Assembly (NCBI GenBank): GCA_027081015.1
Contig: JALWMA010000147.1
Coordinates: 8,000-71,999, forward strand
Length of the DNA stretch: 64,000 bases
Origin: Campylobacterales bacterium
Lineage (GTDB): Bacteria > Campylobacterota > Campylobacteria > Campylobacterales > Hydrogenimonadaceae
Reading direction: 5' to 3'
In this document: one piece after another, positions 1 to 64,000 of the stretch
Position numbering within the stretch: position 1 is the first letter of the stretch
Layout: each line of letters starts with the position of its first letter
Translations under genes and position numbers: made by a program
Notes under the pieces: model-generated
What the model was told of the DNA's origin: nothing
Seen by the model: only the letters and a program-made list of their open reading frames with translations
Databases searched by the model: none

Positions 1-91
1 CATTGTCGGGGATGATGATTCCCGATGCTGTCTGTTGCGGCTCATCAACTCGTTCTACCAAAACCCTGTTGGCAAGTGGTTGGAAACTCAT
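1..91 (-). CDS. groES: Co-chaperonin GroES, 5' part (continues off the left edge)
   Basis: Not in the ORF track. Minus strand from ATG at 91 reads [30 protein letters not shown], the typical GroES N-terminus and mobile loop; AAGGAG RBS upstream. Confidence 0.95.
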
Positions 92-115
92 TGACTCTCC
101 TTTCATTCTTGAGAT

Positions 116-142
116 TTAGCAGTTACTTTTTACAAGTGCTGA
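116..142. promoter_or_regulatory. CIRCE-like operator (HrcA site)
   Basis: TTAGCAGTT-N9-AAGTGCTGA, 14/18 match to TTAGCACTC-N9-GAGTGCTAA, lying between the -10 box and groES. Confidence 0.8.
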
Positions 143-143
143 A

Positions 144-172
144 ATTTTATCCCATTTTTTTTTCATTGTCAA
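144..172 (-). promoter_or_regulatory. sigma70 promoter of groES(L)
   Basis: Minus strand TTGACA (172-167), 17-bp spacer, TAAAAT (149-144). Confidence 0.85.
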
Positions 173-210
173 GAGATTTTCCACTTATCTTAGTCTATTT
201 ATATCATAAT

Positions 211-231
211 ATTGAGTCAGAATGACTCATA
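211..231. promoter_or_regulatory. HAIR-like operator (HspR site)
   Basis: ATTGAGT-N7-ACTCATA versus the HAIR consensus CTTGAGT-N7-ACTCAAG; contains the perfect inverted repeat TGAGTCA-N3-TGACTCA; upstream of groES. Confidence 0.7.
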
Positions 232-309
232 TATCGACTCGTGTTTGAATTTTTTCCCGTAACTTTTTTGTGCTACAATAATAAAAATTATGACGGAAGG
301 ATATAGGTA

Positions 310-1809
310 ATGAAATATCTGTTGAGTGCCATAGCGATTTTGGTCCTGCTTCTGGCTCTTCTCTACGGAGCTCTTTTCACCGCACCAGGCAACGGGCTGC
401 TGAAGCCAGTGATTGAATCGAAAATAGCGGCTAAAGTCCCTCTACCGACCAAACTGCAGAGATTCGTACTTCGGCCGGACCGTTTCGACATTCTGCTTAA
501 AATCGGCGAAGACACGACGATAGAGGCGAAGGGCTCTATGGACCTCTTCTCACAATATATCGACGCTTCATACAGTGTAGATATAAAAGAGCTATCCAAT
601 CTCGAGAAACTGATAGGTACGAGACTCAACGGTCCTTTCAGAACAAGCGGGAGCGTAAAAGGCGACAGGTCCGAGCTCAAGATCTCGGGTAACAGCGACG
701 TTTCCGGAAGCGAAACAGTCTATGCCGTAGACCTGAAAGAGTTCGAACCGGGTAATCTCACGGCGAAAGTTGCACATCTGCAGATCGACAGGCTTCTTCA
801 TATGCTGAACATACCTCCCTATGCAAAGGGAAGAGTCGATATAGACGCAAAGATCGCAAACCTCGATATGGAGCATCTCGACGGAACTGTGGTCACCGAG
901 ATCAGGGAGGGGGTTGTCAATCCGCAGCCGGTGAAGAGCGACTTCAACATATCGGTACCCTCGGACCTCACATTCAAAGGCGACGTCAATACACGTCTCA
1001 AAGGGAGCAAAGCGGTATCGAAAGTCGACATCATATCATCCATCGCCACCCTATCCTCGAAAGCTCTGACCTACGATATCAAAAAGGGTGCCCTGACGAC
1101 GGACTACCAAACCGAAATCGCCGACCTCGACAAACTATTCTTCCTGACCAAACAGCATATGAAGGGCTCTATTACGGTTACCGGTGATGTGGAGACCTCA
1201 AAAGAGAAGGTCCGCGCCACCGCACACTCCGATACCCTCGGAGGAGCGCTCGACGCACTCTTCGAGAACGGCATAGCAGAAGTGAATATAAAAAATATCC
1301 AGACCGTAGCCCTTACCGATATGCTGCTATATCCGCACATATTCGACTCCCGTGCAAACGCACAGCTCAAATATGACACCATCAAGCAGCTCGGAACTCT
1401 CAACGCTCAACTTCTAAACGGTCAGATACTGCCCAACAAGATGAGCTTCATGCTGCAGCAGATGGCAAACTTCGATATTACAAAAGAGGTCTACGAGCGG
1501 ACTACGATCGATACCAAAATCATCAAAAAGAGGCTCATCTCCGATCTCTACATGAAGAGCCGGCTCACCGAGATCAGCTCTAAAAACGGAGTGGTAGACC
1601 TCGATAAACAGACCATCGACACCACGCTCGACATAAAGATAAGAAAAAATATGCTGCCTGTAGTCATAAAAGGCCCCCTGACATCCCCCAAAATAAAGAT
1701 CGAAGCGAAAGAGCTGCTGAAATCGAAAGCGAAAGAGGAGCTGGAGAAACGCCTGCCCAAAAATCTCAAAGAGAGCCCCGCAGGAGAACTTCTAAAAGGT
1801 CTCTTCTGA
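310..1809 (+). CDS. AsmA/TamB-like envelope protein (N-terminal TM anchor, repeated beta-rich segments, AsmA-like C-terminus)
   Basis: 499-aa ORF with an N-terminal hydrophobic helix and the C-terminal 'LPVVIKGPLTSPKIKI' pattern typical of AsmA-like proteins. Confidence 0.6.
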   Translation: MKYLLSAIAILVLLLALLYGALFTAPGNGLLKPVIESKIAAKVPLPTKLQRFVLRPDRFDILLKIGEDTTIEAKGSMDLFSQYIDASYSVDIKELSNLEKLIGTRLNGPFRTSGSVKGDRSELKISGNSDVSGSETVYAVDLKEFEPGNLTAKVAHLQIDRLLHMLNIPPYAKGRVDIDAKIANLDMEHLDGTVVTEIREGVVNPQPVKSDFNISVPSDLTFKGDVNTRLKGSKAVSKVDIISSIATLSSKALTYDIKKGALTTDYQTEIADLDKLFFLTKQHMKGSITVTGDVETSKEKVRATAHSDTLGGALDALFENGIAEVNIKNIQTVALTDMLLYPHIFDSRANAQLKYDTIKQLGTLNAQLLNGQILPNKMSFMLQQMANFDITKEVYERTTIDTKIIKKRLISDLYMKSRLTEISSKNGVVDLDKQTIDTTLDIKIRKNMLPVVIKGPLTSPKIKIEAKELLKSKAKEELEKRLPKNLKESPAGELLKGLF

Positions 1810-1825
1810 TCTTCGGCACAAAGCC

Positions 1826-1859
1826 TCTCTCTGCCGCAAAACGTGGTGCGGCAGAGAGA
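1826..1859. terminator. Perfect 13-bp stem hairpin after the AsmA-like gene (terminator or REP-like)
   Basis: TCTCTCTGCCGCA-N8-TGCGGCAGAGAGA; no classical U-tract on the + strand. Confidence 0.5.
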
Positions 1860-1865
1860 AAAATC

Positions 1866-1894
1866 TTGACATAGAGAATCTTTTAGGCTAAAAT
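1866..1894 (+). promoter_or_regulatory. sigma70 promoter of tRNA-Met
   Basis: TTGACA-17 bp-TAAAAT followed by a GC-rich discriminator (ACCGCTCC). Confidence 0.85.
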
Positions 1895-1919
1895 ACCGCT
1901 CCACAAACCACTTATAGGT

Positions 1920-1996
1920 GGCTGGGTAGCTCAGCTGGTTAGAGCGCTGGTCTCATAAGCCGGAGGTCGGGAGTTCAAGTCTCCCCCCCGCCACCA
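1920..1996 (+). tRNA. tRNA-Met (CAT), elongator type
   Basis: Cloverleaf: acceptor GGCTGGG/CCCCGCC (T4-C69 mismatch), D arm GCTC/GAGC, anticodon loop CTCATAA, T arm GGGAG-TTCAAGT-CTCCC, A73, encoded CCA. The GGCT start resembles elongator Met; Ile2 is not fully excluded. Confidence 0.9.
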
Positions 1997-2018
1997 TTTT
2001 CAAACCGATCTTTCCCGC

Positions 2019-2059
2019 TTGAAAAATCTATTTTTCTCCGCTTATCTTTTGAATTGGCG
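2019..2059 (+). repeat. tRNA-proximal conserved motif, copy 1 (TTGAAAA-N6-TTTTC ... TTATCTTTTGAATTGGCG)
   Basis: The 18-mer at 2042-2059 is identical to 51268-51285. Confidence 0.8.
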
Positions 2060-2078
2060 TCCTATACCGTAACAAATT

Positions 2079-3338
2079 TCAGTACCGAATAAAGCCGCCC
2101 ATCGCCACGTACGTTCCCGGTAGGTGTATAGATTTCGAAATCCAGAGATAGTCGAGATCGAGAGAGTAGAACTTAGCCTCGCAGTTGGCACAGCTATAGA
2201 AGAACCTACCGCTCTCGTCTATATGGCTGGTATGGGCCTGTGCGTTCTTGCCAGCAGCCCACTCCTCCGCCGTAAGGGGCCTGGCCACATCCACATTCGA
2301 GATGACCTTCGGATTCTGTGGATTGGAGAGATCTACCACGGTCACGTATGTAGCTTTATGGTTGGTAACGACTGCCAATCTTTTGGGAATAGAGAAGGTT
2401 ATGTGGCCAGCACCGAGACCCGCTTCGAAGCTTGCAACCGCACTCATGCTGTTTCTGTCCACTACGTAAACTTTTCCGCTATAGGTTGGGAAAAATATAT
2501 ATTTGTCACCGTAGAATCGCGCATGGTGCGCACCTCCGTCCTCGTGGGCGGCATGGAAGATCGTATCTACCGCAATCGTGTCTGAAGAGTCGATCGTGAA
2601 CTTCATGATCCCTGCGGCCGGAATGGAGCTGTTTTTCGGGTCTGTAGGCCCCTCAAGAACCATATAGTAGGTCCCGTTTCCGGACGCGTCGACTTCGGAA
2701 GCGATATTGAAGACATGGTGTGCGGTCGTTTCGGTATCTATCTGGGCAAGAGGAGTCTCGCTCTCTTTGGTATAGAGAATCAGCTTTCTGTTTACCCTGT
2801 CGAGCATAAGAAACCGTTTTCCGTCTGCAAGCCAGAATGGGTGGCCGGTGGCGTTACCGCCGCCGAAGTAGTTTGCGCTGTCTACAGGATGTACGGATGT
2901 ATCCACATCTTCACCGAAGTATCTCTTGACCTCATGGTCTGTCTTGCCGATCGTTACCGACATCGGCTTGGTCTTTCCCGAAACCAATACAAGGTCGAGA
3001 TTGTCAAGCGTAGCGGTAGATCTGGGGTGGAATTTGAGGGGAATCACCTCCTCCACCCTGTTGCTTCTGAAGTTGACGACGGCTATCGAATCGCTCCTGC
3101 GCGTCAATGCGAACGCTTCGGTATCGGTCTCTATATCTACCCCGTAAGGTCCCAGGGCCGGAGACACGTTCACAACCGCATCGAGGCTCATTCTGTCGAC
3201 ATCTATATTGAAGACTTTCGACGACTCGTAATCCCCGTACAGCGCATGTGTTTGAACTGTTGTGGTTTTATCACTGTTACATCCGCTAAACCCTAATAAT
3301 ACTGCTGAAAGCAGAACTGCCACGGCACGGTTTCTCAT
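2079..3338 (-). CDS. His-rich YVTN/YncE-like beta-propeller lipoprotein
   Basis: Lipobox FSG-C; repeated blade motifs; ATG at 3338 preferred over GTG at 3350 because of an AGGTGG RBS. Confidence 0.7.
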   Translation of the reverse strand: MRNRAVAVLLSAVLLGFSGCNSDKTTTVQTHALYGDYESSKVFNIDVDRMSLDAVVNVSPALGPYGVDIETDTEAFALTRRSDSIAVVNFRSNRVEEVIPLKFHPRSTATLDNLDLVLVSGKTKPMSVTIGKTDHEVKRYFGEDVDTSVHPVDSANYFGGGNATGHPFWLADGKRFLMLDRVNRKLILYTKESETPLAQIDTETTAHHVFNIASEVDASGNGTYYMVLEGPTDPKNSSIPAAGIMKFTIDSSDTIAVDTIFHAAHEDGGAHHARFYGDKYIFFPTYSGKVYVVDRNSMSAVASFEAGLGAGHITFSIPKRLAVVTNHKATYVTVVDLSNPQNPKVISNVDVARPLTAEEWAAGKNAQAHTSHIDESGRFFYSCANCEAKFYSLDLDYLWISKSIHLPGTYVAMGGFIRY

Positions 3339-3453
3339 GATATTATCCACCTTTTAAAACTACTATTGAGCTTAAACTGTTTAATTATATCATAAATTAC
3401 AGCAAAAATACTATTTTTATGTATAGTGATTAACAGAGGGAGAACGGATAGGC

Positions 3454-4221
3454 TCAATCGAGGCCGAAAAAGAGTGTGCCCCCCTCGTGGCGTCCCTCTA
3501 TCAGGTAGGCGTAGGCATCTTTGAGGTCGAAACCGCTCGCAAGAAACATCTTTCTCCCCCGCTTCAGCAGAAAGTGTGCGGCCTTCAGTTTCGTGACTAT
3601 CCCCCCGGTCGCGAACGAAGCGTTCGGCGTACACTCGGCGGAGAGCTCGCTCTCGGGAATCTCGTGTACCACCTTTAGCGGTTTGGCATCCTCATGTCGA
3701 TTCGGGTCTTTGTCGTAATAGCAGTCTATATCGGAGAGAATGACGAGAAGCTCCGCATCGAAGTAGTACGCCACATGGGCCGAGAGCTGGTCGTTGTCGC
3801 CGAATACAAGCTCTTCCGTAGCGGTAACGTCGTTTTCGTTTATGATAGGCACTACACCCTGCCCAAGCAGCGTCTCTACGGCGCACTTCGCGTGGTAGGT
3901 TCTTTTTCTCGAGTCGAAATCGTCAGCCGTCAGAAGGATCTGTGAAACGGTAATATCGTGCCTGGCGAACTTCTTCTGGTACATCGCTATCAGCTTGGGC
4001 TGGCCTATCGATGCGAGGGCCTGCCTGTTTGCCACTACCCTCTTGTCGAGGCGGCAGACGGTATATCCGGCGGCAACCGCGCCGGAGCTTACCAAAATCA
4101 CCTCGACACCCCTCTTTTTAACATCGGCTATCAGATCTACAAGGGCGGCCATACGCTCCTTCGCTACCCTGTTTTGCTCCGTAAGGACGGCACTGCCTAC
4201 TTTTATGACGATCCGCCTCAA
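3454..4221 (-). CDS. proB: Glutamate 5-kinase (no PUA domain)
   Basis: [33 protein letters not shown] and [11 protein letters not shown] motifs; TTG start overlapping the obgE stop. Confidence 0.95.
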
Positions 4222-5294
4222 GACTCTTTTCCCATAACGTCACTCAGTGCAAAAACGAGTGCTTTCATATTTACTCCCGCTATGGATGATATGGCCATTA
4301 CGAACAGAGGCCCTTCTCTATCCCCGGCAGCGTATCCGATATATCTCTCATCACTGCCGTAAGCTTTGAGGCCTCCGTTTTTCTCCAACCCCAAAGATTC
4401 AAGCAACCGCTCCATCTTCTCGTTCACCTCATCCTCCGGCAGCGCGTCTATCCGTGTCAGCGCCACGGCGAACGGTCGCTTGGCAAGCCTGTCGCTGTAG
4501 CGCTCGAGTTCGCGTTTGAGCGCTTCGTACTGGTGTCCTACTTCGCGATAGTTCGCCGCATCGATCATGAGCAGAAGCGTCTTTGTACGCTCGATATGTT
4601 TCAAGAACTCGATCCCGAGCCCCCTGCCGTCGCTGGCACCTTCGATGATTCCCGGAATATCGGCCATGACGAACGACCTAAACTCGTCTACCGCAACGAC
4701 ACCGAGCTTCGGGGTGAGAGTGGTGAACTCGTAGTTCGCGACCTCGGGGTGCGCGTTCGAGATTTTCGAAATGAGCGTCGACTTCCCTACATTCGGAAAA
4801 CCCACAAGCCCTACGTCGGCTATCAGTTTGAGTTCGAGCCGCACCTCTCTCTCCTCCCCCGGTTTGCCGGGCTGGGAGTATGTAGGGCGCTGATTCGTCG
4901 AAGACTTGAAGTGGACGTTTCCGAGTCCGCCTTTTCCCCCCTGCAGAAACTTCACCTTCTGCCCGTCCTGCGTCAGGTCGAGCAGCACCTCGCCGCTCGT
5001 TTTGTCTATAACCTGCGTTCCCGGAGGGACCTTGACATACAGAGACTCCCCGGTCTTTCCGGCACACTTTCTGGGCTGGCCGGGCCTGCCGTTTTGCGCC
5101 TTCAGGTGCGTTTTACCCTTGAAGTGCGAGAGTGTGTCGGTATTTTTGTCCACGACGAACCAGACATCCCCGCCGCGCCCTCCGTCGCCGCCGTCGGGTC
5201 CCCCTTTGGGCACAAACTTTTCACGGCGAAACGACGAGCAGCCCTGCCCGCCTTTACCGGAACTGAGCTTCAGTTCAACACTGTCTACAAACAT
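4218..5294 (-). CDS. obgE: GTPase ObgE/CgtA
   Basis: Gly-rich Obg domain, [15 protein letters not shown] and DIPG motifs. Confidence 0.98.
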
Positions 5295-5396
5295 ATATTG
5301 TCGCCTCGATTTTTTGGTTTAAAATATCAGAATTTAAGGAAAATGTCAAAAAAGACGGAGTAGGATGTGCGGTGCTTCAAGCACCGCAAAGTTGAA

Positions 5397-5651
5397 TTAT
5401 GCGGGGTAGACGGAGACCTTTTTTCTCTTTTTGTCTTTTCTCTCATATTTGACGACGCCGTCTATAAGAGCGAAAAGCGTATGATCCTTACCCATCCCCA
5501 CGTTGTTGCCCGGGTGGATCTTGGTACCGCGCTGGCGATAGATGATGTTACCGGCGACTACCGCCTCTCCGCCTATCTTCTTAACGCCCAGTCTTCGTCC
5601 CGCTGAGTCGCGGTTGTTCTGGGTAGATCCCTGACCTTTCTTGTGAGCCAT
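5397..5651 (-). CDS. rpmA: 50S ribosomal protein L27
   Basis: [24 protein letters not shown] signature. Confidence 0.99.
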
Positions 5652-5702
5652 AACTTCTCCTTAAAACTTCTAAATCTTGAAAGCCTCCCGAAGGGGCTTG
5701 TA

Positions 5703-6011
5703 CTACGCGATTTTGGTGATGCGCACTCTTGTGAAATCTCTGCGGAAGCCGCGCTTGAGCTTACTGTCTTTACGACGTCGTTTCTTGAAGATGACGATCT
5801 TTTTCTCACGACCCTCGTTGATCACTTCCGCTTCGACTACAGCGCCGTCGACAAAGGGTGTACCCACCTTCAGGTCACCGTCGTTCTCGACAGCCAGTAC
5901 CTCTTTGATCTCGACTTTGGCTTTCGGCTCAAGGCCCATGTGATCGAGGCAGAGAATGTCGCCTTCGTTGACCTTGTACTGTTTGCCGCCATGCTTGATA
6001 ATTGCTGTCAT
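5703..6011 (-). CDS. rplU: 50S ribosomal protein L21
   Basis: [12 protein letters not shown] ... KRGFRRDFT; canonical rplU-rpmA-obgE-proB order. Confidence 0.98.
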
Positions 6012-6099
6012 GCCGTGTCCTTTTGAATTCGTGAAACGATTTTAGTGGCGAATTATATCCACACTATATTTAAGAATAGTTTAATGCGCCCCTTTATCA

Positions 6100-6492
6100 T
6101 CATCCCGGAATCTGCATATCCGCCAGAGCGATACACTCTATCTCTACGAGGGCGTTTTTTGGCAGAGTTTTCACAGCGACCGTACTGCGTGCCGGCCTAT
6201 GGTCGCCGAACCACTCCCCGTAGACTTCGTTGACGGCCGCAAAATCATCCATATCGGCCAGAAATATGGTGGTCTTTATAACGTTTTGCAGGGAGCTTCC
6301 GGCCGCTTCGAGAACCTCTTTTAGATTCCTCATCACCTGTCCGGTCTGAAGCCTGATATCGTTTTGAACCATCACTCCCTCCGGCGTCAGGGCGATCTGG
6401 CCGGAAGTGTAGATGAAATCACCGACCTTAACGGCCTGCGAGTAGGGGCCTATCGCCTGCGGGGCGGAATCGGTACTGACACTCTTGATCAT
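6100..6492 (-). CDS. ridA: RidA/YjgF family enamine deaminase
   Basis: [24 protein letters not shown] and VEIECIA motifs. Confidence 0.93.
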
Positions 6493-6585
6493 TTTGGAGA
6501 CCTCTCTTTTTTTTGGGATTATTATACATTAAGAGAGCGGGTACTATGATTAAAGAAGGAGCCCGAAGTTCCGAAAGGAGAAAAG

Positions 6586-7776
6586 GTGAAAATTGAAGAT
6601 GAGCTGAAAAGGGAGATCGACTCTATTTTCGAGAGAGTCGTACAGATACGGCACGACCTGCACCAAAACCCGGAGCTGTCGGGAGAGGAGGAGGAGACTC
6701 GCCTGCTTATCAGGTCGATCCTCGAAGCGGAGGGGATACCTTTCAAAACCTTCGAGGGCCACTACGGGATCGTTGCCGACATCGTAAAAGACCCTTCGCT
6801 TCCCACGGTGGCGATCAGGGGTGATATGGACGCGCTTCCGATGCCCGAAAACAGCCCTAAACCATACGCCTCCAAAAAAGAGGGGATCATGCACGCCTGC
6901 GGCCACGATGCGCATACCGCCATCGCTCTCGGGTGCGCCCTGGCGCTCAACAGGGTAAAAGAGCGGCTTCCCGGCAATGTGCGCATCATCTTCCAGCCTT
7001 CGGAAGAGGTTCTTGCCGGAGGCAGCAGCCAGATGATAGAGGGAGGGGCTCTCGACGGCGTTTCGGCGATATTCGGCCTGCACGTATATCCATACCTGAA
7101 AACCGGGCAGATCGGCTACAAATACGGTGTAATGATGGCATCCGCAGACACCTTCAGCTTCGACATATACGGCAAGACGGCTCATGGAGCAAGACCGCAC
7201 GAAGGTATAGACGCGGTACTCGTAACGGCTATGGTGATAGACTCTTTGAACCATATAGTGAGCCGCAGGATAGACCCGATCCATCCGGCCGTAATCTCGA
7301 TGGGAAAGATCGAGGGGGGTAAGGCTCCAAACGTCATATGCGACTTCGTCACGGTCTCAGGAACGGTCAGAACCGTCAACGAATCGGTACGCAAAAAGAT
7401 TCCCGAGATGATGGAGACGACGATCAAGGGAATATGCGAAGCGATGGATGCGAAATACCACTTCAACTACCTCTTCGGACCGCCGGAGCTGAAAAACAAC
7501 GACGAGATGGTAGATATCGTGAAGGAGGCCGCAGAAGAGGTGGTGGGCAAAGAGGGGCTGGTGGATCTTGTGGACCCGGTAATGGGAGGAGAGGACTTCT
7601 CCCGCTACCTGCAGGTGGTTCCCGGGGCATTCTTCAGGCTCGGCATATGCAACGAAGAGAAGGGGACATGCATACCCCAGCACAACACCCGCTTCGACGT
7701 CGACGACGACTCGCTGGCTATAGGTATGAAAATCCTGGCCCTAAGTGCGCTAAAAAGGCTCGAAAAGGGAAGGTAG
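6586..7776 (+). CDS. M20D family amidohydrolase
   Basis: HQNPELS, RGDMDALP, MHACGHD, FQPSEE, GGEDFS and QHNTRF motifs; GTG start with AGGAG RBS. Confidence 0.92.
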   Translation: MKIEDELKREIDSIFERVVQIRHDLHQNPELSGEEEETRLLIRSILEAEGIPFKTFEGHYGIVADIVKDPSLPTVAIRGDMDALPMPENSPKPYASKKEGIMHACGHDAHTAIALGCALALNRVKERLPGNVRIIFQPSEEVLAGGSSQMIEGGALDGVSAIFGLHVYPYLKTGQIGYKYGVMMASADTFSFDIYGKTAHGARPHEGIDAVLVTAMVIDSLNHIVSRRIDPIHPAVISMGKIEGGKAPNVICDFVTVSGTVRTVNESVRKKIPEMMETTIKGICEAMDAKYHFNYLFGPPELKNNDEMVDIVKEAAEEVVGKEGLVDLVDPVMGGEDFSRYLQVVPGAFFRLGICNEEKGTCIPQHNTRFDVDDDSLAIGMKILALSALKRLEKGR

Positions 7777-7782
7777 AGGAGA

Positions 7783-9228
7783 ATGAAAAATACGGTTTCA
7801 CTCACCATTCCCAATGAGAAGAGATACATTCCGCTCTGCATAGAGACGATAAAAAACGCCCTTTCGCTGGCGAAGATCGACAGGAGTGACTCCGTAAAAA
7901 TCGTGGCCGCCGCGCGCGAACTGCTCTTTAACGCCGCAAAGCACGCATACCCGGCGAATATAAGCGGCACGATAGATATCGATATCCGCTTCCTTCCGCA
8001 CGGAATAAAGATAAGTGTTCACGATATGGGTCTGCCGTTCGACTTCGACGGCTACATGAGGTCCGGCAGGGAGGGCGGACTCAAGCGGGTCGGGGAGTAT
8101 GTGGATGAACTCAGTTTTGCAAACCTCGGCAAAAAGGGGAAGGTATTCACGATATACAAAGCCCACCCGCTCGACTTTCCGGATCTTACGTTCAGACCCT
8201 ACTCCGACCTTGAAGACGAATCACCGGCATCTTTGAAACCGGCCTCCATACAGATACGCGACTTCGAAGATGGTGACGAAGAGGCGATAAGCAGACTCAT
8301 ATACAACAACTACACATACAGCTACTACAAATCTCTCTTCTACTACCCCAAAAAGATTGCACAGCTGAACGAAGAGGGCGAGATCGCCTCCGTTGTCGCC
8401 GAAACGAAAGAGGGGAAGATCGTAGGCCACTTCGCCCTTGTGCGTGTACCCGACTCCAACATCGCGGAAATAGGTGTCGCGGTCGTAGATCCGGACTACA
8501 AAGGAAAAGGGATCATGAACTCGATGCTCGGGCGGATAGAACAGCGGGCGAGGGAGATGCGGCTGGATGCGATATTCGGAGAGGCGCTGATGCTCCACCC
8601 CTTCAGCCAGAGGGCCAACCTGCGCCACGGATTCGGCGAAAGCGCTCTGCTTCTCGGAATAGTTCCCAATTCTGTCTCATTGACAGATCCCAATGCGGTT
8701 CGTACAAAAAAGAGGGCGGCCGTTCTGGTCGGATACAAAGTTTTGAGCGACAGAAGGGTCAGACGACTCTTCATACCGAAAATCTACAGCGGACTCATAG
8801 AACAGATATATAAAAACAGCGATCTGAAGATAGCTTTGCCGGAAGAGCACGACTGCAATGGAACGAGTCCGGTGAAGTACGAACTGAGCAGATATACCCA
8901 AACAGGGACGGTGGTTATTGACGAAATATGCGAAGATTTTCCACACACTCTCCGCCACAACCTGCACACGCTCTACAAAAAGCACGTAGATATGGTGTAT
9001 GCCGATATAAACATGATGCGGTGCCGCGGAATCGACAGGGCGGTGGATATTCTCAAAGAGGAGGGTTTCGTCTTCAGCGGAGTCCTCTTTTTCAGGAGGG
9101 GCGGGGAGGACTACCTAAGGCTTCAGATGCCCAACAGCGACAATGTCGAAACCGAACAGATAGTCTGCCACTCCGATTTCTGCAGCCGTCTGCTATCGTC
9201 TATCAACGAAGAGCTCGACTCTTTTTGA
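7783..9228 (+). CDS. Fusion of an RsbW-like HATPase domain and GNAT acetyltransferase domain(s)
   Basis: N-terminal ELLFNAAKHAY / VHDMGLPFD (N and G1 boxes); central VAVVDPDYKGKGIM acetyl-CoA motif. Confidence 0.75.
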   Translation: MKNTVSLTIPNEKRYIPLCIETIKNALSLAKIDRSDSVKIVAAARELLFNAAKHAYPANISGTIDIDIRFLPHGIKISVHDMGLPFDFDGYMRSGREGGLKRVGEYVDELSFANLGKKGKVFTIYKAHPLDFPDLTFRPYSDLEDESPASLKPASIQIRDFEDGDEEAISRLIYNNYTYSYYKSLFYYPKKIAQLNEEGEIASVVAETKEGKIVGHFALVRVPDSNIAEIGVAVVDPDYKGKGIMNSMLGRIEQRAREMRLDAIFGEALMLHPFSQRANLRHGFGESALLLGIVPNSVSLTDPNAVRTKKRAAVLVGYKVLSDRRVRRLFIPKIYSGLIEQIYKNSDLKIALPEEHDCNGTSPVKYELSRYTQTGTVVIDEICEDFPHTLRHNLHTLYKKHVDMVYADINMMRCRGIDRAVDILKEEGFVFSGVLFFRRGGEDYLRLQMPNSDNVETEQIVCHSDFCSRLLSSINEELDSF

Positions 9229-9616
9229 AGAGCCTGACCACAAGCCTCAGATCGCTCATATAGTCTGCAGCGTCCCAGTAACCCTCCACCGGCTTTATTA
9301 TCATCTTCTCGTCCGGCGTTATGTAGAAGGTTGTGGGTACATATTTCGCTTTTATATAGGATGGATACTTCCCCTTCTCCCTGTCTACCAAAAAAGCAAC
9401 GAAACGTCTGTTTATATAGTTTTCGACCGCCGGATCGGCCAGCGTCTCATCCTGCAGTTTGTGGCACCACCTGCAGTGTTCGGAAACGACCAGAACAAGC
9501 AGGGGCCTGTTGAGCTCTTTTGCCCTATTCAGCGCCTCAGAATAGGAGCTCTGCCACTCAATCTCGGCAAACAGCGATGTCGCCAGCAACAGTACTGCAA
9601 AGAGTATCTTCTTCAA
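9203..9616 (-). CDS. Secreted thioredoxin-fold protein (SoxW/Thioredoxin_7-like)
   Basis: Signal peptide, CRWC redox motif, YVPTTF cis-Pro loop. Confidence 0.85.
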   Translation of the reverse strand: MKKILFAVLLLATSLFAEIEWQSSYSEALNRAKELNRPLLVLVVSEHCRWCHKLQDETLADPAVENYINRRFVAFLVDREKGKYPSYIKAKYVPTTFYITPDEKMIIKPVEGYWDAADYMSDLRLVVRLFKKSRALR

Positions 9617-9636
9617 ACCGTTCTCCTTGACAATTT

Positions 9637-9666
9637 ATGTTACGCGAATTCCGGGCAGAGCCCGCA
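9637..9666 (+). repeat. Partial copy (left 30 bp) of the dispersed multi-hairpin repeat
   Basis: ATGTTACGCGAATTCCGGGCAGAGCCCGCA, 28/30 identical to 39398-39427. Confidence 0.75.
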
Positions 9667-9751
9667 CCGTAGCATGGATACTTCCGAAACCTGGAACCCT
9701 TGAGCCGACACTATCTGCAATATAGCGGTTTTTCGTGTACTCTCTGTGGAG

Positions 9752-10855
9752 TCAGAAAGCCGCTATCACCCTGTCGAAGACCTCTTTGAGCCCCTCCACC
9801 TCATCCGGTGCGGTCCGTTCGTCGGGAGCGTGGATCGTATCGTTTTTTACGCCGAACTCCACCACATCCACCCCGAACTCCGCGAAAAACCGTGCGTCAC
9901 TTGTGCCGCCTGCCGTCGAATAGGCGGTTTTGATTCCTGTTACCTCTTCTATAGCCCCGCTGATCGCCCTCACGATCTTGGAATCTTTATCCGTCATAAA
10001 GGGTTTAGCAGACTGCGTAAGCGTCAGAAGATAGTTCATATCTTTGAAATACCGGTCCACGAAGCTCTCTATATCCTCTTTGGTCGTCTTCGTACTGTTC
10101 CGCACATTGAACATCATACGCAGCTTTCCGGGAGTCACGTTCGTAACCTCCATCCCGGCCCTTATGTCGGTTATGACGAATTTGCTCGGTGCGAAAAACT
10201 CGTCACCGTCGTCGAGGTCTACACCGGCGATATGCGGAAGCACCTGTGCCACCTTGTGTATCGGGTTGTGCGCCTTCTCCGGGTAGGCCGCATGGCCCTG
10301 TTTTCCTATCTTCTCTATAACCCCGTTTATAGAGCCCCTACGGCCGATTTTTATAGCGTCGCCGAAAACCTCTTCGCATGTAGGCTCGGCCACCACAGCA
10401 TAATCGGGAAGGAACTTTTTCTCCTCCAGATACCTCAATACTTCGATCGTTCCGTGTCTCGCCTCTCCCTCTTCGTCACTCGTAAGAAGCAGGGAGAGGG
10501 TGCCGTTGAACTTTTCGGCATCGCGGCAAGCCTGTACGAACGCGGCTACACCGCTCTTCATATCCTGAGCTCCCCTGGCGTAAATGTATCCATCTTCGAA
10601 CCTGGGAACGAAAGGGTCCGAACTCCACCCCTCACCCGGCGGAACCACATCTATGTGGCCGGCGAAACAGAGGTGCGGGCCGTCGCCGAAACGTTTGTGC
10701 AAAAAGATGTTCTTTACGTTGACCCTGTTGACCCACTCAGCCTCGAAGTCGTCGAGATAGTCGCGTATGAAGCTCAACGCACCGCAATCTTCGGGCGTGA
10801 CGGAGGGGTAGGAGAGAAGTTTCATAAATAGCTCTATCGTCTCGAGTCTGCGCAC
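9752..10855 (-). CDS. dapE: Succinyl-diaminopimelate desuccinylase
   Basis: FAGHIDVVP, RGAQDMK, TSDEEG, IGRRGS, GGTSDARF and TIHAPDE motifs. Confidence 0.95.
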   Translation of the reverse strand: MRRLETIELFMKLLSYPSVTPEDCGALSFIRDYLDDFEAEWVNRVNVKNIFLHKRFGDGPHLCFAGHIDVVPPGEGWSSDPFVPRFEDGYIYARGAQDMKSGVAAFVQACRDAEKFNGTLSLLLTSDEEGEARHGTIEVLRYLEEKKFLPDYAVVAEPTCEEVFGDAIKIGRRGSINGVIEKIGKQGHAAYPEKAHNPIHKVAQVLPHIAGVDLDDGDEFFAPSKFVITDIRAGMEVTNVTPGKLRMMFNVRNSTKTTKEDIESFVDRYFKDMNYLLTLTQSAKPFMTDKDSKIVRAISGAIEEVTGIKTAYSTAGGTSDARFFAEFGVDVVEFGVKNDTIHAPDERTAPDEVEGLKEVFDRVIAAF

Positions 10856-10863
10856 TCTATCTC

Positions 10864-11205
10864 CTACCCTTCGGGATTTTCGTAGAAGATATAGGGCGTG
10901 AAGTTGCTGATCTCGAAATAGAGCTTTCTCTCGCCGCTGTCTACCTTGTAGTTCAGGTTCTTGTCGTAGTAACCGTAGCCGTAGCGGTACTGGCGCGGCG
11001 TATTGTCGTCGGTGCCTTTGGCGGTGGAGAGCTTGTCGATCTTGATAAACCTCATCACCAGTTTTTCACCTTCGTAAATATCGAGTACCCCGTTAGTACC
11101 GGTCCAGTTCTGTACGGCCCTGCCGAGTTTGTTCTGGGTCTCCTGCGTACATCCGCCGAGCCAGAAGGTCGATACAGTCAGAATGGCAAGCATCCAAAAT
11201 CTCAT
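10864..11205 (-). CDS. Hypothetical lipoprotein
   Basis: 113 aa, lipobox LGG-C, good RBS, 8 bp upstream of dapE. Confidence 0.75.
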   Translation of the reverse strand: MRFWMLAILTVSTFWLGGCTQETQNKLGRAVQNWTGTNGVLDIYEGEKLVMRFIKIDKLSTAKGTDDNTPRQYRYGYGYYDKNLNYKVDSGERKLYFEISNFTPYIFYENPEG

Positions 11206-11474
11206 GTTACCCCCTCCTTTTTTGCGGGAAATTTCGAAATCGAAACCTCGTTAATCTCTATTTACTTTCTCTATCGGCCACCCGATTGTACCATTCTACG
11301 GGCCGTTTTTCAAAATCTGACGACTTTTCTGAACACTATTTTAAACCGTGAATAAATATTTCACCGCAAAAGTCGATATAATTGTGAATCGATTTACACA
11401 GACTATTCCGAAAGCGGGAGGAGTAGAGAGTCGGGCCGCTTTTATGTGCGGACGACTGCAAGAGCGTAAACAAT

Positions 11475-13514
11475 ATGATAAAAAATATATCTGTCCGTTT
11501 TCTTATTATCTTCGCCGCCTTCATGGTAGCCGGATTCTTCTCCATACAGAGCCTCTACCGTTCGATGCAGCTGAACCAGGAGGTAGAGAGGTTCAACATG
11601 GAGGTATCGGAAAATATAGACTCACTCTCCACGCTTCTGACCAGGCTTCATACCGATACGCTGCTTACCGCACTATCTCTTCAAAAAAGAGTGGAACAGC
11701 TCCCGCAAAACGGGAAAAAACGCCTATCTTCGGATATCTTTTTCAACACCCTTGAAGAGTTCTCTCTCAGGCAGATGAAGCAGCAGAACCTTCTCAAGCA
11801 CCTACAGACGCTCAAAGAGGAGTGGAGGGGCTACATCGACCTGAGAAAAAAACTTCATCTCACACTAAAAAGCGGCAAAAAGGAGAGGATCCAGAGAGAG
11901 CTCCTGTCGTATATGATCGCCTACAACAACCTCTCTCACAACCTGACGGATCTCAAACACCACTATATTCAGGAGTTCAACGGCCATGTCGACAAGCTGA
12001 GAGAGCAGGCTATGAACTCCTTCTACATCGGGATCGTCATCGCCGTTTCGACCCTGATACTGCTCTTTTTCCTCCTAATGGAGGTAAACAGCATAAACAG
12101 GAAGCTCCAGTCGTACCTCGAGGAGAAAGAGGTTTTTCAACAGAAGCTCGCAAGCGCCAACAGGGCCCTGACCAAATACTCCGAGGAGCTGGAGAACGAG
12201 GTGAAGAAGAGGACCGACGAAGCGCTCGAACACCTGATGAAAAACCCTCTGACCAAGCTCCATAACCGTCTGAGCTTCGTCAAGCGCCTGGAGAAGAACT
12301 CGAGGGCTTCGGTAGCGATATTCAACATAGACAGGTTCCAGTCGTACAACGATCTTTTCGGCGCGAAAGTGGGCGACAGGATAATTCAGGAGTATGCGGC
12401 ATACCTTCGCAAGACCATTCCCTACCTCTACGAGATATACCACCTGCAGGGAGACGAGTTCGCCATTATCGAGACCGACAAGAAGTCTTCGGCAACTTTT
12501 CTGGCTATGGTCAAACGGGTTGCCGAACTCGCGAAAGAGTTCCACTACAGCGACGAGAACGGAAGCTTCATACTGCAGGCCTCCATCGGCGTCTGTATCG
12601 ATGAAAAACAGCCTCTTACAAAAGCCGATATGGCTCTCAAAAAGGCCAAAAACTCGAACGACAGCCTTGTAATATACAGCGAAAACCTCGTCAAAAAACA
12701 GAAATACCTCGAAAACATAACGATGACGAAGGTTTTGAGCAAAGCCCTCAAAGATGGAAGAATCGTTCCCTACTACCAGCCGATCGTCGACACGAGAACA
12801 GGGGAGGTTCACAAATACGAGGTGCTCGCCAGACTGATCGACGAGAACGGACTCGTGATACCTCCGGCCCACTTCATATATCTGGCCAAACAGATAAAGC
12901 TCTACTCGGAGCTTACGAAAATGGTCTTCGACCGTGCGATGAAGAGCATAGAAGAGCACGGACTGCACCTTAGCATCAACCTCTCAGCAGACGACATTCA
13001 CCACCTTCCCACCAGGGACTACATAATAGACAGGTTGGCCATGTCGGGCCACAGCGACCATTTGACATTCGAACTTCTCGAGTCGGAGGAGGCGAAGAGC
13101 TACGAGGAGATAAGCGCTTTTATCCATCGCGTCAAGCAGTACGGCGCAAAGATAGCGATAGACGATTTCGGTTCGGGCTACTCCAACTTCGCCAAGATAC
13201 TGAAACTGAAAGTCGACTACATCAAGATCGACGGCTCCTTCATAAAGAAGATCGACACCGATGCCGACTCCAGGGAGTTCGTAGAGATAATACACAGACT
13301 GGCAAACAACTACAACCTGAAAACGGTAGCGGAGTTCGTCGCGGACGAGGCTATCTACAACACGGTCAGAGGCATCGGCATAGACTTCGTGCAGGGGTAC
13401 CATTTCGGAAAACCGAAGCCGCTTGCGCAGATCATAGAGCCCGAAGAGCGAAAGATCGGCCCGAAAAAGGGCAAAACGGAGAGCGGCGAACCGCAGGATA
13501 TGTTCTGGGACTGA
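11475..13514 (+). CDS. Membrane-anchored GGDEF/EAL protein, probably a c-di-GMP phosphodiesterase
   Basis: Two TM helices around a helical periplasmic domain; QGDEF (degenerate GGDEF); EVLAR, DDFGSGYSN, KIDGSF and QGYHF EAL motifs. Confidence 0.9.
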   Translation: MIKNISVRFLIIFAAFMVAGFFSIQSLYRSMQLNQEVERFNMEVSENIDSLSTLLTRLHTDTLLTALSLQKRVEQLPQNGKKRLSSDIFFNTLEEFSLRQMKQQNLLKHLQTLKEEWRGYIDLRKKLHLTLKSGKKERIQRELLSYMIAYNNLSHNLTDLKHHYIQEFNGHVDKLREQAMNSFYIGIVIAVSTLILLFFLLMEVNSINRKLQSYLEEKEVFQQKLASANRALTKYSEELENEVKKRTDEALEHLMKNPLTKLHNRLSFVKRLEKNSRASVAIFNIDRFQSYNDLFGAKVGDRIIQEYAAYLRKTIPYLYEIYHLQGDEFAIIETDKKSSATFLAMVKRVAELAKEFHYSDENGSFILQASIGVCIDEKQPLTKADMALKKAKNSNDSLVIYSENLVKKQKYLENITMTKVLSKALKDGRIVPYYQPIVDTRTGEVHKYEVLARLIDENGLVIPPAHFIYLAKQIKLYSELTKMVFDRAMKSIEEHGLHLSINLSADDIHHLPTRDYIIDRLAMSGHSDHLTFELLESEEAKSYEEISAFIHRVKQYGAKIAIDDFGSGYSNFAKILKLKVDYIKIDGSFIKKIDTDADSREFVEIIHRLANNYNLKTVAEFVADEAIYNTVRGIGIDFVQGYHFGKPKPLAQIIEPEERKIGPKKGKTESGEPQDMFWD

Positions 13515-13562
13515 TTTCTGATACAATTTCGTCTCCTCAAATGACCTTTCAAGGACAACGGA

Positions 13563-14777
13563 ATGCAGAAATTTGAACCTCAAAGGGAGAGAGTCTCCAA
13601 GCTCTCATATTTTCTCTCGCAGCCGCACCAGCCCTTCTTTCTGGCAGGCATCGTCTGGGCGGTTCTTGCGATGGGAGTCTTTTCGGCAGGCTACAGCGGA
13701 GCGTTCGCGACCGCGCTCGACCCTACCCTCATACACGTCTACTCGATGATCTTCATAGTCATAAGCCACTTTTTCCACGGTTTTCTGCTTACGACGTTCC
13801 CCCGTTTCTGTATGAGTGCGCCGGTACCTAAAGAGATCTATGTCAAACTCTTCCTGATCTACGAAACGGGAGGGGCTCTGTTTATGACCGGTGCCCTCTT
13901 TTACGCTCCGCTCGCACTCTTAGGGGCGGTTTTGATATTTGCGGGCCACGCGCTGGTCGTCAGCAACTTCAGGCAGATATACCTTGCGGGAAGCTCTCCC
14001 GAAAAGAGAGACCCCTTCTGGCTGCTCGTAGCGCATACGACCGGACTCGCGGTGCACTCTCTCTTCATAGCCGGCCTACTGCTCGACCTGCTCGGTATCG
14101 GGATCGCCTGGCGAAGCGCCGCATACGGAGCCGGCTTCTACCTATACCTCATCTTTCTGACATTTTCCGTCGCGCAGAGAATGATCCCCTTTTTCAGCCA
14201 TGTGATGGTAAAAAAGCCCGAAAACTTCATCGCCGTAGTCTACGGCGCGCTCGCTCTAAAAACACTCTTTTTCGCACTCGGCTTCACCGTAGCCGAAGCG
14301 GTAGTGACGCTGGCCGCAGCCCTCTACCTGCTGAAAGAGTTTTTGGACTGGAGACTTCCGGTATTCAGCTCCCCCGCCATTTTATGGGTGCTTCACATGG
14401 GACTCTACTGGCTCCCGGCCGGCCTCTTCATAGACGGAGTCACATCTCTTGCGCAGGTGTGGATGCAGACATCTTTCATATTTGCGGGTATGCACCTGAT
14501 AGCCGTCGGATTCATGGTCACGATACTGATAGGGTTCGGTACGAGGGTGACGCTGGGACACTCGGGGCAGGTGCCGCATGCAGACAGGCTCACAGTCGCA
14601 CTCTTCTGGTTTACCGAAGCCGTGGTTCTCTCACGCTTCTTCTACTCGCTCGCGATGGGGCTCGGCCTCGATCTACAGTGGCTCTTCGATCTCTCCGCCG
14701 CGATGTGGATGGTGCTCTTTACGGCATGGGGAGTCCGTTTCGGTCCCGTACTTGTGAGGGGTAAAAAGGAGGGTTGA
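13563..14777 (+). CDS. nnrS: NnrS family protein (nitrosative stress)
   Basis: QPHQPFF, HVYSMIF, GFLLTTFP, RMIPFF and RVTLGHSG motifs; polytopic membrane protein. Confidence 0.88.
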   Translation: MQKFEPQRERVSKLSYFLSQPHQPFFLAGIVWAVLAMGVFSAGYSGAFATALDPTLIHVYSMIFIVISHFFHGFLLTTFPRFCMSAPVPKEIYVKLFLIYETGGALFMTGALFYAPLALLGAVLIFAGHALVVSNFRQIYLAGSSPEKRDPFWLLVAHTTGLAVHSLFIAGLLLDLLGIGIAWRSAAYGAGFYLYLIFLTFSVAQRMIPFFSHVMVKKPENFIAVVYGALALKTLFFALGFTVAEAVVTLAAALYLLKEFLDWRLPVFSSPAILWVLHMGLYWLPAGLFIDGVTSLAQVWMQTSFIFAGMHLIAVGFMVTILIGFGTRVTLGHSGQVPHADRLTVALFWFTEAVVLSRFFYSLAMGLGLDLQWLFDLSAAMWMVLFTAWGVRFGPVLVRGKKEG

Positions 14778-14779
14778 AC

Positions 14780-15037
14780 CTACCCCTCCGAGAGCCCCAT
14801 CTTCTCCTGGTACTCCCGCATCAATCCCCTTATCTCGTTGATATAGGCCGGGATGACCCCCTCACCCTGGCTCCACTCGACCTCTATGTCGGGACCGTAC
14901 TGGGCTCCCATCTCCTCGATCTTGGTCATATACTCCTCTATCGTATCGCACACGACACTCATTCCCGTCTGCTCGTCCGTTAGCTCTATATACCAGCCGC
15001 CGAGGGGCTTAGCCTTTACTACCGATTTGAACTTCAC
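14780..15037 (-). CDS. Small acidic hypothetical protein at the end of the nos operon
   Basis: 85 aa; GTG start overlaps the TGA of the upstream nosL-like gene (GTGA). Confidence 0.75.
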   Translation of the reverse strand: MKFKSVVKAKPLGGWYIELTDEQTGMSVVCDTIEEYMTKIEEMGAQYGPDIEVEWSQGEGVIPAYINEIRGLMREYQEKMGLSEG

Positions 15038-15549
15038 TCTCTCTCCTTCTTTTTTTCTGGATACAGGATCTCTTTTGTAATCTCTTTGAAACCAAGAAGG
15101 GCCTCTGCCCCGCTCTCTCTCATGAACTTCCGCGCACTCTCCCTGCTTTTAAACGGCACCAGCCTCGCCTTTGCCGAGCCTTCGGTGTCTGTTTCGACAA
15201 GATAGACATACCATGCGCGTTTTGCCCATAGCGGTTTTTTTGTAGAGTGGCCGCGCACAACCATTTTCAATATATGCATTTTTATATTGCCGAAATCCCC
15301 CCACCGGTTCGGCTCGAAATAGAACTTCATCATATCCGCGACACCGTCGAATGCGAGGTATCTGATTTTACCGTTTTTCTCGTAGTATATGAAAGCCGCT
15401 ATCTCAGGCTGTTTATATACGAGCTTACCGCATACCGGGCATCTGTCGAGACCGCCGCCCTCACCCGGTTCGGCTTTGCAAACAGGCGATATCGCAAAAA
15501 AGAGTATCAAAGCAGCTACGATCGTCACCGCTTTTTTCACAACAGACAC
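15034..15549 (-). CDS. nosL: NosL-family protein (paralogue 3)
   Basis: CPVCGK, FDGVADM, AKRAWYV and LVPFKSRESA motifs; signal peptide. Confidence 0.8.
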   Translation of the reverse strand: MSVVKKAVTIVAALILFFAISPVCKAEPGEGGGLDRCPVCGKLVYKQPEIAAFIYYEKNGKIRYLAFDGVADMMKFYFEPNRWGDFGNIKMHILKMVVRGHSTKKPLWAKRAWYVYLVETDTEGSAKARLVPFKSRESARKFMRESGAEALLGFKEITKEILYPEKKKERE

Positions 15550-15614
15550 CTCCCGACCATATTAACAAGCGGATCGATACCTCAATCCTTTTTTTCGCTG
15601 TCTGCAGGCAGATA

Positions 15615-16085
15615 TCACATATCGAGATAGCGCACAAGACCGGCAGAAAGCTTTCCAAACTCCATTATGCGGGTACCGCCGTAACGCTTGACGAAGAGTT
15701 CGGCACGGGTTTTGGATGAGAGCGGTATCAGATCGTCTCCATGCGGGCCTACGAGCCTGCTTCCGAATACGTACCACGCCTTTTTGGCATCGATCCTGCT
15801 GCCGTCGAGATAATCTTTTACAAACATCTTGTCGATCTCGCCGCTCTCTTTTACCCCGTACTCCGGGAACCTGTACGGCGAGAAGTAGAAGCAGAGCATC
15901 GACTTTACGCAGCAGAAGCGGATCTTCCTGCCGTTTTTCAAAACCATCTCTGTCTGGAACTTCGGGTACTTATCGACCTTCAACTGATATACCGGATCGA
16001 GCCTGTTGGGAGTGTCGCCCCAGCCGCTTTCGGATGCGCAGACTGCCGATAGAGTGAGCAGAGCGGCCGTAAGAGCTCTCTTCAT
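15615..16085 (-). CDS. nosL: NosL-family protein (paralogue 2)
   Basis: FCCVKSM, DAKKAWYVFGS, GPHGDDLIPL motifs. Confidence 0.85.
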   Translation of the reverse strand: MKRALTAALLTLSAVCASESGWGDTPNRLDPVYQLKVDKYPKFQTEMVLKNGRKIRFCCVKSMLCFYFSPYRFPEYGVKESGEIDKMFVKDYLDGSRIDAKKAWYVFGSRLVGPHGDDLIPLSSKTRAELFVKRYGGTRIMEFGKLSAGLVRYLDM

Positions 16086-16099
16086 AAAACCCCTCCTCG

Positions 16100-16927
16100 C
16101 TATAGAATATCTCTCTTTTTAAAGATCGTGTACCCGAAAAGTGCGAAAAGCGCCCCCAGAAAAATCGGGTAGAGCACGGCGTAGAGCATCAAAAAGGTGT
16201 GGCCCAGGGAGTCGAGCAGGTAGTATGCGACCGGCCCTATGACGGTCAGCTCCGGATCGAAGAGCGCGATGGCCCCTATCCGAAACGCCTCGAGCGGATT
16301 GAGCATCGCTATTGTCAGAATCAGCTCGTCGGAGACCCTGTTTTGCATCATTAGTCCTATCAGCGCTATATCTATAAAGGCGAGCAGGAGTATCCAGACC
16401 GTAAAAGAGAGGCCCAGAGCCACATCATGCGACTTCACCATCGTGGAGATCAAAAAGGCTATGCCCAAAAAGACGCTGCAGATCGAAAATATGAGTGCCG
16501 AGTAGAGAGTTATCATCGCCCACGGCAAATCGCCGCCTTTGAAAACTCCCCACGCCACCCCTACAAAAAGGGCCACGATAACAGGAAAGAAGACGGTGGC
16601 GAATCGTCCCAGGAACTTACCCCAGTAGTACTCTTTGAGCGATAGCGGAAAAGAGAGCATATACTCCAGGACGTTGCTCTCGCGATCGCTCGAGATCGAC
16701 TTTACGGTCGTAATCAGAATGAAGATCGGCAAAATTATTATGGTAACCTGAATAAACACCAGCAGCAGACGGCTCAGACCCGTAAAACCCATGACCACCG
16801 AATCGGTGATTCCGCTTATGAAAAAGAGGCCCATCAGCCCGCCGAAAACGAACGCATAGACATAGAACCATCTCGCTCTGAGACTCTCTTTTATGTCCAG
16901 GTAGGCTACCAGTGCGAGGTTTTTCAT
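16100..16927 (-). CDS. nosY: ABC transporter permease NosY
   Basis: Polytopic protein; SISSDRESNVLEYMLSFP...GKFLG motif; position in the nos cluster. Confidence 0.9.
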   Translation of the reverse strand: MKNLALVAYLDIKESLRARWFYVYAFVFGGLMGLFFISGITDSVVMGFTGLSRLLLVFIQVTIIILPIFILITTVKSISSDRESNVLEYMLSFPLSLKEYYWGKFLGRFATVFFPVIVALFVGVAWGVFKGGDLPWAMITLYSALIFSICSVFLGIAFLISTMVKSHDVALGLSFTVWILLLAFIDIALIGLMMQNRVSDELILTIAMLNPLEAFRIGAIALFDPELTVIGPVAYYLLDSLGHTFLMLYAVLYPIFLGALFALFGYTIFKKRDIL

Positions 16928-17380
16928 CTACTCTCCCCGACTCATAACACGCCTTTTGACCTCTTCATAATCTATCACCTCGCCGCTGCCGGCATCCTCT
17001 TTTCTCTTGTGGGCGGCAAAGCCGTATCCCATCGGCGTGACTTGATTTGTCGAATACCACGCCTTCTTAGCATCTATCCACTCGCCGGTTTTGGCGTCTT
17101 TTACCCAGATGACCGCTTTGTCTTCCCAGTTTTTTCCCTCTTCCTTGAACCACAGAATCGCACACCCTATATCGTCGAATTTGTAATGTTTATGACTCTT
17201 GGGGTCTACTACCTGTACCGCGAAGTTCCTGTCGCTTACAGCCATCTTGCAGCGCTCGCACATATCGCGGTCCCAGTGCATCTTTTCAGGATTTCTCCAC
17301 TCCTTCTTTTCACACCCTCCAAAACCGGCCATGAAAGAGAAACCCACCAGCAAAACCAGTATCCACTTAAATCTTCTCAT
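16928..17380 (-). CDS. nosL: NosL copper chaperone lipoprotein (paralogue 1)
   Basis: Lipobox GG-C; CERCKM, FDDIGC, WIDAKKAWY and TPMGYGF motifs. Confidence 0.9.
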   Translation of the reverse strand: MRRFKWILVLLVGFSFMAGFGGCEKKEWRNPEKMHWDRDMCERCKMAVSDRNFAVQVVDPKSHKHYKFDDIGCAILWFKEEGKNWEDKAVIWVKDAKTGEWIDAKKAWYSTNQVTPMGYGFAAHKRKEDAGSGEVIDYEEVKRRVMSRGE

Positions 17381-18011
17381 CTTCTACCACCTTTCCAAGA
17401 TCCATGTAAATTTTACGATTGACAAGACCCTCCACCTCTTCGAGGCGGTGGGTTATGAAAATCGACGAATGCTCGTAGTCCAAAGAGTCGAGCAGCCTGT
17501 AGAAGCGCTCCCTGGCTTTCGGGTCCAGGTTGGCCGTAGGCTCGTCGAAAACCAGCAGACGGCTCCTTTTCGCAAGGGCTATCGCGATAAGCAGCTTCTG
17601 TTTCATACCGCCGGAGAGTTTGAAGAAGGGCTTCTCCATATGCCCCTTCAGATCGAGCTCCATCGCCTCGGACTGCTCTATTATACGCTCCTTTTCGGCC
17701 CCGGTGCTTCTATGCACGAAAGTGAGCAGCTCCGAAAGGCTAAGCTTCACGGGAGGAGGCATCTGGGGTATGAACCCTATATTCTCGAGCACCTTGACCC
17801 TCTCCTTGACAGGGTCGCACCCCTCTACCCGTATCGTACCGCCGTCGAGATGGTAAAATCCCAAAACGGCCCGCACCAGAGTCGTCTTTCCCGCACCGTT
17901 TGGTCCCATCATCGCCACCCGCTCTCCCAGAGCGATATCGAGCGTGACATCGTCGAGAACCCTCACACCCATGAAACTCTTGGTTACGTTCCGCGCTTCG
18001 ACAATATTCAC
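17367..18011 (-). CDS. nosF: ABC transporter ATPase NosF
   Basis: GPNGAGKTT, LSGGMKQK, FDEPTANLD. Confidence 0.92.
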   Translation of the reverse strand: MNIVEARNVTKSFMGVRVLDDVTLDIALGERVAMMGPNGAGKTTLVRAVLGFYHLDGGTIRVEGCDPVKERVKVLENIGFIPQMPPPVKLSLSELLTFVHRSTGAEKERIIEQSEAMELDLKGHMEKPFFKLSGGMKQKLLIAIALAKRSRLLVFDEPTANLDPKARERFYRLLDSLDYEHSSIFITHRLEEVEGLVNRKIYMDLGKVVEDEKI

Positions 18012-18020
18012 GCCTCTCCT

Positions 18021-18932
18021 TTAAACGAGATCTTTCAGTCTGAATGTGTAATTATACGCATCTGTATGACAAACGTCAAAACATCTTGCACAGAGGGTGC
18101 AGTCACCGTTGACTACGATCTGTTTCTCTATCCCCTTCTCTTTTCTCTCTTTGTCGTATTTTGGCTTCGTGAACTCTATCACATGGTTTTCGAAACAGGC
18201 ATCCAGACACGCTCCACAGTGGTCGCACTTCTCCATATCCCACTGCACCTTCGTGGTACTGACCCAGCCCAGAAAGCTGTATGTGGTTCCGATGGGGCAT
18301 ATATATTTGCACCACATCCTTCTGGAGTAGAAGATCTCGAAAAGCAGAATCACGAGAACCCAGACGATCGCCAGACTCCAGCCGTAAGTGATGAAGCGGC
18401 TTATAATCCCTATAGGGTTGATAACCTCGAAGACAAGATAGCCGTCGACGAACGTGACGATCAGTATGACCGCCCAGAACGCGAAACGGATTCTCGGATC
18501 CCAGCTACGCTCCTTTATCCACTTTTTCGAAACAAGCTTCTGGTGGATATGTTCACCTATCTCGCTGATCACCCCGTAAGGGCAGGCCCAGGCGCAAAAG
18601 CTCTTGCCGCCGACAAGCAGATAGAAAACGGCGATCGTAACCGAGCCTATTATCATGTTTGTATGGAGCGTATGGGTAGCCAGAAATGTCTCAATGACGG
18701 TAAAGAGGTCTATGAGGTGAAATCCAAGCAGCCTGGAACCACTCATAGTACCCTCCAGCAGCTGTATATCTATATGGTACGACAAAAAGAAGGCGATATT
18801 TATGACTATTACACTCACCCAGCGCCAAAACCGCCATGTCGGACGGATCGAACCGCTCTTGCTTCTGTAGTAGAAGGTAGAGAGAAACGGTGCCCGGATA
18901 ATCTCTTTTATACTGCTGTTGTATCTATCCAT
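18021..18932 (-). CDS. nosH: NapH/MauN-family ferredoxin-type membrane protein NosH
   Basis: FCAWACP, WCKYICP and two 4Fe-4S CxxCxxCxxxC motifs. Confidence 0.92.
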   Translation of the reverse strand: MDRYNSSIKEIIRAPFLSTFYYRSKSGSIRPTWRFWRWVSVIVINIAFFLSYHIDIQLLEGTMSGSRLLGFHLIDLFTVIETFLATHTLHTNMIIGSVTIAVFYLLVGGKSFCAWACPYGVISEIGEHIHQKLVSKKWIKERSWDPRIRFAFWAVILIVTFVDGYLVFEVINPIGIISRFITYGWSLAIVWVLVILLFEIFYSRRMWCKYICPIGTTYSFLGWVSTTKVQWDMEKCDHCGACLDACFENHVIEFTKPKYDKERKEKGIEKQIVVNGDCTLCARCFDVCHTDAYNYTFRLKDLV

Positions 18933-18957
18933 TCTCTATCCTTTTGGATGCTGCCTC

Positions 18958-19473
18958 CTATCTGTTGGCCGCATCCAGTTTCTCTTTGAACATTCCTATC
19001 TCTTTACTGAGCGCTTTTAGGTCATCGTCGCTCATCTTCGAAAGCAGGCCGTACATCACATAGTTTTTGCGACTGCCCGATTTGAAGCTCACCAAGGCAT
19101 CATATATGTACTCTTCGTTCTTTCCTATCAGTCTCGGCCCCACGGCTCCCTCTCCGTTGACGCCGTGACACGAGGAACACTTCTGCTTGTAGAGAGGGCT
19201 CACTTTGAAAGCCATCGCGCTTCCGGCGCGCTCTTTGAGTGCCTTGAGCTTTTTGGCTACCTCGTCCTCCTCCTCTTTAAGCTTTTCGGCCTCGCTCTCC
19301 TGCTGCTGTTTCACTACGGGTTCGGAGACTTTAGGAATCGGCACATCCTTTGACTTCTCTATGATCTCCTCTATCTGTTTGAAGCGCTCCGCCTTCCTGT
19401 CGAGTTCCATCATGAAAACGACCGCCCACAGCGCCAATAGTGTAGCTACGGCGGCGATAATATGTCTTATCAT
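18958..19473 (-). CDS. nosC2: Monohaem cytochrome c NosC2
   Basis: N-terminal TM helix, CSSCH haem motif, distal Met region NYVMYG. Confidence 0.85.
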   Translation of the reverse strand: MIRHIIAAVATLLALWAVVFMMELDRKAERFKQIEEIIEKSKDVPIPKVSEPVVKQQQESEAEKLKEEEDEVAKKLKALKERAGSAMAFKVSPLYKQKCSSCHGVNGEGAVGPRLIGKNEEYIYDALVSFKSGSRKNYVMYGLLSKMSDDDLKALSKEIGMFKEKLDAANR

Positions 19474-20036
19474 TGTTGTCCTTTTCTAAGTTCTTGAATC
19501 TGGCGATTGAATTTCGCTATCTCCAAAGCTATGCTTTCAAGTTTTTCATCATCCATCCCTGCAGTCAACTCCTTCATCAGTACATTCTTCTTATCTCCCG
19601 ACTTGAACTCCAGCAGGCGTTTATAGATAAAGTCTCCGTCTTTCCCGAGCAGAGATGGCCCTATGACACCGTTGGCATAGTCGTCGTGGCACGGTGAACA
19701 TTTGATGATGAAGTCGCGGCTCAGCTTCTTGATCATCATCGTAACCATAACACGCTCATACGGCGAGCGGATATTCAGGTAGGCATCTATGGTAGTACGC
19801 CTCTTCTCTTCCTGCGTTCCGTTCGCCTTCTCTTTGTTGTACGAGTAGTAGAACTCTCCGCTGTTCTCTTTCGACGCCTCCTCACCGGCACTCCTCTCCA
19901 CGGCACCCGGTGTCACCTTGATCTGCCCGGACGGGGCCTGCTGAGCTTGCGGCTTCTCCTCTCTCTTCTCTTCACAGCCGGCAAAACCCATGAGCAGCAG
20001 AACCGAAAACGTAAACACCGATATCTTCCTAAACAT
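19470..20036 (-). CDS. nosC1: Monohaem cytochrome c lipoprotein NosC1
   Basis: Start MFRKIS (ATG 20036, overlapping the nosG stop); lipobox AG-C; CSPCH haem motif. Confidence 0.85.
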   Translation of the reverse strand: MFRKISVFTFSVLLLMGFAGCEEKREEKPQAQQAPSGQIKVTPGAVERSAGEEASKENSGEFYYSYNKEKANGTQEEKRRTTIDAYLNIRSPYERVMVTMMIKKLSRDFIIKCSPCHDDYANGVIGPSLLGKDGDFIYKRLLEFKSGDKKNVLMKELTAGMDDEKLESIALEIAKFNRQIQELRKGQQ

Positions 20037-20832
20037 TACTCTCCCCTCCCTCTTTGTATATGTCCGCATAGCTCTTGCGCGGTATGATCTTTATTACATC
20101 CACCGGGCAGAGTTCGACGCAGGCCCCGCATCCGTTGCACGCCTCCCTGATCTCGGGGAGCATACCTCCGCCCTCGGCCGCGACCATCCCTATAGCGAGC
20201 GTATGGTCGGGATGGTAAGGGCACATATCGGCACATATCGTGCACGACTCCTGCCCCCTGTGCTTCTCGAGTTTTAGAAGCAGCTCTTTTTGAAGCTGAA
20301 CCTTTTCGGGATCGTTCGGAGAGATCTGCACCCTTTTCTCACGGCGCTCTGCGGCGGTGAGAACCTTCGTGTGGTCATATATACGATCTATCCCGCTGTC
20401 GGGAACAGGTTTTCCCACCTTGGCGAGACACCCGTCCGGATCGTGCACCAGCGCGATCCCCATATGTACATACTCTATACTGTCGTGCTCATGGTCCAGC
20501 GCGCCGCTCGGACATGCGAGAATACATGGAAACGCTTCACACAGGTAGCAGCCCCGCTCCCTCGGCTCTATATACGCCATGCCGACCCCGGCCTTCCCGT
20601 CGATATCTTCGAGCAGTATCGAATCGTAAGGGCAGACCTGCAGGCACTGCCCGCACTTGATGCAGAGCCCCAGGAACTCATCCTCGTCCACCGCACCGGG
20701 AGGTCTCAGCCTAAGCTCTTTCGGCTTGAGGTAAGGTCCGCCCACGATACCGGCGGCGGCAACAAGCCCCAAAACCCCGAGGCCCGACATCTGCTGCATA
20801 AATTTACGACGTTTTTTCTCTTCAGGTGTCAT
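20029..20832 (-). CDS. nosG: NapG/MauM-family periplasmic 4Fe-4S protein NosG
   Basis: Tat-like KRRKFM; LRPPGA; CIKCGQCLQVCP and further ferredoxin motifs. Confidence 0.92.
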   Translation of the reverse strand: MTPEEKKRRKFMQQMSGLGVLGLVAAAGIVGGPYLKPKELRLRPPGAVDEDEFLGLCIKCGQCLQVCPYDSILLEDIDGKAGVGMAYIEPRERGCYLCEAFPCILACPSGALDHEHDSIEYVHMGIALVHDPDGCLAKVGKPVPDSGIDRIYDHTKVLTAAERREKRVQISPNDPEKVQLQKELLLKLEKHRGQESCTICADMCPYHPDHTLAIGMVAAEGGGMLPEIREACNGCGACVELCPVDVIKIIPRKSYADIYKEGGESNV

Positions 20833-22070
20833 TGAGCAACCCCTCTTTCAAGATCTTTTTCGAACATAACGGGATGGGCATCGCTAAGGAGCTTTACAGG
20901 CTCCGATATGGGTGCCAGCTTTGCCAGGAAATTCATGATCGTAATGACCGGCGAGGCGTAGAAAAATTTGACATTCGGGTTCAGAAGCCACATTCTGTCG
21001 GCATAGTAGTAGAGCGTGTACGGCGTATCTCCTACTCCGTCCCTGTCTTTGTCGAACCCCTGGTAGTCGTCCCAGTAGTTCCCGTCCCAGTGATTCCGGG
21101 ACGAGTGCATCAATGTTTCGTCGTCGTCGACCACGTTCTCTATGTTCCCTTTGAATATGTTGCCAACTATGTTGTTGGCGATGCTAAGCGAATGGAAGTG
21201 GATCCCCTCCGAATTGTAGATGATCCTGTTACCTTCTATAGTGTTGTTCTGGTCGGGCTGGTACGGTGAACGGTCTATGTAGAGCCCCCTTGCACAGTAG
21301 ATGATCGTATTGTCCTTCAGAACGAAATTGCTCGCATCTTTGAGACCTATGCCCAGACCCGTTGTTCCGAGCGAATTTTTTATGACGTTTCCTATCGCCA
21401 CCGTATCCCTCGAATACATGAAAAATATGCCTACCGAATTGTGCTCGTACCTGTTGTGGAGCACATCGTTTCTCCCCGTATACATGAAATGGAGCGAATA
21501 CCTGCTGTACTCTCCGAAGTTGTGAGCTATCGTATTGCCGTGCGAATACCAGACCACGACATCCCTCGAGTGGGTCACATGGTTTCGGCTTATGTTGTTG
21601 TCTATGCTGTACCAGAGCCTTATGGCATCCCCCCTGAGTCCCAGCGAATATGGTTTGGAGCGTATCCAGTTTCGTGTAATTGATGAGTATTTCACCTGCT
21701 CCATATCTATACCGAATAGGCAGTCGTCTATTTTGCAGTTGTCTACCGTCACATGCTCCGCATCTTTTATAGATACACCCGCATCGATCGACTGGTGTTC
21801 GCTCCCGCTTCCCACTATCGTGAGGTTTTTCAATGTCACATAGGAGCTTCTGATTTTCACTACCGTACCGTTGCCGTCGCCTACGATTACCGCGCCCCTG
21901 TCGATCCCGTCTATGATCAGAGGCTTATTTATGACAATATTGCCCCTATACTCCCCAGCCGGAAGCTCCAACTTGGAACCCGGCTCCGCACGGTCTATCG
22001 CCTCCTGCAGGATATTGGCCCCCGCCAGCGAGACGATGATGAGGATAAGAGTACAGGCTTTTCGCACCAT
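20829..22070 (-). CDS. nosD: N2O reductase maturation protein NosD
   Basis: Beta-helix repeats; RGDAIRLWYS, RDVVVWYSH, RYSLHFMY and GNYWDDY motifs. Confidence 0.97.
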   Translation of the reverse strand: MVRKACTLILIIVSLAGANILQEAIDRAEPGSKLELPAGEYRGNIVINKPLIIDGIDRGAVIVGDGNGTVVKIRSSYVTLKNLTIVGSGSEHQSIDAGVSIKDAEHVTVDNCKIDDCLFGIDMEQVKYSSITRNWIRSKPYSLGLRGDAIRLWYSIDNNISRNHVTHSRDVVVWYSHGNTIAHNFGEYSRYSLHFMYTGRNDVLHNRYEHNSVGIFFMYSRDTVAIGNVIKNSLGTTGLGIGLKDASNFVLKDNTIIYCARGLYIDRSPYQPDQNNTIEGNRIIYNSEGIHFHSLSIANNIVGNIFKGNIENVVDDDETLMHSSRNHWDGNYWDDYQGFDKDRDGVGDTPYTLYYYADRMWLLNPNVKFFYASPVITIMNFLAKLAPISEPVKLLSDAHPVMFEKDLERGVAQ

Positions 22071-22076
22071 AAACCC

Positions 22077-22865
22077 CTATGCAGCCTCGGCCGTCTGCTT
22101 ACGTGCTTTCCGCTTCGAGATGATGGCGAGCAGACTGAAGAGACTGATCGCCAGCAGGAGCCAGAACCCGGTCGTCGGGTATGAGTGCGTAGTAAACTGT
22201 GCCACTTTCCCGTCACCGAATACCGTGGGCATGAACGGTTTTATCTTGAACGCCCCCCACGAGTGCATATGGTGGCCGAACCAGTAGAGCCAGTAGGCAT
22301 AGAAGCCGAGGAAAATGACGGGCAGAAAAACAGGTATGAGCATCAGTATGTCGAGGATTTTGGAGTCGTACAGGATATAGTAGACCATCAAAAGGGCTAC
22401 AAATACCAGGGCGTACGGTGCAAGTGCACGCAGATAGGGAGCACCCCTCTCCATCGGATCCATACCGATATAGTGGTTGATGGTGTTCATCTCGTGGACG
22501 TCGCCGCTGAAGCCGTCGAAGTGGTAGTAGACAGGGATGCCTTCGGGAAACGTCTCTTTCGGATAGTTCGGAGCCTCCAGCGCCACATACCAAATCGGGG
22601 CGCTGACTACATGCAGCTCCGCATCCTCCTCTATCATCTTCTTCAGATCCCCTACGGCATCTTCTGGTGTGGTGTTGCTGACATACTGCCCCTTCTGGTA
22701 ATAGTTCCATACCTTATAGGATATAGCGGGGATCTCGTCGGCTTTGCCGATCCTGGCCAACTCTACGACATCGTGCGTAAATACCGCCGGTATCACGAAC
22801 CAGTAGAGCAGGATTCCCAGTGCAATCGAGGTAAAGATCCTCGACTTGACCAGTGAACTTTTCAT
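22077..22865 (-). CDS. nosB: Clade II membrane protein NosB
   Basis: LEAPNYP, HEMNTINHYIGM and HSYPTTG motifs; located between nosZ and nosD as in Wolinella. Confidence 0.85.
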   Translation of the reverse strand: MKSSLVKSRIFTSIALGILLYWFVIPAVFTHDVVELARIGKADEIPAISYKVWNYYQKGQYVSNTTPEDAVGDLKKMIEEDAELHVVSAPIWYVALEAPNYPKETFPEGIPVYYHFDGFSGDVHEMNTINHYIGMDPMERGAPYLRALAPYALVFVALLMVYYILYDSKILDILMLIPVFLPVIFLGFYAYWLYWFGHHMHSWGAFKIKPFMPTVFGDGKVAQFTTHSYPTTGFWLLLAISLFSLLAIISKRKARKQTAEAA

Positions 22866-22895
22866 AAGCGGTTCCTTTCATAGGGAAATTAATAG

Positions 22896-22938
22896 ATTAT
22901 ACCTCAATCGTCTGCAAAAATATTTTGATACTGATCAA
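22896..22938 (-). promoter_or_regulatory. Internal nosB promoter: TATAAT plus a perfect Crp/Fnr-family (Nss/Fnr) box
   Basis: TTGAT-ACTG-ATCAA at 22925-22938; TATAAT on the minus strand at 22901-22896; box centre about -42 from the inferred start site. Confidence 0.8.
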
Positions 22939-23020
22939 TACTATATGCCTAATTTATATTGTATATAATTTTTAAAAATATCTTTACAGCCAATTGCAGA
23001 TTTTTTCCCTGGCTAAATTC

Positions 23021-23042
23021 GGGCCGGGAAACATCCCGGCCC
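23021..23042 (-). terminator. GC-rich hairpin immediately after nosZ
   Basis: GGGCCGGGA-AACA-TCCCGGCCC, 8 nt past the nosZ stop. Confidence 0.7.
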
Positions 23043-23050
23043 TTGGTGAG

Positions 23051-25654
23051 TTAGAAGAGGTTGGCGTTTTCGTCAATCCATTTGAAGTACTCGATGATAT
23101 CTTTGACTTCCTGGTCGCTCATACCCTGGTTGGGCATTCGCAGATTGAAGTAGTCGATCATCGACTTGACATAAGGATCGTCATACATCTTCTCTGGGTT
23201 CTTGATGAAGTTGTAGACCCACTGCTCTCCGTTTTCGTGACGCTGCAGAACACCTGTAAGGTCAGGTCCGGAGCTTACTTTCCCGATTACGTGACAACCG
23301 CCGCATCCGCCTTCGTTGAAGGCCACTTCACCGCGTTTGGCCGCTTCACTCATCGGTGTAGCCACTTTTCTGATAAGGAGATCTCGTGCACGGATTCCGA
23401 CATCCGCGGTCTTGACCATATACTGCCAGATCATGTTTTCGAACAGAATCGCTTTTTCGAGATCACCCTTCTTGTAGTACTCGTCGGCCTTCTTCTTCTG
23501 TTCCGGAATCTTACCGTACTGATCGAGCGCATCCTGAACGAGAGCTTTGATCGTCGGATACTTCTCATAGTGGTTCTCTTTGAGGAATTTCACGACGCTC
23601 TGGATGACTTTGTCGGTAGCGGCGTTTGTCGCCACGATTTTGTCATACTCTTTTTTGAGCTCTTCAGGAGACATCTTGGCCATCTTCAGCTTCTGAGCCG
23701 AAACATACTTCTTATTCGGGTCTTTGACGGTCAGGTAACCCATCATTTCGAGGTGCAGCGCAGAGCAGAACTCGGTACAGTAGTAGGGGAATACTCCCTC
23801 CCTGTCCGCCTTGAACGTGATGGCCACCGTCTTACCCGGTTCGAGTGAGGCGTGTACATTGTACTGGTCGACCGTAAAGCCGTGTGTCTCGTCTTCGGCA
23901 CGCTCGAGGTTTGTAAGGTAGAAGGTTACCGTGTCGCCGAGATTGACGTTCACGTGCTCTGGGTTGATGTGTGATCGAACAACGGTACCGTATACATACA
24001 CATGGTTGCCCTTGCGGACGATCCTCTCCTGTCCGGCCAGAGTTTTTCCTTCATGGGTCTTTCCGGTAAACGGATTCGTCCCCATTTTGTATCTGACATG
24101 AGTATGGAGTTTGCTCGCACGAATCGCAACGGCCTGGTGCGGCTCACCGAGCGGCAGAGGCATATCGTAAAGAAGCTGCATCTTTTTGCCGCTTATGTCG
24201 ATAAGCTGGTGGTTTTGCGGATGCAGAGGTCCTATCTCGTTGAAACGGTCGATCGCCAGTTTGTTGAGAGCGATGATATACTCTCCCTGCGGGTCAACAG
24301 TTTTGCCCTCCATTCCACAGAGGTGTCCGATGTTGTAGTTGACGTTTACGCGATCTTCGACTTTACACTGCAGGTAGTTCCACTTGACGACCTGACTGTC
24401 GACATACAGTGATGTATAGACTTCACCCTCCGTCTTCCACTTCGGTCCATACTGGTTGTGAAGTGGCCCAAGGCCCAGTTCGGCCTGGCAGTGTGCCGCT
24501 TTTTTCAGATCGAGAATCGGAATACCGTAAGGATCTTTGCCCGCGTAGTCGCGATTTTTTATCAGCTTCTGGATCTTCTCCCAGCTGTAGACGGTCGCAT
24601 GTGTGTCGAGCTTTCCGCATACGATGATATACTTGCCGTCAGGGCTCACATCCACGCCGTGCGGAGACTTCGGCTCCGGAATCAGGAATAGCGCGTCGTT
24701 CTTGACGGCTACTTCGATCGGAATCACTTTGTGGCCGTTTATGATCTTCACATTTTTCGGGTTTTCGGCGAGTTTGGCCAGCTTCTTCCAGTTATATACA
24801 TGGAGGAAGTCGGTGTCGTTTCGGCTCATACCAGCTTCGAACGGGGGAAGCCCCTTTTCTATACCGCCCGTATACATCTCGGAGTTGAACGAGTTCGTGA
24901 AGCCCCACCCGTCACTCGCACCTTTACCGGAGTCTGAGAGGTCCTGCATATAGGGAGGCATCTCTATAGTGAAAGATTTATCGGGAATGATCCGTCCCTT
25001 TTTGTGGTCGAACTTCCAAACCGTCACACCGCCCCTGTAGGTCTCTTTGTACTCTTCGATCGGGTGGTAGTTGTTATCAAACGGTGCCGCATACTGGCAC
25101 GCTTCGAGAACGTACTCGCTGTTTGGGGTGAAGAATGCACCGCCGTGGTCCGATTTGAAAATCGGATTTACTACAATCTGCTTCGTCACGAAATCCGCAA
25201 GATCGATAACCGCAAGACGCGGGTTAGCCTTGTCGTTGATGATAAGCCACTTTCCGTCATACTTGCCGTCCGTTTCGGAGATCGCCGGGTGGTGGGTATC
25301 TCCCCATGTAATCTCTTTGCCGCGTATCCAGCCCTGCTTCAGTACCTTTTTGGTATCGTCGTCGTAGCCCCAACCCTGCCACGGCTCCGGCGTGAAGACA
25401 CCGATATACTTCAAAATGCGCATGGATGGGACTCCATACACTATCACCTGCCCCGACTGGCCGCCGGAACTGAACACTATATATTTGTCCCGCCCGCCGC
25501 TCGGCGTATAGGTTTTGGCCGCCGCAAGCAAATCCTGCTGCGTCAGACCCCGCTCTTTCATCACTTTTTCAAGCTCAGAACTCGCGGAAGCCATAGACAC
25601 GCCAACCATCGTTCCGATAGCTACCGTAGATAGCTTCTTGATGATTGAACTCAT
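23051..25654 (-). CDS. nosZ: Sec-dependent clade II nitrous-oxide reductase with C-terminal cytochrome c (cNosZ)
   Basis: Start MSSIIKK (ATG 25654, AGGAGG RBS), no twin-Arg; CuZ His motifs (THHP, DHGG, PHG, PLHN, GHL, EPH); CuA CTEFCSALHLEM; C-terminal CGGCH haem domain. Confidence 0.98.
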   Translation of the reverse strand: MSSIIKKLSTVAIGTMVGVSMASASSELEKVMKERGLTQQDLLAAAKTYTPSGGRDKYIVFSSGGQSGQVIVYGVPSMRILKYIGVFTPEPWQGWGYDDDTKKVLKQGWIRGKEITWGDTHHPAISETDGKYDGKWLIINDKANPRLAVIDLADFVTKQIVVNPIFKSDHGGAFFTPNSEYVLEACQYAAPFDNNYHPIEEYKETYRGGVTVWKFDHKKGRIIPDKSFTIEMPPYMQDLSDSGKGASDGWGFTNSFNSEMYTGGIEKGLPPFEAGMSRNDTDFLHVYNWKKLAKLAENPKNVKIINGHKVIPIEVAVKNDALFLIPEPKSPHGVDVSPDGKYIIVCGKLDTHATVYSWEKIQKLIKNRDYAGKDPYGIPILDLKKAAHCQAELGLGPLHNQYGPKWKTEGEVYTSLYVDSQVVKWNYLQCKVEDRVNVNYNIGHLCGMEGKTVDPQGEYIIALNKLAIDRFNEIGPLHPQNHQLIDISGKKMQLLYDMPLPLGEPHQAVAIRASKLHTHVRYKMGTNPFTGKTHEGKTLAGQERIVRKGNHVYVYGTVVRSHINPEHVNVNLGDTVTFYLTNLERAEDETHGFTVDQYNVHASLEPGKTVAITFKADREGVFPYYCTEFCSALHLEMMGYLTVKDPNKKYVSAQKLKMAKMSPEELKKEYDKIVATNAATDKVIQSVVKFLKENHYEKYPTIKALVQDALDQYGKIPEQKKKADEYYKKGDLEKAILFENMIWQYMVKTADVGIRARDLLIRKVATPMSEAAKRGEVAFNEGGCGGCHVIGKVSSGPDLTGVLQRHENGEQWVYNFIKNPEKMYDDPYVKSMIDYFNLRMPNQGMSDQEVKDIIEYFKWIDENANLF

Positions 25655-25890
25655 GCTACCTCCTTTAAGTTTTCCTGAAATAACAGGCTGAATTCTTCTA
25701 TTAATTGAAAAATTCAAACTGCATATTAGAATGATAGTTAATTTTGTGTTAATTTTTCTTGAAACAGTACCTTTTTTCGAAATTTAATTTATAATGCTTA
25801 TAATATAAACTTTTTCGTAACGGATACACCGGAGCCGCCATGAAAAAATTGGCTAAAATAGGTGGTGAAGAATCTACACAAGGAGATATC

Positions 25891-26421
25891 ATGACGTACG
25901 GGAGACCTACACCCATCGATGAGGAGATCATGCTCGACAATACCAAGTATATCGAGAGCGAAACTGATACCAACGGTACAATAGTCGACTGCAACGACTA
26001 CTTCGCCGAAATATCGGGCTATACGAAAGATGAGCTGATCGGAAAGCCGCACAATATTGTCAGACACCCCGATATGCCTAAAATTGTCTTCAAGCTCCTC
26101 TGGGATCGCATCCAAAGCGGTCACAACATAACCGCCGTCATTAAAAATATGGCCAAAGACGGCCGCTACTACTGGGTGTTTACCCACTTCGAGATAATCC
26201 GAGACATAAATACGAAAGAGATAAAAGGGTACAGGGCTTACAGAAAGATGGTCTCTCCCCATATAAAAAAGGTGCTCGACCCCCTCTACAAAAGATTGAC
26301 CGAAATCGAAAAGGAGGGTGGAATGGAGGCGAGTGAAAAGGCCCTGAACGAGTTTCTAAGCGAAGGGGGCGACCATATCACCCTCGACAACCTTATGGAG
26401 GAGATTCACAGGTTCTATTGA
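25891..26421 (+). CDS. Stand-alone Aer/CetB-like PAS-domain protein
   Basis: ISGY..DELIGKPHNIVRHPDMP..F.LLW..I..G...KN..KDGRYYWV; ATG 25891 has an AAGGAG RBS (ORF track starts at 25840). Confidence 0.88.
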   Translation: MTYGRPTPIDEEIMLDNTKYIESETDTNGTIVDCNDYFAEISGYTKDELIGKPHNIVRHPDMPKIVFKLLWDRIQSGHNITAVIKNMAKDGRYYWVFTHFEIIRDINTKEIKGYRAYRKMVSPHIKKVLDPLYKRLTEIEKEGGMEASEKALNEFLSEGGDHITLDNLMEEIHRFY

Positions 26422-28607
26422 TAGGCGACTTTAAGAATATCGGCGCTCTTTTGCTTTTTAAGCCACTCGAACAGTCTGTCGAAAGGTTCGTTTGCACCCA
26501 GCGTCGAGCTGTCGCCGATCAAAACGAGCTTGCATTTCGCGCGTGTCATAGCCACATTTAGGCGGCGTCTATCTTTTACGAAGCCTATCTCTTTGGCGAG
26601 ATTGGAGCGGACGAAGGAGATGACAACGACCTCCTTCTCCCTCCCCTGAAAGCCGTCTACGCTTTTCACTTCACACTCGACTCCCCTCTTTTCGAGCATC
26701 CGGCGAATCAGCTTCACCTGTGAGAGGTATGGGGTTATGACCCCTATCTCATCGGCCGGCACCCCACACTCGGTCAGACTCTCCACCGTCTGCACGACCA
26801 GTTCGGCTTCGGCACCATTTTCAAAAGAGGTCGAGCGCGGCTGCAGCGATTCGTCGGCGTCGATCTCGGAGGTGTCTGCAAACACAACAGGCTTTTTCGG
26901 ATCGAGCAGCTTTCGATAAAAGGGCAAATCCGGTACGCCCTTTAGCTCGAGTATTCGATCGGCGCACGATCTGTCGGCTTTAAGAAGCCCCTCGTACATA
27001 AGGGTGTTGGGAAACTCCATTATCGTCTCGTTCATCCTGTACTGCACCCCGAGCATTTTGGAGGGTAGCCCGTCCATCGACATCGATCTTTCGAAAAGGG
27101 AGCGTTTCAGGATATCGAGACCGCTCACCACCGTAGGGGGGAGCTGCTTGTGGTCGCCGGCCAGAATCGCCTTCGGTGCGCGCATAAGGGGCAGAAGCGT
27201 CGACGGCTCCATCTGCTGGCTCGCCTCGTCTATGACGGCGATATCGAAAAAGGCTCCATCCAGAGCCTCGGAGCCGACCATAGCGTTGGTAGACAAAACG
27301 ACATCCGCTTCCGATACGATTTTGCGCACCATCGACTCTTCCAGACTCCTTATCTTTTCGAAAAGAGTCTGCAGCTTCTCATCTTCGGCTATCCACGCCG
27401 CCATCGACCTGACGGTCGCCGCATCTACGCCGCGAAACCCCCTGCCCCCGGCCGCCAGCGTCTTTACCCTCTCTTTCGACATTCCCCTAAGACGCGAAGG
27501 TGTCGGTTTGGAGTGCCGGTCTCTCGCCTCTATCCGTTCACGAATACGCTCGGCGAGCTCCCTAATCTTCAGGCTCTGCGGGTCGGCCTCCATACGGCTG
27601 AAGAGAGTATAGCGCTCGAGACCCTCCCCGACCCTTGCGGGGTGTCCGATACGCACAAGGTCGAGCCCCTCTTTCGCAGCCAGTTTCCTGAGAATATTGT
27701 CTACCGCCACATTCGAATCCGCGGCGGCAAGGACCCTCTCCCCCCTCCTGACGGCCTCCGCTATCACTTCAGTTACGGTCGTCGTTTTCCCGGTACCGGG
27801 CGGTCCGTGGACAAGAACGATCCCGTTACGTCCCGCAGCAAGCCTCACCGCCTCCATCTGATCCCCGTTCAGCCCGCTGTTTGAACTCTCCGTCTCTGCG
27901 AAATCTGGTCTGGAGGGTCTCTTCAACCCGAGTACGATATCTCTTTGGGTCGAGAACGGTGCTTCGATATGTCTCATCCTCTCGAGGTTGCTCTCCATCC
28001 GCTTGAAGGTGACATCGTTGACGTAGAGGTCGATCCTGATACCGTCGCCCTTTACCCACGGCGGAGGCTTCTGCGAAAAGGCGACCTCTATATAGTTTTT
28101 CGCAACCGCCATGACGGTCGCCGTAAGATCGCTTTTAAGAGGTTCCCCGCGGCTTATCAGAACGATATCACCGCTTCCTATCTGCGTCTCTATCGTCTCG
28201 TCACGGCTGAAACGGATTACAAAAAGGTCGAACTTCATCCCCGCGCCGCGACCCCGGAGCCCGAGAACAGCCCTGCCGTAGAGCTCCCTTTCGCGCCCGC
28301 TTATCGAACCTATTTCACGAATCTGCGCATCCATCTCGGCCCTGCGTTCTACATCCAGAAGAGCGCGATACTCCTCTATATAGTCGTGGATCCTCTTTAT
28401 TCTGTGCTCGAGCTCACGGCTCGGCACCATCTCTTTGGGGAGTTTGAAAAAGCTCTTTTTCGTGGGGATGTAGAGGACGAACCCGTCGGCTTCGTAGACT
28501 TTCGCTATGTTGGAGGGTTTTATCCTGAAGCGTCTGAGCTGTAGGGAGCGGGCCCGCTCGTCGAGGCGGGCCGGAAGTATGAAAGGGAGCGCTCTTTTGC
28601 GAGCCAT
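26415..28607 (-). CDS. IGHMBP2/DNA2-NAM7 family SF1B helicase
   Basis: HGPPGTGKTT, DSNVAVDN, IDEASQ, GDHKQLPP, QYRM, SVDGFQGREKE and RRLNVAMTRA motifs. Confidence 0.93.
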   Translation of the reverse strand: MARKRALPFILPARLDERARSLQLRRFRIKPSNIAKVYEADGFVLYIPTKKSFFKLPKEMVPSRELEHRIKRIHDYIEEYRALLDVERRAEMDAQIREIGSISGRERELYGRAVLGLRGRGAGMKFDLFVIRFSRDETIETQIGSGDIVLISRGEPLKSDLTATVMAVAKNYIEVAFSQKPPPWVKGDGIRIDLYVNDVTFKRMESNLERMRHIEAPFSTQRDIVLGLKRPSRPDFAETESSNSGLNGDQMEAVRLAAGRNGIVLVHGPPGTGKTTTVTEVIAEAVRRGERVLAAADSNVAVDNILRKLAAKEGLDLVRIGHPARVGEGLERYTLFSRMEADPQSLKIRELAERIRERIEARDRHSKPTPSRLRGMSKERVKTLAAGGRGFRGVDAATVRSMAAWIAEDEKLQTLFEKIRSLEESMVRKIVSEADVVLSTNAMVGSEALDGAFFDIAVIDEASQQMEPSTLLPLMRAPKAILAGDHKQLPPTVVSGLDILKRSLFERSMSMDGLPSKMLGVQYRMNETIMEFPNTLMYEGLLKADRSCADRILELKGVPDLPFYRKLLDPKKPVVFADTSEIDADESLQPRSTSFENGAEAELVVQTVESLTECGVPADEIGVITPYLSQVKLIRRMLEKRGVECEVKSVDGFQGREKEVVVISFVRSNLAKEIGFVKDRRRLNVAMTRAKCKLVLIGDSSTLGANEPFDRLFEWLKKQKSADILKVAYQ

Positions 28608-29368
28608 CAGTGGGTCGGGATCGGCACCGGCGCGCTGTAGTTCGTTTCGGCGGGCTGTACTTCACGGTAGGCGGGCACCGCCTCCTCTGCCGGGGCGGAT
28701 GTGGTGTTCTCTTCCGCAGACTCCTGCGAAACGGCCGGCTCCGCTGCGCTCGAAGGAGATGTCTCGTTCCCCTCTTCGGCCGCCGGAGCCGCCGTACCCT
28801 TTTCACCGCACTCCTCTTTGGCCTTCTGAAGCTCCTCTTTCAGATCCTCTATGTCAAACTCCATATCGTCGATCCGATCCTGCATAGCCATGACCGGTTT
28901 TACGTTCACGCCGTACTCATACACCAGCTCTCCACCGTCTTTTCCCTGCTTCAGAAGCACCGCTATGAAGATAAGCAGGAACGCTATAAAGATATTTCTC
29001 GCCCACGGCCGGCGTATGGCCATGGCTCCTGCTTTCAGAAGCAGCAGAAGCGGTACTGCATATACGAGGTATGTTCCAAGCAGCTTGTGAAACTTCAGCT
29101 CCTCCTTTGCCTCCGGAGTGAGCAGCGAAAAGGCGTGGGATCCGTCGGCTTTACCGGTAAAGAACGCTCCAGCATATACTATGACGGCCAGCGTAAGCAG
29201 AAAGAGCGACGTCACGCTCACTGCCGGCCTCTTCGCCTTCAGGTTTATAAGTTCTATGAGCAGTACTATAACAGGAATCGCCACTACGAAGTGTACAAAT
29301 ATAGGATGCACCATAAGGGGCACTTCAAAAGGCAGTTTTACAGGTATGTCGATAACGGGCAGATTCAT
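28607..29368 (-). CDS. DUF2231-like membrane protein with coiled coil and acidic low-complexity tail
   Basis: HPIFVHFVVAIP, HKLLG and GGELVYEYG motifs; TGATG overlap with the helicase. Confidence 0.8.
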   Translation of the reverse strand: MNLPVIDIPVKLPFEVPLMVHPIFVHFVVAIPVIVLLIELINLKAKRPAVSVTSLFLLTLAVIVYAGAFFTGKADGSHAFSLLTPEAKEELKFHKLLGTYLVYAVPLLLLLKAGAMAIRRPWARNIFIAFLLIFIAVLLKQGKDGGELVYEYGVNVKPVMAMQDRIDDMEFDIEDLKEELQKAKEECGEKGTAAPAAEEGNETSPSSAAEPAVSQESAEENTTSAPAEEAVPAYREVQPAETNYSAPVPIPTH

Positions 29369-29418
29369 GAAAACTCCTTATTTCCGGTCAAACTCCGGCC
29401 CGAGTAGTATAGAGAAGA

Positions 29419-32370
29419 TTATACACCATTTTCCATGTACCGAAGCTGTAGCCCCTCGTCGGTCATGACGAACCCCTGAATCGTCACCTTCCCTTCATGC
29501 ACAAGCTTGTGGTGGCGTTTGCAAAGCGGGATCAGGTTGTATCTGTGGTTTTGATGAAAGTGGCCTATTCTGCCGGATTCGTCCGACTCCGCCTGCGGGG
29601 CGATGTGGTGCACCTCCTCCACGGCGGCCCCGCAGAGGGCGCAGCTGCTGAGATAGAGTTCCTTGTTGTAGCGGCTCCTCTTTCTCTTTTTGAGCCTCTT
29701 GAGCGTCCCCTCCTCGTCGGCGAGAGACTCCCTGACCGCATATGCCGTATCGAGAAAACGTTTGTCCATATGGAGCGACTTGGCGAACTCCAGACCGTAA
29801 AGCGTACTGCCCGATCCGGGCATCAGCTTTCGGTTGTAGACGAGGGTATCCTTCGCCTCGTCATACTCTACACCCAGATGGAGGAAAACGACCCCTTCAA
29901 GCTCCGTAACGGTCTTGAGCTCCGTAAGTTTGTGCAGATGCGTGGCGACGATAAAAAGAGAGTTTAGTTCATGCAGCCTCTTCAGCGTACTCGCAACTAT
30001 CGCCAGAGCCGACTCGGTCTCCGTTCCGTGGCTTATCTCGTCTCCGAGAACGAGCGACGTACCGGAGGCGCGGTTGAAGATGTTTTTGAGCTCCATCATC
30101 TCTATCGCAAAGGTGCTGAGCCCCTTGTAGAGGTTGTCTTTGCTGACGATCCTTGTAAAAAGCTTGTCGAAGAGGTGGAACCTCATCGAAGCGGCCGGTA
30201 CGAAGAAACCGGCCTGGGCCATTATGACCGCCATACCGACACTCTTCATCAAAGAGCTCTTTCCGCTCGAGTTGATACCGTAGAGCAGCACACCTTTTAC
30301 GGCTCTGTTGCCGCTCGCATTGAGCGTGACGTGGTCGTGATCTGTCGATTCGGGAATATCCCCCATCAGCAGATCGTTGGGAATATATATCCCGTTCTCT
30401 TCGCGTGACTCTATCAGCGGGTGGCGAAGCCCTATGAACTCTACCGTCTGCTCCCGATCCTTCTTTTCGAGTATCTCGGGCCTTACGTAGTTGTACTTCA
30501 GCGCGGCTTTCGCAGTAGCGATGGCGACATCGAAGCGCCCGACGAACGATATGATATGCTCGAGAAGCTGCGAATACCTCTTCTCCAGCAGCTCCAGAGA
30601 CTCCACGTAGCTCTGCTTAGTCAGCGCGACTATACGGGCGCGGTTGGCCATGACCCTTCTGGATATATCGTCTATCAGGTCCGATGTGATCTTGACGCTG
30701 TTTTTCAGCTTTTTGTAGCTGAAGTCACGCAGGAAGTAGTGGTTTCCCTCGAGCAGGAGAAAGCTCTCCATAAGCTCTTTCTCTATCATTCCGAAGCGCG
30801 TGCGGGTGACGCTCAGGTGGTACCCTTCGCTTTCGAGCCACCCTATGTTGACGTAGACGTTGTCGCCGTTATCGCCGCGGTCGAAAAAGTTCTCTATATG
30901 CAGCCGGATCGCTTCTAACCTCTCCATCTCCTTTTCGTTCTCCTCCACCACCCGGTCCACAAAAAGGTTTATACCGGGCTGGAAGATGTTGCTCTCGATC
31001 TGGTCCCGCCTGTACTTTCCGCACTCGTCTAAAACGAAAGTGCGCTCCAGTTCGGCCGCGAAGCTCTCAATGCGGACCCTCAGGTCATCCTCGACTTCCA
31101 CCCCGACACCTTTCGCCTCCCAGACAAGCTGCTCGAGCGCTTTCAGTGAGTCGTAGAGGTATACCATCTCAAACGGGTGGAGCTTACCGAGCTTTATGCG
31201 GCGCAGTATGCGTTCCAGGTCGTATATCTCCTTGAGCGTGTTAGAGAAGTTCTGCGTATGCTCCATCACCTTCTCGGCCAGATCGTAGCGCCTCTTGAGC
31301 TCTTTCGCATCGCATATGGGGTTCAAAAGACGCTCTTTAAAAAGCCGCTTGCCTATGGCGGTGGAGGTGAGGTCTACAAGTTTCAAAAGCGTCATCTCGT
31401 CGGGGTCGCGGCTTATGATGTTAAGCTGCTCGAGGGCGTTGTTCCCCAGGTATACGAAGTGCTGCCCGCCCAGGAACGCGGGGCGGTTCATCTTCTCTAT
31501 AAGAGAGGCGTCGTGCTCTATGATGAAGTCGATCAGGAGAGAGAGCGACTCGGAGGCGTATGGGTATCTCTCCAGGTCGAGATACTCTATCGGGCTCAGA
31601 AACGACCTTATGCCGTATACATTGGCGAAGAGCTCGTTCTGGTAGGCGATCTTGTGCCGAGTGCGGCCCGGCGTGTATCTTATATGCCCCTCTATCTCGA
31701 GGTAGCGCACTATCCACTCCTCATCGATCGAGTCGTCGCTCAGTGTCAATAGAAGCTCCGAAGTGCTGTAACTCTGAAGCTGGTTGAATATCTCGTCGAG
31801 CGCGAACGTTTTATCTTCTCGTGTACCGTGGACCTCGTTCAAAAAGGTCTTGCCGGTGCTGACATCAATGGCACTGTAGCCGCACGAGTAGATTCCGCGG
31901 TTTATGTCGACTATCAAAGAGACGATGTAGTTTTCGGTAGGCTCGGCAAGGTAGTCGAAGTTCGTACCGGGTGAGAGGATATTGCCTATGTAGCGCTTCA
32001 CTTTCGGCGGGACACCCTTTTGGCGAACCATCACCACCGTATATTTCCTGCTCTGCACAAGTCGTGAAAGGTAGCGGTCTATCGAAACGGTGGGGACTCC
32101 GGCCATCAGCGGGTTGGCTACGGAGTTTTCGAGAATCGTCTTGTTTTTTCGCGTAAGCTGGATATTCAGAAGCTCGGCCACCTCCTTGGCTTTGCCGATC
32201 TTCATCTCGTCGTTGTTGACTTCGTAGACTTCGAAGAAGGTTCCGACCTCCATAAGTACGACCGTATCGGGTCCATACTTCTCTTCGAAAATCCGCTGCA
32301 GTTCGAAATAGATATCCGTCAGCAGCCTCTTCTTGTCGTTTAGAAGTTCGTTTATCGCCTCGGTATGCAC
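29419..32370 (-). CDS. MutS7-type MutS with C-terminal HNH endonuclease
   Basis: GTFFEVY (Phe-X-Glu), [21 protein letters not shown]; C-terminal CALC...EVHHI...[14 protein letters not shown]; likely GTG start at 32370 (ORF track extends to 32631). Confidence 0.9.
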
Positions 32371-32401
32371 TTCTCTCGGGCCCCGCCTTTTTATCCGGTT
32401 G

Positions 32402-32625
32402 TAATACCAATCCCAAATGAAAACGAAACACCCGGCCGTCATCCTCGCTCGACGAGTGCTCCGCGCCCTTCGGGACGTCGACGAAAGCCTGAAAATCGTG
32501 AACAGCTTCGCTGCCCTGCGGGTTTGAGCACGATTTTCGGACGGCTTTCGTTCGACTCGCTCCCGCAGGTCTCGCTGCGGTGACGACCGAATGCTTCGTT
32601 CTCTTTTTATTTGGTTTTGGTATAA
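32402..32625. mobile_element. MITE/REP-like ~224-bp imperfect palindrome with terminal inverted repeats
   Basis: Ends TAATACCAATCCCAAATGAAA / TTTTTATTTGGTTTTGGTATAA; nested stems CGGCCGTCATC/GGTGACGACCG, TCGACGAAAGCC/GGCTTTCGTTCGA, GAAAATCGTG/CACGATTTTC. Confidence 0.65.
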
Positions 32626-32721
32626 CACCAAACCAGCAATGGAGGGAGCGAAGCACTCGAAAGCCGCAAAAGCGACTCGACCCGCAGCAGTGCCGGGAGT
32701 TTCGCTCTACTTGGTTCGGTA
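32626..32721. mobile_element. Second, shorter MITE-like palindrome abutting the first
   Basis: Ends CACCAAACCA / TGGTTCGGTA; inner stem GAGCGAA/TTCGCTC. Confidence 0.5.
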
Positions 32722-32791
32722 GAAGATTATAACCAATCGGGGCTTGCACCAAACTCAATCGGGCCCGAAGAGGCTTGGAATTCTCGGGAGG

Positions 32792-33166
32792 CTACATTCC
32801 CCCGCATTTTCCGGCGGCGCATTTACCCTTCATCTCGCCTTTCATCTTCTCTTTCATTCCATCGCCGCATTTGCCCTGCGCGCACTTTCCGTCTGCGCAC
32901 TTGCCCTTCATCTGACCCTTCTTCTCGCAGTCGGTCTTCTTCTTTTCGCACCCGCACGGCATCTTGCCATTCATCTTCTCTTTCATGCCGTCACCGCACT
33001 TGGCGGGAGACTCTTCGCTCATCGGCCCGCTCTTCTTCATCTCCATCTTCATGGAGGCGCCGCACTTGCCGGGTGCGCACTGCATGGCCGCAAACGCTCC
33101 CGTACCTGCGAATATCATCGCACCGGCAATCATTACCACAGCTTTATAACCGGAGATCTTTCTCAT
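32792..33166 (-). CDS. HvfA/bufferin-like Cys/Met-rich secreted peptide (GKCG repeats)
   Basis: Sec signal (AFA), then CAPGKCG, KCGDG, GKCADGKCAQGKCGDG and GKCAAGKCGG; 11 Cys and many Met. Confidence 0.85.
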   Translation of the reverse strand: MRKISGYKAVVMIAGAMIFAGTGAFAAMQCAPGKCGASMKMEMKKSGPMSEESPAKCGDGMKEKMNGKMPCGCEKKKTDCEKKGQMKGKCADGKCAQGKCGDGMKEKMKGEMKGKCAAGKCGGM

Positions 33167-33270
33167 AACTCATCCTTTGTTTTAATGTGAACGATATTAT
33201 ACACCAAACATTGTGTAGCTATCGTGTATTTCGGGAGAGAAATATAAATGTATATTGCCGGAACCGACTG

Positions 33271-33735
33271 TTACTTTACGCGTATCAGAGTATCGAAGTC
33301 GGTATCCGGGTAGATCTTTTTGAGCGCAAGAAGATCTTTTTCGATACTCCAGGGCTCGATCCCGCTCTTTTTCAGCATACTCATATATTTTCCGGCCGCT
33401 TTGAACTCGTTGAAAATCAGCGACGCCTCCGCCGCGTACTCCGCGGCGTAGGTCTGCCCCTCCTCTATCGCCTGCAGTGCCGCACGGAGCGCTTTTTGCG
33501 GCTCCCTGCCGAGCAGGTAGTAACGGGCCGCTTTCGCATGGGCTCCGTCGTTGTCCACGGCGTCGGCATACTCCCTGCAGAGATCTGTTTTGTCAAGATC
33601 CCCCTTTTTAACGACGTAGTAGTCGCACTGCAGCATCAGTTTTCCGGCACCGCACCCGCTGCAGCCGCTCTCTGCGGCTACCGCGGTGCAGACGAAGAGC
33701 GCTATGAAGATAAGAGACGAACATGGTTTTTTCAT
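33271..33735 (-). CDS. Secreted helical (TPR/Sel1-like) hypothetical protein with N-terminal CSGC
   Basis: 154 aa, signal peptide, Ala-rich helical repeats; overlaps the PilZ gene stop. Confidence 0.65.
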   Translation of the reverse strand: MKKPCSSLIFIALFVCTAVAAESGCSGCGAGKLMLQCDYYVVKKGDLDKTDLCREYADAVDNDGAHAKAARYYLLGREPQKALRAALQAIEEGQTYAAEYAAEASLIFNEFKAAGKYMSMLKKSGIEPWSIEKDLLALKKIYPDTDFDTLIRVK

Positions 33736-34871
33736 TCAACCCCCTTTCTCATGCCCGCGATACTCTTTATCTCTTTCATCAAAGAGAGCTCACGTCTGGC
33801 CACGAATGCCGAAAGTATCTCCTCTTTTTTCGGATTCGCATGCAGGAAAATGTGGTATCGCCGCTTTGTATCGCCGAGTTTCGATATGTACTGCAGGGTT
33901 CCTCTCATCACTATATTTCTGATGCTTCCGTCATTCTGCGGTATCGGGAGGGTCACCTCTACCTGCTCGTAGAGCGGCAGCCCGTAGCCGACATCCGTCT
34001 GCAGGCAGACACCTTTGCCGGAGAGGTCTATGACATCTACGTCAAACTGCCTCCCCAAAGCGTTTATTCTCCCTTTCAAAGGGGTTCCGAGAGCCACCCG
34101 CACACGCTTTCTCCTCTGCGCGATGCTGTCGATCCATGCGGGGCTGTCGACCTCGATCAGGGCGATCCTCTTCTCATAGACGACCCGCTCTATCTTCATC
34201 TCTATGGCGAACGGCTCCATTCTCCTGTCGAAACAGACGACCCTCCCTTCACGCTCGGCGAGCAGACCCTTTTCATACGGCATCTGCAGCACTACAGAGC
34301 CTTTCGAGCTGCGTCTTGCCGTGGCATCGTACACGACGGGGATACCCTTGTACACGTTGAGCAGCCTGATGCTCTTCCCGTCCGCCAGCCACTTGTCGAG
34401 CTCATCCTCTCTCAGTGCGACCCTCGTCGCGAAGTCCCGCTCAGTATCTTCCTGCAGGAGCGACTTCATATACTCCAAAACGTCGTCGAAGTAGGCCGAA
34501 AAGAGCTTGATGTAGCCGAAAAGTTCCCTATCGTCCGAATAGTCGCTTACAAGCCTCAAAATAAAAGAGGAGAGCAGCTTCTGAAGCAGGAGCAGCGGTG
34601 CGACTCCCCGGTTTTTTATCTGCAGGAATCTATCCGCCACACTCTTTACGGCCGGAGTTTGAAAGTCGAAAAGGGAGTCGTAGAACTCCTCTATGTTCTC
34701 TTTCAGGAAGCGCTCTCTTATCTTCGAAGAGCCGATCTCTTTTCGTATCTCTTCCAGGAAGTGGGAGACAAAGAGATCTTTGTAACCCTCGATGAACGGC
34801 CGAAGGGGCTCGAGGCCATCCCGCTCTTTGAGCAGCTTTTCGTAAGCTTCGCTATCTTTCGGTAAAATCAT
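33732..34871 (-). CDS. PilZ-domain protein with N-terminal helical domain
   Basis: RKRVR (RxxxR) and DLSGKG (DxSxxG) c-di-GMP-binding motifs in the C-terminal domain. Confidence 0.82.
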   Translation of the reverse strand: MILPKDSEAYEKLLKERDGLEPLRPFIEGYKDLFVSHFLEEIRKEIGSSKIRERFLKENIEEFYDSLFDFQTPAVKSVADRFLQIKNRGVAPLLLLQKLLSSFILRLVSDYSDDRELFGYIKLFSAYFDDVLEYMKSLLQEDTERDFATRVALREDELDKWLADGKSIRLLNVYKGIPVVYDATARRSSKGSVVLQMPYEKGLLAEREGRVVCFDRRMEPFAIEMKIERVVYEKRIALIEVDSPAWIDSIAQRRKRVRVALGTPLKGRINALGRQFDVDVIDLSGKGVCLQTDVGYGLPLYEQVEVTLPIPQNDGSIRNIVMRGTLQYISKLGDTKRRYHIFLHANPKKEEILSAFVARRELSLMKEIKSIAGMRKGVE

Positions 34872-34881
34872 GATTTCCGCC

Positions 34882-35259
34882 TCACTGTTTCGTCTCTATA
34901 CTGACCTTTTTGAATCCGTGCGACTTGAGCGTATCTATGACCATAACGAAGTTCTGGAACCTGCTCTTTGCGTCGCTTTTTATCAGTATCGCATCCTCTT
35001 TCGGATCCAATTTCGACAGAATCCTCTTCAACTCGCCCTTTTCCACCTTTCTATCCTCGAAGTAGATCTCTCCGTCGCTTTTGATAACTATACTCTTCAT
35101 CTTCTGCGTCGGCGCCTTTTTGCTCGAAGCTTCGGGAAGATCCACCGGAATCGTACCCTTCGCCACGAACGAAGCGGTGGTGAGCACGACGACCAAAAGT
35201 ACCAGCATTATGTCTATAAACGGCAGAACGTTTATCTGGTCGAACTTCTTGACCTTCAC
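34882..35259 (-). CDS. exbD: ExbD/TolR family protein
   Basis: INVLPFIDIMLVLLVV with the conserved Asp; IPVDLP; GTG start at 35259 overlapping the exbB stop. Confidence 0.9.
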   Translation of the reverse strand: MKVKKFDQINVLPFIDIMLVLLVVVLTTASFVAKGTIPVDLPEASSKKAPTQKMKSIVIKSDGEIYFEDRKVEKGELKRILSKLDPKEDAILIKSDAKSRFQNFVMVIDTLKSHGFKKVSIETKQ

Positions 35260-35702
35260 TCTCTTTCGCCCTCTTTCCGTTTCTGCAGAATCTCCCACTT
35301 CGCCGTCAGGATCTCGGCGCGCCTTACCAGAAGATTGTAAAACCAGATAGTCGGGATCGCCACGAGTATCCCTCCGGCCGTAGTCTTGAGCGCCAGGGCC
35401 AGTCCCACCATTATCTCTTTCGTCTCAACGAGACCGCTCTGACCGATCGTAACGAATGTCACCATTATGCCCACAACCGTTCCGAGCAGTCCTATAAACG
35501 GTGCATTGGAGCCTATCGAAGCGATCATGGTTAGGTTTTCGCCGAGTGCGATCTCGAGCTCCTCTTTCTGCGAAAAGCTATTGAGGTCCAGATGCCTATA
35601 AAAAAAATACCGCTCCAGTACAAGCCACAAAGCTATGACACTAAGCACTCCCAATGCTCCTATGAATATGTAGTCTACACTACTGTAAAGCCAATCGTTC
35701 AA
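35256..35702 (-). CDS. exbB: ExbB/TolQ family proton channel (short form)
   Basis: SNAPFIGLLGTVVGIM...ALALKTTAGGILVAIP; TTG start at 35702 overlapping the kinase stop. Confidence 0.9.
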   Translation of the reverse strand: MNDWLYSSVDYIFIGALGVLSVIALWLVLERYFFYRHLDLNSFSQKEELEIALGENLTMIASIGSNAPFIGLLGTVVGIMVTFVTIGQSGLVETKEIMVGLALALKTTAGGILVAIPTIWFYNLLVRRAEILTAKWEILQKRKEGERE

Positions 35703-36547
35703 TCTCTCTCTCCTACAGATGCAAAATTTAGTCGGAAGGTGGTCCCCTCCCCCTTTTTCGAATCTATCTTTATCTCTATCGAGTGTTCGTCGCAAAAAGT
35801 CTTGACTATATGCAGCCCTATGCCGTACCCGGATGCGCTCAGGTCGCTCTGGTAGTAGCGGTCGAATATGTGAAACAGCGTCGTCTCGTCCATACCTATT
35901 CCGCTATCTTTGACGACCAGCCACCCCTCTTCTTCGTAAATCTCTACGCTCCCGCCGGGGCGGTTGTATTTCACGGCGTTTCCCAAAAGGTTGTCCACAG
36001 CCTTCTGGCAGCCACGCCTGTCTGCAACAACCACTCTCTTCAGAGGCCTATATTGTATCGAAATTCCCTCAGCCATCTCCTCCATTTTGGCGATACTCTT
36101 CTCTACCACCTCGCCCAGATCGAAACTCTCACGCTCGACACCCCCGATCTCCTTTTTGATAAAGTAGTCGAGATCTTCGTATAGTTCGTGCAGATTCTCC
36201 CCCGCCTTTTCGATCCTTTGAAGCCTGGTGACTCTTTTGGGGTCGCTCTCGGAGCGCTTGAGCATCGATACATTCGCGAATATCGTGGATAGCGGGATGT
36301 TGAGCTCATGCAGGGTGTCTTTCAAAAGCCTCTCGAGCAGATCGTTGGTGACAAACAGCGGCTCGAGGGCCACCTTCGATAGTATATAGCCGAAAAGGAG
36401 CGAAAGGGGCAGAAGCATCGCGACAACGATGAGAAAGTTGCGATCCGAATAGCCGAAGGTTTCGAATACCGTCCACACCAGCCCGGCCATAGCGGCGAAC
36501 GACACGACATAGAAGATCAGTACTTTCGCTATCTGCCTACGCTTCAA
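35699..36547 (-). CDS. Sensor histidine kinase with two TM helices and essentially no extracytoplasmic domain
   Basis: HELNIP H-box, DNLLGNAVKY, DSGIG and GYGIGL; TM helices separated by fewer than 10 residues. Confidence 0.92.
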   Translation of the reverse strand: MKRRQIAKVLIFYVVSFAAMAGLVWTVFETFGYSDRNFLIVVAMLLPLSLLFGYILSKVALEPLFVTNDLLERLLKDTLHELNIPLSTIFANVSMLKRSESDPKRVTRLQRIEKAGENLHELYEDLDYFIKKEIGGVERESFDLGEVVEKSIAKMEEMAEGISIQYRPLKRVVVADRRGCQKAVDNLLGNAVKYNRPGGSVEIYEEEGWLVVKDSGIGMDETTLFHIFDRYYQSDLSASGYGIGLHIVKTFCDEHSIEIKIDSKKGEGTTFRLNFASVGERD

Positions 36548-37190
36548 AGCTGTAACCCACTCCCCTTATATTGACTATGGAATCCTTGCCGAAGAGCTGC
36601 TTCAGCTTGTTTATGTAGACCCGGAGGGGTCCCGTTCCCGGAGAGTCGTCGCCGTAGAGCTCCCGCAGTATCTCCTCTGTACCTATGACCTCTCCGCGGT
36701 TTCTCAAAAACAGCGCAAGCAGTTCGGCAAGCTTTTTGGGAAGCTGCACCGGCTCGTCACCTCTGTATAGCACAAGCCTCTCCATATCGAAAAGGTAGCC
36801 GCCCACTTCGACCTTTTTGGGGTTGTGCAGGCGCCTCAGCTGCGCCTCCATCCTAAGCAGAAGCTCATCGAGGTCTATCGGCTTCTTCATATAGTCGTCG
36901 GCACCGCTGCCGAAACCCTCCGCAAGCGCCTCTTTGTCGCGTGCGGAGGTTATATATATGGCGGCAGTCTCGTCGCCGCTCTCCCTTAGCTGCTTCAGGA
37001 GATCGAAGCCGTTCATGTCGGGCACGTTCACATCGAGCAGGTAGAGGTCGAACTTCTGTTCGTAGGTCGCCTCTATAGCCTCTTTGGCCCCGATGCAGTG
37101 GAACACATCGTACCCTTCGTCCTCCAGAAAATCGACCAGCGTCTCCCCGAAAAGCCTGTCATCCTCCAGCAGAAGCACCTTAGCCCGCAC
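36537..37190 (-). CDS. OmpR-family response regulator
   Basis: [21 protein letters not shown]; winged helix ending IRGVGY. Confidence 0.95.
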
Positions 37191-38190
37191 TCACCACCCT
37201 CCACTCAAGACTCTGGCCGGCGAACATCGGCACTACCGTCGCTTCATACATTTCGGGCACGAGGTATGGGCTCTTTTCGAGCACCACCTCTTTTTTCGGC
37301 GGCTCGATGCCGTATATGCTCTTGGCGTTGTCGCTTACGAAAGCCTGCAGACTCTCCAGCGCTCCATGGTTGTCGAAAAGCTGTACGAGCGCCTGCAGGG
37401 CTATGGGAGCGGTAAAGACCCCGGCGGCACACCCGGGGGCCTCCTTCGCCTCCCTCGGATGCGGAGCCGAATCTGAACCGAACATCACCTTCGGGTTTGC
37501 GCTCAAAGCGGCATCGAGCAGGGCTCTCCTGTCTTCCGGTCTCTTGGCGATAGGCTTGCAGAAAAGGTGCGGCTGCAGCAGTCCGCCGGCCACATCGTCG
37601 AGAGTTATATAGAGGTGGTGAAGCGTAATCGTCGCATAGAGGTTCTCAAACCTTCCGAGCGCCTCCACGGCATCTTTTGTCGTTATATGCTCCATAACTA
37701 TTTTGAGCTTCGGGAAGTTGCGCGCAAGCCTCTCGTAGATCGGTATGAACTCGGCCTCCCTGTCCATTACGAACCCTCCCGTCTCTCCGTGTACGCAGAG
37801 CGGAATGCCCAGGTCGCTCATCGCGTTTAGAACGGGAGCCAGCTCGAGCATGTCGAACCCGCTCACACCCCCTTCCGAATTTGTGGTGATTCCGGCAGGG
37901 TAGAGCTTTACGGCCAGAATCTCATCTTTGACAGACTCCAGAAATTCCGGGGTATAGTCCGACCTGAAAAAGAGGGTCATGTACGGTTTGAACCTGTTGC
38001 CGCCCACGGCTTTCAAAACTCTATCCCTGTAAGAGAGCAGAGCCTCTCTCGTAGTGACCGGAGGCACCAGATTGGGCATTACGAGTGCGCCGCTGAAGGT
38101 TTCGGCACTCAACGGGGCGACTATGTCGAGCATCGTTTCGTCGCGCAGATGCAGGTGCATATCGAGTGGATCGTTTATCGAAATTACCAT
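37180..38190 (-). CDS. pyrC: Dihydroorotase (class II)
   Basis: [39 protein letters not shown] and GSDSAPH motifs. Confidence 0.97.
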
Positions 38191-38279
38191 TTTTTGACCT
38201 TTTTTACCGACCTTGTTTTCGGAAAATTATAGTATTATATCGTTTACTTTTATCAAGCCACCTTACCCAAGGCAAAACT

Positions 38280-38915
38280 ATGCACGAAATAATCGACTGG
38301 ATCGTAGAGAGTGTCGGAGCGATGGGCTATACCGGCATATTCATAATGATGTTTCTCGAGAGCTCCTTTTTCCCGTTCCCGAGTGAAGTGGCGATGATAC
38401 CTGCGGGTTATCTGGCGAGCAAAGGCGAGATGAGCCTGACGGCCGCATTTTTGGCCGGAGCCGGCGGCTCTTTGGCCGGAGCGCTCTTCAACTATGTTCT
38501 CGGACACAGGCTCGGGCGGGCGTTTTTGATCAAATACGGAAAATATCTTTTTCTAAAACCGGAAACGGTCGACAAGACCGAAGCCTTCTTCGCCAGATAC
38601 GGACCCGCCAGTACATTCTGGGGGCGCCTGCTTCCCGGAATCAGGCAGTATATCTCCCTACCTGCCGGCATCGGCAGAATGCCGCTGCTGGCATTCAGCA
38701 TATACACGTTTCTGGGTGCCGGCATCTGGTGCGCGGTACTGCTCTCGATGGGCTATATCTTCGGCGAGCACGAAGATCAGATCAAAGAGGTTCTGCACTA
38801 TCTTATAGGTGCGATCATAATTATGGTCATAGGGGTCTTCTACTACTACAGGAAAAAGAACAAAAGGATCGAAGAGGAGTTCATAGAGGAGTTGGAAGAG
38901 AGTTCTGAAAAGTGA
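38280..38915 (+). CDS. dedA: DedA family membrane protein
   Basis: [13 protein letters not shown]...AGYL; [16 protein letters not shown]; start MHEIID at 38280 (ORF track starts at 38166). Confidence 0.92.
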
Positions 38916-38927
38916 ATAGTTTCGGAT

Positions 38928-39017
38928 GGCCGTTCCGCGGCCTTCCAAAAGAGAATCGATCTTTCCAGGCGCCGCAAAGCGGCGCCTTCAACGACCGGTC
39001 AACCCGGGCGAAAGCCC
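38928..39017. terminator. Cluster of GC-rich hairpins between convergent dedA and PII genes
   Basis: GGCCG-TTCCG-CGGCC, GGCGCCGC-AAA-GCGGCGCC (38968-38986), GGGC-GAAA-GCCC. Confidence 0.55.
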
Positions 39018-39021
39018 AGCG

Positions 39022-39381
<360 letters not shown>

Positions 39382-39393
39382 TTAAATTATGTC

Positions 39394-39506
39394 ACTGATG
39401 TTACGCAAATTCCGGGCAAAGCCCGCAATCTGGCAGGGCCTACAACCCCCTAAAGCTTCGAAATCCAAGATTTCGGGATGATTTTACGCACTCTGTGTAA
39501 AATCAG
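39394..39506 (+). repeat. Dispersed ~113-bp multi-hairpin repeat
   Basis: Near-identical to 61540-61662; hairpins CGGGC-AAA-GCCCG, TCGAAATC/GATTTCG, TGATTTTACGC-N5-GTGTAAAATCA. Confidence 0.85.
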
Positions 39507-39511
39507 TCACG

Positions 39512-40690
39512 TCAAAACGCACGCTTGAATTCAGGGTAGGCCTCCACGCCGCACTCGCTGACGTCGATCCCCTCCATCTGCTCATCGTCGCTCGCCCTGA
39601 AGCGGACCACCCTGTCTATCGCAAACAGTGTAATGTATGATACCACAAACGCGAAGACTCCGACCACCAGGACACCCTTGAGCTGTGCGACAAAAGAGAC
39701 ATCCCCGGCGAAAATTCCGACCGCAAGGGTTCCCCATACGCCGTTTACGAGGTGTACCGAGAGCGCACCGACCGGGTCGTCGAGCCTGAAACGGTCGAAG
39801 AGCGGCACGGCGAAAACCACCAGCGCACCGCCGATGACTCCTATGAGGATCGGCGTATATATATCGAACAGATCCGCTCCCGCGGTAATCGCCACAAGAC
39901 CTCCCAGGGCGCCGTTAAGGATCATCGTGATATCGAACTTCCTATACTGTACATAGACGATGGCCGCAGCCGCTATCGCACCCGCAAGTCCTGCCGTATT
40001 CGTATTCATGATCGTTAGCGCGACAAGATCGGCATTCTCTTTGGATGCGATGGTCCCTACCGATCCGCCGTTGAAACCGAACCACCCTATCCAGAGTATC
40101 ATCGCTCCGAGCGTGACGAGCGGAATGTTGGACGCCGGAATCACCTTCACCTTTCCATCCACATATCGCCCCTTGCGCGGTCCTATCACCAAAATCGCGG
40201 CCAGCAGGGCCCACGCACCGGTAGAGTGGATGACGGTAGATCCGGCCAGATCGTGCATCGCGCTTATATCCAGAAAAGTGCCTTCGAGCATATTCGCGCC
40301 CCAGGTCCAGTTGACGACGAGCGGGTAGATAACGGCCGCCATCAATACGGTAAAGATCATAAGGGGAATTATCCGCGTCCTCTCGCTCACACCGCCGCTC
40401 ATGATATTGACGGTCTTTCCGACAAACGCCATCTGAAACAGGAACGCCGCCCACTTGCTCACGCTGTCGTTCTCCCACGAACCGAAAGCGAGCTGGTACC
40501 CTACAAGCAGAAAGGCCATGGAGGCCACTGCGTATATCATCGTATTGACCGTCAATACGGCACTCACATTCTTCGTACGCACTATACCCGCCTCCAGCAT
40601 CGCAAAACCCGGCACCATAAATATGATCAGGGTCATAGCGAAGAGTAGAAAGAGGGTATCTACGATATATGAAAACTCTCCTACCGCCAT
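39512..40690 (-). CDS. amt: Ammonium transporter (Amt), second divergent copy without a signal peptide
   Basis: FQMAF, HDLAGSTVIHS, WIGWFGFNGGS and DDPVGALSVHL (twin-His retained). Confidence 0.93.
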   Translation of the reverse strand: MAVGEFSYIVDTLFLLFAMTLIIFMVPGFAMLEAGIVRTKNVSAVLTVNTMIYAVASMAFLLVGYQLAFGSWENDSVSKWAAFLFQMAFVGKTVNIMSGGVSERTRIIPLMIFTVLMAAVIYPLVVNWTWGANMLEGTFLDISAMHDLAGSTVIHSTGAWALLAAILVIGPRKGRYVDGKVKVIPASNIPLVTLGAMILWIGWFGFNGGSVGTIASKENADLVALTIMNTNTAGLAGAIAAAAIVYVQYRKFDITMILNGALGGLVAITAGADLFDIYTPILIGVIGGALVVFAVPLFDRFRLDDPVGALSVHLVNGVWGTLAVGIFAGDVSFVAQLKGVLVVGVFAFVVSYITLFAIDRVVRFRASDDEQMEGIDVSECGVEAYPEFKRAF

Positions 40691-40866
40691 AACGACTCCT
40701 TTTAGATGAACTATCCGAGCAAACGGTACTCACCGCACACTACAGTTTAAAGCGTCATTATAGAATGGAGGCCAAAGATTTCAAACAGATTGGTTGATTA
40801 TATTTTGTACAGTTTTTTGTCTATTGAAGTGATTTGGAGGTAATTTTGTGTTCAAATTTTAATCAA

Positions 40867-40895
40867 CACCCGGCCGCCGCTCAAGCGCCGGGGTG
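40867..40895 (-). terminator. Hairpin after PII copy 1
   Basis: CACCCGG...CCGGGGTG with inner CGC-TCAA-GCG. Confidence 0.5.
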
Positions 40896-40908
40896 CTGAA
40901 AATATCTA

Positions 40909-41259
<351 letters not shown>

Positions 41260-41318
41260 CTAAAGATTGTACGATATTTGCCGCCGGCAAAGAGCCGGCA
41301 TACTCTCTCTATTCCGAA

Positions 41319-42572
41319 TTAGAGATTGAGTGCGCGCTCGCCGTGAACGGATTCGTCAAGGCCCATGGTTTCTGTCTCTTCATCCACACGTCCGCCGCCT
41401 GTAACCGCAGCCGCTATGAAGTAGACTATAGCCGTGACGACGCCGCTGTATACGATGGTGAGACCAACCGCCATCAGCTGGCTTACAAGCTGGCTTCCGA
41501 GGCTGTAGTTTTCCGGCATCGCATAGTCAGCGATAAAGAGTGCGGTCGCGATGGAGCCCCAGATTCCCACAAGACCGTGTACCCAGAAGGCGTCCAGAGA
41601 GTCGTCGACCTTGAACATCTTCTTTATTTTGGAGACGGCCAGGAATCCGAGGAATCCGCCTACAAGACCGATGATGATCGCTCCGCCGACACCTGCCGTA
41701 CCGGAAGCGGGTGTAATCGCTACGAGACCGGCTACAGCACCCGAAGCACCGCCTACGAGAGTGGGCTTCTTGAAGATAAGCCACTCACCGAGAACCCAGC
41801 CTATGACACCGAGCGACGCCGCTACGTTGGTAACGAGGAATGCCGAAGCGGCGGTTCCGTCGGCCGCAACCTGAGAGCCGGCGTTGAAACCGAACCATCC
41901 GAACCAAAGAAGCATAGCACCCAGAACTACAAGGATCGGGGAGAAGGGCTTGATGGCCGCTTTCTCGTAATCTTTTCTGCGTCCCAGGATCATAGCTACG
42001 ACAAACCCGGCAACACCGGCGTTGATATGAACGACCGTACCGCCCGCGAAGTCGATCTCACCGAAGTTTAGTGTCTTTCCGCCGCCCCATGCCCAGTGTG
42101 TGATGGGGGCGTAGACGGCTACAACCCAAAGAGCCGCGAAGACTACGAATGTGGAAAACTTGACCCTCTCGATCATCGAACCGCTGGCGATCGCTACGGT
42201 GATCGCCGCGAATGTTCCCTGGAAAGCGACGAAAAGCAGTTCGGGAATCGACCCGTTTACGCTGTCGGAGCCGATACCCGAAAGCATCACTTTACCGGTA
42301 CCTATAAGGTCGCCTTCGCCGAAAGCGAGGGAGTAGCCTATAATAACCCATACGAGTGTTCCAACCGCGTATGCCGCAAGGCTCATTCCCATCGTGTTTA
42401 GTACGTTTTTGCTGCGTGTCAGACCGCCGTAAAAGAGCGCTAGGCCCGCAGGTGTCATCAGCATTACGAATGCGGTCGCGACCAGCATCCAGGCCGTATC
42501 GCCGCTGTTTATCGTCCCTTCCGCGAATGCCGTCGCCGGAAGCAGTGAGAGTGCGAGTAGCCACTTCTTCAT
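41319..42572 (-). CDS. amtB: Ammonium transporter AmtB
   Basis: Signal peptide; GDTAWML, DFAGGTVVHINAG, WFGWFGFNAGS and DDSLDAFWVHG motifs. Confidence 0.96.
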   Translation of the reverse strand: MKKWLLALSLLPATAFAEGTINSGDTAWMLVATAFVMLMTPAGLALFYGGLTRSKNVLNTMGMSLAAYAVGTLVWVIIGYSLAFGEGDLIGTGKVMLSGIGSDSVNGSIPELLFVAFQGTFAAITVAIASGSMIERVKFSTFVVFAALWVVAVYAPITHWAWGGGKTLNFGEIDFAGGTVVHINAGVAGFVVAMILGRRKDYEKAAIKPFSPILVVLGAMLLWFGWFGFNAGSQVAADGTAASAFLVTNVAASLGVIGWVLGEWLIFKKPTLVGGASGAVAGLVAITPASGTAGVGGAIIIGLVGGFLGFLAVSKIKKMFKVDDSLDAFWVHGLVGIWGSIATALFIADYAMPENYSLGSQLVSQLMAVGLTIVYSGVVTAIVYFIAAAVTGGGRVDEETETMGLDESVHGERALNL

Positions 42573-42610
42573 GAGATCTCCTTTGGTAAATTTATACGCA
42601 AAGTATACAA

Positions 42611-42658
42611 ATTATATCTACCCGAAGATAGATCTTTTATGCTTAAAAAATAGGCATA
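42611..42658 (-). promoter_or_regulatory. amtB promoter: TATAAT plus an upstream 8-5-8 inverted repeat
   Basis: TATAAT on the minus strand at 42616-42611; TATGCTTA-AAAAA-TAGGCATA at 42638-42658. Confidence 0.5.
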
Positions 42659-42783
42659 CAAATTTATCGTGCCCGGCAGGCCGCACCCGTTTGCATACAT
42701 ATATATAAAGAGCGTTGCGTTATGAAAATTAAGCTACTTTGAGATAGAATCTATCTTAAATTTTTCAAAGCAAAAGGTTTTGA

Positions 42784-45270
42784 ATGTCCGATCTGTTCAA
42801 GGAAAACGAAGATATTCAGGAGATCTCGATAGAAGATAGCATCAAGGGAAGCTATCTCGACTACTCGATGAGCGTAATAATCGGGCGTGCACTCCCCGAT
42901 GCCAGAGACGGCCTGAAGCCGGTACACCGGCGAATACTCTATGCGATGCACGAGCTTGGGGTCACTTCGAGGGCCGCATACAAAAAGAGTGCCCGTATCG
43001 TAGGTGACGTCATAGGTAAGTACCACCCGCACGGCGACACCGCCGTCTACGACGCGCTCGTGAGGATGGCGCAGGAGTTCTCTATGCGCATCCCGCTCGT
43101 AGACGGACAGGGAAACTTCGGCTCCATAGACGGCGACAACCCGGCGGCAATGCGTTATACCGAAGCGCGTATGACACGCCTGGCCGAAGAGCTCCTAAGA
43201 GACATAGAAAAAGATACGGTCGACTTCATCCCCAACTACGACGACACGATGCAGGAGCCCGACGTACTGCCGAGCCGCGTACCGAACCTGCTACTCAACG
43301 GCTCCAACGGTATCGCGGTGGGAATGGCGACCAACATCCCGCCCCACCGCCTCGACGAGCTCATAGACGCGCTGCTTGTGATGATAGACGACCCATCCGC
43401 CGAACTCGACGACCTCATGGAGCATATTAAGGGTCCCGATTTCCCGACCGGCGGCATAATCTTCGGCCGCAAGGGGATACTCGATGCGTACAGGACCGGA
43501 CGCGGACGCATCAAGGTGCGGGCTAAGACCCACATAGAGAAGAAGGGGCACCGCGAAGTGATCGTCATAGACGAACTGCCCTACCAGGTCAACAAGAGCA
43601 AACTGATAGAGAACATAGCCCAGCTGGCGAAAGAGAAGACGATAGAGGGTATCAGCGAAGTGAGGGACGAGAGCGACCGCGAAGGTATCCGCGTGGTGAT
43701 CGAGCTCAAAAAAGATACGATGAGCGAAATTGTGCTCAACAACCTCTTCAAATCGACCCAGATGCAGACCACATTCGGCATAATCCTGCTCGCCATCCAG
43801 AACAAGGAGCCGAAGGTCTTCACCCTTATCGAACTTCTCAATCTCTTCATCCAGCACAGAAAGACCATAATCATACGCCGCACCATATTCGAACTCGAAA
43901 AGGCGAAGGCGAGGGCACACATTCTCGAAGGTCTGCGCATAGCGCTCGACAATATAGACGAGATAGTGGCGCTGATCCGCGCATCGAAAGATGCGGCAGA
44001 AGCGAGAGAGGGGCTCATGGAGCGCTTCGACCTGAGCGAAAAGCAGGCGCAGGCGATTCTCGATATGCGTCTGCACCGCCTCACGGGTCTCGAGCGCGAC
44101 AAGATCGAAAAGGAGTACAGGGAGCTGATGGCCGAAATCGAACGCCTCAGCAGCATCCTCAAGAGCGAGGATCTTCTGAACCAGATCATCAAAGAGGAGC
44201 TCCTCGAGATAAAAGAGGGATTCTCCACACCGCGCCTGACCGAGATAGTGGACGACTACGAAGATATAGACATAGAAGACCTGATACCCAACGAACCGAT
44301 GGTCGTGACGATCACCCACAGAGGCTATATAAAGCGCGTACCGGTCAAGCAGTACGAGAAGCAGCACCGCGGAGGAAAGGGAAAAACCGCCGTCACGACA
44401 CACGATGACGACTTCATAGAGAACTTCTTCGTCTCCAACACCCACGATACGCTGATGTTCGTAACCGACCGCGGGCAGCTCTACTGGCTCAAGGTCTACA
44501 AGATCCCAGAAGGATCGAGGACGGCCAAAGGGAAGGCGGTGGTAAACCTGATCCAGCTTCAGCCCGGCGAGAATATCATGGCGATCATACCGACCACCGA
44601 CTTCGACGAGAGCAAGTCGCTCGCATTCTTCACAAAAAACGGTATAGTCAAGCGCACCAACCTGAGCGAGTTCAAAAACATCCGCTCCGTCGGCGTCCGA
44701 GCCATAACGCTCGACGAGGAGGACGACCTCGTAACGGCCAAAATCGTTCTGCCCGAGACACAGTGGCTCTTCGTTCTTACCAAAAAGGGCATGTGCATAC
44801 GCTTCCCGGTCACCGATGCCAGAGAGATCGGCCGTACCGCGCGCGGCGTGACGGCCATCCGCTTCAAGATAGAGGGCGACCATGTGGTAGGGGCGACGAC
44901 CATAAGCAGCGAGGAGCAGGAGCTGCTCACCGTCTCGGAAAAGGGCATCGGCAAACGCACCGAAGCGGGAGAGTACAGGCTCCAGAGCCGCGGCGGCAAG
45001 GGTGTACTGGCGATGAAGCTCACGCCCAAAACGGGTGACGCCGTAGGGGTCGTCATAGTGGACGAAGACAAAGATCTGATGCTTCTGACCCAGTCCGGCA
45101 AGATGATCCGCGTGGATATGCAGAGCATAAGAAAAGCGGGGAGAAACACAAGCGGCGTGAAGATAGTGCGGCTCGAGAGCGGAGACAGGGTAAACTCCAT
45201 AGCAAGCTGCCCCAAAGAGGAGGCCGAAGAGGAGATTCTGGAGAAGAGAGAGGGTGAAGAGCAGGAGTAG
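42784..45270 (+). CDS. gyrA: DNA gyrase subunit A
   Basis: [29 protein letters not shown] (catalytic Tyr), GyrA box QHRGGKG, six-bladed CTD. Confidence 0.99.
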
Positions 45271-45325
45271 ATCGAAATAGGAACGGTTTTTGCTGGTGAC
45301 GAAATAAAACCTTAGGAGTTCTCTT

Positions 45326-45868
45326 ATGAAAAAGTGGTCACTGCTTGCCTTGACGCTCGTATCTACTGCCCTGATGGCCGAAACCTGCCCCACACCGCAA
45401 GTGGAGAAGTGTCAAGATTCCGAAAACGGCGGCGCCGTAAAAGAGCGGACGATCGTAACCCCCAAAGCCGCTATAGGCAAAGTCGAACCGATTCAGGCGA
45501 CAGAGCCCGCAAAGGCCGGATGCGATACCTGCACCCTCTCGCAAAACAACACGATACACTTTCAGGTAGTCGGCCAGGGAGTCGCACCTGTAAACACCGT
45601 ATCGCCCGCACAGGCGATGGCGCTGGCCAAACGTGCCGCCATAGCCGACGCCTACCGACAGCTCGGAGAGAAGATCTGCGGCGTCAGGGTCGAAGGGCGC
45701 GATCTCATAAGAAACATGATGATAAGCCGCTCCACGGTACGCACACAGATCGATGCGATGATCAAAAACGCAAAAATCCTCGATACGAAGTTCAAAGACG
45801 GTCTGTGCGAGGTGGAGATGGAAGTGACACTGAACGGAAAAGAGTGGTACGCCCGGCTCTCACGCTGA
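45326..45868 (+). CDS. flgP: LPP20-domain motility protein FlgP
   Basis: GQGVAP...QAMALAKRAAIADAYRQLGEKI.GV.V; position after gyrA as in Campylobacter. Confidence 0.8.
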   Translation: MKKWSLLALTLVSTALMAETCPTPQVEKCQDSENGGAVKERTIVTPKAAIGKVEPIQATEPAKAGCDTCTLSQNNTIHFQVVGQGVAPVNTVSPAQAMALAKRAAIADAYRQLGEKICGVRVEGRDLIRNMMISRSTVRTQIDAMIKNAKILDTKFKDGLCEVEMEVTLNGKEWYARLSR

Positions 45869-46245
45869 CGCTGCTTCTGGCCGCAGCCGTTTCGGCCGAC
45901 GAATACTACATATACTACTCACTCACAAGCAGGGACCTGATCGCCGTAGAGGAGTCTTTGAAGATAAGCAGGGCGATGACTCCCCTGCGCGGCGCCGCTG
46001 AGCCGCTCTGCAGCTTCGAAACCGACGAAGAGAGCTTCACCTCTTTTGCCGCGAAAAACCGCATGAAGCTGGCCGAGTGCCTGCTTGAAAACTCCGCCTC
46101 CATACGCTCCTACTCCCTCTTCTCCTCGATGACCTCCCAAAAAAAGATAGACATCCTCACGACACCGGTTCTGCCTGTACAAGTCGAATTTAATGATGGT
46201 TTGGTTACCATAAAAAAAATCCAGCAGACGGACAGCAATAGATGA
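45844..46245 (+). CDS. flgQ: FlgQ-like secreted protein
   Basis: In-frame GTG at 45844 gives a signal peptide (PALTLTLLLAAAVSA-DEYY); synteny between flgP and flgR. Confidence 0.55.
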   Translation: MVRPALTLTLLLAAAVSADEYYIYYSLTSRDLIAVEESLKISRAMTPLRGAAEPLCSFETDEESFTSFAAKNRMKLAECLLENSASIRSYSLFSSMTSQKKIDILTTPVLPVQVEFNDGLVTIKKIQQTDSNR

Positions 46246-47387
46246 AAATCGCGATCGTCGAAGACGATATAAACATGCGCAAATCGCTTGAAATCGCTCT
46301 TTCGGACTACGACGAATTCGAAGTGAAAACCTTCAGAAACGCCAAAGAGGCCCTGAAAAAGCTCGACGACAGCTTCGAGCTCGTAATCTCTGACATCACG
46401 ATGCCCGGAATGAACGGCATCGAGTTCGTAGAGGAGCTGCAGGGGCGCTACGAAGTCATCATCATAACAGGAAACGCGACCCTCGGCCGCGCCATAGAGT
46501 CCATAAGGCTCGGGGTGAGCGACTTTCTCACCAAGCCCTTCGAGGTGGAGACGCTCGTAGAGGCGATACGCCGAAGCAAAAAGGCGAAAAACCGCGTAAA
46601 GAGTGTAAAAAGTCCCGACACGAAAGAGAGAGACTCGCTCTTTTACGGCACCTCGGCAGCGCTCGAAAAGAGCCTCTCCCTCGCCAAAAAGGCGGCAAAG
46701 AGCGACGCGGCCGTTTTGCTGCTGGGCGAAAGCGGCGTAGGCAAGGAGCTCTTCGCGCGCACCATTCACGAAAACTCCGCCAGAAGAGGCGGACCGTTCG
46801 TGGCCGTAAACATGGCGGCGATTCCCGAGAACCTGATAGAGAGCGAACTCTTCGGTTTCGAAAAGGGGGCGTTTACCGACGCCGTAGAGGCGAAGATGGG
46901 AAAGTTCGAGGCTGCAAACGGCGGGACGATCTTTCTGGACGAGATCGCCGAGATGCCCTACCACCTGCAGGCCAAACTTCTTCGAGTGCTGCAAGAACGC
47001 GTCATCCACAGGCTCGGCTCCACCTCCGGCATAAAGATAGATGTCCGCATAGTCGCCGCGACCAACGCCGACATAAAAACGAAGATGCGGAACCAGGAGT
47101 TCAGAGAAGATCTCTACTACCGCATAGCGACCATTCCCGTCCTGATACCGCCCCTTAGAGAGCGGGGCGAAGAGATCATACCCATAGCCGAAAGAACGCT
47201 CGAAGATGTCGTAGCGAGGTACGGCCTCGGCCCGAAAGAGTTTTCGAAAGAGGCGAAAGAGATGCTCACCTCGTATCACTGGCCCGGAAACATACGCGAA
47301 CTCATAGCGGTGGTGGAGCGTGCCGCGATTCTCAGCGACGATGTAGCGATAAGCTGCGACGACCTCTTCCTCGACGCCCGTTTTTAG
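46242..47387 (+). CDS. flgR: sigma54-dependent response regulator FlgR (no C-terminal HTH)
   Basis: Receiver domain plus AAA+ (GESGVGKE, ESELFG, GAFTDA, FLDEI, REDLYYR, WPGNIREL); ends at 381 aa. Confidence 0.88.
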   Translation: MKIAIVEDDINMRKSLEIALSDYDEFEVKTFRNAKEALKKLDDSFELVISDITMPGMNGIEFVEELQGRYEVIIITGNATLGRAIESIRLGVSDFLTKPFEVETLVEAIRRSKKAKNRVKSVKSPDTKERDSLFYGTSAALEKSLSLAKKAAKSDAAVLLLGESGVGKELFARTIHENSARRGGPFVAVNMAAIPENLIESELFGFEKGAFTDAVEAKMGKFEAANGGTIFLDEIAEMPYHLQAKLLRVLQERVIHRLGSTSGIKIDVRIVAATNADIKTKMRNQEFREDLYYRIATIPVLIPPLRERGEEIIPIAERTLEDVVARYGLGPKEFSKEAKEMLTSYHWPGNIRELIAVVERAAILSDDVAISCDDLFLDARF

Positions 47388-47467
47388 CCGCGCCTACGGA
47401 GGGTTTATATAATATTTTCTATATTTTCGATATAATCTCGCAACTTTTCTCAGCAAGGTAGAGACAG

Positions 47468-48496
47468 ATGCGCAAATACAACGTTGCCGTAGTGGGCGCC
47501 ACGGGCGCCGTAGGCGAAGAGATGCTCCGCGTCATGGAGGAGGTCGATTTTCCGGTCGCGAAGCTCGTTCCGCTCGCAAGCGCGAGAAGTGCGGGAGGTA
47601 CGGTCGCCTACAAAGAAGAGGATGTCGTCGTCAAAGAGCTGACCGAAACGGTCTTCGACGAAGAGGAGATAGATATAGCGCTCTTTAGCGCAGGCGGTTC
47701 AGTATCTGCAAAGTTCGCACCCTTCGCGGTAGAGGCCGGAGCGGTGGTCATAGACAACACCAGCCACTTCAGAATGGACCCCGAAGTTCCGCTGGTGGTG
47801 CCGGAGGTGAATCCGCAAGATATCGCCAGGTGGCGTGAAAGGGGGATCATAGCCAACCCCAACTGCTCCACTATCCAGATGGTGCAGGCTCTCAAGCCGC
47901 TGCAGGATGCCTACGGCATAGAGCGCATAGATGTCAGCACCTACCAGGCCACTTCCGGTGCCGGCAAGAGCGCCATGGACGAACTGGTTCGCCAGATGCA
48001 GGAGTTTTTCGCCTTCAAGCTCGACGAGAGCGAGCACAAGAAGTTCCCCCACCAGATAGCCCTCAACGTGATTCCGCAGATAGACGTCTTTATGGATAAC
48101 GGCTTCACGAAAGAGGAGATGAAGATGGTCAACGAGACCAACAAAATCATGCACGACTCCATCGAAGTGGCCGCCACATGCGTGCGGGTGCCCACGCTTC
48201 GCGGCCATGCCGAAAGCGTTACGGTAACCTGCAAAAGGGATCTCGATGCCGACGCCGCACGCGAAACCATAGCAAAAGGCGAAAACATCGTCATTCTCGA
48301 CGACCCCGCAAAGAGCGTCTACCCGATGCCCACACACTGCGTGGAGAAGAACGAGACCTTCGTCGGAAGGATTCGCCGCGACATCTACCGCCCCAATGTC
48401 CTGCATATGTTCGTCGTAGCCGACAACCTACGGGTAGGAGCGGCCACCAACGCCGTACGGATAGCCCAAAAATGGATAGAGATGGAGACACTATGA
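47468..48496 (+). CDS. asd: Aspartate-semialdehyde dehydrogenase
   Basis: VVGATGAVG, ANPNCSTIQ, TCVRVP and DNLRVGAATNA motifs. Confidence 0.98.
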   Translation: MRKYNVAVVGATGAVGEEMLRVMEEVDFPVAKLVPLASARSAGGTVAYKEEDVVVKELTETVFDEEEIDIALFSAGGSVSAKFAPFAVEAGAVVIDNTSHFRMDPEVPLVVPEVNPQDIARWRERGIIANPNCSTIQMVQALKPLQDAYGIERIDVSTYQATSGAGKSAMDELVRQMQEFFAFKLDESEHKKFPHQIALNVIPQIDVFMDNGFTKEEMKMVNETNKIMHDSIEVAATCVRVPTLRGHAESVTVTCKRDLDADAARETIAKGENIVILDDPAKSVYPMPTHCVEKNETFVGRIRRDIYRPNVLHMFVVADNLRVGAATNAVRIAQKWIEMETL

Positions 48497-49008
48497 AACT
48501 ACTGGAAAAGATCTTCGAGCATACGCTCTGGAACGGACGCCTCTTTGTCCTGCTGGCCGTAATCTTCAGCCTTATCGCTTCGATCATCCTCTTTGTTGTC
48601 GCGAGCGTCGATATATGGGAGATCGCCGTAAAGACGGTCAAGATGTACGTTGCGCAGGAGCACCCGCCCTACTTTCACGAAAAGCTGGTGGGCGTAATTA
48701 TAGGTGCCGTGGACCTCTACCTCATCGCCATAGTTATGCTGATCTTCAGCTTCGGTGTATACGAGCTCTTCATATCGGAGATAGACCCGGCCAAGCAGTC
48801 GGGCGCTTCGAAGATTCTCGAGATCCACTCGCTCGACCAGCTCAAAGACAAGCTGGCGAAAGTGATCCTGATGGTGCTCATAGTCACCTTCTTCAAAAAG
48901 GCGATGTATATCACATACGAAACACCCCAGGATATGCTCTTTTTCGCTATCGCGATCATGGCTCTCGGAGGGGCACTATATCTCTTACATAAAGGCAGTG
49001 GAAAATGA
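48493..49008 (+). CDS. YqhA/UPF0114 family membrane protein
   Basis: ATG at 48493 overlaps the asd stop; VDLYLIA...FGVYELFIS...SLDQLKDKL motif. Confidence 0.88.
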
Positions 49009-50027
49009 TATTCGTAGATGCATGTTTTAACAGACCGACCCCCTATACACCCGTTTGGATGATGCGCCAGGCAGGAAGATACCTTCCCGAATATATGGCG
49101 GTACGCGAAGAGGCCGGAGACTTCCTGAATCTCTGTAAAGACCCCGAAAAAGCTGCGGAGGTGACACTCCAGCCTGTAGACATCATAGGTGTGGATGCGG
49201 CGATACTCTTTAGCGACATTCTCGTAGTACCTCTCGAGATGGGGATGGATCTGAAGTTCGAAAAGGGTGAAGGGCCGGTATTTTCAGACCCCATACGAAC
49301 CAAAGATGACCTAAAGCGCCTCCGGCCGAACGCGCACGAGAGGCTCACATACGTCTACGACGCCATCAAGATCATACGCGAGCGGCTCGCCGACGACAAA
49401 GCGCTCATAGGCTTCACGGGCGCACCCTGGACACTCATAACATACATGATCGAAGGGCGCGGCACCAAGACCTACAACATAGTCAAAAAGCTCATCTACA
49501 CGGAGCCCGAACTCGTACACGCACTCCTTCGTGAAGTTACCGAGGTCGTCAAACTATACCTCGAAAAGCAGATAGAAGCCGGAGTCGACGTCGTACAGAT
49601 TTTCGACAGCTGGGCGGCGGCGCTCGAAAAGAGCAAATACTTCGAATTCAGCTGGAACTACATGAAAGAGGTGGCAAGCTACATCAAGGGCAAATACCCC
49701 AACATCCCGATCATCATGTTCCCCAAAGGGATAGGCGCCTACCTCGACGATATAGACGGAGAGTTCGACGTCTTCGGCGTAGACTGGGGCACGCCGATGG
49801 CGCTTGCAAAAGAGAAACTGGGAGACAGGTACGTCCTGCAGGGCAACATGGAGCCGTGCCGCCTCTACTCCAAAGAGGCGACCAGAGAGTGCGTGGAGTC
49901 TATCTACAATACCATGCAAAACAGGGGCCACATCTTCAACCTCGGCCACGGAATCCTCCCCGACGTTCCGGTGGAGAACGCCAAATACTTCGTAGACCTC
50001 GTACACGAGATAACGAAAGAGAAGTGA
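49005..50027 (+). CDS. hemE: Uroporphyrinogen decarboxylase
   Basis: [31 protein letters not shown] and [10 protein letters not shown] motifs. Confidence 0.98.
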
Positions 50028-50977
50028 CACCCTCCAAATATAGGACCATCTTCGGTCCTATCCCCTCCAGACGGTTCGGCATCTCGCTGGGAATTGACCT
50101 GAGCCCCGGTACGAAACAGTGCAACTACGACTGCCTATACTGCGAACTGGCCGCCGCGAAACCGGTGGAAGCCATTCAGAACCCGCCGAGTGTAGAGCTT
50201 GTCGTAGATGAGCTCAAAAGTGCCCTCAAAGAGCACCCCGACATCGAAGTCATAACGATCACCGCAAACGGCGAACCGACCCTATACCCGTTTTTGGACG
50301 AGCTCATAGATCGCATAAACCAGATCAAAAACGGCTACAAAACCCTGATACTCACAAACGCCTCGACAATATGGCTGCCGCAGATCCAAAACTCCCTCGC
50401 CAAACTCGACATCGTAAAACTCTCGCTCGACTGCGCCACGAAAGAGTGCTTCAAAAAACTGGACAGACCGCTGGAAGGGACGGAGCTCGAAAATATTATA
50501 GAGGGCATAAAGAGCTTCAGAAAAAGATTCAAAGGCTCCATGATAATAGAGATTCTGATGGTCCCCTCTATCAACACCTCAAAAAGAGAGATAGAGGCGC
50601 TAAACAGAACGCTTCTCGATCTTGGGGCAGACCGCATAGACATAGGCACAGTAGACAGACCGCCCGCATACCCCATAGAGCCTCTGAGCTTCAAAGAGCT
50701 CTACGAAATCGCAAAAGAGTTCGACCCCTCCCTTCCCATCCACATAACGGGCCGCCACAGGGCCAAAGAGGCCAAAAGCTCCTTCAGCGACGAAGAGATA
50801 CTCTCGACCCTGCTCAAACGCCCCCTGACGCAAGCGGACATTGAGGCCCTCTTCGACGAAGAGAGCCGAAAGCGCTTCGAAGCGCTGCTGCAAAAAGGGA
50901 AGATAGAGACAAAAAAGCTCGGCGGCCTGCTCTTTTACGGCACCGGCTTTTCGAAACAGAAGCGAAAATCCTCTTGA
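50024..50977 (+). CDS. Radical SAM protein (TYW1-like bacterial family, function unknown)
   Basis: GTG at 50024 overlaps the hemE stop; [25 protein letters not shown] and ANGEPTLY motifs. Confidence 0.88.
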
Positions 50978-51002
50978 CAAACAGAGCCTTTTAGACTATA
51001 AT
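50974..51002 (+). promoter_or_regulatory. Consensus sigma70 promoter of tRNA-Asn
   Basis: TTGACA-17 bp-TATAAT followed by a GC-rich discriminator. Confidence 0.9.
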
Positions 51003-51039
51003 TTCCGCCGTGATTGACCCAATCACAACCCTCAAGTGT

Positions 51040-51114
51040 TCCGGATTAGCTCAGCGGTAGAGTAGGTGGCTGTTAACCACTTGGTCGCTGGTTCGAATCC
51101 AGCATCCGGAGCCA
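51040..51114 (+). tRNA. tRNA-Asn (GTT)
   Basis: Acceptor TCCGGAT/ATCCGGA, anticodon arm GTGG-CTGTTAA-CCAC, T arm GCTGG-TTCGAAT-CCAGC, G73, CCA. Confidence 0.97.
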
Positions 51115-51252
51115 TTCTTTCTGAACCTCCTATTAACGTTATTTTAAAAACAATGCCTATTCAACCTAAAATGCGGTCTGCTAATGCACTCTTCTTTTAT
51201 TTTTGTCGAGAAAAGGATAACCAAGCCCTGTTAACCATCTCTAACGACCTCT

Positions 51253-51285
51253 TTTGAAAAACTGCAGTTATCTTTTGAATTGGCG
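51253..51285 (+). repeat. tRNA-proximal conserved motif, copy 2 (TTTGAAAAACTGCAG-TTATCTTTTGAATTGGCG)
   Basis: 18-mer identical to 2042-2059; ends 3 bp from the stop codon of the first island gene. Confidence 0.8.
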
Positions 51286-51288
51286 GAG

Positions 51289-53775
51289 TCATAGGTTACC
51301 TTCATACTCTTTAGAACCAATTACCGTATCGTAAAGCCCAACCTCTTCACCCTCATGCTTGTTAATACCGACATATTCGAGGCTTGCATCCTCATACCGT
51401 TTAAATTTATACACTGCGTCATTCATTAGCGCACTATTGAACAGATCGAGACTGACCAGCAACTCAAAATCTTCAACCGTCAAGCCAGTTACCTTTTTGA
51501 AAAGACCTGGTTCAAGTTGTGTAATGACATCTTTCAAACTTTTCTCACGGTAATCTGTCAAATACATAAACACCGGGATACGTGTTGCAAATTTGATGAG
51601 TTTTTCCTGTATCTTCTTACGTAGGCTTTTGTACTCTTTCTCCTCTTTGCTGAGTTCTTTTTTCTCCTCTTTTGTCAGCTCTCTGTCATTGGCCTCTTTT
51701 TTCGCTTTTTTAACTGCCTCGGATTTGTTGATTATGGTTTCTATGTCTTGATTGAGCGAACGGAAACCCTCGATGCTCATCAGTGCACTCATCGCTTTTT
51801 CATTATCCATAAGCCGCTTCAGGGTGGCATTGTCGACATTGACGAGCAGTGCACTTTCCCAGCGTCTGGCAAGAAGGGTCGCCGTCGTTCCGCTCAGTGC
51901 CATTTCCAGAACCCCGGCGGCATCGATGGGCTCCATGGAGCTTCCGTCGTAAGCGAGTATAGGAAGGAAGTGAATAAACTCGGCTACCTTCTTCTCGGGA
52001 TCAGGCTCATCGACATTCAGACGCGAACTGTACTCCGCAATCTGGCTCAAAGCCCTGTTGGGAGCGAAGTCAAAAACGTAGCACTCTTTTTTGATGATCT
52101 CTTCTTTGTTGGGAGATTTGCCGTCGGGATTTTTCACTGTCCACGGGGTCTGTACCCTGAATGCCGCCTGAAAATAGGTTTCCGGACTGCTAAGGTTGCG
52201 CAGCATGAAAATCCCCGACCACGGCTTTACCGAAACACCTGTGGTCAGCTTACCGCATGAGAGGGTAATTGTTTTACTCTTTAGCGGATCGTCCATCGCT
52301 TTTAGTACCGGCTCCAGAGCTTTGGCGCCTATCCCGGCTTTTGGACCGGCGGCTACTATAATCTTGTAATCGTGATAAAACCTGTTTTGCCGCTGCATCA
52401 TCAGGTTTTTCATCGCATAGGCAGAAGCTACGGATGGAAGGAACCAGAAGGTGTGGGTCAGAATTTGAAGCAGCCTTACATCCGAAAAAGGAAGCGCCGG
52501 TTTATTGGATCCAAGTTTGAGGTTGTCTGTGCTTGTAGGCAGGTAAGCACCTCGAATCAGATCGAGCCATTTTTGGACATACTCTTCATATTTGAACTTC
52601 GCATTATCTTCATCCCCCTCGGCTTTGAAAAACTCATTGAGATCGAATTCGTTAAACTCTCCTCCCATAGCGATAGAACGGATCGACTCCGGCATCTGAT
52701 AGGTCAGCATCACCATACGGGGCAAAGATGCGTATGGGTTGTTCTCTCCTTTCCACTCCTCTTTTGCCCTCTGTTCATCCGAATATGTCCAGTTGAATAT
52801 CTGCTCTTCGATGAACTCCCCCGTGCTAATGGCACGGAAAGGAGTGCCGGAGAGATAAAGGTAGTGATTTGTCGTAATGGGCATTATCTCTTCGTCAAAA
52901 TAGTCGATTCCCTCACCCTCCGCATAGGCTATCTCTTTTTTACCCTCAGCTTCAAAAAGCTCTTTGGCGCTCTCTCTCCATGCACCATAATGGTACTCGT
53001 CAAATACGACACAATCCCAGTTTGTCGCGTGAACCCATTCGTTTTTGGCTTTGATACCTCCGGCAGAGTTTTTGCCCAGATAGTCCTGAAACGAACCGAA
53101 GCAGACAAAAGGCTTGCTCTCATCGACACTCTCTTCATCCAAACGCTCACGAGAGTAGAACTCCCACCCCTCGAAATCGACATGTGTCTCCAGATCTTCT
53201 TTCCAAGCGCTCTCTACCGCGGGTTTGAATGTTAGAACAAGTATCTTCTTCCAGCCCATCTTTTTTGCGAGCTGATATGTAGCGAACGTTTTGCCGAAGC
53301 GCATTTTGGCATTCCAGAGAAAGTGCGGGTTTTTGTCCGGATTTTCTTTTTTGTAGCTCTCGAAGTATTGCATCGTCTTCTCGACAGCCTCAGCCTGTTC
53401 GGGACGCATTTTGAATGTCAAAGTCCGACTCCGGGCACTCTTTTTACCGCTTTTAACGGCGTGTATGGCCGCCATAACTTCCCGCTTTCCGCACCTGAAC
53501 CACTCTCCGTCAGGATTGGGGATGCCCTGGGCACGAAGATAGCGATGAACATCATGATCGCTAAAGGAGCTACCGTCATTTCTCATTGCGGACTCTTCGA
53601 GAAGAATCTCGTAGCGAAGTCCCGATGTCCCGAGCTGCTCCCTGACACGCTCTCTCACATCTCTTGTCGTAAAACCCACCTTGATAAGCCCCTCTCTATC
53701 GGGGGCATTGAGAATTTTGTAGGCATAAATTTGAGGGTGCAGTTTGGGACGCTGCGGGAAAAAGTCGTTACTCAT
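51289..53775 (-). CDS. GIY-YIG (T5orf172/MUG113-like) nuclease fused to an SF2 (Res-type) helicase
   Basis: IYAY...IKVGFT.R...GEWF nuclease; variant Walker A NAKMRFGKT, FDEYH, LSGTP; start MSNDFF at 53775 overlaps the upstream stop. Confidence 0.85.
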   Translation of the reverse strand: MSNDFFPQRPKLHPQIYAYKILNAPDREGLIKVGFTTRDVRERVREQLGTSGLRYEILLEESAMRNDGSSFSDHDVHRYLRAQGIPNPDGEWFRCGKREVMAAIHAVKSGKKSARSRTLTFKMRPEQAEAVEKTMQYFESYKKENPDKNPHFLWNAKMRFGKTFATYQLAKKMGWKKILVLTFKPAVESAWKEDLETHVDFEGWEFYSRERLDEESVDESKPFVCFGSFQDYLGKNSAGGIKAKNEWVHATNWDCVVFDEYHYGAWRESAKELFEAEGKKEIAYAEGEGIDYFDEEIMPITTNHYLYLSGTPFRAISTGEFIEEQIFNWTYSDEQRAKEEWKGENNPYASLPRMVMLTYQMPESIRSIAMGGEFNEFDLNEFFKAEGDEDNAKFKYEEYVQKWLDLIRGAYLPTSTDNLKLGSNKPALPFSDVRLLQILTHTFWFLPSVASAYAMKNLMMQRQNRFYHDYKIIVAAGPKAGIGAKALEPVLKAMDDPLKSKTITLSCGKLTTGVSVKPWSGIFMLRNLSSPETYFQAAFRVQTPWTVKNPDGKSPNKEEIIKKECYVFDFAPNRALSQIAEYSSRLNVDEPDPEKKVAEFIHFLPILAYDGSSMEPIDAAGVLEMALSGTTATLLARRWESALLVNVDNATLKRLMDNEKAMSALMSIEGFRSLNQDIETIINKSEAVKKAKKEANDRELTKEEKKELSKEEKEYKSLRKKIQEKLIKFATRIPVFMYLTDYREKSLKDVITQLEPGLFKKVTGLTVEDFELLVSLDLFNSALMNDAVYKFKRYEDASLEYVGINKHEGEEVGLYDTVIGSKEYEGNL

Positions 53776-55276
53776 ACGTTGGCTCCATAGGCCGAATAGA
53801 AGACTCAATAAAGTTAATTTCGTTTTTTGTCAAATTATATCTTTCATACAATTTGTCATCAGTCCATTTCTTTGTCATATCAAGTACCGGTACAAACTGA
53901 AACTTATCTTTTGTGACATGTTGAGTATAAGATAATTGGGATATTAAAAAACGTACAAATTTACTACAAAGGTAAAGCGCTAAATTTTTTGCTTCCTCAG
54001 GATTATCATAACTGCCAAGTACAAGATAAGATTCAGTACATATTGTTTCAGGTGGTAAAATTTCTACTTTTGAGAAAAGTTTTCGCTTCCCATCTTTATC
54101 AGGCTGACCAGCATGATCATATGACACATACGAACTAATCACTTTCCATTTATCAATCAACTCAGTTCCAACTGTTATTTTTTCCCGTTCATATAAACCA
54201 GTACCTTTATTCCAGCGCAATTTTATATTTCCATTATTTGTAGGCCTGACAGTTGTTGGCAGTCCAAAAGGCTTTCTGCTTGAAACCTGTTCACTCATTT
54301 TCGGCTCGTTCTTAGATTGAACCTTTTTAATTATTGATATTGCCTGACTAAATCTTATAAATGTATCGAATTGATTTAATGGTCGAATTGATTTTTGCTC
54401 TTCACCTTTAAAAATATTTGTAACTTCACATGGGCCAGAATAATCCCTGTCCCATAAAAAATAACACACACCTCCAGCAATATCAACACCGGGAAAACAC
54501 TCGGAGGCATCAGGAAAATCAATTAGTTTTTTAATACGTTCATCATTCAACATCTCATCTCTAAAGTCATTAAGTCCTTTTCCTCCAGCATACCAGCGAG
54601 CAGGAATAATCATGGTTAGATACCTCGGTTTCATCTTTTTTGCCTGCTGTACGAACTTATGGTAGATGGGTTTGGCACTTTTTCCAAAACCGCCATCACT
54701 GAGCTGATAAGGTGGATTTCCTACAATTACGTCGAACTTCATATTAAAAATCTCCTCCGGATTATCTGTATGTATAAATTGATATGCGTGAGTTTCGAGT
54801 ATATCTTCTCGTTCGTATACTTCCTTGCTCGCGCCGCAATATCTACATCTTCCATTCTCCCATGTGTGCTCTATGCGCTCAAAGATAATATTGCCCTGCT
54901 CAGTAGTAAATGTTTCACAAAAAGAGTATTTACCGTCGGCTTTTTTCGAGCCGTATACGCTCCGACGTGACAACAGCCCAGTCAGTTCCGTAATGGCTAT
55001 GCCGTAAAGCTGTTTTTCAAAAATATGGTTTAATCTCTCTTGTCTATCCGGTATAACGCTTTCAAGTCCTCTATTGAGCCGCTTCGCAATCTCTCTCAGA
55101 AATACTCCCGACTTACTAAACGGATCGAGAAAGGTAACCTTCGGATCACTCCACAACTCTTCCGGCAGCAGATCGAGCATCTCGTTGGCAAGCTCCGGCG
55201 GCGTAAAGACTTCGTCACTGCTCAAGTTTGCCAGCATATTCAGCACATCCGGGTTATAGTTCACCTTATCGTTCAT
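53768..55276 (-). CDS. Eco57I-like N6-adenine DNA methyltransferase with C-terminal target-recognition domain
   Basis: EVFTPP, FLDPFSKSGVFL (motif I variant), FDVIVGNPPY (motif IV), IIPARW and GGVCYFLW motifs. Confidence 0.88.
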   Translation of the reverse strand: MNDKVNYNPDVLNMLANLSSDEVFTPPELANEMLDLLPEELWSDPKVTFLDPFSKSGVFLREIAKRLNRGLESVIPDRQERLNHIFEKQLYGIAITELTGLLSRRSVYGSKKADGKYSFCETFTTEQGNIIFERIEHTWENGRCRYCGASKEVYEREDILETHAYQFIHTDNPEEIFNMKFDVIVGNPPYQLSDGGFGKSAKPIYHKFVQQAKKMKPRYLTMIIPARWYAGGKGLNDFRDEMLNDERIKKLIDFPDASECFPGVDIAGGVCYFLWDRDYSGPCEVTNIFKGEEQKSIRPLNQFDTFIRFSQAISIIKKVQSKNEPKMSEQVSSRKPFGLPTTVRPTNNGNIKLRWNKGTGLYEREKITVGTELIDKWKVISSYVSYDHAGQPDKDGKRKLFSKVEILPPETICTESYLVLGSYDNPEEAKNLALYLCSKFVRFLISQLSYTQHVTKDKFQFVPVLDMTKKWTDDKLYERYNLTKNEINFIESSIRPMEPTYE

Positions 55277-55922
55277 GTTCCGCCAACCTTAAAAAGTGGG
55301 TTACCGGATACTCTTTCACCGGATCAGGAATAAACACCTCTTCCCCCAAATCCGAAAAAAGCCCCGCGTCACTGCCGAACTGCGTATTGTGCAGTATCTC
55401 GAAGCTGTAATCTCTTCGCTTGATCATCACACTGTTTACGGGAGACCACTCCGAGAAGATGATAGGCTCATTCTTTTTGTCCACACGCTTGAAGGTAAGC
55501 GCATCACCTTGTATTATGTTATGGTCCAAAATATATAGAACGCTTTGACGGCACGCCTCACGGCAACGCTCTTTAAAGAGTTTGCTGTACTGTTCGTCAA
55601 ACACCTCATAAAGCCTACTGCGGCACTCTCTTACATTGTCTTCCAGCAGATCGATACCGTATATGCTGGAAACCGCTATAACCGCATTACGTTCATAATC
55701 CATCTGACTCTTTTTGTAGCGCTTTTTGACTACTTCAAGTTTTCTACGCAGTATCTCGACCAAGAAGTTTCCGGAACCGCAGGCAGGCTCTAAAAAACGG
55801 GACTCGATCCGCTCTGTTTCATGCTTGACCAGATCGAGCATGGCATTGACTTCCCTTTCATGAGTAAAGACTTCGCCATGTTTGGCGACACGCGTCTTGC
55901 ACTTCACCTGATTATTACTCAT
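55266..55922 (-). CDS. Short SAM-binding methyltransferase-like protein lacking the NPPY catalytic motif
   Basis: GEVFT, FLEPACGSGNFL, IYGIDL and NIIQGDAL, then no motif IV; ATG 55922 preferred (ORF track uses TTG 55937). Confidence 0.8.
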   Translation of the reverse strand: MSNNQVKCKTRVAKHGEVFTHEREVNAMLDLVKHETERIESRFLEPACGSGNFLVEILRRKLEVVKKRYKKSQMDYERNAVIAVSSIYGIDLLEDNVRECRSRLYEVFDEQYSKLFKERCREACRQSVLYILDHNIIQGDALTFKRVDKKNEPIIFSEWSPVNSVMIKRRDYSFEILHNTQFGSDAGLFSDLGEEVFIPDPVKEYPVTHFLRLAEHER

Positions 55923-56070
55923 TCCTTTCCTTTGCAACCTTCCTACCGCATCTACAGACCTGTATCAAGTTAAAATACACGATACCGTCCTCTTTTTAAT
56001 AAGTCTAATTCTTGAATATACTTTCATTAAGATTGCATCATCTTCCAAAAATGTGCTTATGAGTCGAGTA

Positions 56071-56154
56071 TCAATAGGTCTCACCATTTCGGCACTCAAG
56101 GAGTGAAAGATAGTATCTAATCCGCTTGATCTTCGCTTCTATCTTATGCCGCAT
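56071..56154 (-). pseudogene. Truncated HEPN/DUF86 (HepT-like) toxin remnant, 27 codons
   Basis: ATG overlaps the MNT end and reads MRHKIEAKIKRIRYYLSLLECRNGETY*, resembling DUF86 N-termini; no RxxxxH motif in any downstream frame. Confidence 0.6.
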
Positions 56155-56500
56155 CGATGATCTGCCTGAAGACCTTGAAGTCTATGATTTTATGTTGTGT
56201 TTCTACTTCATATTCGGTTCGTATCTCATGGTCTTTGAGCAGGACACCGTGGTAGATGACCGACTCCAGTAGATAGATATTGCGCGTGGTATTGAGAACA
56301 ACCAGATCCACCTCTTTTTTTAGAGCTTTTTGTAGAGTATGGTGGAGTGAGAGCCTGGCATCGAGTGAGGTATTGTCGAGATAAACGGCTATATCCACAT
56401 CGCTTCGAGGTGTCGCCTCCCCTTTGGCATAGCTGCCGAAGAGGTAACCGAAAAGCACACTGTTATCGGCCTCGAGGATACGCTTGATAATCTCTTTCAT
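56144..56500 (-). CDS. Minimal nucleotidyltransferase (MNT/MntA) antitoxin
   Basis: YLFGSYAKG...SDVDIAV...VDLVVLN; ATG 56500 lies 6 nt after an extended -10 (TGTTATAAT), so the mRNA is probably leaderless. Confidence 0.9.
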   Translation of the reverse strand: MKEIIKRILEADNSVLFGYLFGSYAKGEATPRSDVDIAVYLDNTSLDARLSLHHTLQKALKKEVDLVVLNTTRNIYLLESVIYHGVLLKDHEIRTEYEVETQHKIIDFKVFRQIIDAA

Positions 56501-56624
56501 GAATTGATTATAACATAAGCTGGTTCGTCGCACCGGTAAGCGGCCGAAGATAGACGTCGTTCATTGTACCCGGAGGAATAAGAAGCCCTCGAGTTTTTTG
56601 GTTAGGCTAAATAGATTACCGTCT

Positions 56625-57611
56625 TTAAAACACGCCTTCCGTTTTTGGCACTATAACATTTTCATAGACCATATAGCCGTTCATTTCTATGCGAATGTAA
56701 AAACCTTCCCGGCCTATGGGCTCCTGAAGTTCAAAGCTAACGGCAGGAGGGACTCTCCATAGTTTAGACTTATCATATTTCCTGCCTGTTCGTCTATCTT
56801 CACCGATAACTCTCATATCGAACTCGAAACGCTCTGCATTGGAAAATCTCATAATGACTTCATTGGCATTTTCACCAATGGTTACGCTATTTACCAGAAG
56901 CCTGTTGTTATAAAATATACCGTCTTTTGTAAAGACTTTAATGATCTTTGAGATTCTGCTTTTTATGTTTGGCTCGAGTCTATAGAGCAGCGTCTCTCTT
57001 TCCGCTTCGGAACGGACGCATATATATCTTAAATAGTCATATACATCCAGTTCATCCGGTATTAAAACTTCTGCATGGCGACAATAGAGAATATGCCTGC
57101 TATAAGAATCATTCGGCAAAGCGCCGCGATCGTATATATAATCGAACTCCAACTCTTTGAGATCTTCAACCGATTCATATATCTTCGCATTGCTTGCGGC
57201 TATATTCCCGCTGCTGAACCTCACCCCCTCTACGGCCAGGAGTTTTACAAAATCGAAGAGCAGAAATACCGGTACAGGACAGTGAGCGCCGTTTTTGACC
57301 TCATGCTTCGGCAAGATGCCCTCGTTTCTATATTGCGTAGGAGTTTTCGCACCGAAATAACACCTGACAAAACTCAGATATTCATTCTGCGTCTTGTCGA
57401 TTACCTCACTGTCCGCATTGTCATTTGCCATCAAACCGAGCTCACACGCTTTTTCCCTGCTGTAAAGCTTGCCGGAGTTCAATATGGAGGCAATATTCTG
57501 TACATCACTGTAGTGAAAAATAAAATTCGGCCACCAGCTTTGATAACCGTTTTTGAATCTTTCGAAGAGGCTCTTTTGAAATGACTCGACAAACTTGTAC
57601 CTTTCACTCAT
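56625..57611 (-). CDS. darT: DarT-like (DUF4433) DNA ADP-ribosyltransferase toxin with C-terminal extension
   Basis: FHYSDVQNIASILNSG, VRCYFGAKTPTQY, FSSGNIA and RHAEVLIP (catalytic Glu) motifs. Confidence 0.85.
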   Translation of the reverse strand: MSERYKFVESFQKSLFERFKNGYQSWWPNFIFHYSDVQNIASILNSGKLYSREKACELGLMANDNADSEVIDKTQNEYLSFVRCYFGAKTPTQYRNEGILPKHEVKNGAHCPVPVFLLFDFVKLLAVEGVRFSSGNIAASNAKIYESVEDLKELEFDYIYDRGALPNDSYSRHILYCRHAEVLIPDELDVYDYLRYICVRSEAERETLLYRLEPNIKSRISKIIKVFTKDGIFYNNRLLVNSVTIGENANEVIMRFSNAERFEFDMRVIGEDRRTGRKYDKSKLWRVPPAVSFELQEPIGREGFYIRIEMNGYMVYENVIVPKTEGVF

Positions 57612-58507
57612 GCCACAAACTTGTCGGGCTCGCCATCTTTTGAAACCGGTTGTTTGTAGGCCAGGAGCCTAACGGCGCTCTCATCCTCCTCTTCTCCGAC
57701 CTGTGTCAACGCTATGTAGTCCAGTTCCGATAAAAAAGCCATAACCATATCGGCATGTTCCGCCAATTCGGAAGAGAGCATCTCTTTTCGCAAAAAGCCG
57801 CCGTTTCTGAGCAGATGCCAAATAGCCGCAAGAGTCGATCGTGTCAGGTAGATCTGTGTTTTACCCTTTTTTAGGCAGAAGCTCTCTTCGTCATCGATCT
57901 TTTCTACCGTCACATCTATCGTCATACCGAGCTTGTGTACGCTGTTTATAAGCCCGCTGAACCTCTGATTCAGATGTGATATAAATTCTATACTCGAAAG
58001 ATATTGAGGCTCGCTTTTCAGCCACACTTCGATCTCTTTTTGGTTTTTATGCTCCGGTGCCAAGCCGTCTTTTTTGGAGATGTGGACGTAGACATCGATC
58101 GGCAGGTTTTTCAGGTATCTCTCCATCAGGGGTTTGACTTCCTGCCAATCCAACCCTCCGTTCCCGCACCCAAGCATAGGAAACGAGATAGACTGGATGC
58201 CCAGCTTTTCATAGTTTCCTACGAATTTTTTTAGTCCGGCCTCTATATACTCGATTTTCGAAGGGTAACGCCAGCTCTTTTTGGTCGGAAAGTTCAAAAT
58301 CCACTTGTTGGGCGTTCTGTAAATTTGGAGTTTTCCGATCGTCAGCTGGCCCTTTTCGCAATAGTGCTGATAGGCTTCGAACATCTCAGGATACAGGCGT
58401 TTAAACTCTTTGGCCAAACCTTTGCCCATTACGCCTACCGTGTTGACCGTATTGACCAAAACCTGAGCATTTGATTCGAAAATGTCTGTACGAACGTAGG
58501 TAATCAC
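57608..58507 (-). CDS. darG: DarG-like macrodomain antitoxin with atypical C-terminal domain
   Basis: VNTVNTVGVMGKGLA.EFK..YP, NFPTK and FPMLGCGNGGLDW motifs; stop overlaps the darT start. Confidence 0.88.
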   Translation of the reverse strand: MITYVRTDIFESNAQVLVNTVNTVGVMGKGLAKEFKRLYPEMFEAYQHYCEKGQLTIGKLQIYRTPNKWILNFPTKKSWRYPSKIEYIEAGLKKFVGNYEKLGIQSISFPMLGCGNGGLDWQEVKPLMERYLKNLPIDVYVHISKKDGLAPEHKNQKEIEVWLKSEPQYLSSIEFISHLNQRFSGLINSVHKLGMTIDVTVEKIDDEESFCLKKGKTQIYLTRSTLAAIWHLLRNGGFLRKEMLSSELAEHADMVMAFLSELDYIALTQVGEEEDESAVRLLAYKQPVSKDGEPDKFVA

Positions 58508-58606
58508 TTCTTAAACCCCACCGATCAAAAGTCTCTTTATATAATTATATATTTCAATCCTAAAATTTTCCCGTTTTCCTGATAAATATGACTCATCTCT
58601 TCCAAC

Positions 58607-58723
58607 TACTTCCCTGACTAAAAAGTCTTACTTCCACACTATAGATAAAAAACACCCATAAATAGGTGCTCAAATGGAATCATGGACTGCAATTACTTCC
58701 ATATTTACTTTTCAGTTACTTCC
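58607..58723. repeat. Four direct TACTTCC heptamers upstream of darG
   Basis: Starts at 58607, 58629, 58694 and 58717 (spacings 22, 65, 23). Confidence 0.6.
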
Positions 58724-58768
58724 CGTTTCAATCCAAAACAGCTATCGGCATGATAAAATCGGCCGGCC

Positions 58769-61453
58769 TCACCCCTTCCCCATCCTCCTAACCAGATACT
58801 TCTCGAACTCCACGAGGAAAAATACGCTCGAGGCTATCGCCGTTATTCGCAGCCAGACGTTGGGTTCTATCGGTACGGTTCCGAAGAGTCCGTTCATGAA
58901 CGGCACGTATGTGAATGCCGCCTGTAAAAGAAGCAGTGCGGCTATCGCCATGAGGACGTAGCGGTTGCCCGTGAGTCCCTGCAGGCTGAACGACGAACCG
59001 TTTATGTAGCGGGCGTTGAATAGGTAGAATACCTCGAACATCACGAGGGTGTTTACCGCAACGGTTCTTGCGTGCTCGATGGGTGCTCCGTTTTGCTGCT
59101 CCCAGATAAAGAGGCCGAAGGTTCCGCCCATCAGGATGACGGAGACGAAGACGATGCGCCACAGCAGGTATTTGGTTATCATCGGCTCTTTGGCGTCTCT
59201 CGGGGGGCGGCTCATTACGTCCGGTTCGGGCGGCTCGAAGGCCAGTGATAGCGCCAGCGTGACGGCCGTGACCATATTTACCCAGAGTATCTGCACTGGT
59301 GTAAGAGGCAGCTGCGAAAAGCCCAGGAGTATCGCACCCAAAATTATGAGCGCTTCGCCGCCGTTGGTGGGCAGGATGAAGAGAATCGCCTTTTTGAGGT
59401 TGTCGTATACGGTGCGGCCCTCCTCTACGGCGTGTTTGATGGAGGCGAAGTTGTCGTCTGCAAGCACGATTTCCGCCGCATCCTTTGCCGCTTCGGTTCC
59501 GTTTTTGCCCATCGCTATGCCGACATCGGCGCGCTTGAGTGCCGGTGCGTCGTTCACTCCGTCTCCCGTCATGGCTACTATGTGGCCCCGCTCCTGAAGC
59601 AGCTTGACCAGAACCAGCTTGTGCTCCGGGCTTACACGCGCATATACATCCACGCTTGCGACCGCCTTTTTGAGCTCATCCTCCCCCATCGCATCCATCC
59701 GCTCGCCCGTAAGCGCCTCTTCGCAGTTTTTCAGCTTGAGCTTTTTGGCTATCGCCAGTGCCGTGGAGGCGTGGTCTCCGGTTATCATCTTGACCCTTAT
59801 TCCGGCGTTTTGGCACGCTTTTACCGCCTCTATCGCCTCTACGCGCGGCGGATCGATCATGCCGAACATCCCGAGCATCACGAAACCATCTTTTACATCG
59901 TCGAAGGTGAGTGCGGTTTTTGTAAACTCCGTATTTTTGACGGCCAGGGCTATGACCCTCTGGCCGCGTTGGGCGAGCTCTTCGATTCTGCCGCTCCAGT
60001 AATCTTTGTCTATAGGCGCTTCGCTCCCGTCGTTTCGCATCTGCCGGTCGCACATCGCGAGCAGGCTCTCGGGCGCTCCCTTTACGACTATGAAAGCCTC
60101 TTTGGTGTGGGAGTGGTGCAGGGTGGCCATGAAACGGTGCTCCGACTCGAACGGTATGAGGTCTACCCTCGGGTACTCTCTTCTCACATTATCTATATCG
60201 GCCCCCAGTTTCATCGCCGCGGCAAGAAGCGCACCCTCCATCGGATCGCCGTGAACCACCCAGCCGCTTTCGCTCTGCCTAAGCTCCGCATCGCTGCACA
60301 AGACGGCGCATTTGGCCATCTGCTCCGCTATCTTGAAAGTCGAGGGCTCCACGCTTCTGCCGCCTGCCATAAAGTCGCCGTGCGGGTCGTAGCCGGTGCC
60401 CGTAAGCTCGAAAAGCTCCTCCGCCGCCGCGATGTTTCTGACCGTCATCTCGTTTTTCGTAAGCGTTCCGGTCTTGTCGGAACATATCACCGTGACCGCC
60501 CCCAGCGTCTCTACCGCCGGAAGCCTTCTTATGATGGCGTTTCTCTTCGCCATCCTCTGCACACCGATGGCCAAGGTTATCGTCATAATGGCCGGGAGCC
60601 CTTCGGGTATGGCGGCCACCGCGAGACTTACGGAGGCCATGAACATCTCCGCCGCCCCGTATCCTCTCAGGAGGTAGCCGAACGCAAAGGTTGCCGCCGC
60701 CAGAAGCAGTATGGCGAGACTCAGCCAGCGCCCGAACTGCGCCATCTGTCGAAGCAGCGGCGTCGTAACGGTCTCCACCTGCGAAACCATCGTGCTGATC
60801 TGCCCTATTTCGGTGTCGGCCCCGGTTGCCACAACCACACCGACCCCCTGACCGTGCGTTACGATGGTGCCCGAGTAGGCCATGCAGAGCCTGTCGCCCA
60901 CTACGCTCTCTTCGGCTACCGGCTCCGTACTCTTTTGAACCGCCATCGACTCGCCCGTAAGCGCCGCCTCCTGTATCTGCAGCCCCTTTACTTTAAAGAG
61001 CCGAAGATCCGCCGGAACCCTGTCGCCGGACTGCAGCAGCACCACATCACCCGGAACCAGCTCTTCGGCCGGTATCGTCACATGGCGCCCGTCGCGCACC
61101 GCGAGCGCGTTGGCCGAGAGCATCTTCTTTATCGCTTCGAGTGCATCTTCGGCCTTCCCCTCCTGAATGAAACCGATTACGGCATTCAGAAAGACGACCC
61201 CGACTATGACGGCAGTGTCGACCATGTGGCCCAGCAGCGCCGTAACTACGGCGGCGGCGATAAGAACGTAGATGAGAATGTCGTGAAACTGGAGCAGAAA
61301 CCTAAGAAGAGGCCCACGTTTTTTGGGCTCCGGGAGCCTGTTCGGGCCGTACTTTTGCAGCCTTCGCCGCGCCTCTTCGGAGCTGAGCCCTTCGCTGGAA
61401 GTTTCAAGCTCCCTGAAGACGCTCTCTATATCTTTTGCGTGCCACTTTTCCAT
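58769..61453 (-). CDS. P-type (IIA-like) cation-transporting ATPase, probably Ca2+
   Basis: LTGES, IPEGL, DKTGTLT, KGAPE, MITGD, TGDGVNDAPAL, NGGE and WVNMVT motifs. Confidence 0.95.
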   Translation of the reverse strand: MEKWHAKDIESVFRELETSSEGLSSEEARRRLQKYGPNRLPEPKKRGPLLRFLLQFHDILIYVLIAAAVVTALLGHMVDTAVIVGVVFLNAVIGFIQEGKAEDALEAIKKMLSANALAVRDGRHVTIPAEELVPGDVVLLQSGDRVPADLRLFKVKGLQIQEAALTGESMAVQKSTEPVAEESVVGDRLCMAYSGTIVTHGQGVGVVVATGADTEIGQISTMVSQVETVTTPLLRQMAQFGRWLSLAILLLAAATFAFGYLLRGYGAAEMFMASVSLAVAAIPEGLPAIMTITLAIGVQRMAKRNAIIRRLPAVETLGAVTVICSDKTGTLTKNEMTVRNIAAAEELFELTGTGYDPHGDFMAGGRSVEPSTFKIAEQMAKCAVLCSDAELRQSESGWVVHGDPMEGALLAAAMKLGADIDNVRREYPRVDLIPFESEHRFMATLHHSHTKEAFIVVKGAPESLLAMCDRQMRNDGSEAPIDKDYWSGRIEELAQRGQRVIALAVKNTEFTKTALTFDDVKDGFVMLGMFGMIDPPRVEAIEAVKACQNAGIRVKMITGDHASTALAIAKKLKLKNCEEALTGERMDAMGEDELKKAVASVDVYARVSPEHKLVLVKLLQERGHIVAMTGDGVNDAPALKRADVGIAMGKNGTEAAKDAAEIVLADDNFASIKHAVEEGRTVYDNLKKAILFILPTNGGEALIILGAILLGFSQLPLTPVQILWVNMVTAVTLALSLAFEPPEPDVMSRPPRDAKEPMITKYLLWRIVFVSVILMGGTFGLFIWEQQNGAPIEHARTVAVNTLVMFEVFYLFNARYINGSSFSLQGLTGNRYVLMAIAALLLLQAAFTYVPFMNGLFGTVPIEPNVWLRITAIASSVFFLVEFEKYLVRRMGKG

Positions 61454-61539
61454 CCGAGCCCCCTTGAAGCATTTAAAGGCGGAGTGTTGGAGCCATAGAA
61501 AACGGCAACCGGTAAGCTATTTAAAAAAATTATACCATA

Positions 61540-61662
61540 ACTGATGTTGCACAAATTCCGGGCAGAGCCCGTAATTCGGCAGGGCCTGGACGGCCCTACA
61601 ACCCCCTAAAGCTTCGAAATCTCAGATTTCGAGATGATTTTACGCTTTTAGCGTAAAATCAG
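61540..61662 (+). repeat. Dispersed ~123-bp multi-hairpin repeat (longest copy)
   Basis: Shares a 27-bp identical core CCTACAACCCCCTAAAGCTTCGAAATC with the 39.4-kb copy; extra hairpin AGGGCC-TGGAC-GGCCCT; perfect TGATTTTACGC-N5-GCGTAAAATCA. Confidence 0.85.
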
Positions 61663-61691
61663 ACCATTCATAGAAGTCTCTCCTCTGGAGA

Positions 61692-63512
61692 TTAAAAGTA
61701 GTAGGCTGCAAGCAGCTTGAAGCTGTTCTCGTCGTAGGTATCGTTTTGCGTCTCTCTCTGGATATAGCGGTAGCCCAGCTTGAACGAGAGGTTCTCTTTG
61801 ACTCTGAAGTTTTGCGTAAAAGAGAGTATGTTCTGGTCCCTGCCGCCCTCGTAGTGTTTGAACCTGTATTCGAGCAGCAGATTCGTCACCCGGCTGTAGC
61901 GGTCTATCACCAGCCCCGCCGCCGCGTCTACCGCCGTCTCGGCGCCGCCGTCCACGATAAAGAGCTGCGGGTCTATCATGGCATAGATGTAGCCGTAGTC
62001 GTTCCCCACTCCCAGCCCGGCTCCCACACTCAGGCTGAACCTGCTTTTATCGTCGAGGTAGTCCCTGTGCCACCCTATGCGCGTACGCCACGAGAGCTCG
62101 TCGAAAAACTCGTCCGACTGGGTCAAAGACTCTATCGAGAGAATCGTCGCCTTTTCGAGGCGGGCCCTCTTTTTGGTGGCGTACCCCTCTATGTTCATGA
62201 ACTCTATCTGCGTCCCCCTCAAAAAGCCGTAGAGGGGATCTGTAAGGTCGTGATAGGCGGGGCGAAATCCGAAATAGGCGGCCGCTTCGGACGATATGTC
62301 GGCTGCTCCGGCCACGACTCTTCGAGCCCTGTGGCTTTTGAGCGGATCGGGCGGACGTTTCGGTTCGACCCTCTCCGCTTTGCCGAGTGCGGCTCTTGCC
62401 GATGTGAGGTTGTGGAAAATGTCGAGATAGCTCTCCTTTTCGAGCTCCCCTTTCTGGTAGTAGTACTGCACCAGCTCTATGGAGGCTTCGAGTATGTACC
62501 TTCTTTTCTGAACCGGCACCCCCTTCCCGTCGAGTTCCGACGCTTCCGTCTCTCCTCTTGCCAGCCTCTTGGCCGCGGCTATATCTTCACTCTCCAAAAC
62601 GGTTTTGTACGCCTCTATCTTGCTCCTTTTGGAGGGTCTGTAGCCCGTAGATGCGACGAGCCTCTCGCCGTTTGCGGCGTGGACGGTCTCGAGGGGGATC
62701 ACTTCGAATATGAACCTCTCTCTAAGCCCGGTTCCTGGGCGTGCCGCTTCGAGCAGCCATAGCATCTCGTACGAGCAGTTTCGGGTAAAGAAGTAGTAGG
62801 GCGAGCGTACATCTTTGACCTCCCAGATATGCTCGAACATCCTGAGCGTCTCCTCTTTGGTGAGGTTCAGGTCGTACTCCCAGATATCCCTGTTTTCGGT
62901 ATCGCGGTACTCTTTCAGCTTGTCGTAGTAGGGTAGAAGCGAATACTTTCCGTCGTAGCCGCCGAAGAGACCCTTGAGTGCGAATACCACGCCGTTCTCC
63001 CTGTTCGGGTCGGCATCGGCCGCGTAGTTGACCGCATAAGATAGCAGCCTGGAGTTGTACGAAGAGTTTATCCGTACGAACGTGTGGCCGAACATCGAAG
63101 CGGGTGAGTTTATATGCGCGGACGGAAATACGAGTGTGGCCGACTCCGGGTCTACCCTCTTCAATATCTTCTCGTACTCCCTGCACTCGGCTTCGGGCAG
63201 ATCTTTCAGATCGAGCCTCTGCACGAGCCACCTCTTCCTGGCCGGATACCTGCAGGCTGTGGAGTTGTCGTCCGCCGCCTCTTCGCCGTAGAGCGCTTTT
63301 ATAGTGGCCACGAGCTCATCTTTTTTGCTGACTCTGCCGTTTTCGGAGATGAAAAACGAGTCGTCTTCTATTTCGCTCTCACCGCCGCTGTAGTGCAGAA
63401 GAAGCGCCCAGTATCTATCTTCATATATCCTCTTTTGCATGGCCTCTTTCAGGGCCGAATCTACCGGTGCGGCAAAGAGAATAGATGAAAACAGTATCGA
63501 AAGATAGATCAC
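61692..63512 (-). CDS. DUF4105/Lnb N-terminal-domain protein with C-terminal beta-barrel-like region
   Basis: SPASMFGHTF, RDIWEYDLNL and YYFFTRNCSY motifs; C-terminal amphipathic strands ending in Phe. Confidence 0.85.
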   Translation of the reverse strand: MIYLSILFSSILFAAPVDSALKEAMQKRIYEDRYWALLLHYSGGESEIEDDSFFISENGRVSKKDELVATIKALYGEEAADDNSTACRYPARKRWLVQRLDLKDLPEAECREYEKILKRVDPESATLVFPSAHINSPASMFGHTFVRINSSYNSRLLSYAVNYAADADPNRENGVVFALKGLFGGYDGKYSLLPYYDKLKEYRDTENRDIWEYDLNLTKEETLRMFEHIWEVKDVRSPYYFFTRNCSYEMLWLLEAARPGTGLRERFIFEVIPLETVHAANGERLVASTGYRPSKRSKIEAYKTVLESEDIAAAKRLARGETEASELDGKGVPVQKRRYILEASIELVQYYYQKGELEKESYLDIFHNLTSARAALGKAERVEPKRPPDPLKSHRARRVVAGAADISSEAAAYFGFRPAYHDLTDPLYGFLRGTQIEFMNIEGYATKKRARLEKATILSIESLTQSDEFFDELSWRTRIGWHRDYLDDKSRFSLSVGAGLGVGNDYGYIYAMIDPQLFIVDGGAETAVDAAAGLVIDRYSRVTNLLLEYRFKHYEGGRDQNILSFTQNFRVKENLSFKLGYRYIQRETQNDTYDENSFKLLAAYYF

Positions 63513-63578
63513 GTACTTTTTAATGGGTCGGTCCTGTAGAAAGATTTGAAAGGGCGTAAAAACGCCCTTTTTCGATAT

Positions 63579-64000
63579 TTAGTTGATAGCGGAGATGTTG
63601 TCGAGAACGTCAGACATCTCTACGTTTTTGCTGACGTAGATTTTGTTGTAGTTCTCCTGCAGAGAAGCCGAGAATGCGGCCTTGTCTTCCACGTTCAGAA
63701 GCTCGGCGAGAGTATCGAGTGTTTCACCCTGTCCCATCGCGATCTCTTTTGCGAGAGTATCCATATTTGAAGCTACAAACTCCTGCGCTCTCTCGTTCAT
63801 TACGAACTTTGTCTTTTTACATCCGAGAGTACCGCTCGTGATACCGAAAGTCTGGTTGCCGGATGTTCCGTTTGTAGTAGCCTGGAGAGCCAGCATAACC
63901 GCAGAGCTGTCATCTTTGATGAGCATGGCACCGAGGCCGCAGCCTGTCTGATCGTTTACACCTGCAAATGCGGATGAGCCGATTACGGCTGCAGCTGCAA
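63579..64000 (-). CDS. DUF3015 family secreted protein (5' end off the right edge)
   Basis: The frame extends past the ORF-track ATG: ...AFAGVNDQTGCGLG...ATTNGTSGNQTFGITSGTLGC...MGQGETL. Confidence 0.85.
   Translation of the reverse strand, partial: AAAAVIGSSAFAGVNDQTGCGLGAMLIKDDSSAVMLALQATTNGTSGNQTFGITSGTLGCKKTKFVMNERAQEFVASNMDTLAKEIAMGQGETLDTLAELLNVEDKAAFSASLQENYNKIYVSKNVEMSDVLDNISAIN

Follow-up and report, generated by a model that had tools for sequence, protein, structure and literature searches.

Do three overlapping genes, in which neither of two methylase-like proteins carries a full standard motif set, encode a new restriction system, a known one, or the remains of one? The genes (g1, g2 and g3) are overlapping minus-strand ORFs in the window, the whole 64,000-nt stretch of Campylobacterales DNA that was analysed (Table 1). 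An earlier note had interpreted them as a split methyltransferase with an ATP-driven GIY-YIG restriction subunit, in a layout outside the existing classes. Our analysis supports that mechanism but not the novelty: judged by sequence comparison, the trio is real and of an already known kind, the DrdVI family of REBASE. With a probability of roughly 0.8, the operon is an intact member of this family, an ATP-dependent Type IIG-like/Type ISP-like restriction-modification (RM) system, located on an island that was acquired by horizontal transfer and adjoins a tRNA-Asn gene.

Table 1. Coordinates of the operon, its motifs and the neighbouring tRNA gene (window positions).
Feature	Position	Strand	Remarks
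tRNA-Asn	51040..51114	+	tRNA call; at edge of the low-GC island carrying the operon
g3, DrdVI nuclease-translocase homologue	51289..53775	-	828 aa from ATG
g3 DEYH box	52990-53001	-	read back from DNA
g3 Walker A, AKMRFGKT	53287..53310	-	invariant in family
g3 GIY-YIG/T5orf172 domain	53461..53733	-	Y28, G45, T47, R54, E102 invariant
g2, M2.DrdVI homologue, Eco57I-family gamma-class N6-adenine methyltransferase with its own target-recognition domain (TRD)	53768..55276	-	502 aa
g2 variable target-recognition region, residues 281-440	53957..54436	-	mean pairwise identity 34%
g2 catalytic motif IV, NPPY	54707..54718	-	family-invariant
g2 Cys/His cluster between motifs II and III	54836..54952	-	family C109, C120, H137, C144, C147
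g2 variant motif I, DPFSKSG (family DPxxKSG)	55106..55126	-	Lys for the loop's first Gly; K55 invariant, 63 sequences
g1, small methylase-like protein, M1.DrdVI homologue	55266..55922	-	218 aa from ATG; 223 aa from upstream TTG
g1 FSEWS at the (N/D)PP(Y/F) place	55443..55457	-	W164 invariant; F161, S162, E163, S165 conserved in at least 90% of sequences
g1 motif I, FLEPACGSGNF, canonical SAM-binding loop	55764..55796	-	R47-L59 almost wholly invariant, 58 homologues

With ATG starts chosen to match homologues, the ORF coordinates bear out overlaps of 11 bp between g1 and g2 and 8 bp between g2 and g3. A Shine-Dalgarno-like AGGA or GGAG lies upstream of each start; scans for promoters and terminators scored no better than shuffled sequence. 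The proteins encoded on plasmid pDrdVI are 47% (g1; over 214 aa, E=8e-60), 49% (g2; E=2e-175) and 57% (g3; 57.4% over residues 20-831) identical to those of the window, and the two sets share the M1-M2-R order within one operon.

In the g3 protein a T5orf172/GIY-YIG nuclease at the N-terminus is followed by an SF2 (ResIII-type) motor, and the C-terminal region is conserved. Pfam matches to T5orf172 (residues 33-116) and ResIII (residues 132-287) agree with the pairing of nuclease and helicase proposed earlier. The Walker A motif, previously called odd, is a normal one, since AKMRFGKT fits [AG]xxxxGK[ST]. Helicase motifs I, II, III and VI and the GIY-YIG catalytic residues are invariant, and QAAFRVQT was likewise read back from the DNA. 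Among the more than 8000 close homologues scored, identity to g3 is 70-76%, both in different phyla of bacteria and in two lineages of archaea. A comparison of the g3 sequence with PDB chains gave no match.

The g2 protein matches Pfam Eco57I (E=4e-38), and structure comparison of its model identifies the fold of the DNA adenine methylases CamA, BrxX/PglX and M.TaqI; its sequence matched no PDB chain. The earlier note was right to assign it an NPPY motif, a TRD and an altered motif I. The word 'degenerate' does not apply to that motif, which is a conserved variant rather than random decay. The TRD is a mosaic that falls into seven clusters and has a mean pairwise identity of 34%, compared to 68-70% in the N-terminal half and the catalytic core. 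The Cys/His cluster is probably a zinc ribbon, to judge from its residue pattern; AF2 confidence is low across it.

The g1 protein carries FLEPACGSGNF and lacks NPPY, as had been noted. Motifs X, I, II and III are invariant across homologues, and YGIDLLED was read back from the DNA. The Pfam match is to the N-terminal half only of MmeI_Mtase (profile positions 18-120 of 259). The AF2 model (pLDDT 86) is half a Rossmann fold; in a Foldseek search it matched gamma-class adenine methylases only weakly and in part (TM about 0.35), which confirms the predicted half-fold and assigns no function. Against PDB chains the sequence reached only E-values of about 0.05-0.1. The short length and the half-profile match would suit a pseudogene, a truncated piece of some unrelated methylase, but conservation refutes this reading: 57 full-length homologues from different phyla are 54-65% identical to g1 and share 40 invariant columns, and at E<1e-30 it matches 940 representative clusters, nearly all with lengths of 210-240 aa.

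A role of g1 as methylase of the second strand was also rejected. The M1-2.DrdVI proteins cloned in E. coli produce m6A at GCAGCC, and M1-M2.MaeIV at GCACY (PMC6430315, PMC10113651); the complementary strand of either site contains no A, and the published motifs thus imply methylation of one strand only.

The arrangement of the three genes is conserved far beyond chance, as order and full length are kept in 58/58 loci that have a full g2 and enough upstream DNA. In each of these g1 lies directly upstream of g2, and in 50 of the 58 the two genes overlap. The trio order persists across bacterial phyla and archaea. Some relatives hold passenger genes between g2 and g3 (DUF1016, RhuM, Bro-N, Fic, PIN), kinds typical of Type I operons.

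Natural fusions bear on the relation between g1 and g2. Full-length g1 and g2 occur as one 743-aa protein with a T5orf172-ResIII gene directly after it. One fusion protein, P0353, is from Niastella. About fifteen clusters of single-chain orphan methylases (474-594 aa) join a g1-type front half, 50-65% identical to g1, to a g2-type half with NPPY and TRD; the DPxxKSG half is absent from them. Both kinds of protein fit a role of g1 as the cofactor-binding part of the enzyme, as far as their sequences can tell, and the g1:g2 heterodimer of the earlier note is likewise inferred from natural fusions.

The two proteins are also related to each other. Profile-profile alignment of g1 with the g2 front half gave a probability of 96%, and a direct-repeat search showed the 5' regions of the two genes to be paralogous at the DNA level. 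In the alignment g2 has Lys for the motif I Gly and Ala for the motif II Asp; the motif III Asp is absent from g2 as well. Since the g2 front half has thus lost three usual cofactor-contact residues, g1 most likely binds S-adenosylmethionine (SAM) and acts in complex with g2.

One point speaks against a split enzyme: the AF2 model of g2 already includes a front half of its own (strands 1 and 2 at pLDDT about 90), which makes it hard to place the g1 cofactor site relative to NPPY. M.TaqI likewise lacks Gly at the position of the g2 Lys, so g2 might bind SAM by itself. In that case g2 would be a self-sufficient methyltransferase, and g1, instead of forming half of an active site, would assist it without catalysis; g1 might, for example, sense SAM, or serve as an adaptor that links the methylase to g3 or permits cutting. 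The predicted g2 structure, with a complete seven-strand-type core plus TRD that matches the monomeric CamA and M.TaqI over its full length, would suit such an enzyme. The mean identity of 68% in the g2 front half indicates that it is under selection, and the single-chain, ISP-like GIY-YIG-helicase-Eco57I fusions found on plasmids of Enterococcus and Lactococcus retain a separate g1-like gene just upstream, an arrangement that also counts in favour of the DrdVI reading. However, g1 keeps all three residues that g2 has lost, the single-chain orphan methylases have a g1-type front half in place of the g2-type one, and in the view of the REBASE authors M1-M2 is a single enzyme that has been split (PMC10113651). 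We therefore consider a self-sufficient g2 unlikely.

In the preferred reading, with g1 and g2 as two parts of one enzyme, the variable recognition domain of g2 (M2) would read a short asymmetric DNA site, and its NPPY site would methylate one adenine to m6A. The g1 protein (M1) would be the detached, canonical cofactor-binding front half of a methylase lineage, in complex with g2. The g3 protein would be the restriction subunit, its SF2 motor hydrolysing ATP and moving along DNA from unmethylated sites and its N-terminal GIY-YIG nuclease cutting. We infer translocation-coupled cleavage and phage defence for the window copy. A more elaborate proposal is that g1 and g2 form a naturally split Rossmann-fold enzyme in which free-standing g1 supplies SAM to catalytic g2, the paralogous g2 front half is a pseudo-site with a zinc ribbon, and exchange or occupancy of g1 switches between methylation and g3 cutting according to the SAM level. 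We hold this version to be distinctly unlikely; if true, the switch could respond, for example, to phage SAM-degrading enzymes. The window copy itself is a matter of ordinary annotation. The equivalence of g1 and the orphan-methylase front half, together with the residue losses in the g2 front half, is a testable lead to why the methylase comes in two parts.

The island that carries the operon has a GC content of 0.38-0.48, compared to 0.52-0.60 outside. Direct repeats resembling att-like island ends were sought, and none were found. An MntA gene adjoins the operon without its HepT partner, a loss that indicates some decay in the island. Together with the Gly that replaces the near-invariant C109 in the window copy of g2, this could mean that the operon is a relic that may still methylate but no longer restricts or defends, a fate proposed for B. 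subtilis dnmA-yeeB-yeeC; this analogous operon gave no phage protection (PMC9973331). Yet all three ORFs are full length, with coupled starts and the catalytic motifs of the system intact; g3 has no stops and shares 99% identity with a metagenomic copy and 90% with one from the same genus. Moreover, an intact nuclease-motor gene would presumably harm its host if there were no methylation to protect the DNA. A relic is thus very improbable.

Databases cover the family unevenly. PADLOC 2.0 recognises only g2 of the trio, as a Type II methylase, and g3 and g2 both match its model PDLC03626 (fused ISP-like, 1359 aa); a model for g3 is missing from NCBIfam, where g1 and g2 gave only sub-threshold matches. 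Defence-system censuses may therefore miss or mislabel the DrdVI family, which is among the most widely spread restriction systems. A megablast search of complete E. coli genomes with the module gave zero matches. The earlier note had asked whether the system matches a characterised RM subtype, and this is partly so: the methylation sites of two members (DrdVI, MaeIV) have been identified, and for these our literature search found only methylome-level data, while restriction biochemistry, the need for g1 and any report of M2 without M1 were not found in print.

Comparison with known systems bears out the earlier view that the layout departs from Type I, Type III and single-chain ISP enzymes. 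Type I was rejected: an HsdS-like ORF is absent and the TRD is part of g2. Type III systems such as EcoP15I resemble the operon in several ways: a Mod protein works with a Res that depends on ATP, the sites are asymmetric, one strand is methylated, and Pfam gives a ResIII match. However, their Mod is beta-class (PF01555) and their Res carries a C-terminal PD-(D/E)xK nuclease, neither of which occurs in the trio; g2 is gamma-class Eco57I, g3 has its GIY-YIG domain at the N-terminus and matches no PADLOC Type III REase model, and this type was rejected too. The Type ISP enzymes LlaGI and LlaBIII likewise have a single TRD and a gamma-class Eco57I-like adenine methylase, and in them too the nuclease lies on the N-terminal side of an SF2 motor. 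Each of them is one polypeptide, its nuclease is of the Mrr/PD-(D/E)xK kind and an M1-like partner is lacking, whereas the window has three separate ORFs and a T5orf172/GIY-YIG nuclease, which rejects a true Type ISP system.

The OspHL35III and DnmA(YeeA)-YeeB-YeeC systems, filed by REBASE as Type IIG-like (PMC4752239, PMC2731913), also pair a single site-specific m6A methylase, which includes a TRD, with a helicase and a T5orf172/GIY-YIG nuclease. Their methylase is a single chain of the MmeI type, and helicase and nuclease are two different proteins; in the window the methylase is in two parts and helicase and nuclease are fused, so the YeeABC type was rejected.

DrdVI and MaeIV are closest. 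The DrdVI set (M1.DrdVI, M2.DrdVI, DrdVI) comes from plasmid pDrdVI of Deinococcus wulumuqiensis NEB 479 and MaeIV from Methanococcus aeolicus. REBASE files such systems as 'Type IIG' or Type IIG-like, so the layout is not unclassified. Genes of both types were termed 'split methylase/RM genes' by NEB authors (PMC10113651), in whose words DrdVI, with its GIY-YIG domain, is 'a fused translocase and REase' (PMC4996451), much as the earlier note had pictured the window trio. The g2 recognition domain differs from those of DrdVI and MaeIV, and the window operon sits in a chromosomal island at tRNA-Asn, whereas DrdVI is on a plasmid, and in a different host. The order is the same in all three, a small M1, an Eco57I-type M2 with a TRD and a GIY-YIG-translocase, and their M1 and M2 genes overlap or abut.

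The module comprises g1 (a small homologue of M1.DrdVI), g2 (an Eco57I-family methylase homologous to M2.DrdVI), and g3 (a GIY-YIG nuclease/SF2 motor). The longest ORF of each gene starts at TTG and homologues start at internal ATGs; with the ATG starts, g1/g2 and g2/g3 overlap by 11 and 8 bp, exactly as the earlier note had it, and a Shine-Dalgarno-like sequence lies 5' of every start. The motifs quoted for all three proteins were verified against the window DNA. The module sits in a stretch with a GC content of 0.38–0.48 vs 0.52–0.60 outside, and this low-GC stretch also holds an MntA-like nucleotidyltransferase, DarT, and DarG (PADLOC, Pfam, NCBIfam).

Features of the module and its surroundings in the window
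Feature	Position	Strand	Observation
Radical-SAM protein gene	49856-50977	plus	Likeness to viperins of prokaryotes falls below the NCBIfam cut-off (E=1.6e-13); adjoins tRNA-Asn, just beyond the low-GC island
tRNA-Asn	51040-51114		Start of low-GC stretch
g3	53775-51289	minus	Internal ATG start matching homologues
g2	55276-53768	minus	Internal ATG start matching homologues
g1	55922-55266	minus	Internal ATG start matching homologues
MntA-g1 interval	55923-56143		221 bp; stop-interrupted frames only, one possibly a HepT N-terminal remnant (judged by eye)
MntA-type nucleotidyltransferase antitoxin gene	56144-56533	minus	NCBIfam MntA E=1e-23; intact HepT toxin gene absent
DarT-like gene	56625-57611	minus	Pfam DarT E=3e-23; C-terminal ~110 aa without match
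DarG-like macrodomain gene	57608-58507	minus	PADLOC DarG E=1e-63; first gene, overlaps DarT-like gene

In g3, Pfam T5orf172 (residues 33–116) is followed by ResIII (residues 132–287). The alignment reveals invariant GIY-YIG residues Y28, G45, T47, R54, and E102 and invariant motor motifs FLWNAKMRFGKTF (Walker A), DEYH, SGTP, and QAAFRVQ. The Walker A motif, previously called odd, fits AxxxxGKT and is therefore ordinary.

g2 matches Pfam Eco57I (E=4e-38). Across 63 aligned sequences, DPxxKSG (K55) and NPPYQ are both invariant, GIAIT stands where GID is expected, motif III lacks an acidic residue, and C109, C120, H137, C144, and C147 form a Cys/His cluster. Residue 109 is Cys in ≥90% of homologues and Gly in the window protein (54950-54952), which keeps the other four candidate ligands. 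Residues 281–440 are variable, with a mean identity of 34% vs 68–70% in the flanks, and fall into seven clusters. The g2 model (pLDDT 79) matches CamA, BrxX/PglX, M.TaqI, and BpuSI across the methylase and target-recognition domain (TRD).

Pfam methylase models cover only the N-terminal half of g1 (MmeI_Mtase, positions 18–120 of 259). The 40 invariant columns among 58 aligned sequences span HGEVFT (motif X), RFLEPACGxGNFL (motif I), YGIDxLxDN (motif II), and GDAL (motif III); after GDAL, the motif IV position is occupied by FSEWS and KRRD instead. The AlphaFold model (pLDDT 86) contains parallel strands 1–3, one more strand, and a hairpin, and matches the gamma-class adenine methylases CamA, MmeI, LlaGI, and BrxX only partially (TM ~0.35).

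Profile–profile comparison aligned g1 residues 16–118 with g2 residues 6–106 (96% probability, E=1.3e-9), so the two front halves are paralogous. The motif I Gly and motif II Asp are kept in g1 and replaced by Lys and Ala in g2. Searching 1.8 billion representative proteins with the g1 profile yielded 940 clusters at E<1e-30: free-standing proteins of 210–240 aa in almost every case, with a few of 480–580 aa. A second search for longer proteins, dissected by BLAST, uncovered two kinds of natural fusion. One, exemplified by the 743-aa P0335, joins a complete g1 to a complete g2; P0335 is directly followed by a 1004-aa T5orf172-ResIII gene. Single-chain methylases of 474–594 aa join a g1-type front half (50–65% identity to g1, canonical LEPACGxG) straight to a g2-type NPPY and TRD half; the DPxxKSG half is absent. 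These fusions and the front-half comparison would make g1 the canonical cofactor-binding half of the methylase lineage, although g2 could still bind SAM, and argue that g1 and g2 act as one unit. They do not account for how g1 would reach the NPPY pocket if the g2 front half stays folded there.

All three single-chain methylases with readable context are orphans without g3, one in a phage-like setting and two solitary. The 516-aa protein at L090:6001-7551 and L091, with a g1-type front and g2-type catalytic half, neighbours small genes, a dUTPase, and a DNMK-like kinase (phage-like), with no nuclease gene nearby.

Close homologues of g3 number at least 8000 (identity 70–99%). In a scan limited to one genome per species, 80 g3 loci (70–77% identity) came from nearly every bacterial phylum and two archaeal lineages, with g1 and g2 homologues directly upstream in unchanged order. 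Full-length g2 is present in 63 loci; 58 of these have >700 nt upstream, and every one carries full-length g1. g1 and g2 overlap in 50/58 loci, and g2 adjoins g3 in 38/63. Where separated, the g2–g3 gaps contain DUF1016/YhcG-like, RhuM-like, Bro-N/ORF6N-like, GxxExxY, Fic, or PIN-toxin genes, named by N-terminal sequences; passenger genes of the same kinds are listed within Type I operons (PMC9881135). Occurrence is patchy: among 21 other same-genus genomes only one has g3 (90% identical). The module also resides on plasmids of Sphingopyxis, Deinococcus, and others.

Individual loci vary. In Polaribacter (L018:2986-6032), two tandem M2 genes with differing recognition regions lie between M1 and the nuclease gene, and the Cys-cluster insert is missing from the second of them. 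At L027:2500-6100 and L029:1500-6100 the g3 homologue is intact, only an M2 C-terminal fragment lies upstream and M1 is absent; these are possibly decayed or rearranged systems. On a Sphingopyxis plasmid (L084:138-2778), the module comes after a gene of the DUF262 (GmrSD-like) type and a toxin-antitoxin pair of the HigBA type, and before an AAA ATPase and an S8 peptidase pair.

Fused relatives exist as well. Residues 127–765 of g3 and 13–497 of g2 align in series with the 1359-aa PADLOC model PDLC03626, which is labelled Type IIG. In a same-order genome, a g1-like ORF (27% identity, E=3e-7) lies immediately upstream of the gene for a 1356-aa PDLC03626-like protein. GIY-YIG-helicase-Eco57I proteins of 1445–1452 aa are encoded on Enterococcus pAT02-a and Lactococcus pCV56A, each with a 230–248-aa 'N-6 DNA methylase' upstream that is 37% identical to g1. 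Because a g1-like gene accompanies the fused proteins too, the small protein is a constant partner in split and fused forms alike.

The adenine is confined to one strand in the published motifs of DrdVI and of MaeIV, a family member from Methanococcus aeolicus, so methylation is one-stranded; a role of g1 as second-strand methylase is thereby ruled out. In Type ISP and Type III systems, two-site cooperation makes one-strand methylation enough to protect the host. In the proposed mechanism, g2 would recognise an asymmetric site and methylate one adenine, and g1, given its motif pattern and the fusions, would bind SAM and act together with g2. g3 would load at unmethylated sites via the methylase complex and translocate with ATP, and its GIY-YIG domain would cut, probably once two enzymes collide or cooperate, as with Type ISP/Type III enzymes. 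The three-gene module of the earlier note is confirmed, and its mechanism, a split methylase with an ATP-driven GIY-YIG subunit, is supported. The literature searched yielded no paper on the DrdVI-type cleavage mechanism or on M2 tested without M1.

A related layout, described before, combines an MmeI-like methylase with separate helicase and GIY-YIG proteins (PMC2731913, PMC4752239). In B. subtilis this type showed no activity against three phages (PMC9973331); the same paper cites a Vibrio crassostreae study in which deletion of homologous genes raised sensitivity to some phages. Deinococcus plasmid pDrdVI (NZ_CP031164.1) has three adjacent genes whose products (212, 539, and 851 aa) share 47%, 49%, and 57% identity with g1, g2, and g3, respectively. 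[quoted passage not shown] The layout is of a family already catalogued by REBASE: by sequence, the window system belongs to the DrdVI family, an already known kind.
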